The position numbers and the translations under genes are program-made. DNA of 64,000 bases from the human T2T-CHM13v2.0 reference genome, Homo sapiens. The stretch lies in NCBI RefSeq assembly GCF_009914755.1, contig NC_060925.1, one strand, 5' to 3'. Shown piece by piece: positions 1-64,000 of this stretch (its first letter is position 1; each line of letters opens with the position of its first letter). A model generated the notes under the pieces. It searched no databases. It was given only the letters and a program-made list of their open reading frames with translations, and was not told the origin of the DNA.

Positions 1-2105
1 TAAGAGTTGGCTCATGGAGTTTGGGGTCCCATTCCTGCCTTTTGTAACTTCCTCCTAATGTCAAGGATAGATTGAGTAATACAACGCATGCCCAGAAGAC
101 CCCACCCTTCCGGGTTGTCTGGGTCTACATTAGTATATTTCCTGAGTGCCTCAACCAAGCAGCCCTAAAACAGAATGGGATTTTCATCCTTCCACTGAGT
201 TACTTCTCTATCCTTGTCATAATTAACTGGCTTAATCACACACCTTTTCATACTTTCTATTAAACAAGTTAGCATGTGATTTCTATGTTCAAGTTCTTGG
301 GAACCCTTCTGGTAATCCCACTGAGGGTCTCTATGTGGAACTGCATCTCCCCCTACATAAATGGTATGGCCTTGGATATGAGCAGCTACTCTAACTGCAT
401 ATTCACAGGCCAGTACCCAGAATCCCTCTCTTCTCCTCTATAATACAGGAAGAGGACAATAATATTTGCAAGTTGTGCCAAGTTAAATCAAAGGACATCA
501 TCAACCTGACAAACTCCTCTATAAACTTCCCTGGATCCTTCAAAAACCAGCCATATTTCTCCTTGAAGAAAGCCAATTTGGACAAAGGAAATGGAACATA
601 TACTCTGATTGTTCCCCTATCTCTGCCAGCTAACTCCAGCAATGGACACAGATTCAATTTGAGGGGCTGATAGAGAGCTCCACTCCTGGTGGTTCTGGTT
701 GGGCTTACTTCCTTGGGCAGTGGGGGATACAGGCTGGAGCTAGCTAAATAAAAGGGAGGGTTTTCTGATGACATTGGGGTGAAATCCCACACTGGAGAAC
801 TGGCAGGACCCCTCGCAGAACTGGGGGACTGAGAAGACCCTGGAGAGGGCATGGGCCCTCCAGGGGGTGCCGCCAGGAAGGGAGCATCGAGGATATCCCA
901 CGCGGTTTCTTGGTGCCTGGAAGTAACATGAGCCAGACACATCCTGCAGTTGACTCTTAAGTCAGAATCCTGGTAGGGGGCCGTAGAAGCCTGTACGTAA
1001 GGAACTTCTCCCCATTTTCCTTCCTTTTTACTGAATAAGTCCAATTGTAAAATAGTATGATAATGTAAAGAACAAGTTTCAGGCCAAATTTCTTGTTCTC
1101 CCAAGAAAATTGTTTCTTTTTCTTTGAGCCATCTCATTTGAATTTGCTCCAATTGCCTTAAAGACACCCTAGTGGGGAGTCCTTTGGGATGCTCGCCTTT
1201 GTCCCCATGTCTAACAAGGATCTCTACTACACCCAGAAGTTTTTCTAAGTCTAGCAAAAGCTCAGTTACTTTCCCTTTCAAATTCCCACCTCCTGCAGAG
1301 ATGTAAGTACAGTTAGCAAAGTGTTATGAAAGTAGATTATGAAATATGAATGCGAAGTAAAATGATGGGTCTGAATTCCACAGAGTGAAGAAAGCATTTT
1401 AGTTTGGGCAAAGAGGGGTTAAAAGAAACAAGGTGATCATGGAAGGGAGGAAGGGAAAGCATGAACAGCGTTGTCCAGACTGAGGTGCCAGAAAATCTAC
1501 CCAGCAGCCACAGAGACTGAGGAAAATTATTTGGGCAAAATGTTTGGGTGGCTGCTGCTTGTCTGCCACTATGGGTAGTTGTCACTTGGGCCAGGGGTCC
1601 AGGAATCCCTGGTCCCTGTGACCAAGAGTTCAATATGGGCTTGAGCAAAGTCACGTAGGAGGGGGCCCACAACTGGCTGTTATGGAAAATCGTAATCTTT
1701 TAATTTAAGGGCGGAGAAGATGACATCCACACTCCTCCAGGGAAGGAGCTCTAATCCACAATCCTATAGGGAATGTCAATGCTGAAAACCCCAGAGCATC
1801 CAGGGAGAGGCCAACAGTGACAGTGGAACTCTCACCACAACGAAATGCCAAAAACCCAGAGTACCCAAGTATCAGCCAGTGATGGTCCCCACACTGAATG
1901 CTGAAACTGCAGGGGAGGCAATGGTGAACCCCAAAGGCCAAGTTAGGGGCCACTGAACAATGTGACTTTGGCATCTCAGGGTCAGCACAGTAAGGGACTT
2001 TTCACGACCAAGTGTCCTGCCTTAAACAGTTCTTGACTCTGTCCTGTCCTGTCCTGTGTTATATCATGTCCTGTCCCATCTTGTCTTGTCTTTGTGGTCA
2101 CCAGA
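1..2105 (-). mobile_element. Class I (gamma-like) ERV internal region: leader plus defective gag
   Basis: Minus-strand ATG at 1208 reads MGTKASIPKDSPLGCL*GNWSKFK* (matrix start, two stops). The frame then shifts into WPETCSLHYHTILQLDLFSKKEGKWGEVPYVQA, an LYPPL late-domain-like motif and a capsid start (VYVPFPLSKL...DPGKFIEEF...SFDLTW). Confidence 0.9.
2088..2103 (-). promoter_or_regulatory. ERV primer-binding site, tRNA-Arg-like
   Basis: TGGTGACCACAAAGAC lies just after the LTR terminal CA and resembles the Arg PBS TGGCGACCACGAAGGGAC. Confidence 0.65.
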
Positions 2106-2603
2106 TGATGCAAGGAAGGACAACCCCAAAATTGGGGCTTAGCCAAGGAGAGTTCTTGGCTTTGCCCAGGTAAGAATTCAAGGGCAACCCAGCGGTGAAA
2201 GAAAGCAACTTTTGTTAAACTGGTACTGCTTCTCGTGGAGGAAGGCTAACCCATGGGCAGTGTGTGGGTTGCTAGCTAGCTGTATTTATTTAGATGCTTT
2301 TAATTAGATGCTAATTAGGAAGTGGGTTATTCAGAACTTTTTGGAAAAGGGATGAGGAGTTTCCAGAAGCATATAAGGTAACTTCCTGGCCATTGCCATG
2401 GCATGTTGACATGGCATTTATAAACTGTCATGGCACTGGAAAGGAGTGTCTTTATGCTAATGAGCAGTGAGAGCAACTAGAGGTAGCTTTTGTCTCCATC
2501 TGCTGGTTTTGGTCAGCTTCTTTACTGCACCCTGTTTGGACCAGATCCTGCTCTGATCAACTGGGCCACAACCGCAAATAAGTCCTGTCACTTTCCTACC
2601 TCA
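2106..2603 (-). mobile_element. ERV1 5' LTR (LTR19/MER41-like group)
   Basis: Minus strand begins TGAGGTAGGA and ends GCATCA, abuts the PBS, and carries the gccatggcatt..taaactgtcatggc motif. Confidence 0.75.
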
Positions 2604-3653
2604 GTAGAATCTCTGCCAAAGAATGATCTTGAAAGTTTGCTGTTTACTCATCATCTGGAAAAATCTTCCTGTATAGGCCAAATTCCCACCCTTGAGATTT
2701 CTGAAGGACCAACAAGTAAAAACAGTATACTCCAATGGGACTGTTAGATTTCAACTAACTTACTCTCCTTTGGATTTCTTTTTCTGAAAATAAATTCTTC
2801 ACACACACTGACTTGTCTTTTGCAATCCAATGTAAAAGTGGGACATCTTCTTCAGAAGCTTTGAAACATACAAATTAGCCTCAAACTTACCTACCAGACT
2901 TCCAGGCTAGAAGGCTGATTCATGTAAGAAGGACTAAGAAGACACTTCACCCATATCCTGGGTAACAGGAGGGGATCCTTTAGATAGGTTTGTACACCAG
3001 GCTGGTAACCTACACTTTCTTCTAGCAGTGAGAGGTACTGAGATCCGTCACCCCCTCCTGCAAGGCCAAGACCCAGAGAGAGCCAAATTTTAGCCTAGAA
3101 TTCAGCCAGCTCTTCACAGTCTCCTATGTTTTACATTTTCCTCCACAATCATTTACTTTGAAAGACTTCAAACCTATAGAAAAATTGAAAAAAAAAAGAA
3201 CTCCTCTACACCATTCACCCAAGTTCAACAGTTAACATTCCTTTACCTTTTTTCTCTGTCTACACACACCTACACACACATTCATATTTCATAGTAAATG
3301 CAGACCAAAAAAACTCCACTTCATCCCTAAATAGTTCAGCATGTATTTCATGAGATTAAGGACATTATCCTATATAATTATAATACAATTCAATTATCAA
3401 ACCTAAGGATATTAACATTTATTCAATAACATTATCTAATATATAGTCCAGATAGAAATTTTCTGTTTAGAAAATGTCACATCTATACACATATATGTGC
3501 ATGTATATAGATATTTATGCATACATAGTGTGTGCATGTGTGTATGTATGTGTATATATAACACACATGCACATTACATATGCATAAATGTTTTAATTTA
3601 ATAATATTTATATGCATCAATATCTTAAAGATATATACGTATCATTAGCTGGA

Positions 3654-3981
3654 AGCTGCCTCTATCCATATATTAAAGGTTTCTCCATATGTAGTGAACT
3701 GTAACCTAACTGGATGTGTAAACAACCTGTAACCTACTCTTGAGCCAATGACTGAGTTTTAGCCAATCAAAGGTGGCCAACTGTTCAAACTGGGTTCAAA
3801 TAAGACAAACTCAGAGCTGTAGCCAATCCGATTATTTTTGTACCTCACTTCTGTTTTCTGTAAGTCACTTTCCCTTTTCCATCCATAAATCTTCTTCTAC
3901 CACATGGTAGCACTGGAACCTCTCTGAACCTATTCTGGTTCTGGAAATTTCTGATTCAGGAATTCTTCTTTGCTTAATTAA

Positions 3982-3984
<3 letters not shown>
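3654..3984 (+). mobile_element. MER57-type LTR fragment
   Basis: tagtgaactgtaacctaactggatgtgtaaac...agccaatcaaagg matches the MER57 consensus as recalled. Confidence 0.75.

Positions 3985-4032
<48 letters not shown>
3985..4032. repeat. (TG)n microsatellite
   Basis: Pure TG run followed by a TA-rich tract. Confidence 0.95.
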
Positions 4033-4034
<2 letters not shown>

Positions 4035-4418
4035 TATATATTATATACACATGTAATATATATATGTATGTGTATATATAATATTTATTTAAGAGAGAGA
4101 GAGAAGTGACTTGTGGTACTGATGTTGCTTCCCTAGGTTCCAAGTAAAGTTCCTCAATTGCACTTTACTTACCTAGAGCTGTCCCTCCATTTCTTTGTCC
4201 TTGTTGCTAAGTTTTTGAAGTGGATAGGCTAGTTATCTTGTTCAACATCCTGCATTCTGATCAAACTAAACATTTTTGGAAAGAACAGAATATAGGAATT
4301 TGTGCTTCTTACCACTCAACCTGTCAGAAAGCAAGTGATGCAAGAACAAAATATTGTGAATATGTTTACATCGAAAGTGTTAAAGAAAACTCAGCATCTG
4401 CCAGCAAGTTTATGGCGT

Positions 4419-4489
4419 GCCACGGTGGTATAGTGATTGGCACTTTGTGTTGTGAATGCAGAACCTTGATTCCAATCCAAAATGGCAGT
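4419..4489 (+). pseudogene. tRNA-His(GTG) pseudogene, copy 1
   Basis: gccacggtggtatagtgattggcactttgtgttgtgaatgcagaaccttgattccaatcc aligns to tRNA-His. The B box is decayed and the flanks are shared with the other His copies. Confidence 0.75.
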
Positions 4490-5288
4490 GTGTGGCATCT
4501 TTTTGGGGAGAAACTGAGCTGTCTTTTGGTTTGTTTTCAATCCGTGCACTGACTGAGTCCTTTAGCAGGGTTTACCACTGACTCCTGCAATGCAGTGCAG
4601 TCAGGCAAAAAGGAGACCCCACATTGCACATACCTAGGGCCCAGGACATGCCCTATGTCTCACCATTGAGCAGAAAATATCCCAAAGGGTAAAATGTCAC
4701 CTTTCAAACCGCCATGTTGGTAGCTTCCACTAATGCAGTGGTGTGGTCATAACTGGTTTTTACTGTTCCTTACAATGGCTGCAACCCTTATTTGTGACTA
4801 GAGAACAAGGCTTACCACTGAATTGCCAGCATGATACAGCCAGGGCCATCAAAAACACACCTGCACTAGATCATTGGGAACTTTGGAGGTGCCTTACATC
4901 TGGGCATGCATTGAACCACCACACAAGGTGAAATGCCTCTTCTCAAAGAGGCTTGCCTGCAGTTTCCACTAATGAAATTGTGAGTCATAGCTGTTCTTCT
5001 GTTTGAGATATTAGGAGGGATTTTGTGGGGGGTGAGGGGGGATGAAAGTGAGCTTTTACTGAGTTTAAAATAAAATCCAAACTCCTTGCCATGGTCTACA
5101 CTGGCTTGTCTCCATCTTCCATCCCCCACCCCCCATGTTTATGCTAAAGAGCAGACTATTGAAATGTAATTCACACAGTGTAAAATTCAAATATATTAAC
5201 TAGGACAGGTTATTAAATATTGACAAATGAAATCATCACCCAGATCAAGTTATAGAAAATTTCCATCATCCCAAAAATGTCTGTGGAT

Positions 5289-5440
5289 GCCAGGCACGGT
5301 AGCTCATGCTTGTAATCCCAGCACTTGGGAGGCTGAGGCGGAAAGATTGACTGAGCCCAGCAATTTGAGACCAGCCTGGGCAACATGGCAAGACCCCCAT
5401 CCCTATAAAAATTTTTTTTCAAATTCAAAAAATAAAAAAT
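5289..5440 (+). mobile_element. Alu monomer (FLAM/AluJ) within an old antisense L1M fragment
   Basis: Left-arm Alu sequence with A-rich end, flanked by L1M-like sequence. Confidence 0.8.
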
Positions 5441-5975
5441 ATTTAAAAAGGTCCAAGAGTCCCTTTCCAGGCAATCCCACCCTTCTCCCCTTGGTTTATC
5501 ACTATTCTGATGTTTATCACCATAGATTATGTTGCTCTCTTCTTGAAATTCATATAAATTCACTTTTTGTGTTAGCTTTTTTTCACATCTTTGAAATGTA
5601 TCCATATTATTATATGTATCTAGTTTATTTGGGTGTAACTGGTGAGTGTTATCCAATATGTGAATACACCACTGTTGATGGACAATTTGGTTATTTCTAG
5701 TTTGGACTATTATGAAGAAGGCTGCTGTGCATGAATATTATTGTACGAATCTATTTATCAACAAATATTCTGTGTTTTCTTAGATTTTGTATTTGTCTCT
5801 ATTTGGCATCTATTCACCGCAGAACAATTATAATAACTATATTTTCTTATTTTCTTTATTTTTTTCTTAAAACAATTTATTGATGTATGCCTGGTATACT
5901 AAAAGCTGTACATATGTAATGAACACAATTTGCTGAGATTGGAAATAAGTATGGACACATTAAATCATCACCACA

Positions 5976-6514
<539 letters not shown>

Positions 6515-6802
6515 TCAAATCAGGATGTTTAGGATATCCATCATCTCAGACATTTTATCATTTCTTTGTGTTGGGAACATTTCAAATTCTCTCTTCTTAG
6601 CTCCTTTGAAATGTACAATATACTGCTGGTAGCTGTAGTCACCCTACTGTGCTGTTTCTTTTCTGAGATTCCACCTAACCCCTTGATGTTCCAACTGCTG
6701 TGGTTGTCTAAAACTTTGTCCTCTGTTCCTTTAATCTAGGAAGACAGTTTGGTTTTGTATTGTAATTTAGCTAATCCAAGTAAGGGGGAGCAAAGTTTGT
6801 TC

Positions 6803-7701
6803 TATAAACGAAAAATAAAATCCTAAGTCCCCCAACTGACTAAATGGACCCCCCGTTGGCCAACGGGACCCTAGGCAAACCTTATAAACTGAGTCCCAGG
6901 CCAAGAAGGAACGGGAGGCCAGACAAGCCTCATTATATTCCCACCCTTTTGCAATTTAGACAAAACTGACCAACATTAATGTTATCACGGAGATCATAAG
7001 ACTGACGGAACAGACTCTTTATGGCAATAAGACACCAAATTATAAATAGGACTTAGGACCATTCCGGGCAAGGATTAACTCACACACCCCATATATGCAA
7101 AGAATAAACTATGTTCTAACTGCCACAAGGATTTTCTCTAGCAGCTAAACAAGCACTGGCCTTGAGAATAGGGAGTGTTGAAGCACTTGCTGCTCACCCC
7201 TCACCAGATACCGAACCCCGCTGTTCCACAAGCCATAACTACAGCCTTGACTGACAAGAGACTGATTTCAGTAACTTTCTTCTGATGAGAAGACCAGCGA
7301 CCATGGACTGGTTCTGTCAGTTTTACAGTATCTGTGCATTTGAGTGCCTTTGTGTCCTGAAAAGACCTTTGTGTATAGGGCCTAATTGTAATGCATTTAA
7401 ATGCTAAGTATCCATAACAAGGTGAACAAGGTTGTATATTACGTGAATGTTTGTTCAATAAGCATGCATCAGGACCCCTTCACAAATATTCATAAATCCT
7501 CCTATAACTTGTTGAATATGTATTTTAGGCCCACCCATTCAACTTAAATTCCTGTCTTGCCCCTCCCTCCCTCAAAGTGCCTGCTTCTGGGCTTCCCGTG
7601 ATTCCCAGCCTGTCAGGATGACCACCTTACATGCTGTAACCCTTTAGAAGAAATAAATTCTCCTCTGTAAGCTCACAAATTGTATGGTTTTTCAGTTAAC
7701 A
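6803..7701 (+). mobile_element. MER4D-type solo LTR
   Basis: Starts tataaacgaaaaataaaatcctaag, has AATAAA near the end, ends cagttaaca, about 900 bp. Confidence 0.8.
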
Positions 7702-8264
7702 GCCCTCTGCTGAAAGTTTGCAAAATGGGATACTCACTACCTGCCATTCTTCCATATGTCCGCCTGCTTTTGTTCAGTCTTCCAGCACCTTCAAATTATA
7801 TAATATATATATGAAATAAATTTTTCTAGTTTATAGTCGTTATCTGTGGGAGAGTTACTCTGAAAGCAGCAAGAAGCCATTACCAGATGCAGATCTCATT
7901 CTGTCAGTAATGGCAACCCAGCAAATAGGGCAGGAGCCCCACCCAGGTGTGGATCAATGCATGGCTGTATAACCTTGAACAAGCTGCTTAGTCGACCTCT
8001 GAAGTCAGTACTGCTGTATGAGAAATGGAGATATGAAAAGAACAGGAGTGCTAGGGTGCCCAAGGGAGAAAAGAGTAGGTAACAAGATTTTCGGTCAGGA
8101 GCATGAGAAACAGGGAGAGGGTCGCCATTAACTCCCCTTCTTCACCAGAGTTTTCTGGCACCCAAGACTACAGAAACTCTCCTGCAGTGGGCTTTGGGGC
8201 ACATCGCAAGTTCCAGTAACAAGGGCTAAGGTCGCCCGCTTTTGGAGACCTTACAAAGCATGTA

Positions 8265-8337
8265 TTCCCTGACCAGGAATCGAACTCGAGCTGCAGGCGG
8301 TGAAAGCGCCGAATCCTAGCCACTAGACCACCACGGA
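8265..8337 (-). tRNA. tRNA-Glu(TTC) variant, probable pseudogene
   Basis: TCCGTGGTGGTCTAGTGGCTAGGATTCGGCGCTTTCACCGCCTGCAGCTCGAGTTCGATTCCTGGTCAGGGAA. A and B boxes are retained. It has a 1-nt insertion and acceptor/T-stem mismatches. Confidence 0.9.
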
Positions 8338-8453
8338 AACAACAGCAAGCACTTTTCATTCCTCTTGCCTTCCAAAGGTTTCTCCAAAAGGTGAACCTGT
8401 CTGCAATGCTCACGAAGCCCGCCAGATGCACAAGTCAAAACTGATCTAGAGAT

Positions 8454-9785
8454 TCTGAAGTACGCTGTGCTCCTTGAGAAGTGCGGAGCCACTGGAACCA
8501 CAAGCAGCTTCAGACAGGAACCAATGAGGCCATCAAAACCCTCAACAGAGGCATCTGTGAGTTCATTGTGGTGGCTGCAGACACCACGCTGCAAGAGAGC
8601 ATTCTGCACTCCCACTGCTGTGTGAAGAGAAGAATGTGCTGGGCCTGCCTGGAATGTTTGCGCACTCCAGGCGGGCCCTGGGGCGGGCCTGTGGGGTCTC
8701 CAGTCCTGTCATCACCTGTTCTGTCACCATCAAAGAAGGCTCACAGCTGATCCAGTCCATTCAGCAGTCCGTTGAAAGGCTCCTAGTCTAAACCTGTGGC
8801 GTCTAAACCCGTGGCCTCTGCTGCACAATCTCTGCTGACTCCTCCCCCTGAGGTTATTCTCAGCTACTTTCTATTGCTATAAAATATTATAGTACTAAAT
8901 CTGGTTTCTGGGGTTTTGTATAGTTTTTGTTCTGTTTTACAGGGTTGTTTTCCCCCTTCTCCATGCCCACCCTTTCTCTGCCATCCTGCATCCTCTTCAA
9001 CTCTCTATTGAAAAATGAACAAATGTTCAGAACAGAGGAAGTAGAGTGGTGGCACCATCAAAGGCAGGAAGGGCCAGGAGAACCTGATGGGAGCGGGGAT
9101 ACAGACCTGGTTCTAGCTTCCAGTCTTCCAGTCACTAACTTTCTGCTGTGTGCAGGGCACAATGGAAGTAAACACCACCCACTATATATCCCCTGTGCCT
9201 GGCATACAGAATCATTCATACATGTTGACCGAAGGGTTTCCTTTGCTTCTAGGGGATTATGTATCATTTTGGGAGGAAGCATGTATTCTGTGAGGTTGTT
9301 TAGTTTATGTCCAAGTGCCATTTACTAATGTATCCCTGCTCTTTGCTTTCGGTATGTATGTTCTTCCTCCACCTGACAATTGTGCCCCCAATGGTGGCCA
9401 GGCAGCAGCATACCAAAGAGATGTGCTGCAAGATTTCAGAGGTGGGTGAGTGAGACATGGGAAAGTGGACTCAGGTCTTGAAAGAGTCAGGAGTGGCCAG
9501 GGCAAAGAACATGAACTGGTGCTGGAATGAAGGATTCTGGGAAGGTTGTGGAGACCTGGCTGGTAGCTAGAGCAGAGATGATGGAATCCAAGGAAACAAC
9601 TTCTCTCCGGTGAATCAAGATTTCTTCAGTGGACACTTAGTCCCAGCTCTGATAGCCCTTACCCCTGTTTCCTGCCACAGTGTGGGTCATATGTATTCTT
9701 TATCATATGAGGAGAGTGCTAATTAATGTGTCATTTATTTTGTGAGCATGCTAATAAATATATTCATATTCCAATTTAGTGAAAA
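8454..9785 (+). pseudogene. SNU13: SNU13 (NHP2L1/15.5K) processed pseudogene, 5'-truncated, with 3' UTR
   Basis: Translates [29 protein letters not shown] and, after frameshifts, [35 protein letters not shown] (stop 8789-8791). It is intronless, has AATAAA and an A tail, and has a 17-bp TSD aaaactgatctagagat at 8437-8453 and 9786-9802. Confidence 0.95.
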
Positions 9786-10134
9786 AAAACTGATCTAGAG
9801 ATGCCCCTTTTCGAGGTGACAGCATGGCTCTGGAGAGATGGCCACAGGAACCATGGCAGTGGACCAGGTTGCTGGGAGAAGGCAAAAGGGGAGGCACCCA
9901 AGCTGAGAAGGGGCTAAGCACTCAGCCCCTGGGACCACCAACAGCAGGCCTGAGACACATGCAGGAAACCAGACAGCCTGGATGAAATTTCTTTCAAGCA
10001 AGGCCAGTGGTCCCTGACAGAACACCAGAGGTTTCCCCCTAAATCCTTTCGCATCTGTACCGTTTCCATCTTAGTTGGAGCTCTTTGTTCTCATCCTTGC
10101 AATACGCAGAGAAAAAAAAATCACAGGTTGTTGA

Positions 10135-10396
<262 letters not shown>

Positions 10397-12352
10397 ACCA
10401 GAGTTCTTTTTGATGCCGATATTTTACTCGGACTCCACATCTAGGTAGGAATTCATGTTTTCAAGTACGGACATTGCTCTACACAATCCTCTCCTTTCCT
10501 GATCACTAAATTAGAGTAAATCACTGTCCTGAAGAAGGTACCCTTGGGAGAGTGGGTTGGCCTGTCTTTCCACCCTTTCTTGACTCTGCCCTCACCTTCA
10601 AGCCTCTTTCTGGCCTGTGTTCAAGGTCCAGAGGCATGCTTAAGACCTCTCTGTGTGGCTCTTCTTGAAGAGTCAGGAACCCCATACTTCCTGTTCAGCG
10701 GGCAGAGAAGCTTCAAGCCGCACAGTTTTGGGTATGCTAGGATCCCACAAGGCACAGATGTGCAGTGGCCCACGAAGTGAGTTTGTGGGTCTCCAGTTAC
10801 CTGCAGCCCTTTCTGCTCCTGTAGGTTAAAGGGCAATTGCCTTTTTTTTTCTGTCCAGGAAGGACCCCAGAATGTTCTGAGTCAGAAAGACAGTGAATCC
10901 TCTCCTCTGGGTCAGTGGGGAGGGAGAGAGAGAGATTTCAGAGGGAAGAAAGCAGAAAAAGATGTCACAAAATTGCCTAATCAAAAGTTACCATGATGCC
11001 TGCCTCATCTGGAACTGGGCTCCCAGTCTCTAGTGAGGGAGACATAGTCCAGTCCAGTCCCAGTCTCCAGTCTGAGCCAAAGCAGAACAAAGCTGGACAC
11101 TGCAGCCTGGCATCCAACGAACATTTTGTCACTTTCCCCAGGGTGGGAGCATTTGAACTTTGGATGTGAAGGAAACATGGTAACCACTGCAGTAAGAAGA
11201 GCAACTGCTGGAGAAAATGGCACTTTCTTCCCCAAATTTGTTTTTACACTCATGTCTAAGGAACACCTTAGAAACCACATTAACATCTTTCAGCAAAAGG
11301 AAATTCTGCCTGTTGATCTTTTGCTGTGAGACAAACTTGAAAAGTTCACAGACACTGCCTTTCTCTGAAAACTGCCCTTACCTCTTTGTTATAATTCACT
11401 TCAAGATCTGTTGAGTAGGAACATCAAAAATGCAAATAAAAAGTTTCAAGTATTATGAAAGAATGCAATAAAACTGCCTTTAAAAAAAATCTCAAGATGG
11501 AGGTGGAGATCCTGTGATCATGAAATCTGAATAGGCTGCTCCTGTGTCCTTCAGTGGTGATGGCTCTGAAACCCTTGTGTTTTATGAACTTCATGCCCTG
11601 GTCTTCAAACGAATTCAGTGCAGGCCAAGAAGCACAGTTTGGCCTGGGTTGGATGCTCTATATTTTCAAAGAGTGAAATGCCTTGAGACACAGCCTTTGC
11701 TATAGTACCTGCTAAAACTTCAACGTGTGGATAAATATAGCTTACATTGAATCGAATAGACTCAGCGAGAGTGGCAGTGAAGGATGCCCTCTGGAAGATT
11801 CGAGGTGCTGAGGCCAAAGGGCTAGCAAGGAAAGAGCGTGCGGGTCAGGCCCTTCAGCCTGGTGGAAGAGCAGGCAGGGAGGGTCCTATGGTTCCTGGGA
11901 GGACCCGAAGCATGATCGCCTGTCAAGAGCCAAGAGCCCTAATGGCCAGCGCCGGGGAAAGGGCCCCCGAGGGGCAGTCAGCAGCCCTGCAGGGGCGGCG
12001 TTCACACTCCTGTGTGGCACGGGACACTCATGGCTCCAACAGCTCCTGAAGCTTCTGGGAGCCAGAGAGTCAGCAGGGAGAATCCCACACACGGGCACTC
12101 AGTTCCTGGAAACCCTGCATGAGATGCGGGATCCCGAAGCCAGATTGGGGGTCCCTAGGGTCTTGGCTTCGGGGCTAGGCGCGGAACCGTAAATGAGGGT
12201 TCAGCCTGTCTGCCTGAGGGATTGTGTTTCCTGGCGTATTTATCACTCAAATTTTGAAAAGCAGTCGAATTTGTTATATTGGAAACCCTAGTAGTTAAAA
12301 ACAGCAGATGGTAACATTTCAGGAATATGTCTTGTGCCAGGAACTGTGAGGG

Positions 12353-12640
<288 letters not shown>

Positions 12641-12823
12641 AAACAGAGGACTTTAAAACCGTTATTATGTCAATATTCTATGGGTCCAAAGAATTAAGCA
12701 GAGGTATCAAACATATAAAAATGGTCAGAATCAAACTTTGGAGATTAAAAACTACAACATCTGAGATAATAAATTCACTGGATGCAATTAACAGCAGATT
12801 AGACACTGCAGAAAAAAAGATTA

Positions 12824-13665
<842 letters not shown>

Positions 13666-13972
13666 TATCTGGAACCTAGTTTGATCTGGAGGGATCTTAT
13701 TTTATAGGAGGCTTGGAGGGGGACCTTTTGCTTTGTGTACTTATAGGATGCACAAGACACAAGGGAACAATCTCTCACTTTTTAAATACAGTGATAGGCC
13801 TGAGGAGAAACAACTGCAATTTTTTTTTTTTTTTTTTTTTTAATGAGATGGGATTCTCACTGGTCTTGAACTGAGCTCAGGCGAGGCTTCCCCTACGTCG
13901 GCCTCTCAAAGTGTTGGGATTAATAGGCGTGAGCCACCGCGCCTGACCACAACTAACCAACATTTAAAAGCA

Positions 13973-14046
13973 CGTCCCTGGGTAGGCTCGAACCACCAAC
14001 TTTCCGGTTAACAGCCGAACGCGCTAACCAATTGCTCCACGGAGAT
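13973..14046 (-). tRNA. tRNA-Asn(GTT) variant
   Basis: ATCTCCGTGGAGCAATTGGTTAGCGCGTTCGGCTGTTAACCGGAAAGTTGGTGGTTCGAGCCTACCCAGGGACG, 74 nt, with G1>A and other substitutions and a TTTT terminator just downstream. Confidence 0.92.
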
Positions 14047-14728
14047 AACCTCAGTTGGTCGCTTTCATCTCAACATAGATTAAGCAATCACTAAACTCTA
14101 GGGGTTGCCATTCGCTTTCTGCAGGACAACTGTGCAGACTACAAAGCTTCGGAAAACCGGAGAGGCTGAGTCGACTAATCGTGTTGTTGCACGTTAGAAA
14201 CGCTTGCATTGCCTGACTCTGAAACCAGAAGGGCGGCCGAATGGCCTTCACCCTCCATTAACCCTCGCCTCCTTCAGAAGCCAGTGCCTCTGGAAATGCC
14301 TGGATCTGCGACCCCAGCCTGAGCCTAGTAGGGCCCAAGGGAAGCTGAACGCCCCGACGGCTCTCATGGTAGGTAGCTCTTTCTGTTTTTTTGCGCCGCC
14401 TTCAGGCAATCATCTACTCCGCTTGCTATCCCCTCACTCAACTCGGCTTCAGTAGATGGGGTTGGTGGGGCGGGAGCGGGAAAGAGGCAGGGGAGTCAAA
14501 AGGGAAAACCTGAAAAGAAGGAGGGAGAAGAAGCAGGGGAGACCAGGACGAGACAATGGGACAGCCCAGGATGCCGGTGCAGAGGGCAGCGGCTGGATGC
14601 AGAGAAGATGGGACACGTATCAGAATGGACTGGAGAAGACGTGAGGGAAAATCACAAGAACCTGTAGCTGCCCAAGAATAAACACGTAAAAATCGCATAA
14701 ATGTTTTTACATTAAAAAAAAAATCGGG

Positions 14729-15023
14729 GGACCGGGCGCAGTGGCTCACGCCTGTAATCCCAGCACTTTGGGAGGCCGAGGTGGGTGGATCACTCACTTG
14801 AAGTCAGGAGTTCGAGACCAGCCGGGCCAACATGGTGAAAGCCCGTCTCTACTAAAAATACAAAAATTAGCTGGGTGTGGTGGCGACGCTTGTAGTCCCA
14901 GCTACTCAGGAGGCTGAGGCAGGAGAATCGCTTGAACCTGAAAGGCAGAGGTGGCAGTGAGCCGAGATCGCGCCACTGCCCTCCAGCCTGGGCGACAAAG
15001 CGAAATTCTGTCTCTCAAAAAAA
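14729..15023 (+). mobile_element. AluS full-length
   Basis: Dimeric Alu. Confidence 0.95.
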
Positions 15024-15084
15024 ATGCATAAATAAATAAAAGAGGGGTGGGGAAGCAAAACGACGGGCAGTAGGTGTGGGGCGC

Positions 15085-15156
15085 ATTGGGATTCTATAGT
15101 GGTTAGTACCCTGCCTTGTGCCTGCAGCAACCTCTGTTCTAATCTGAATCCTGGTA
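15085..15156 (+). pseudogene. tRNA-His(GTG) pseudogene, copy 2
   Basis: tatagtggttagtaccctgccttgtgcctgcagcaacctctgttctaatctgaatcctggta aligns to tRNA-His. Confidence 0.85.
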
Positions 15157-15617
15157 CAGTCAGACTCTATCTTGGACCCACTGGGGCGAACCCACGAGTC
15201 TTTTGGTTTGCTTTTAATTCCTGCACCAGCTGCGGCCTTTATCTGCAGCCAGAAAGCAGGGTTTACCGCTGGCCCCACAGCGCCATACGGTCTGGGGAAA
15301 AGAAGGAAACCCAATAGTACACAAACAAAGGCCCAAAGAGAAATCTTCCAAGTGCTCTATGCCTCACGGTTTAGCAGAAAATATCAAGCAACTCTCAACC
15401 TAGCTGGTCTGTAGCTTCCACAAATGAAATACTGTATTCATTGCAGCCTTTCTGGTTGAGATATTTCAAATATTTGGTGGAGCTTTTAATGAGACGGAGA
15501 GACACTCTCGAGTGTGGAAGAAAAACATGAGGGGGTGTGAGGATAAGGCGACTTTAGGACAGAAAAAACAAAGAGACAAGGAAGCCACGTAAACGTTTTC
15601 GGGTAGGCGTGAGGCGA

Positions 15618-15631
15618 TGTCAGTTTTGAAC
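15618..15631 (-). terminator. snRNA 3' box-like element
   Basis: GTTCAAAACTGACA, about 12 nt downstream of the U1 3' end. Confidence 0.5.
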
Positions 15632-15642
15632 CCCGTTTATGT

Positions 15643-15792
15643 TAGGTAGAGAGCGCAGCCCTCTTCTAGCACAAACACCGTTTCCCACATTGAAGAAATC
15701 ACAGAGATCAGCAACTCTAGAGTGCGATGAAGAAGCTTCACTCTGGGAGAACCCCCTTCGTGACCACGGTCTCTTTCCTGCCAGGTAAGTGG
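15643..15792 (-). ncRNA. U1 snRNA variant or pseudogene (genomic-duplication class)
   Basis: CCACTTACCTGGCAGGAAAGAGACCGTGGTCACGAAGGGGGTTCTCCCAGAG...AATGTGGGAAAC...CTCTCTACCTA aligns to U1 end to end. It is 150 nt with deletions around the Sm site. Confidence 0.92.
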
Positions 15793-15834
15793 GAATGAGC
15801 GCATGCCCTGCAGGGACAGCACAGCGTCCTCGCC

Positions 15835-15856
15835 CTGGTCGGACGCTCAGGGTCAC
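15835..15856 (-). promoter_or_regulatory. snRNA proximal sequence element (PSE)-like
   Basis: GTGACCCTGAGCGTCCG at about -64 relative to the U1 start. The U1 PSE begins GTGACCGTGTGTG. Confidence 0.55.
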
Positions 15857-16828
15857 CACCCTACCCACTGCCCCCTTCGCCATTCTTCCAAACCACTCTC
15901 TGCCAAAGATTCCACCGACAGTCACCCCACACGACAACCCAGGCCGCCTTTCAGCAGTGGCTCCCGCCCCGCAACCACGCGCCCTCTCACCCCCGCGGTT
16001 CTGCCCGCCGCCTCTGTCCAGTCTGTGCACTTCACCTCCCTGGCTCCCGCTCTCCCCTGAGCTTACAGTGGACGCGGGGTTCTTCCAAACCCCTCTTGGG
16101 AATACTGAATGGAAAAGGGGGAGCGTGCGCAAGTGCTTGGTAGAGTGTAGACATTGTGGGATTTGACTGTGGTACCATCGCTTTGACGTCCTAGTGCTGA
16201 TTTTTACACCTGCATTCTGCTTAGGGCACTGGCAACAGTTTTCCGTTTGTGCCTACTCCACCTGCTGTCTTTGTTGGGTCAGCGAACATCGCCTCCCTCT
16301 ACCGCTCAATCAGCAAAAGGGACCGCCCTTGAGGACCTCACCCGCCGCTCACTCCCCTCCCAACTTCGCGGGCATCGCCTCCGGTCGCCTCTTCCGAAGG
16401 CCTAACGAGCATGTTAGCTGCGAACGGAGGTGAGGAGGCTCCGCTGACTGACCGGTGCCCACGTCCAGGGCACGCACAAACGCCATGACTTGGCTTGGCC
16501 TCTCTCTTAGTTATTCACAGCTCAGCCCGATAGGCACCTCTGGGGCGGCGACGGCAAAGAGGGTGCGCTTATTAAGTGCAGCTCCACGGGGACTGGCCTC
16601 TCTGCACGGCTGTGTACACCTGAGCGAGACGCTCAGTCGCTCTCTAAAGCCGCTTCTGCGGATGACAGACACGGAGATAAACGTGAGAGGTGGCCCACCA
16701 CGACTTGCCCTCCTTTGCCCGGGTTTGCCCCTCGCTGCGGAGGCTGTTCTACATCTGGCCCTTGGAGCAGGCCGGCTGACAGCGTGGTAAAGGAAGATTT
16801 CTGCGGGAGGGCGGCCAGTGCAAAACAA

Positions 16829-16900
16829 TTCCCTGACCGGGAATCGAACCCGGGCCGTGGCTCTTTCAGCACCGAATCCTAGCCACTAGACAACCATGCA
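16829..16900 (-). tRNA. tRNA-Glu-derived gene with a GAA (Phe) anticodon, probable pseudogene
   Basis: TGCATGGTTGTCTAGTGGCTAGGATTCGGTG-CTGAAAG-AGCCACGGCCCGGGTTCGATTCCCGGTCAGGGAA. The body is Glu-TTC and the B box is perfect. Confidence 0.88.
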
Positions 16901-18218
16901 GATGCGGAAAGCTGCTTTCTCTCCCTTCTTCGACCTGAAGCGACACTTTCCTGTGCTCTAGGAGGACTTGGGTCTTGTGAGAGTCGCCCTTTGCTCCTGG
17001 AGTCGTCTCACAAGGCCGTTCACTCCCTGCTTTCTTCAAAAAAAGAACCTGCAGGCGACACACCAAGGACTCCACGAGGGAGTCCTGAGTACTGGAGCGA
17101 GTTGCGGCCACGCGGCCGCAGCTCACCACTGGCCTAGAGATGCCCTTTGCGAGGCGGCAGCAACTGACAAGATGGTCGCGGGTCGCCGGGTCCGGAGCCG
17201 CCCACCAGGTTGCCAGGAGGAGGCGGGAGCGGGGAGGCGCCCGAGGTGAGACAGGGGCACCCTCTGCATCATAAAGGACCCAGACCCCGGCACCCTCAAC
17301 ATCATAAGGAATCAGACGGATGCGGAAACCGAGACGGGCTGGATAGGAAACTCTTTCCAGGAAGGCTCCGGGGCACTCAACTGGTCTCCAACCTTCCCCT
17401 GCAACCTGTGACGCCTGCCATTTTCCCATTTTAGGCGATGGCAACGCAACCCCTCCGTTTGCTCTGGGCAAAACTTCGAGAGTTCCCTCTGAAGCTGGAG
17501 CTTTTTCCTCAGATCCAAGATCCAATTGGTCACCAATTCGTGATTTCCGTCGGCCAAGTGCGTGGGCATTGATCTACACGCGAGTTTCTCCACCTCTGCC
17601 GAATGGCTACTTCGGGGTGGGGGAGGGGCCCTCCCGCCGTGGATTGCAAGGTGTTTAGCAGCATCTGTCTCCTCCGCTGACTAGACACATGCCAGGGGGA
17701 TAACATTCTCCCTCCCGCTTCCCCCAGCCGCGGCCTAGTGTCCCAGCGGGGTTGGGAGAGGCATGTGAGGGCGAAGTTGCCCCCTGTTGAGAACCATTGC
17801 TGCGCGTAGTCCTTCTCTCTGAACTTGTGCAGAGGACTCTCCAGGTGAAGGCTCAAGGGTGGATCCAGCTCGAGACACCCTCGCTCCCCCTCACAGTCGG
17901 ACCTTAGGATTTAGGCTTTAACATCTCCACATCATGAGATTCGAAACCTTTAGGTCTTGTCTTCCGTTCTGTCCTCCAAATCGGCCTCTTCCGAGCCTGT
18001 TGACCAGGGCCAGCCGGGCAGAGGGCTGGGCTCGCTCAACGAGGCTCCTCTCGCACCTCCTGGAGCTTCAGGCTTCTTTCCGTTGCAGAGAAGCTTTATG
18101 GGCCAATTCGTTCGGCATCCCCGGGGGCAGGTGCGCGGTGCGCGGGGAAGAAGAGGATTTGACTGCGGTTCTCCACCCCCGGCGCCCAACCTCCACCCCG
18201 GTGCGCGCGCTCTTCCAG

Positions 18219-18366
18219 GCTCCTGCTGGTCCCACTTGCCAGGAGTTAGGTCTCAGGTCAGCCTGAGCTCCTGAGACGCCCAGGCCCGGAAAGACACGTA
18301 GGGGAAACCATCTGCTCACTTCTGTCCTGTCCGGAAGGGATCCCTTTCTGACGGGAAAGAAAGGCG
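18219..18366 (+). ncRNA. Candidate lncRNA exon (LINC00869/LINC00623-like family)
   Basis: tcttccag acceptor and gcg|gtgagt donor. The family assignment is from recall only. Confidence 0.4.
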
Positions 18367-18682
18367 GTGAGTCCTGTCCTGTTGAGTAGGCGGAAGAGAG
18401 ATCAAAGGGAAGACAAGAAAAATCCTGTGAGTTTTCAGGATCTAAAGTTACCATGAGGTCGACCTAACCTCCTCTGGAGGTCCTCCCGGTCCTCCCGTGG
18501 CTGTCGAAGGTGAATCTAGCTTCCGTCTCCAGTTCGCCAAGGCGGACAAAGCCGACGACAATGGGCCTGTCCACTATCTTCTTTCATATGCACAAAATGT
18601 CAGCTCTTCTTGTTTCTAACTTGCAACATCCCACCTGATGACCAGCTCAGCAAATTAGAGACCCTCCATGGGATTCCATCTC

Positions 18683-18915
18683 TGTCTTAGTTCGGGCTTC
18701 CATAACTATATACCATAAACTGGGTGGCTAATTCACGACAGAAATTTATTTCTCACAGTTCTGGAGGTTGGAAGTCCGAGATCAAGGTGCCAACATGGTA
18801 GGGTTATGATGAGGGACTTTTTTCTGGTTGTAGACTGCCACCTTCTCATTGTATCCTCAGGGGGCAGAGAGAGCTCCCTGGGGTCCCTTTTATAGTGGCA
18901 TTAGTCCCACTCAGA
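18683..18915 (-). mobile_element. MaLR LTR fragment (MLT1A-like)
   Basis: cagaaatttatttctcacagttctggaggttggaagtccgagatcaaggtgcc. Confidence 0.8.
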
Positions 18916-18949
18916 CTAACGGGACTAAATCCAGACCCAGTTATTGCAA

Positions 18950-19450
18950 TGTGTGCAAAAGAACAAGGACTTGTACTATCTGACTTCAAGGCTTACTATA
19001 AGCTATTACAGACAAGGCATCAGGAGGGACAAATAGATAAACAGACTGAGTTAAGAGACCTGAAACTGATCCACAGCCATACAGTCAATAAATGAGCTTT
19101 CAATGAAAGCAGTTCAATAGAAGAAAATAAATCATTTCAATTAATGGACTTTCATATGGAGGTGGGGGAGACCAACAATGTTATTCTCCCTCACACTACA
19201 TACAAAAGTAATTTGAGGTGCATTATACACCAAAACTTAAAAGTTAAAGATATAAAGCATTTCAAGGATACTCTGTAGGTAAAGATTAGCCTACCAACAA
19301 GTAGGACACTGAAAAAATATATATAAAAGACATGATAAATTAGACTTCATCAACATTAGCCATACCTTCTCATCAAAAGATACCACTAAGAAAGTGAAAA
19401 GGCAAGCAAGCCACAGACAGAGAGAAAATAGTCACAAAACGTATCTGACC
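18950..19450 (+). mobile_element. Old L1M ORF2 fragment
   Basis: ctgacttcaaggcttactataagct and downstream degenerate L1 3' ORF2 sequence. Confidence 0.65.
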
Positions 19451-19998
19451 TCCACATCCTGTAATTAGAATTATTGTGGTCTGGTACACTGCACCCAGTT
19501 TCTGCAGGAGTACTTTCTGGGTGTCTCTAATGAGTAAGAGAGGGCCCCATGGGATATTCCTACAGTTCCCAGATGAACAGTGGGAAAGACTCTACGTTGA
19601 CAAACCCCGGGGACCTGAAAACTCAGGTCCTCAAGGAGGGTAGAGGATACCTGGACCCTGACCCAGACCCCTAGATGGGCTGTGCCAAGAGACCCAGCAA
19701 GGGAAGGGATTCCCTCCTGCCTCAGGTTCTCTGTTCTTCTGTGGTTAGAAGACCTGAACCCAACTCCCTCTCCAAGCAGTGGAGATAGGGCTTTTCCAAG
19801 GGCTGGGGATCTTGCTGTCCTAAGGACAGCTGAGCAAGGGGGTCGAGGAGGAGCTTGGGTGGTGGAGGAGAGGAAACCGGGTAAGATGTGTGAAGCAGTC
19901 GGCTATACCAGGCACAGAGAGGACCCACTGGGACACAAGAGCCTGCATGTGAAGCCAGGCCTTGGGCCACCTTGTTCCTCAAAGGGGTGCTTACTTCC

Positions 19999-20508
19999 AT
20001 GGGATCTTCAAAGGGACTGTGGAAAGAGAAGCCTTCAGCCCACACCTCTGAATGCTTTTCCACCACAGCATGCCCTGTGGCCTGTATCCTGCTGGTGTGG
20101 AACAGTCAGACCCCTGCAGGGCTGCAGAGCCTCTGTACTGGGCGGCATCCCAGCCTGAGTGCCAGAGCTCAGTGGGCAGGCCCCCGAGCAAGCAGAGAGG
20201 AGGGCACCTTTTGGACAGAACCTGTGGGACAAGAGCGACGTCTCATCCTTTCAGGTTCCTCACAAAATGACAGTCAGGAAGATCAGGGTGCAGACCTGAT
20301 TTCCCACGAAGGGCTGAAAGCAGACAACCGGAGGGAGAGCAGCACCTGGGCCAATGAGGTAGAAGACAGAAGACCACAGTGTACTTCTGCCCTCAACCTC
20401 ACCCCCTCCCACCTACATCCTCCACACCCCCTGACCACCTTCTTCAGAAACGTAATAGGAATCAAGATCCCCCCTGGCCTGGTTGCTATGGGAGGCACAG
20501 TGGCCTGA
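19999..20508 (+). CDS. FAM231D: FAM231-family putative protein (169 aa, single exon, dubious coding status)
   Basis: MGSSKGLWKEKPSAHTSECFSTTACPVA...GIKIPPGLVAMGGTVA* matches the FAM231 family as recalled. The exact paralog is uncertain. Confidence 0.7.
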   Translation: MGSSKGLWKEKPSAHTSECFSTTACPVACILLVWNSQTPAGLQSLCTGRHPSLSARAQWAGPRASREEGTFWTEPVGQERRLILSGSSQNDSQEDQGADLISHEGLKADNRRESSTWANEVEDRRPQCTSALNLTPSHLHPPHPLTTFFRNVIGIKIPPGLVAMGGTVA

Positions 20509-20666
20509 TGGAGCCTGAGGCAGGTGTGGGAAGATGTGGATTGTCTAACTGGAGGTTGGGAGTCCAGGGTGCAGAAGGAGAAGCTTGGAGTGCAGGATTT
20601 GGTGGTATGTGTGTGGCAGTAGGCACTATGTTCTAATTGCCAGTTTTTTTTTCTTCTTCCTTTTTT

Positions 20667-21239
20667 TCTCTAGCTAAACAAGCACTGGCCTTGAGATAAG
20701 CAATGCTGAAGCACTTGCAGCTCACCTATTACCATAAACTGACTGAGCCCTCCCTACACAAGCCGTAACTACTGCTTTGATTGGACAAGAGACTGATTTC
20801 AGTAGTTTTCTCTTGATAAGAGACCACTGGCCATGGGCGGGTTCTGGACAGTTTACAGAAGCTATGCACTTGATTGCCTTTGTGTCCCTGCTTCACCTTT
20901 TGAAGCATAGGGCCTAATTATAATGTATTTAAATGTTGTCTCCACCCCAAAGTGAACATGGGTTGCATGTAACAGGCATGTTTACTCAGCATGCATGCAG
21001 CAGGATCCCTTCACAAATATTCAGAGCTCCCCCTATTCCCTGTTGAATATGTATATGTGGCCAGCCAGATCAACGTAAATCACTATTCGCCCTCCCCTCC
21101 CTGGAAACCTACTTTTCGGGTTTCAGCAGGAAGCTATGCCTCCCCGTCTGTCAGAATGGCCACTTGCAGGCTCTAACCCTTTATAAAAAAATAAAATCTC
21201 CTTTCTAAATTTATAAATTGTGTGATTTTTCAGTTGACA
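20667..21239 (+). mobile_element. MER4D-type LTR, 3' part
   Basis: Homologous to 7135-7701 (gctaaacaagcactggccttgaga...ttcagttgaca). Confidence 0.8.
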
Positions 21240-21523
21240 GCTTTCAGTTGTCAGTCAAGTCATTGACTGGGAAAAGTCATTTGCAATATATTTATTTGAA
21301 AAATGACTCAACTCCTGAATATATAAGAGAACTTTCATAAATCAGTAATATAGAGCTAAGCCAAATAAAATCGGGCAAAATATTCGAATAGGCCTTTGCA
21401 AAGGAGAATTTCTTATATGCTGGAAGCCATAAGAAAATATGCTTCATAGTATTGCTCATTAGGCAAGTACAAATTAATTCCACACTGAGATACCACTAAC
21501 CAATCACCAGTGTGTGGCTACTT

Positions 21524-21710
21524 TTTTTTTTTTCTCTGAGACAGGGTCTCTCTCACCCAAGCTGGAGTGCAATGGTGCGATTGGTGCAATCTTGAGTCAC
21601 TGCAACCTCCCCCTCCTGAGTAGCTGGGACTACAGGTGCATGCCACCATGCCTGGCTAATTTTTATATTTTCAGTAGAGATGGGGTTTTGCCATGTTGGC
21701 CAGTTTGGTC
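21524..21710 (-). mobile_element. Alu fragment, antisense
   Basis: T tail plus an internally deleted Alu inside an L1M 3' fragment. Confidence 0.75.
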
Positions 21711-22821
21711 TGAGAGCATAGCTACATTTTAAAAAGTTAGTACACCAAATGCTGACAAGAATTTGGTGCCACTTCAACTGTCATTGCTGGTGAAAAAACA
21801 TTCTAGAAGACTGGCAATTTATACTAATGTTAAACTTGTACTCAGGTCGTGACCCAGCAATTGAAGTACTTCCATGAATCTCAAGTGCACAAAAAGACCT
21901 GTAGAAGAATATTCATCACAAGAATTCAATAACACCAAAATTGAGAAGTGATCTATGAAACTACGTGGATATATCTCATGAGTATAATGAACATACCTGC
22001 AGAAAAAAGGCCAGATACAAAAGATATGTCCATTCACTCATGTGAACTTTAAGAACAGGCAATTGTAACCTATGGGAATAGACATCAGAATAGTGATTAA
22101 CTAAGAGGACACAGGGTGGGAATTGCCTGGAAAGGGGCTCTAACAGGCCTTTCTCAGATGATGGCAATTTTCTATAACTTGAGCTGGGTGGTGATTACAT
22201 TCATCAAAAATAAACGAACTGCACTAAAGATTTGTGCACTTTATGTGAACTGTAGTTTATTTACTGTTCTCATTGCTTGAACCCGGGAAACGGGACGTTG
22301 CAGTGAGCCGAGATTGAGCCATGGCACTCCAGCCTGGGTGACAGAACAAGACTACATCTCAAAAATAATAGTAATAGTAATAATTTACTGTTCTCATAAA
22401 AATTAGCGGATGGGGAATGGAGGCAAGCCGGTGTAGACCATGACAACTAGTTTAGATTTTATTGTAAACTCATTAAAAGCTCGTTCTCGTTTTGTGTTTT
22501 TAAAAAATCCCACTGATACAGCCGTTTTCTCTACCAGATGAGACTATAACCGTATTATTTCATCAGTGGAAGCTACAGACAAAGGGCCCTTGAGAGGCGG
22601 CATCTTCACCTATGGGAATTTTTTCTGCTCCATTGTGAGACAAAGAGCATGTCCGAGTTTTCATTTTGGCCAGGCCGCCCCCTAGTTTACGCACTGTGGG
22701 CTAAACTCCAGAAGCTGGCGCCCTTCCGGGCCAGCGGTTTACTCCGCTCTCTGGAGGCTGCTAGGATTAAAGGCAAAGCAAACGACAGGTCTTTTAGCTA
22801 CAATCGCAGGAGAGAAAACAC

Positions 22822-22893
22822 TACTGTGACTCAGATTAGAACCCAGGTTGCGGCAACCACAGCTGCAAGTATTGACCACTACACGACCAAAAA
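22822..22893 (-). pseudogene. tRNA-His(GTG) pseudogene, copy 3
   Basis: Plus-strand tactgtgactcagattagaacccaggttgcggcaaccacagctgcaagtattgaccactacacgacc matches the reverse complement of tRNA-His. Confidence 0.85.
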
Positions 22894-23048
22894 GCCTGCT
22901 GACAACCATTGTACTTCTTATATTTTTTTATGTAAAAACACTCATACTATTTTCTCTGCTTTATTCTCGAACGTCTGCAGATTTTCGTGCTTTTCTCTCT
23001 TTCATGCGCTTCTCCGTTACTCTCTCCCCATTCCGCTACATAATTTAA

Positions 23049-23501
<453 letters not shown>

Positions 23502-24137
23502 TGAACACCGATGGGCCCACAAAACACGCGGAGGCCACGGTGGCTGAAGATGTTAGCAAATTCGGTTCGCGGTGTCTGGGGTACAGCCTCGAGGGTCCAT
23601 TGGCTACCTCTGTGCAAGGACCACTCTGCGCAAGGACCAGTCACCGCTGCTCTCCTCATCTCCATTGAGATTCTCCCGCACACACCTCCCCTTTCTTTGG
23701 GCCGCTGAGGCCTCTTGGACCTCCGAGGTGATTGCCCCGCCCGCAGCTTCTCTCCTTCCGGGAGCTTCATTTCTTGTTCCTCTCCGTAGTGGCTCAGCGG
23801 TAAGCCCAAGGTCCAGCACACGAATCAGGAAACTGATGGTTCTTGGGTTTGCAGGAATCCGCCCAGAGAACAGATGAAAGTAACAGGTACCAATATCAAA
23901 ACTGCAGTGACTCACCAGAAACACTACGTGCTTGCCACTTTGCTTAGCGGTTTGTTGAGTCCAACAACTGCGTGGGTCCCGGGTTAGTCTCCTGAATGTC
24001 TTTTGCTGCTACTTTGGTCAGCGTTGTTGTCAGTTTACCTTGTGGTGGCCAAGCCCTTAAATGCACTATTAGGTTATGCAGTGTAATTCTGCAGGGCAGA
24101 AGGGTAAAGAGCCATAGTGAAGAGCAAAAAAACCTCT

Positions 24138-24208
24138 TGCCTTGACCGGGAATTGAACCCGGGTCTCCCGCGTGTGAGGCGAGAATTCTACCACTGAACC
24201 ACCAGTGC
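24138..24208 (-). tRNA. tRNA-Gly(CCC)-derived gene with a CAC (Val) anticodon
   Basis: GCACTGGTGGTTCAGTGGTAGAATTCTCGC-CTCACAC-GCGGGAGACCCGGGTTCAATTCCCGGTCAAGGCA, 71 nt, followed by a T7 terminator. Confidence 0.93.
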
Positions 24209-25744
24209 TTCTCTCTAGCAACCCTTGGAGAATTATCGGAAAGAGTATCCAGAAAGACTTAGAAACTTCCAAGCGGCCTTTTCAAGTGTCGACTCAAAGC
24301 TAACAAAGACATCCAAACCAAATGTTTTTATAGGAAACTTTTACTAAACAAAGTTATAAATATCAAAATAGCTCATTTGTCGGATCAAACTCTTAACTCT
24401 GAAAAAGGTCTTTCTACCTGCATTACATACCCCTATAATAAAACGTCACAAATTCATTCATGTTTCTTTTTTCTAATCCTAAATCTTCAATTGTCAACGT
24501 CAAACTGCTGCCTTAGTGGTTCTGAGAAGGTAACCTAACTGGTAGCTTAGGTAAGTAAAGTTCTAATCCAGGGAGGAAATAAGAAGCAGAAGCAGAATTA
24601 GAATTAGAGGAAAGAGGAAATAAAAGGACAGAATCAAGGTAGAGATAATGAAGAAACAAAGGTTGGTCCACTGAGTTAGTCTTTTGTCGCTGGTTTTTTT
24701 GGCAAAAGAGTAATGATCGGTCTTGTAACCATAATACTGTTATTTGTCTGCTTGAAGATGTATAAAGCATTTAAAGGAAATGTGATATAAAAAGATTAAT
24801 AATGCCTGCAGTCAATATTTCATTGTTAGAGAGAATCCAATTTCCTAAGTTAATATGCTTTGATGTATTAGCTATGTAAGGAGTAGACTAGTTTAAGGAA
24901 ATATTGATGGTCAAAATATTAACATATTAGTCTTTTGATGAAGTTCAAATAGAGAGATTTCTTTTCTCAATTTTCCCTGGAGAGATTAAACTGAAGAGAA
25001 AAATTCAGAGAGCTTGCCCCACATGTTGGGTCTGTGAGTCATTATGACTTTTTCAAAGACAGGAGCTGTGACATGGAATCATGCTTCTTCTCTAGCTGAG
25101 AAGCCAAGCTAGGTCCAGGCTGGGTCATAAACTTGAGCCCAACAAGGAAATCACCCTTCACATTGACCTCACAGAGCTTTGACTGTTCTCTGTTCTTTGC
25201 CCAACACCCAAGACACACACCAGCTCTGGCCAACAAACCTTAACATATTATCTATATCAACCAGAGCTACATTTATTCCCAAATCTCCTTCTAAAATACA
25301 AACCTGTACTTTCTACTCTCAACTTCTAAATTTACAAAGGCCTCATATGCATCTCAGAGTCACAGATGCTAAAACTCAACACACCGGTGAGTTCCCTGTC
25401 AGCAATATGTACCACCCTCTACCTCAAAACCCAATGATCAGACTCAAGCACAGCATCTCCCAAAGAGTAGTGCACTGCCCTGGGTGTTTCAATGATCACT
25501 AAAACCTGTTTCTAGCCCTGCCTAGCACACTTATCCTCACCACCATCTATCCTATTTGCCAAGCCAGATCTTTCTTTGGATAAACTCTCTCATTTTCATA
25601 ACACAACAATTTCAGTTCAATTAAAAAAAAATAGCGTTTAAGTTTATTGGATACTCCACAAGCTTACTGCCACTTTATTACCACACTTTTCCATCTATCG
25701 GCTCTTGCATCCATTAACATAAGCAGACAAAAAACTGGACTCCT

Positions 25745-26069
25745 GGCCAGGTGCGGTGGCTCAAGCCTGTAACCCCAGCACTTTGGAAGGCCAAGGCAGG
25801 CGGATCACGAAGTCAGAAGATTGAGACCATCCTGACTAACATGGTGAAACCCCATCTCTACTAAAACTACAAAAAAAAAAAAAATTAGCCAGGCGTGGTG
25901 GCACCCATCTGTAGTCCCAGCTACTCAAGAGGCTGAAGCAGGAGAATCGCTTGAACCCAGGAGGCAGAGGTTGCAATGAGCCAAGACCACACAACTGCAC
26001 TCCAGCCTGGGTGAAAAAGCAAGACTCCACCTCAAAAAAAAAAACAACAACAACAACAACAACAAAAAA
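25745..26069 (+). mobile_element. AluSc-like full-length
   Basis: Dimeric Alu with (AAC)n tail and TSD caaaaaactggactcc. Confidence 0.95.
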
Positions 26070-26352
26070 CTGGACTCCCTACAGCCAGTGTAGTATGCAC
26101 CACTCACTTGCCACACTGTATGCTGAGTGACCCTTCCACAGCTTAAATCTGCACATAACTTCAGCCTAGAACCATATAATGTCCCTTTATTTCTTCAGTA
26201 CAATGATTAATACCATATTCTCTGTACCCTTCTTCACTCTATGCTCATCATTCTAACAGCTCTTGCCAATACTCAAATCCAGGAGCAGCAAACTACTTCA
26301 CATGTCACAAACTTTTCACAGGTTCACACCAGTGGATTCCCCAGTGAACCAG

Positions 26353-26735
26353 CTGTCTTAACTCAGGCTTCCATAACAAAATACCACAGACTGGGTGGCT
26401 TAAACACGAGGAATTTCTTTCTCACAGTTTGAGAGGCTGAGAAGTCCAAGATCAAACTGCCAGCGGATTCACCTCCTTGGTGAGGGCTCTCTCCCTGGCT
26501 TGCAGACTGCTACATTCTCCTTCTGTCCTCGCATGGTGGAGAGAAAGAGAGCACTTTCGTCTTTCTTCTGTTTCTTATAATGACACTGATCTCATCATGG
26601 AGATCCCATGGTCATGACCTCATCTAAACCTGATTACCTCCCAAAGGCCCTACCTCCAAAATACCTTCACATTGGGGGTTAAGGCTTCAATATATAATAT
26701 GAAGGGAACACAAACATCCATTCCATTACACTAGC
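26353..26735 (-). mobile_element. MaLR LTR (MLT1A-like)
   Basis: ccataacaaaataccacagactgggtggcttaaac...gacctcatctaaacctgattacctcccaaaggccc. Confidence 0.85.
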
Positions 26736-41571: not shown

Positions 41572-42369
41572 TAAAAACCATTATGGCTCACTCATTACTT
41601 AAAATTGCCAATTTAGAAAAAAACACCAGATACAGCCAGGGACTAAAAATAATTTCTTGGTATTGTCCACATTAGGATATGATTCATACTGGCCTAAAAC
41701 TTCAAACACTTTTCTCAAGAGGAAAATTAAAGAGAAAACTGAGCAGGAGAAAAATGAAAGTCTGGTTTAAAACTTAATCTCCTCTTCCCGTCTCTATCAA
41801 GGCTATCCCAAGGACCCTCTCAGGGAAATTCTCAGGAGGGACACGCTGGTTGGTGATGGACTCAGCTTGAACCTCACAGCATGGCCCCATTCACTGATAG
41901 TTTAGAGGGTGTTACAGCAAACTTATTAGGATGATGGATGGGATCTGTAAATGCATAAATGATAAAGATGATTTAGTGATGAACAAAAAATAGGAACTGT
42001 GGCTGTTTACCCCAGGGATTCCAGGATTAGGTGCACAATGTTAGCAACACTCATGTCCCTAGTTTGAAAGATGACATAATTGTGTGCAGTGAAGAGGAAC
42101 TATTTGCCCCCTTTCTCCCCTTCCCAACCCATGCCCCCCAAGACCAACACCATGTATGTGCCAGAGGGGATCTAGTGACTGATGACATGTGAGACTGGGA
42201 ATGGAGAAAAGCTACCTGAAAACCTTGGGGCTTATGCTCAGCACTGAGTCCTGGAGCTGTGCCCGACCAGCTACATCACGGTGGATCTACAGGGCCCGGC
42301 TGCAAAGATGCCACCTCTTGGCCTAGACAATGCATGAGCCCCAAAAACTGGAGCCATGTGGCTACTCAC

Positions 42370-43768
42370 TGACTACAGTCACTGAAGGATGCACTTCCTC
42401 CTTGTCAAGCTGTGGAGACGTGCTGCTCAGGGAGTGATGTGGGCTAGACCGGGTGTGGTTGCTGCACCAGATCTGGGGCTGAGTCTGGGACCGGGCATCC
42501 CACTTGGTCTCTAGGACTTCTGTCACTTTACTCATATTATGCATCTTCCTCAAGATACTAGTGGGGTAAGAAAGAAGAAAAAATAAAGGTCACCTAATGC
42601 CACAGCTGTACTAATCTGGAGGCTCACAGGAGATGTAAAGGGGAGGTCAAGAGGATCATTCCTTCAGAGGAGAAGCCAAACAAATCATTTCTGTTTCAGG
42701 ATAGAGTATGGAGGGAAGGCGGGGACAGAGAGAGCAACAGTTGTCTGGTGCATTGGCTACAAACATCCTGAGGAAAAACGAAGCCATAATGGGCCCCTTA
42801 AATAACACTCATGATTCCTTCACAAAACAGCCAGAGACCCATAAGAGTTCAACTCCAGGTATGGGCATGGCGGTACATGCCTGTAATCCCAGCAATTTGG
42901 GAGGCCAAGGCAGGAGAATTGCTTGAGTCCAGGAATTCAAGACCAAACTGAGAAACATAGTGAGACCCTCTGTCTACAAAAAATAAAAATAAAAAATGAG
43001 CTGGGTGTGGTGGTGTGCACCTGTAGTCCCAACTATTTAGGAGGCTGAGGAGGATCACTTGAGCCCAGGAGGTCAAGGATGCAGTGAGCAGTGATCGTGC
43101 CACTGCATTCCAGCCTGGGCAACAGAGCAAGACCTCATCTCAAAAATAAAATTTTAAAAATGTTAAAAAAAAAAGAATTCAACTCATTCTGTGAACATAA
43201 TTTTTAAAATAGTATTTGCTATAGGCCATTTAAAACAGATTCCCCAGGCAATGTAGCCTCACTGGTGTCTTGCAGTTTCTAGATCTCCTTCCCTAAGTAT
43301 AGAGACACAGTATAAACTTTTGTTTGCAAGGAAAATTTGTAGCTGTTTTACATCTTCCAGCACTCCTTGGGTCACCCTTGAAGAAATCAGATATAATCTT
43401 ACTCTGGTCTTTAAATAAGGGAAACCAGAGGTGATCCCTGGAGGTTCAGAAGACTCCTAAGACCCAGATAGGTTAGAGCAGCTCTATGTTACTAAATTGG
43501 TGAATTAATTGGTGAAAATAAAAGAATAATATATTTTTTAAAAAATTTTAAAAATGAGACTGCCTTATCCCTAAGGATACATAATGGTTTAATGGATAAA
43601 TAAGCTATTTGTTTTTTACTGGCCATGTATGCTCCTGTTTCTTTGAGCTTCTGGCTCTTGCTTCTGGATCCTTCACCAGATTACATCTTCGACAGCCCCT
43701 GAAAATTTGGAGTTACCTGAGAGTCGAAGACACCTGTCCTACTTGATTCTTCTTACTTGTACAGTCAT
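42370..43768 (-). pseudogene. Olduvai/DUF1220-type exon doublet (52 nt + 188 nt)
   Basis: DDCTSKKNQVGQVSSTLS then ILRKMHNMSKVTEVLETKWDARSQT...SLSSTSPQLDKEEVHPSVTVV, versus PDE4DIP LSRELQEKEKVIEVLQAKLDARSLT. Confidence 0.8.
42857..43150 (+). mobile_element. AluJ-like
   Basis: Diverged dimeric Alu in the Olduvai doublet intron. Confidence 0.9.
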
Positions 43769-44864
43769 CTGAGAACAAAATTCAAAAAGGCCAGTCATGC
43801 TTTAAGCAGGTCTCATTTCCCAGACTGCAAACAAACATGGAGGTCTATCTGGGAGCAGAGACTTGACTACCTGATGCTTGCCTTGATTCCAGGATACTCT
43901 GAATTTTCTCAGATCTTGGGTTGAGTCTTTAGAGAGCTTGCCTGGCAGGCTTTCCTGAGCCCACCATGAAGGTCATCATCTCCACTTGCTTTGCCCTGAG
44001 TCACAGCAAAAAGCTAAAAATGTCTTTATTCCCACATATCATGGAACACATATCCACTCCAGCCAAAGCCTCCAAGTCCTGGCACAAGGCCAGCACCCAA
44101 ACCCATGGCTGTGTGTTCCACCATAGCTTTCATGCAGAACTTCCTCCCTTCTCCAAGGAGATGATAGACATCCGTGTCCCACCTACCATCAGGAGACAGC
44201 ACAGTGAACTCAAGCCTTCTGCTACTATGGGCCCTTGGGTTCTCAAGGGGGAATTTCATGTAAAATGCTCCTGAAACAGCTAATTATCTCACCACCGTGT
44301 ACTAGTACACACAGTGCCTGAACCATGCCAAAGTCAGCATGATTCTTTATCATTTTTTTGAAGTGCGCCGATTAATGTTACTTATTTAATCCCTAGAACA
44401 ATCATGCAACATTCAAGGGCTGGAATTATTTGACTTAATTTTTTAGGTAGAGAAACAGAAATCAAAATAAATATTAACCTGTCCAGAGCTGGTAAGGAAC
44501 ACATATAAGCTAGAGGTAGGGTTTTTGGATTCCCAGTTCAGGGCCCTTCACAAAAACCAGCTGCCCCTGCTCCTTCTGTCTTTCTGCCAATTAGTTTCAG
44601 ATGAATACCATCATCCCTGGGGATGCCTCCTGCCCTAACAGTCATATTCCATGAGGGATGGAGGTGCTGGTGATCATCATGGCATCCTCAACCCTTCTTC
44701 TTGGAGCTCCTCTCCAGCCAGTCCTGACTCTGTCATGGTCATAAGGTGGTGATTACAAAGCAGGACACCAGGTTGAAAAGTGACATGTGAATGGGGGTGG
44801 GATCCTGTGAACTTAGGACCTTGGGAGAGACTGAAAATCTTCCTAAGCTCTGCGGCCAACTTAC

Positions 44865-45100
44865 CTGTGCTGAATTTTCTGGCAAGGCTCTCTGCCAGCT
44901 GGCTTCCTTTGGCCAGCTGCTTGCAGTAGTGCTGCTCCATATAGTGGTCAATGTTATTGCTCTGGAGTAGCTCCTCAAAGGTCTTTAGTGTGTTCTTGAC
45001 ATGCTGGATGAGAAGAACAGAGGCCACTCTCCCAAGCTTCATCTTCTGCCGTAGGTGGGTTAACTCTTGAGCCTGATCCTGAATCAAGGAATGATACTTC
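44865..45100 (-). pseudogene. PDE4DIP-like coiled-coil exon (236 nt, open)
   Basis: AG/GT bounded. KYHSLIQDQAQELTHLRQKMKLGR...QLAKGSQLAESLARKFST versus PDE4DIP KYDSLIQDQARELSYLRQK...QLAQGSQLTERLTSKLST. Confidence 0.92.
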
Positions 45101-45317
45101 CTAAAGTAGAAAAAAAGAAGTAAAGGTAGATAGGAATAACTGATAGGTTATAGCAATTTAGGAGAAGGAACTTGAGAGTATCACCAAAGGAGGCCACACA
45201 CTGAATTCTAGCATATGTTTAGTGTCCTGAATATGGTAAAAGGAATGAAGGAAATGAAAACAATCTTTATGTGAAAGATCCCTTCTAAGATTGTCATTTT
45301 CCCTGCCACTTGCTAAA

Positions 45318-48300
45318 GAAGAAAAATCACTTGATCATATTAATAGATGAAGAAAAAGCATTTGACAAAATTCAACACTCATTCATCATAAAAACTCTCA
45401 ACAAAGTGGGAATAGAGGAGACCTTCCTCAACTTGATAAAGAACATCTATAAAAACTCTACACTAATGTCATACTAGAAACTAGAAGCTTTCTCACTAAC
45501 ATCAACAATAAGGCAAGAATTTCCCCGCTTACCACTTCTTTTCACCATCATACTGGAAATCCTAGCTAATGCAGTAAGATAAGCAAAGGAAATAAACGGT
45601 ATACAGATTAGAAAAGATGAACTAAAACTGTCTTTGTTCACACATGATGCAGTTATTGTATTATAGAAAATCTCCAACATGGTGAAACCCTGTCTTTACA
45701 AAAAATACAAAAATTAGCCGGGCGTGGTGGCATGCGCTTGTAATCCAGCTACTTGGGAGGCTGAGGAAGGAGAATTGCTTGAATCCGGGAAGCAAAGGTT
45801 GCAGTGAGATGACATCGTGCCACTCTGCACTCCACCCTGAGTGACAAAGTGAGACACTGACTCAAAAAAAAAAAAAAAAAAAGGCCGGGTGCGGTGGCTC
45901 ATGCCCGTAACTCCAGCACTTAGGGAGGTCGAGGTGGGCGGATCATGAGGTCAGGAGATCGAGACCATCCTGGCTAACACAGCGAAACCCCGTCTCTACT
46001 AAAAAAACAAAATAGTAGCCAGGCTACTCAGGAGGCTGAGGCAGGAGAATGGCTTGAACCCAGGAGGCGGAGCTTGCAGTGAGCCGAGATTGAGCCACTA
46101 CACTCCAACCTGGGCGACACAGTGAGACTCCATCTCAAAAACAAAAAGAAAAGAAAAGAAAATCTGAAAGAATTGACAACAAAAATCTCCTGGAACTAGT
46201 AAGTGATTATGTCAAGGTAAAATCTAACAAAACATGTACAAGATCTGTATGAGGAAAACTGCAAAACTCTGTTGAGAGAGATCAAAGAAGCACTAAATAC
46301 ACAGAGAGATATTCTGTGTTCATGGACAGGAAGACTAAATATTGTCAAGATGTCAGTTCTTCCCAACTTGATCTAAAGATTCAATGCAATACCAATCAAA
46401 ATCTCAGCAAATAAATTTTGTGAATATCAACTAACAGATGCTAAGGTGTACATAGAGAGGCAAAAGACCCAGAATGGCCAACACAATATTGAAAAGGAAC
46501 AGAGGGCTGATATGACCTGACTTCAAGACTTACTGTAAAGCTACAGTAATCAGGACAGTATAAGATTTGTGAAAGAATAGACAAATAAGTCAGCGGAACA
46601 GAATAGAGATTCCAGAAGACTCCAAAATATAGCAGATTGATCTTTGACAAGGGGACAAGGGCAATACAATGGAGAAAAGATAGTATTTTCAAAAAATGGT
46701 GCTGGAACAGCGGGACATCCACATGCAAAAAAAGTGAATCTAGACACAGACTTCACATTCTTCATGAAAACTTACTCAAAATGGATCATAGGCCTAAATG
46801 TAAAACATAAAATGATAAAAAAAAAAAAACCCTAAAAGATAACAACAGCTGAAAATCTAGATGACCTTGGGTTTGGTGATGACTTTTTATTTATTTTATT
46901 TATTGATCTAAAGATTCAATGCAATACCAATTTTAATTTAGAGACAGAGTCTCTAAATAAATTAATTATTTTATTTATTTGTTGGAGGGCATGATCATGG
47001 CTCACTGAAGCATTCCTTGGGCGTGATCATGGTGTGATTATGGCTCACTGCAGCCAAACTCTTGGGCTCAAGTGATCCTCTTGCCTCAGCCTTCCAAAGT
47101 GCTGGGATTACAGGTGTGAGCCACCGAGCCCAGCTATATGATTACTTTTCAGATATAACACAAAAGGCATGATCCACAAAAGAAATAATTGATAATCTGG
47201 ACTTCATTAAAATTAAAAACTTCTGCTCTGCAAAAGGCACATCAAGAGAATGAGAAGACAACACACTGGGAGAAAATATTTGCAAAAGACATATCTGGTA
47301 AAGGACTATTAAGCCAAATACACAAAGAACTCTTAAACTCAACAATAAGAAAATGAACCACACAATAAAAAATGGGCAAAAAACCCTGAACAGACACCTC
47401 ACCAAAGATGATGGCAAATAAGAATATGAAAAGATGCTCAACATCATATGTCATTAGGGAATTGCAAATTAAAACAACAAGATACCACTCTACACCTATT
47501 AGAATGGCAAAATCCAGAACACTGATAACACCAAATGCTGCTAAGGATGTGGAACAACAGATATTCTCATTCCTTGCCGGTGGGAATGCAAAATAGTACA
47601 GCCACTTTGGAAGACAGTTTGGCATTTTCTTGTGAAACTAAACATACTCTTACCAAATGACCTAACCATCTGCTCCTCAGTATTTTCCCAAGCGAGCTGA
47701 AAACTTAAGTTCACACAAAAACCTGCACATGATGTTTATAGCAGCTCTATTCATAACTGCAAAAACTTGGAAGCAACCAAGATGTCCTTCAGTAGGTGAA
47801 TGGATAAATTTTGGTACATGCAGTCAATGGAATATTATTTGGTACTAAAAAGAAATGAGTTATGAAGCCATGAAAAGACATGAAAGAACCTTAAGTGTGT
47901 AAGTGAAAGAAGCCAACCTAAAAAAGCTACATACTGTATGACTCTGACTATATGACACTATGGAATAGGTAAAACAGTGGAGACAGTAAAAAGATCAGTG
48001 GTTGCCAGGTGTTAGGAGGGAAAGGAGAATGAATAGGCAGAGCACAGAGAATTTTTAGGGCAGGGAATAGTCATTCTTTATTACAATGGTGGATACATGC
48101 CATTATACATTTATACTTGTGTCAAAACCTATAGAATATACACCACCAAGAATGAACCCCACTGTAAACTGTGGACTTTGGGTGATGATGAGTCAATGTA
48201 GGTTCATCAGTTGTACCAAATGTTATCACTCGGGGGCAAGATGTTGATAGTGAGGGAGGCTGTGTCCGTGCAGGGGTAGGGGGCATATGGGAACTCTCTG

Positions 48301-48362
48301 TTACTTTCCACTCAATTTTGCTGTGAACTTAAAGCTGCTCTTAAAAAGTCCATTAAAAAAAA
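45318..48362 (+). mobile_element. L1M (L1MA/MB) 3' half with nested Alus (45675-46161, 46890-47133)
   Basis: Runs from atagatgaagaaaaagcatttgacaaaattcaacac through the L1M 3' UTR to an A-rich end. Confidence 0.9.
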
Positions 48363-48546
48363 GAATGATCACAGAAGTATAATTTTTAAAAATATATTTG
48401 ATGAAGTGGGTGTAGTGTAGCCTTTGTGAATCGAGAGCACAGGATTCCAATGTTATCTCTGCCAGAGGCTATTATGCAACTTTGATCAAATGACTATCTC
48501 TTAGGGCCTAAGTGTTCTCAGTTCTAAAATGAGGTAATGAGACTAA

Positions 48547-48942
<396 letters not shown>

Positions 48943-51900
48943 TAAGTGGAATATATTGGGCAGTGACCTAATGGAGCATGAAGCAGGATTTGAATCACTT
49001 CCAAAGCTGTGCACCAACCACTTAGGCAAATTAGTGATTTCAGTAACTTAGTATTTCAGTAACTGGCGCTCACAGGCAAATGCGTAATGGATTAACCCCA
49101 TATTATTTAAATGCTTCCAAAAAGCTATAGGAAAATGGCCATGAAAAACAAACTGACAAATTTAGCCAACAGGCCACTATTTGACAATTCTGCAAGCTTA
49201 TTTTTAAAATTCAGCTTATCAAAACTGCCATTCCAGAAGCCAGGGACCTGAGTTTCCATAGAGGATGGAGTAGAATGGAGGGGCCTCTGTATAAATCTAC
49301 CTCCTCGGGAACTGGGACAGTTCAGCATTCACCAGAGTAACATATGAAGAAACAGGAGATTCCTACATGCTCCTGGGGATCCAGAAGAGAGACCACTCAC
49401 ATGACTGGAAGATTTCCAGCTCAGGTAACCACAAAGGCCATATATTTGGTGAATACATGCAATGTTAGTTAGAATAAAACCAAATTTCTCTGAATAATAT
49501 AAAGTCATTACTAATAAAACTTTTATAGATTTTTCTCTGAAGAAATTTCCAGGAAGGTGTTAAGAGAAAGCCCTACAATTAAGGTATGGAGGCTGGCTGC
49601 AGGCCCTGAAAGCTACTCTGACGAGCAATGACTTAATGCTGATAGTGGGAAGTCTCTTGCCCACTGCAGGATACAGAGAATTCTTCCTCAACCCGAGGCT
49701 TCTGCTCATTCACTCCCTTCTCAGCAGGTCCCTTCTTCTCTGAGGGCTGATGCATCCCAGCCTTCTGCTGGGACATTTTCTCATGAAGAGCTCTCTTACA
49801 GCCGTCTTTGAAAGGAAGGACAGAGAAGAAAGATGTCTATGTCTTCACAATGGCCAGGCTTTTCTCCAAAACTACCTAAAGCAATTGAAACAAAATTATG
49901 GCTTACAGAGGTTAGATTATTAGTGGAGATCCTGTAGGACGATAGAATCTCAAGAGCAGAGCCTACCAGGAAGTAGAGTGAAGCCTACAACTTCCTCAGC
50001 CATGAGGACCCAACAATCCACTGGGTAAAAGAAAGATGCAGCAAGTGCTGGGGTGGGGTCGGGGTGGGTGCTGTTATGAGAAGGAAGGGGAGGTCCCACA
50101 GGTGTTTAGAAGAAAAAACAGGCAATAAATGAATGAAAACAAATGGGGTTTAAACTAAGCTAAGGGATGAGTATTTTTGTTTCTTATAGCTGAGATAAGG
50201 TTCTTATGAAGTTCCCAGGGAATGTCCCTTCAGAGGTCAGGAAGCATTTTGCTTCCACAAGTTTTGAGAGTCATGAAGGCAGGAACACATTTTCAGATGC
50301 CAGAGCTCAAATCCCATGTCACTGGGACATCAACAATAGTGCTATGGGGAAGACTCAGGGTGCCAGCTCTTGAGTCACAATCACAGAATTAGAATGTGGA
50401 AGTAGCTACAGAACCCAAGGAAGCCCTGCCTTCTGATAGCCACACTCAATGCAAGGCTGCGTATTTCACCCTGGAGGTCTCTATAACAGGGGAGGCCACC
50501 CCCTCAATAGCCAGCTTTTTTACCCTTTTGCTTATGTTGTCAACCAATTTCTAACCACAGCAAAATAACCTAAGTATACCTCTCCTTGAAAACATCAAAA
50601 TATTTTCTCAGCAGCTTTTACTTTCTTGAAGACAATTTCAGTAAAAACAATTCTTGTGGCTTTTCCTAAATGATTTTTTTTTTAACTTCTAGTGATTCTT
50701 ACTCTTCGTTTTTAGGAACTCTCCAGGTTTTCACTTCCTACATTCTTTCAAGAGTATAGTGACTAAAACTGGAGAATAATCATTTAAGTCTGACTAATAA
50801 ATTTAGCCTCATGTTGTATTACCTTTTAATACATAATAAATAATATATCCCAATGCGATACTTGCTTCCTTTCCCTTGCAGTAGCAACGTGTAGGGGTTT
50901 CATTTAATATGAGGTCGATTTTAACCTTCCAAACTCCCATTCCACCCACCTTTGCTTGCACTCATGGGAAGGCTCAGTCTATATCTGGTTTGCCCACATT
51001 CCTAGGCTATAGACCTCTAGGACTCCCAATTTGAGAGGCGCCATTTTTTTGGAGGGTAGTGAATTTTGATTTCTGTCTCCTTTGCATCCTTCCCAATGAA
51101 AACTGCTTTCAGCCACTCTCTGCTAGCCTCTCACCAGCACAGAGCTGAATTCACAAATGCCTTGAGGGGAAAACCTTTACCAAGTGTTCAGTTCACATCT
51201 CAATTCATTCTAGAATCTTGGCTTTTCAAGTCAAAATACCTGGACAGCTCCACATGTCTACCCACTCCCCACCCCCATGAGGTTACTTAAAGTGCTGCTG
51301 TTTTCTCTGGTTTTTAACCACTGCCCTCTCCCCAGCTTCTCAGCCTCTTGTCCCTTGCCAAGAACTAGCAAATACCCTGAGGGGGAAAAATTGTTTCATT
51401 CCAATGATCTTCTTTCTCTCTCTCTCTCTCCACCCGCTTTCTGTAGCTGGCCCTGTGGGTCCTAGCTTTTCAAAGACTTCAAACAGAATTCCTTTAAACC
51501 AGATTTTATCTACTTCTTTTCGAAGGGAGTGCTGGTTTGCCACAAAACTCCATCGTAACTGAAAGAGGAAATCTTCTACAAATTCCAGGTAAATCAAATT
51601 TTCCTACCTTGATTTCTGAAGAAAACAAAAAAAAAGAGAAGAGGCCATTGGTAGGTATATACTTGCATTTTTCTTGTAATACTTGCGTAAGTCTGAATGG
51701 GTATTAAATGCTCTTGCTAGAATCATGTGCCAAAGATTGTCTACCATGACCTAAACAATCAGGCCTGTCCAAGGTCCAAGAATTTGATCAGGTTGGATCC
51801 AGTCCTCTGGTGCACTAACAGAGATCCTGTTGGAGGATAGAATCCTGCTGTAGGATTCTACGTCTGTACTTTGAGTAGACACTTCAAGTAACCAGTTTTT

Positions 51901-52123
51901 CAGACACCTGGCCACTAATATGGGGAGAAGAGGTCAAAAAAACCATTGAATATTTCTAATTTATTTTAGGGAATGTTAAAATTTCTCACTGGTACAGTTA
52001 GAAATGAAAACAAAGACATAATAATAATAGTAATAATAATAATAACTGTTTCAAGAGCATTATTATGTGACTGGCATTGTTTCTAAGTGCTTTACTGTGT
52101 AGTAACCTATTTAGTCCACATAA

Positions 52124-52479
<356 letters not shown>

Positions 52480-52719
52480 GATAGTGTTGATTATTACAAC
52501 CCCTTGTTGCAGATGAGAACATTGCACTGAAAGGCTGAGCTTACCTTTCCAAGGTCCCATCATCTCTATGAGAGTGAGAGCCAGGACTCATCCAGACCCT
52601 TGCTCTGAGCCATTAGGCTTGGTGGTAACTAAGAAGATCTCACTAAGATGCGCATTCCCTCCTTCTTGCTCAATCTCCAAGATTTCGAGGACAAAATGGA
52701 AATTAAAAGTAAGGCCTAC

Positions 52720-53365
52720 AAGATGGCTATTATTTTAAAAAGAAGGAAAGAAAATTATCAGTGTTGGTGATGATGTGGAAAAATTGAAACCCCTGTGCAC
52801 TGTTGTTTGGAATGTATTAGGTTGGTGCAAAAGTAACTGCGGTTTTTGTCATTACTTTTAATGGCAAAAATCGCAATTACTTTTGCACCAACCTAATAAA
52901 ATGGTACAGCCACTGTGGAAACCCATATGGTGGTTCCTCAAAATATTAAAAATAATTATCACATGATCCAACAAATTTACTTCTGGCTATATACTCAAAA
53001 GAACTGAAAGCAAGGATTCAAAGAGATATTTGTGCACCTACATCAATAGCAGTATTACAATAGCTAAAGAAGGGAAACAACCCAAGTGTCCAACAACAGG
53101 TAAATGAATAAACAAAATGTGGCAAATACATGCAATGGAATATTATTCAGCCTTAAAAAAGAAAAGAAATTCTGACACATGCTACAACATAGATGAACAT
53201 GAGGATATTATGCAAAATGAAATAAACCAGTCACAAAAGGAAAAAATACTATATAATTCTGCTTATATGAAGTATCTAGAGTAGTCAAATTCATAGAGAC
53301 AGGAAATAATGGTGGTTGTGCCAGGGGCTAGGGAGGGAAGAATGGGAAATTAATGGGTATAGCGT
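52720..53365 (+). mobile_element. L1M 3' end fragment
   Basis: aaaattgaaacccctgtgcactgttg...gaatattattcagccttaaaaa...gtagtcaaattcatagagacag. Confidence 0.85.
52817..52896. mobile_element. MADE1 (Hsmar1 mariner-derived MITE)
   Basis: 80-bp palindrome ttaggttggtgcaaaagtaa...ttacttttgcaccaacctaa flanked by TA on both sides. Confidence 0.97.
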
Positions 53366-54083
53366 TTAGGAACTTTAGTCTAAGAAAGTAGAATATTGGA
53401 TGCCAGAAATTCAGTTTTCTTTCTGTTCCAAGATCCCTTTAGCTAGAGCGACATATTGAAGTCAGAGTTCCTAAGGGAAAATCATTGTGCATGGAGATCA
53501 TCCTTGTGGATCAAATGTGAATCAATAGTAGATCAAAAGATATTCCACTTTTGCAGATATTGACATTTGTTGGACCCGTAAGATTTTATCTAGTATTAGA
53601 TAGATAAGATGTGAACCACTTCTCAACACTGCAGACTCAAATACTAGGAAATACTAAGAACCTCAGGACAAACAAATAGCCAGTCCAAAAAGACTCACAG
53701 ACTAGATAAGCTGTCATCTACCACCTAACAGATAATGTATCCCTGTTAACCACTATCCCCAGATGTTCATTTCATAAAATCAAAAACAGAATTCCATGTG
53801 GATCATGGAAAAAAATGGTTGACAATGTACAAATGAGAGAGAGAAAAAATACTTGTCTAAGAATTACATTTAGTGTCTAAAAGCCAAATAGCTCAATTTC
53901 TGCTCATGAGATTCAACAGATGAACTGAGGGAACATATGCCAATAGCTCTGAGATTACAGGTCCGCATGGGATGCCCATAAGGTGCAGGATTCTATTAGC
54001 TAAGATTATATGTCTCAGGTGGGCAAATCTTTGTGGACATAGCAAGAAAAAAGAAAAACTGTCAAGGAATAATATAGAGACAG

Positions 54084-54473
54084 TGTGATGGTTAATTTTA
54101 TGTGTTAACTTGGCTAGACCACAGTGCCCAGGTATGTGGTCAAATATAATTCTGGAGGTTTCTGAGAAAGGGTATTTTGGATGAGAGTAACATTTGCATT
54201 AGTAGACTTTGAGTAGAGCAGGTTGCCCCATGTCATGTGGGTGGACCTCATCCAATCAGTTGAAGGCCTGAATGGAATGAGATTGACCTTCCTGGAAGAA
54301 GAGGAAATTCTACCAACAGAATATCTTAGGACTCAAATAACAACTCTTCCCTGGGTCTCCAGCCTGCCTGCCTTGAACTTTCACAATCATGTGAGCTAAT
54401 TCCTTAAAATAAATCAATAAAAATAGATGATAGATGGATGATTCTGTTTCTCTGGAGAACCTTGACTAATACA
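54084..54473 (+). mobile_element. MLT2 (ERVL) solo LTR
   Basis: tgtgatggttaattttatgtgttaacttggct...tctctggagaaccttgactaataca. Confidence 0.9.
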
Positions 54474-54690
54474 GATAGCATACTAATTCACCCTTGCCAT
54501 TTATAGAGGAAAGAGTGGAGTAATAAATATCAGAATATCTTCTCCAGACCTGGTCACCACAGAAACAAATTATAGCTATGCAAAATATCTTGGAAGTTTA
54601 GCTGAAGAGATGAGGAGATACTCTACTGCTCCATGTGCGCCATGTCATCTGTTGTACCTCCCCTTAGTTAAGTCAGGAGGGCAACACTCC

Positions 54691-55006
54691 CTTTATTTTT
54701 TATTTTATTTCGTATGTATGTGTGTGTGAGATGGAGTCTCGCTCTGTGGCCCAGGCTGGAGTACAGTGGCGTGATCTTGGCTCACTGCAACCCTGCTTCC
54801 CAGGTTCAAGTGATTCTTGTGCTTCAGCCTCCCGAGTAGCTAAGATTACAGGCACAGGCCACCACCTGTGGTAATTTTTGTGTTTTTAGTAGAGATGGGG
54901 CTTCGCTATTTTGGCCAGGCTGGTCTCGAACTCCTGACCTCAGGTGATCCGCCCACCTCGGCCTTCCAAAGTGCTGGGATTACAGGTGTGAGCCACAGCT
55001 CTCAGC
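54691..55006 (-). mobile_element. AluS
   Basis: Antisense dimeric Alu. Confidence 0.92.
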
Positions 55007-55747
55007 CCCTCTATTTATCAGACAGATGTATAGAAAGTTTATTGTGCTAGCAAGAGTATGAAGAAAAGGATTCTCTGAGTTGAAAAAACAAATTGGAATA
55101 TAAATTGGTACCACTTCTATGGAAGGCAAATTTACAGAGCTTATTAATTAAAATAAAAAATGTGTACTGTAACCACTATGATACAGCAGTTGCGCTTCCA
55201 GAACTCTACCCTATAGAAATCCGTGTACAAATAGCAAAAGATATTTGTACAAGAATGATGACTGCAGCATTATTTGTAATCGTAAAATCATGGAACAAAC
55301 TTAATTTAAAAAACAACATGTAAAGGGTTAGATGATGGAATAAACAAAAGAAGAAATGCCTTCATCAAAAATAATGCAGAGGATAATAATAATCTTGAGT
55401 CTACTGATAACATTATTGATTGAGCAATTATTAAATCTAGGCACATCCTGCAAATGCGGTATTATTACCATCCTCATATTACAGTTGAAAAAATATTGAG
55501 GTACAAATAGCTTGTCAATAGCCCAAAGGCACAAAGAGAAGCAAGATTTCACCCAGAACCCGTGAACAGATCACACAAAATTTCTCTTGTTCCCTGGTCC
55601 AAGGAACTTCTGTACCTTCCAACTGCATTTCTTTCCAACAGAGACCTTCTTGGAGGATGAGAAGCAGCCACTAGTTGACAGGAGGGGAAGTGAGGCATGT
55701 AGTCTTCAAGGGAGCAGACCACCGTGGGAGTTATAAAAGATCAGCGA

Positions 55748-55821
55748 CGCCTCTGGGTGTGTTCGAACCACCAACTTTTTAGTTAACAGCCAAACGCGCT
55801 AGCCGATTGCGCCACAGAGAC
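55748..55821 (-). tRNA. tRNA-Asn(GTT) isodecoder
   Basis: GTCTCTGTGGCGCAATCGGCTAGCGCGTTTGGCTGTTAACTAAAAAGTTGGTGGTTCGAACACACCCAGAGGCG, with TTTT 9 nt downstream. Confidence 0.95.
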
Positions 55822-56132
55822 ATGGCTGAGCTCCTGATTTCATTCTAAAAGAGGGTAAGCTGTCACTAAACGCTAGCTAGCACCATCCGCCTTTTGCAAA
55901 ATGACTGGGTAATCTCCAAAGCCTCGGAAAGCCGGAGCAGTCAGAGCGACGAATCTACTTGTTTGTCAAGCTTGAAACCTGTGCACTGAGTGATTCCGAA
56001 ACGCCCCGCACCCCGCCTTGCCCCCTCACCTGCCTCAGAAGCCGGCGCTTCCGGAGATGCCGGGATCGCGACTCCTGTTAGAGCGACTTGGGCCCCAGGG
56101 AAGCTGAAACGCCCAGGGTGCTCAATTAGGAC

Positions 56133-56705
56133 TTGTTGAATTAATAATACATTTCAGAGACTGAATATACAATCGAACAATGGCCGGACTGTACGTAAAA
56201 ATATAACTCTGATCCACAACCTGGGGCCACCTGCCCAAGAAATCAACTTCCTTATCTACGAATAAACAACCGGGGAAGCCAGCCTGCTATTACATAAGTC
56301 AGACTCACAGGGAGCCAGGCAGTTATCTGTAGTAACAAACAATAACATCCATAATAATCGGCTCCAAATGGCAAGAGCTTGGTTAGTAACTGACACTTTC
56401 CCTAATTTATGTTCCCACTTGCAACTTAGGACCAACCAGGGAAAGCCAAATATGCACCCCTAACCAAGCACACTGGATGTCCCCCTTCTAGTTAGCCCAC
56501 AGGCAGCTTCCCCACACCAGCAGTCTCCAATCAGGGCACACCTGAAGCCTTCCCTTTCCTCAGCTATAAAGCTGTCCCACTCCTCTACCTGCCTTCTAAG
56601 CTCTGTCAAAATGCAAGTGCCGGTGGCTGATGCCGGTGGCTGTCGCCCTTGCGTCAGAATAAATAACCATTGCTTTTTTCATTTGATGGGCCTTCGTTTT
56701 CACAC
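56133..56705 (+). mobile_element. ERV solo LTR (family not resolved)
   Basis: Starts TG, contains CCAAT, TATAAA and AATAAA, ends near CA. It interrupts the Asn-His cassette relative to the 14-15 kb copy. Confidence 0.6.
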
Positions 56706-56918
56706 TTTGTCATCTTTAAGCTTTTAGCCCTTTGAAGGATTCTGAGACTGGAAAATAAATGAAAGGATTTTTCAAAGGGGGAAGTTCTTTTTTTAAAGGC
56801 TTTATTCTGGTCAATTGATTTCCAAGTGTGCAATGTCCCATGGGGTAGGCCACAAAGAGGCCTAGAGTGCGCCATCTGTGCGGCTGCAGCTCCTGGCTCT
56901 CAACAGAACTGAGATCTA

Positions 56919-57128
56919 AGTCCTCATGATCTGATCAGCTTCCGAGGGCCTAAACCTCCTATTACCACCAACTTGGGGATTAGGAGTTCAACAAATAAAT
57001 TTGGTGAGGGGACGCAGACACACAAACATTCAGACCATAGCAATGCATAAAGGTAGCTCATCACTGAAGTTTTAATTTGTGTTTCCCTAACGAGTAATGA
57101 TTTTGAACATTTTTCTTACGTCTTTTGG
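56919..57128 (+). repeat. About 210-bp near-identical copy of 58828-59038
   Basis: Both copies run agtcctcatgatctgatcagcttcc...tcttttgg with only a handful of differences. Confidence 0.95.
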
Positions 57129-57417
57129 GGTCAGTGGGCAAGATCAGGAAAGGGGCAGGGACCAAAGGAGACATGAAGAGGGAAACAGCAGGGACAATGA
57201 CACCTCCCAGGAGACTTGTGCAGAGGCAAAGGCTGGATCCTGAGAGATGAGAATTGTTTTTGTCATGTATTTGAATGGGAAGAAATAGAAAAAGGACATG
57301 AAAGAGAAAAAACACAAGAACTTGTAGCTATCCAAGAACAAAACAGGAAAATATCGTGGATATTTTTTCATCAAAAATATTAAAAGCAGCCCACTGGCAA
57401 CCCCAGGTTTATGGTGC

Positions 57418-57489
57418 ACCATGATGATATAATAGTTAGTGCTCTTCATTGTGACCGAAGCAACCTTGGCTGGAATTGGAGCCACAGTA
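57418..57489 (+). pseudogene. tRNA-His(GTG) pseudogene, copy 4
   Basis: accatgatgatataatagttagtgctcttcattgtgaccgaagcaaccttggctggaattggagccacagta, 72 nt, colinear with tRNA-His. Confidence 0.8.
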
Positions 57490-57999
57490 GCATCTGGCTT
57501 CCTTCTTGGCAAGATTTGGTATGTGTTACAGTTTCACTTTTTAAATCCCCTTACCAACTGCACCCAGTAGCTGTGGTCAGAAAGCAGAGTTTACTGTGTC
57601 TCCCTGTGACGCAGTCAGGACAAGAGAAGGAAACCCCCACAGTGCACTAACCTACGGCAGAATCTTTGGGGAAGGTTAGAAGGGACCGTGTGTCTGAGCA
57701 TGTGCAGGAACCATCTCAAAAGGTAAAGCCCTGACTCTTCAGGAGCCTTGTCTGTAGCTTCAACTGACATAATGGTGTGGTAATAACCATTTTTCTGGCT
57801 GAGATATTTCAAAGGTCAGTAAGGCCTTTTTAGATGCAATGACAATGAGCTTTGTATGAGTTCTCATTCAACAGGGTATTTTACAATAAAATCTGATCAT
57901 ATAAAACCCAATAAATGTAATAGAACCTAAACTTGATGCCATCCTCCACCTCCCCCACCTAATTATTTGGCGGGGGAACGGGAGCGCTAATAGTACATT

Positions 58000-59390
58000 A
58001 TTGAAGTATAATTCACATAGAGTAACATGCACAAATCTTAAGGGCATAGAAACGTAACCATCGCCTAGATCAAGTTATAGAAAATTTCCATCAGCCCAGA
58101 AAGGTCAATAACCTCCTTTAGATTCCCATCCACCTTCCTTTCACTTAGACAAACCATTCTGATTTCTATCTTCACAGACGAATGTTGACTGCTTCTGAAA
58201 TTCACATAAATGAATATACTTTTTTGTGTCTGACTTCTAATTTCCTGCAGCATAATGTTTTTGAGATGCATCCATGTTTTTAGTATATTATTTTGGTGTT
58301 ATTGATGACTGTTATTTCTGTGTGGATGACTGGGTTATTTCCAATTCTGGCTCTCGTGAACAAAGCTGCTATATTCTAGTACAATTCTTTCTGTAGACAT
58401 ATGCACCCATTTTTCTTCAGTTTATACCTGGAAGTGGAGTTGCTAGGTCATGGAGTAGGTCTAAATTTAACTTTATTATAAACTGCCAAACAGTTGTCCA
58501 AAATGGTTGTGCTATTTTACCTCCTCACCAGCAACGAGAGTATAGTTACTCCACATTCTTGTCAGTACTTCTTGTCTTTCAAATTTCTTCTATTCAAGCT
58601 GTTAAAATACCTTAAACTGAGTAGCTTACAAACAACAGAAATTTATTTCTCACAGTTCTAGAGGCTGGGAAATCCAAGTTCAAGGTGCCAGCAGACTCTG
58701 TGCCTGATGAGGGCTCACTCTCTGGTTCATAGGCTGTACCTTCTCCATGTGTCCTCACATGGTGGAAGGGCAAACAAGCTCCCTCCAGCCTCTTTTATAA
58801 AGATACTAATCCTATGCATGAAGGCAGAGTCCTCATGATCTGATCAGCTTCCAAGGGCCTAAACCTCCTATTACCACCAACTTGGGGATTAGGAGTTCAA
58901 CAAATAAATTTAGTTGGGGGAGGCAGACACACAAACATTCAGACCATAGCAGTGCATAAAGGTAGCTCATCACTGAAGTTTTAATTTGTGTTTCCCTAAC
59001 GAGTAATGATTTTGAACATTTTTTCTTATGTCTTTTGGCCATTTAGAAATTTTGTGTGTGTGAAGAAAGCCTATTCATGTATTTTGCTCATTTTTAAATA
59101 GCTTGGCTTTTATTATTAATGTCTAAAAGTTCTCTCTAAATATTCAATATTTGAGTTATTTTTCAAATAAGCATACTGCAAATATCTTCTCCCAGTCTTA
59201 ACAAGGCTTGCCTTCTTTCTTGTGGTAATTTTTTGATAAGCAGTTTTTAATTTTGATGAAATCCAATTTTCTTATTTTTTGTGACCTCTAAGACATCTTT
59301 CCTACCCTATGATTGTGAATATATTTTCCTACATTTTCTTCCAGAAACATGTTTTTATTTTTATTTTTAAATCTATAATTCTTCTTAATT
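58000..59390 (-). mobile_element. Old L1M fragment containing a MaLR LTR (about 58590-58951)
   Basis: Antisense L1 3' sequence interrupted by caacagaaatttatttctcacagttctagaggctgggaaatcc...cattcagaccatagca. Confidence 0.75.
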
Positions 59391-59789
59391 TCATCTCCTG
59401 ATCTCAGCACAATGCTTAACCACTATAAAATCCACAACTTGCAGACCAACAGTTCAATCTCCCAGAAACTTGTATAACCCTTGATGTAACATTTACAGTA
59501 GTTTCCTGCTGTGCTCTTTGACAACTATAGATCCTTGCGCTTCCACCCCACTGCCCCCTTGCCTTCTCCCTTCTCTCTCCTCTTTTCACCCCTACAAGGT
59601 GAGAAAACCAGAAAGACCTAAAACTGAGGAGAAGAAAGACCTGGTCTAATCTGTGCTCAAGATATTAGAGCACAAGAAGAAGAAAGACTGGGTCTGATCT
59701 GTGCTCAAACCACACCTGTATTCTGGTTTGTAAGTCTAGTTCTGCCCCTGTGTGGCCTTGGATAAATAACTTAAACTTTATGTGCCTCA

Positions 59790-60164
<375 letters not shown>

Positions 60165-60329
60165 TCAGTTTGCCATTGTTAGCTGTGTCTGGATATGGTT
60201 GACGATTAATTAGTAATCAATCAGAATGATCTTCCTCATTGTCATTTTCCTCTGCATTATTTTTGAAAGCAACTATGCTGATGTTTTGCATCTTAAATTA
60301 GTTTTTCTTCTAAGAATTCCAGTAGATGG

Positions 60330-60557
60330 ACTCATGGAGTATGCCCACTGTTATGTCCAGTTCCTTCTTTCTGCATAAAGTCTCTGAGTTTTATTCACAT
60401 TGTTGAGTATATCAGATGTTCATTCCTTTTTATTGCTGAGTAGTATTCCATTGAACGAATATACCACAGTTTATTTGCCAGTGTCCTGATAATAGACACT
60501 TAGATTGTTTGTAGTTTTGGGTATGTGAATAAAACTGCTATGAACGTTCTTGTTATA

Positions 60558-60601
<44 letters not shown>

Positions 60602-61480
60602 GTACATATGTTTTAAAGTCTCTTGGAAGAATATCTAGGTGAAGAATTGCTAGGAAAAAAATGTTTATGTTTAAATGTATAGGAGACTGTCAAACCAAAG
60701 TGATTATAACATTTTACATTCCCTCTAAAAATGTATGAGTTCTGGGTGTTCCACATCTTCACCAAGATTTGGTGGTTTCTGACTTTATAATTTTGCCATG
60801 CTAAAATGGCGGAGTGGTATCTCAATCTTGTTTAAGTCTATTTCTCTCACAACTAATGATATTGAGCACTCTTTTATGAACTGACTGGCCACTAGTATAT
60901 TTTCTTCTCTGAAATGTCTGTTTAAGCTTTTGCCCATTTTTAAAAATGGGTGTAGGAGCTAATTGTATACTCTGGATACAGGTTCTTGGTCAAATATGTG
61001 TTGTGAATATTTTCTCCTCGTCCATGGCTTGCCTTTTCAGTTACTTAATGGTGTCTTTGGATGAAAAGACATATTTCATATCAACAAAGCCTAATTTATC
61101 ATTTTTCTGTTTTATTTATTTCTCTGTGTAATATTTAGAAAATATTTGCTTTCTGCCAAGTCTTAAAGACATTTTCATGCATTTTCTTCTAAAACTTCAT
61201 AGTTTGTATGGTTTGTTCTGTGATCCAACTCAAATTAGCTTTTGTGTATGTTGTGAGGTAGGGATTGAGATTTTTTTCCTCACTAGTAGATATCTAGTTG
61301 GTCCAGCACTACTCGTTGAAATGACACTTCTTCCCCATTGTATTACTTTAGTACCTTTTTTGAAAAAAAAATCAATTGACCATATAACAAGGATCTGTTT
61401 TAGGTGTCTCACTTCAGTTTCATTTATCAATATGTGTATCCTTTTGCCACATTCACACTGTTTTGTTTATAGTAATAAAC
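60330..61480 (-). mobile_element. Old L1M fragment with (TG)n at 60559-60603
   Basis: ttcattcctttttattgctgagtagtattccattg and downstream antisense L1 sequence. Confidence 0.75.
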
Positions 61481-62349
61481 AGCTTAATAGTAAGTCCTCT
61501 AGGTTTGACACCTCAATAAACCTGAAATGTGTACATCCTATGGTGCCACCATGAAAATCAAGACATGCTGTCACTTAATCTCTCTCATTTCACTAGAGGA
61601 CACATGCTCTCATAAATAATGGTTGACCCCTTAGCCAAAGATCCTCTATTGTACCCTCTGGAGAAAATAAATCTCTAGTTACCTTAAGAGCTGATCTAGA
61701 GGTAAAATGTCTGCAACATTCAGCAATGAATTTAGATTTTCTTTGAAAAAAAGTTCATTTTCAAGGTAGTTTTTTTTGTTTTGTTTTGTTTTGTTTTTTT
61801 TGCCAAAGAATTTCTTTTTTTTCTGTTACTTAGTAGCGTGAAGTACAATGTTTGGTTTGCAATTTCTGTTCTTTGTAGGAAGAAAAACTTTAGTGGAAAC
61901 AACCAGTACTTAAAGACCATTTTATGAGGCTGTCATTTACATATTATCTCTTTTGCTGTTTTTGTTAAAATGATATAAGGTGGGCTTTATATGCTTTCTG
62001 TATAACCTTTGGAATGTGTATTTAAATTAAAAACGTAAAATTAAAATATTCATCCTAGACTCAGGTTAAGTTCCACCAACAGTACACTTAAAATAGGATG
62101 AGCCCAACCTAAGCGTACAACCTACCTGCTTCAAGTGTGTAGTTGGTGTGTGTGATACATTCTCAACAGTATTTGTGTTCCCTGGTGTAGTGATTTTCGT
62201 GTTACTCCCACCCTTGAAAGTCCTCGACTTAAAACCCATCTAGAACATTTCCTTTGCTAAGACTTTAAAGTATTCTTTCTTCAAGTTAAGGGTAGTTTTT
62301 AAATAGTTATCAGTTGCATTCTTGGAATTCACAGAAAGCTTGGGGAGAA

Positions 62350-62900
62350 ACAATCCGACGGCACAAGTTCAAGTGCCCAACGGGGTGGAGAAGGGACTGC
62401 ATACTCACTGGTTGCCAGGCCGAGGTTGTCCGCCTTGCCTGCTTTGGCTGAGACTGGAGACGGAAACTCCATTCAACAGCGACTGGAGGACTGAAACGGC
62501 GCAAGAGGGCGGCTGCCCTTCACCTACTGGTCCCTCCCTGCCTTGGCGCCTTCGGAGTTCGGACTGACCCGGGATGTTGCTGGAGCCGGCAGGAACTGCA
62601 AACTCACCGCGCGCGTCCCTGCACACCCGCACCTGCGCCTCGAGAACTCCTGGCCAGTTGAATACCCGGTCTGCCGCCGAGCTTCGCTGCAGGTCACAGG
62701 AAAGGGGTGCAGGGTTGCGTACCCGGCGGGAGAAGCCGCGCGGAGAGGACCAGGTGCTGCTACTGGCCTCCGAGAAGACAGGCCTAGAGTAGCTGATTTT
62801 GACCTGCAGGGCCAAAGTCTAACGGCGGCCTAAAACCCTAACGTCTGGGCGAGCCGCGGGTAGCGAGTTGAAGCGATCTCTATGCCTTGCTTGTCGTTTG
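62350..62900. promoter_or_regulatory. CpG-rich segment
   Basis: Dense CpG and GC content with no recognisable coding homology. Confidence 0.55.
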
Positions 62901-63757
62901 CCAAAATTCAGACCAAGAAAGAGAATAGTTGTGTGGATCAAAGTCTGCAATTAACCAAAAAAGAAACATGATCCTGTGTTAGCTTACTTAGGAAAAAAGG
63001 AAGAAGGAAGGAAAGAAGGAAGGAAGGGAGGAAAGGTTGGAGGGAGGGAAGAAAGATGAAAAAATCAACCAAAAAAAGAACATAATTTCCTAACTAATCG
63101 GATGTGGGTCATGAGAGAAAGACCTGCGTCCAGTTTTTGGCCTGAACGTGTGGAGGGTGGAGTTGCCATTAACTAACGTGAGAAAAGGCAGGTGTAGTAC
63201 GTTGTAGAGAAAATATCCGGAATTCCGTTCAGGGCCCTGGGGTCTTCCTTGAAAGAGTTTTCCATCCAGGCCGTCTCGGTTTCCGCATCCGTCTGAGTCG
63301 TTTATGATGTCGGGAATGCAGGAATCTGAGTCCTTTATGATGTTGAGGGTGCCACGGTCTCACCCCGGGCGCCTCCCCGCTCCAGCCTCCTCCCGGAAGC
63401 CTGGTGCGCTCTGGCCCCGCCGACCAGCGACAGTCTCTCCACGCGCTGCCGCCTAGCAAAGGCGCATCTTTAGGTCGGTAGTGAGGTGCGGCCGGGACGC
63501 TGCAACTCGCTCCGGGACTTGTAAACCTGGCAGGTGTTCGAGGAGCGCCACTGGCTGGAAGGAAAGGAGAGAGCTCTGCACGTCGCGTGTGGGCTCGCAA
63601 CTTGGAGAAAGCAGGGAGAGGACAGCCTTTTGGGACTATTCCTTGGATGGGCGGGTGGCACCAGGAAGGGTAGATGGAGCTTTCTAGAGGTCAATGTCAG
63701 CGTAATTTCTGCTGAAACAATTGAAGGAGGAAAAAAAAAAAGTATGTGCTTTGTGGT

Positions 63758-63826
63758 TCCCTGGTAGTCTAGTGGCTAAAGTTTGGCGCTCTCACCGCCG
63801 GGACTGGTTGATTCCAGATCAGGGGA
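63758..63826 (+). pseudogene. tRNA-Glu(CTC) pseudogene
   Basis: tccctggtagtctagtggctaaagtttggcgctctcaccgccgggactggttgattccagatcagggga, 69 nt, with deletions in the variable region and T arm that break the B box. Confidence 0.88.
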
Positions 63827-64000
63827 CTGGGTCTCGGCCTCACTGTGAGGTATTGTTCTTTCCTGTGTTTGCCATCTACCACCGCTGTGGCTCAATTATT
63901 TCAAGACTGCTGGAGAAATGGAATTAATGTCGATCCTAACATTTAAGCTATTTATCTAGGATAAATTCCAAATAGTGGAACTGCTAGGTGAAATTTATTG

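What the first reader, a model, noticed from the sequence alone, without database searches (positions are those of the whole stretch)
16829..16900. tRNA anticodon recoded Glu to Phe by apparent hairpin micro-inversion
Seen: the Glu-TTC loop CTTTCAC is replaced by CTGAAAG. The reverse complement of the ancestral loop is GTGAAAG, a 6/7 match. All three anticodon bases changed, while the D arm and T arm stay almost perfect. Inference: one template-switch inversion between the stem arms (CGGCG/CGCCG) explains this better than four clustered substitutions. That would be an unusual route to anticodon switching, to the exact complementary anticodon. Acceptor and anticodon stems now have mismatches, so charging is doubtful, but the internal promoter looks intact.
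Basis: partly seen in the sequence, partly recalled or inferred. Interest (0 to 1): 0.7.

Follow-up and report, generated by a model that had tools for sequence, protein, structure and literature searches.

The report
Flipped anticodon loop in dead tRNA
A broken copy of a human glutamate tRNA gene carries the exact complementary (phenylalanine) anticodon, likely from one DNA-copying slip across its hairpin; published data show no mature tRNA from it, so it is a clean example of a known mutation type in an unusual place, not a new working tRNA.

Summary
Window 16829-16900 (-), annotated TRF-GAA9-1, is a tRNA-Glu(TTC) body (62 of 72 bases identical) whose loop reads CTGAAAG. Four recent chr1 copies share this loop; five sister and three outgroup paralogs keep CTTTCAC, so it is derived. 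One interstrand template switch would invert the 5-nt spacer and turn the C32/C38 mismatch into a C-G pair, with no GTGAAAG intermediate; none was seen among 42 Glu-bodied loci. Only 2 of 2,835 four-change loops fit such a template. The gene is dead: both stems are broken, PheRS determinants G20, G30-C40 and A31-U39 are missing, mature tRNA is zero in 8 of 8 published samples, and Pol III signal is about 1% of an intact Glu-TTC gene in iPSC and cardiomyocytes. Signature scans found no second case in this genome, prokaryotes or viruses. The mechanism is known (genome-wide; rRNA hairpins); I found no report of it in an anticodon loop. One event in a pseudogene: neat, modest interest.

The parts
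16829..16900 (-). tRNA-Glu(TTC)-derived pseudogene body, annotated TRF-GAA9-1
   Evidence: 62 of 72 bases identical to intact Glu-TTC paralog L005; flanks 92% identical to the 1p36 Glu-TTC loci over 6.9 kb
16863..16869 (-). anticodon loop 32-38, CTGAAAG; 33-37 is the inverted spacer, G38 pairs with C32
   Evidence: shared by 4 of 4 recent copies
16859..16868 (-). inferred copied tract, positions 33-42 = reverse complement of parental 28-37
   Evidence: 10 of 10 match in L002 (L003 has the same body), 9 of 10 in the window copy because of the private C39A
16870..16874 (-). 5' arm of anticodon stem (27-31), with later C30T at a CpG
16858..16862 (-). 3' arm of anticodon stem (39-43), with G43A at a CpG (all four copies) and C39A (window copy only)
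16882..16893 (-). A box, one change (G9T)
16840..16850 (-). B box, identical to the intact parent
16894..16900 (-). 5' acceptor strand with C2G and C4A, giving G-G and A-G mismatches
16907..16919 (-). short perfect inverted repeat just upstream; possible second template switch (7 nt, 4 differences), not significant alone
   Evidence: chance level 0.42 hits of this class per 3.1-kb alignment

Best explanation
This is a dead tRNA-Glu(TTC) gene copy whose anticodon loop was likely rewritten in one replication template switch across the anticodon hairpin. Shown: positions 33-42 equal the reverse complement of parental 28-37; the change is derived and shared by four recent copies; the stems are broken. 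Inferred: the nascent strand, copied up to C32, paired through the 5-bp stem repeat with the opposite strand, extended from the C32 mismatch, copied the spacer backwards (TTTCA to TGAAA) and on into the stem (C38G), then returned in register. Because T33 and A37 are complementary, the inverted loop still reads T33-NNN-A37 and the anticodon becomes its exact complement, which is why tRNA annotation calls it Phe-GAA. The event happened once, after the split from the 1p36 Glu-TTC genes (7.7-8.0% diverged) and before the duplications that made the four copies (0.18-0.87% diverged). It yields no working tRNA.
For: Exact 10-nt reverse-complement tract that removes all four loop differences; the only >=10-nt, >=4-difference hit in 3,126 aligned sites, seen once in 150 simulations; 2 of 2,835 four-change loops fit. 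All four loop changes are transversions on a branch whose far flanks changed about 4% with 36% transversions; probability of this exact loop by independent changes 2e-9 to 9e-7. Polarity: 5 of 5 sister and 3 of 3 outgroup paralogs have CTTTCAC. No intermediate among 42 Glu-bodied loci: 35 canonical, 4 inverted, 3 with other changes. The pattern 'mismatch corrected plus spacer inverted' is the published signature of interstrand switching (PMC5453318 passages; PMC8794818 passages). Dead gene.
Against: The tract is 10 nt, below the 14-nt cut used for the high-confidence set in PMC5453318, and the upstream flank is too diverged (18% over 100 nt) to meet that paper's 95% flank rule. The body has three further transversions outside the loop (C2G, C4A, G9T), so the local substitution rate is above background. 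Five- to seven-nt matches also arise in the reversed, non-complemented control, so only the length and in-place symmetry carry weight. No non-human primate sequence was available. In rRNA, plain loop inversions (69) outnumber inversion plus mismatch correction (6), which keeps a two-step path alive.
Confidence: 0.78

Rival explanations
1. Two steps: a clean inversion of the whole 7-nt loop (GTGAAAG) followed by G32C, or of the 5-nt spacer (CTGAAAC) followed by C38G.
For: Plain loop inversions are about ten times commoner than inversion plus correction in rRNA hairpins (69 vs 6); each path is one substitution from the observed loop.
Against: Needs one further specific transversion, about 0.7% per site at the branch's flank rate, that happens to create a perfect 32-38 pair; no copy shows either intermediate.
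Confidence: 0.12
2. Same inverted-template copying, but during double-strand-break repair (microhomology-mediated break-induced replication) rather than at a replication fork.
For: Proposed for microinversions flanked by 4-8-nt inverted repeats (PMC8755829 passages); the stem here is 5 bp.
Against: The same passages note that template switching converts imperfect inverted repeats into perfect ones, which is what C38G does; their events were 17-33 nt, this spacer is 5 nt. The end products cannot be told apart from sequence.
Confidence: 0.06
3. Four independent or clustered point substitutions in a decaying, mutation-prone tRNA pseudogene that resemble an inversion by chance.
For: The body and the 40 nt upstream are more diverged than the far flanks (9 changes in 72 nt and 7-8 in 41 nt vs about 4%).
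Against: Even granting four changes in the loop, 2 of 2,835 outcomes fit an inverted template; no stepwise intermediates.
Confidence: 0.03
4. Short gene conversion from a true tRNA-Phe(GAA), or copying from the direct 6-nt repeat about 50 nt upstream.
For: The anticodon matches Phe; a GAAAGC word lies at window 16919-16914.
Against: tRNA-Phe genes shown have loop CTGAAGA and a different stem, so a Phe donor leaves A37 and G38 unexplained and offers no flanking homology; 5-6-nt direct or reversed matches occur by chance nearby.
Confidence: 0.01
5. On function: the locus makes a low-level, charged or regulatory tRNA-like RNA with a Phe anticodon on a Glu body.
For: B box intact, A box one change; weak RPC1 peaks in two iPSC lines, classed 'restricted'.
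Against: Mature tRNA 0 in 8 of 8 samples; peak scores 6.8 and 3.7 against 571 and 310 for the neighbouring Val-CAC-4-1, summits 59-75 bp off the gene, no BRF1 peak listed; broken acceptor stem; missing PheRS determinants. Precursor or fragment RNA was not tested.
Confidence: 0.04

Closest known systems
Short-range template-switch mutations, four-point model (Loytynoja and Goldman 2017, PMC5453318; passages read)
   Same: Near-perfect inverted repeat made perfect and the spacer inverted in one event; length conserved.
   Different: Tract is 10 nt (their high-confidence set starts at 14); event is older than the human-chimp comparison they used (inferred from divergence); the hairpin is a tRNA anticodon arm.
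Hairpin loop inversions in rRNA, class 'compensatory mutation + loop inversion' (PMC8794818; passages read)
   Same: Inverted loop inside a structured-RNA hairpin with a mismatch corrected; 6 such cases and 69 plain loop inversions reported.
   Different: That study covers rRNA; 'tRNA' occurs once, in a reference title. Here the loop is an anticodon, so the inversion changes the coding label.
tRNA anticodon shifts / remolding in primates (PMC3923123, PMC4981973; passages and one whole supplement read)
   Same: A tRNA body of one identity carrying another anticodon; mostly recent and mostly pseudogenes.
   Different: The 75 shifts in PMC3923123 are 71 one-base and 4 two-base changes, none three-base, and pseudogenes were excluded; the primate list in PMC4981973 file 2 has no Glu-TTC to Phe-GAA event; 'inversion' is not invoked for any shift in the passages found.
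Human tRNA-Leu-CAA-5-1, a Met body with a Leu anticodon (tRNAscan-SE 2.0 paper, PMC8450103; passages read)
   Same: Anticodon-based name disagrees with the body.
   Different: A Met body with CAA differs from CAT at one anticodon base (seen) and scores 66.5 bits; this locus differs at three, scores 32.2 and is not mentioned in that paper's main text.

Membership tests
tRNA-Glu(TTC)-derived pseudogene | Body and flanks descend from a Glu-TTC gene | tested here: met
   62 of 72 body bases identical; 6.9 kb of flank 7.7-8.0% diverged from 1p36 Glu-TTC loci
tRNA-Glu(TTC)-derived pseudogene | Broken structure and no mature product | tested here: met
   Acceptor and anticodon stem mismatches; mature tRNA 0 in 8 of 8 samples in PMC10791582 supplement
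Functional human tRNA-Phe(GAA) | Anticodon G34 A35 A36 and discriminator A73 | tested here: met
   Sequence against determinants in PMC9976931
Functional human tRNA-Phe(GAA) | G20 | tested here: not met
   C follows G18-G19; determinant
Functional human tRNA-Phe(GAA) | G30-C40 and A31-U39 in the anticodon stem | tested here: not met
   T30.G40 and G31/A39 (G31-C39 in the other copies); determinants
Functional human tRNA-Phe(GAA) | Paired 7-bp acceptor stem | tested here: not met
   G2/G70 and A4/G68 mismatches in linear numbering
Functional human tRNA-Phe(GAA) | Aminoacylation by PheRS | not testable with these tools
   Needs an in vitro charging assay
Four-point template-switch mutation (PMC5453318 criteria) | Copied fragment >=10 nt, >=95% match, all four bases | tested here: met
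   10 of 10 in L002 and L003; 9 of 10 in the window copy
Four-point template-switch mutation (PMC5453318 criteria) | At least two fewer differences than the forward alignment | tested here: met
   0 vs 4 differences
Four-point template-switch mutation (PMC5453318 criteria) | Fragment >=14 nt (their filter for the analysed set) | tested here: not met
   10 nt
Four-point template-switch mutation (PMC5453318 criteria) | 40-nt flanks >=95% identical to the source sequence | tested here: inconclusive
   Downstream flank nearly identical, upstream not; the rule was set for human-chimp pairs, here the comparison is between 8%-diverged paralogs
Four-point template-switch mutation (PMC5453318 criteria) | All changes arise on one phylogenetic branch | tested here: inconclusive
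   True among human paralogs; non-human primate orthologs not available
'Compensatory mutation + loop inversion' class (PMC8794818) | Symmetric source and target across one hairpin, length kept, an imperfect pair made Watson-Crick | tested here: met
   Source 28-37, target 33-42; C32/C38 becomes C32-G38

The most novel reading that the evidence does not exclude
Anticodon-loop inversion is a general one-step route from an anticodon to its exact complement: the T33/A37 symmetry keeps the loop canonical, so template switching recurrently makes chimeric tRNAs, and some in other eukaryotes are transcribed and misread codons or have founded new tRNA identities.
Probability: 0.06. Interest if true: 0.75.

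Novelty: new member of a known kind. Interest (0 to 1): 0.35.

Why it matters
It shows that a three-base anticodon change, absent from the published catalogue of 75 shifts, can likely arise in one mutational step, and it explains a misleading gene name: TRF-GAA9-1 and its three copies are Glu pseudogenes, not Phe genes, which matters for tRNA copy counts and read mapping. It also gives a searchable signature (C32-G38 pair with T33-NNN-A37 on a body of the complementary isotype) for scanning other eukaryote genomes. As one event in a silent pseudogene it has no shown effect on translation.

Tried and rejected
Search for intermediates: 42 Glu-bodied loci in this genome, none with GTGAAAG, CTGAAAC or a partial set of the four changes on this lineage (loci with more than 3 mismatches in the 27 fixed places are missed). 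Search for other inverted loops by their 32/38 signature with intact A and B boxes: 100 of 127 matches listed; 21; 26; 13; 42; 71; 9; only the four copies of this event were seen. The other rows were judged by eye, from recalled isotype and repeat sequences, as MIR/Alu matches, canonical tRNAs read out of register, or single substitutions. Not covered: intron-containing tRNAs, loci with damaged boxes, spacer-only inversions that leave 32 and 38 unchanged, most long-arm classes, and the 27 unlisted rows unless their B box keeps its CpG. Free-energy folding was uninformative (z-scores near 0; the parent reference was also five bases out of register and is not used). The primate tRNA table of PMC4981973 (file 5) has no such sequence, so it gave no ortholog. 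Conversion from tRNA-Phe and direct-repeat copying were rejected (see rivals). A second switch upstream is suggestive only.

Full report
1. Observation. The minus strand of 16829-16900 is a 72-nt tRNA body with loop CTGAAAG. ARAGORN and Rfam at gathering score miss it. A DNA search of the own genome scored 40 of 50 candidates and returned three near-identical copies (L002-L004), five 1p36 paralogs at 83-84% (L005-L009), three more distant paralogs with homologous flanks (L010, L011, L028) and unrelated-flank Glu genes. All 4 near-identical copies have CTGAAAG; all 8 flank-sharing paralogs have CTTTCAC. Against L005 the window copy differs at 10 of 72 places; C39A is private to it and C41T to L004.

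2. History. Over about 10 kb the four copies differ by 0.18-0.87%; they differ from two 1p36 loci by 7.7-8.0% over 6.9 kb. Polarised with outgroups L010 and L028 over 2,596 sites, 104 changes fall on the branch to the four copies, 92 on the 1p36 branch, 36 are ambiguous; in the tRNA body the counts are 9 and 0. So the 1p36 genes stayed intact while this lineage decayed. Using recalled divergences (human-chimpanzee about 1.2%, human-macaque about 6-7%), the four copies are probably younger than the human-chimpanzee split and the split from 1p36 is roughly 25-40 million years old; this dating is inference and gene conversion could shorten the first figure. A review passage on the neighbouring FCGR1 triplication places the separation of the 1p11.2 and 1q21 copies after the human-chimpanzee split (PMC11659932).

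3. Mechanism. A length-conserving four-point search finds that derived positions 33-42 of L002 equal the reverse complement of parental 28-37 with no mismatch, removing all four loop differences. The parental hairpin is a 5-bp stem closed by a C32/C38 mismatch; the product has C32-G38 and the 5-nt spacer inverted. This is the published signature of an interstrand switch: a near-perfect inverted repeat made perfect with its spacer inverted (PMC5453318 passages; PMC8794818 passages, where it is the class 'CM + loop inversion', 6 cases, beside 69 plain loop inversions in rRNA). Shown: the match, its symmetry, its polarity. Inferred: that it was one event and happened at a fork.

4. Chance. Independent substitutions give this exact loop with probability 2e-9 at the far-flank rate, 2e-7 at the body's rate outside the loop and 9e-7 at the upstream rate. 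Given any four changes in the loop, 2 of 2,835 outcomes have a >=10-nt reverse-complement template within 30 nt. In the real 3,126-site alignment of L002 and L005 this is the only >=10-nt, >=4-difference hit; 150 simulated alignments gave 1. Shorter hits (>=7 nt, >=3 differences) are common, 0.42 per simulated alignment, and the reversed non-complemented control gave three. Against the reading: the tract is under the 14-nt filter of PMC5453318, the upstream flank is 18% diverged, and three other transversions hit the 5' end of the body.

5. Intermediates and recurrence. A loop-agnostic Glu-body pattern found 42 loci: 35 canonical (9 TTC, 26 CTC), the 4 inverted copies, and 3 with unrelated changes on CTC bodies; no intermediate. 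Signature scans for other inverted loops among tRNA-like loci with intact boxes found only these four copies (limits listed under Tried and rejected; row classification by eye and recall).

6. Function. Acceptor stem: two mismatches; anticodon stem: two mismatches and a wobble in the window copy; D and T stems as in the parent. Of the PheRS determinants listed in PMC9976931 (passages) the anticodon and A73 are present; G20, G30-C40 and A31-U39 are not. In the supplements of PMC10791582, tRNA-Phe-GAA-9-1 lies at hg38 chr1:143,792,723-143,792,803, 11.27 kb from Val-CAC-4-1 against 11.20 kb in this window; I take it as this locus from the shared name and position, although it is drawn 80 nt long and the spacing differs by 73 bp, which I did not explain. 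It scores 32.2. Mature tRNA is 0 in 8 of 8 samples, as for the two tRX-Phe-GAA entries that are probably its copies (not verified). RPC1 share is 70-176 times below Glu-TTC-3-1 in three iPSC and two cardiomyocyte samples, 9-19 times below in two NPC samples and about equal in two neuron samples where both are low (9 sample rows seen). Against a flat 'silent': weak RPC1 peaks were called in two iPSC lines and the gene is classed 'restricted'; but scores are 6.8 and 3.7 (neighbour Val-CAC-4-1: 571 and 310), summits lie 59-75 bp off the gene, and none of its six entries in that file is in a BRF1 column. The site is inside an annotated enhancer and lncRNA first exon, so background at open chromatin is my inference. 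Supplement files 13-17 were not searched and may hold more.

7. Literature. Searches for a prior description (listings and abstract starts) turned up no paper on an anticodon-loop inversion or on this locus's origin; the library lacks most subscription papers, and GtRNAdb's own isotype flag for the locus could not be seen. PMC3923123 (passages) reports 71 one-base and 4 two-base shifts of 75 and excludes pseudogenes. PMC4981973 (passages, file 2 whole, file 5 searched) lists no Glu-TTC to Phe-GAA event and holds that most alloacceptor remoldings are pseudogenes. bioRxiv 10.1101/661942 (passages) excludes segmental duplicates; its supplements could not be seen. PMC8450103 (passages) describes anticodon/isotype disagreement without this case. 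PMC8755829 (passages) offers break-repair as an alternative route to microinversions and does not mention tRNA.

8. Verdict. Real, well supported and sharper than first read: an exact one-step product of a known mutation process, sitting in an anticodon loop where T33/A37 symmetry disguises it as a normal tRNA-Phe. It is a single event, copied four times, in a pseudogene with no detected mature product. New member of a known kind; interest 0.35.

Noticed in passing
window 16907-16919 (-): Perfect 6-bp inverted repeat with a 1-nt spacer just upstream of the tRNA, absent from the 1p36 sisters; fits a second template switch (7 nt, 4 differences) but is within chance for its class.
   Followed up: partly
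window 8264-8338 (-), 13972-14047 (-), 55746-55822 (-), 63758-63827 (+): Further Glu-TTC, Asn-GTT, Asn-GTT and Glu-CTC tRNA remnants called by ARAGORN that have no row in the supplied annotation.
   Followed up: no
window 17088-17452 vs 63155-63519: Inverted paralogous block at 77% identity: the upstream region of this tRNA recurs ahead of the Glu-CTC remnant.
   Followed up: no
window 52815-52898: mir-548-family hairpin matching Rfam above gathering score on both strands.
   Followed up: no
window 16600-18366 (+): The pseudogene lies antisense within exon 1 of LINC02591, so the lncRNA strand carries the loop as CTTTCAG, close to the original Glu reading.
   Followed up: no
L005 and L006, about 40-28 nt upstream of the tRNA: A perfect 6-bp inverted repeat with 1-nt spacer in two 1p36 copies where other copies have an imperfect one; another possible template-switch footprint.
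   Followed up: no
G000:C10:100451880-100451914 and G000:C2:96058086-96058120: Glu-CTC-bodied pseudogenes with loops CTGTTAC (Asn-type anticodon, two changes) and GTCTCAC (32-38 pair closed); neither is an inversion.
   Followed up: no
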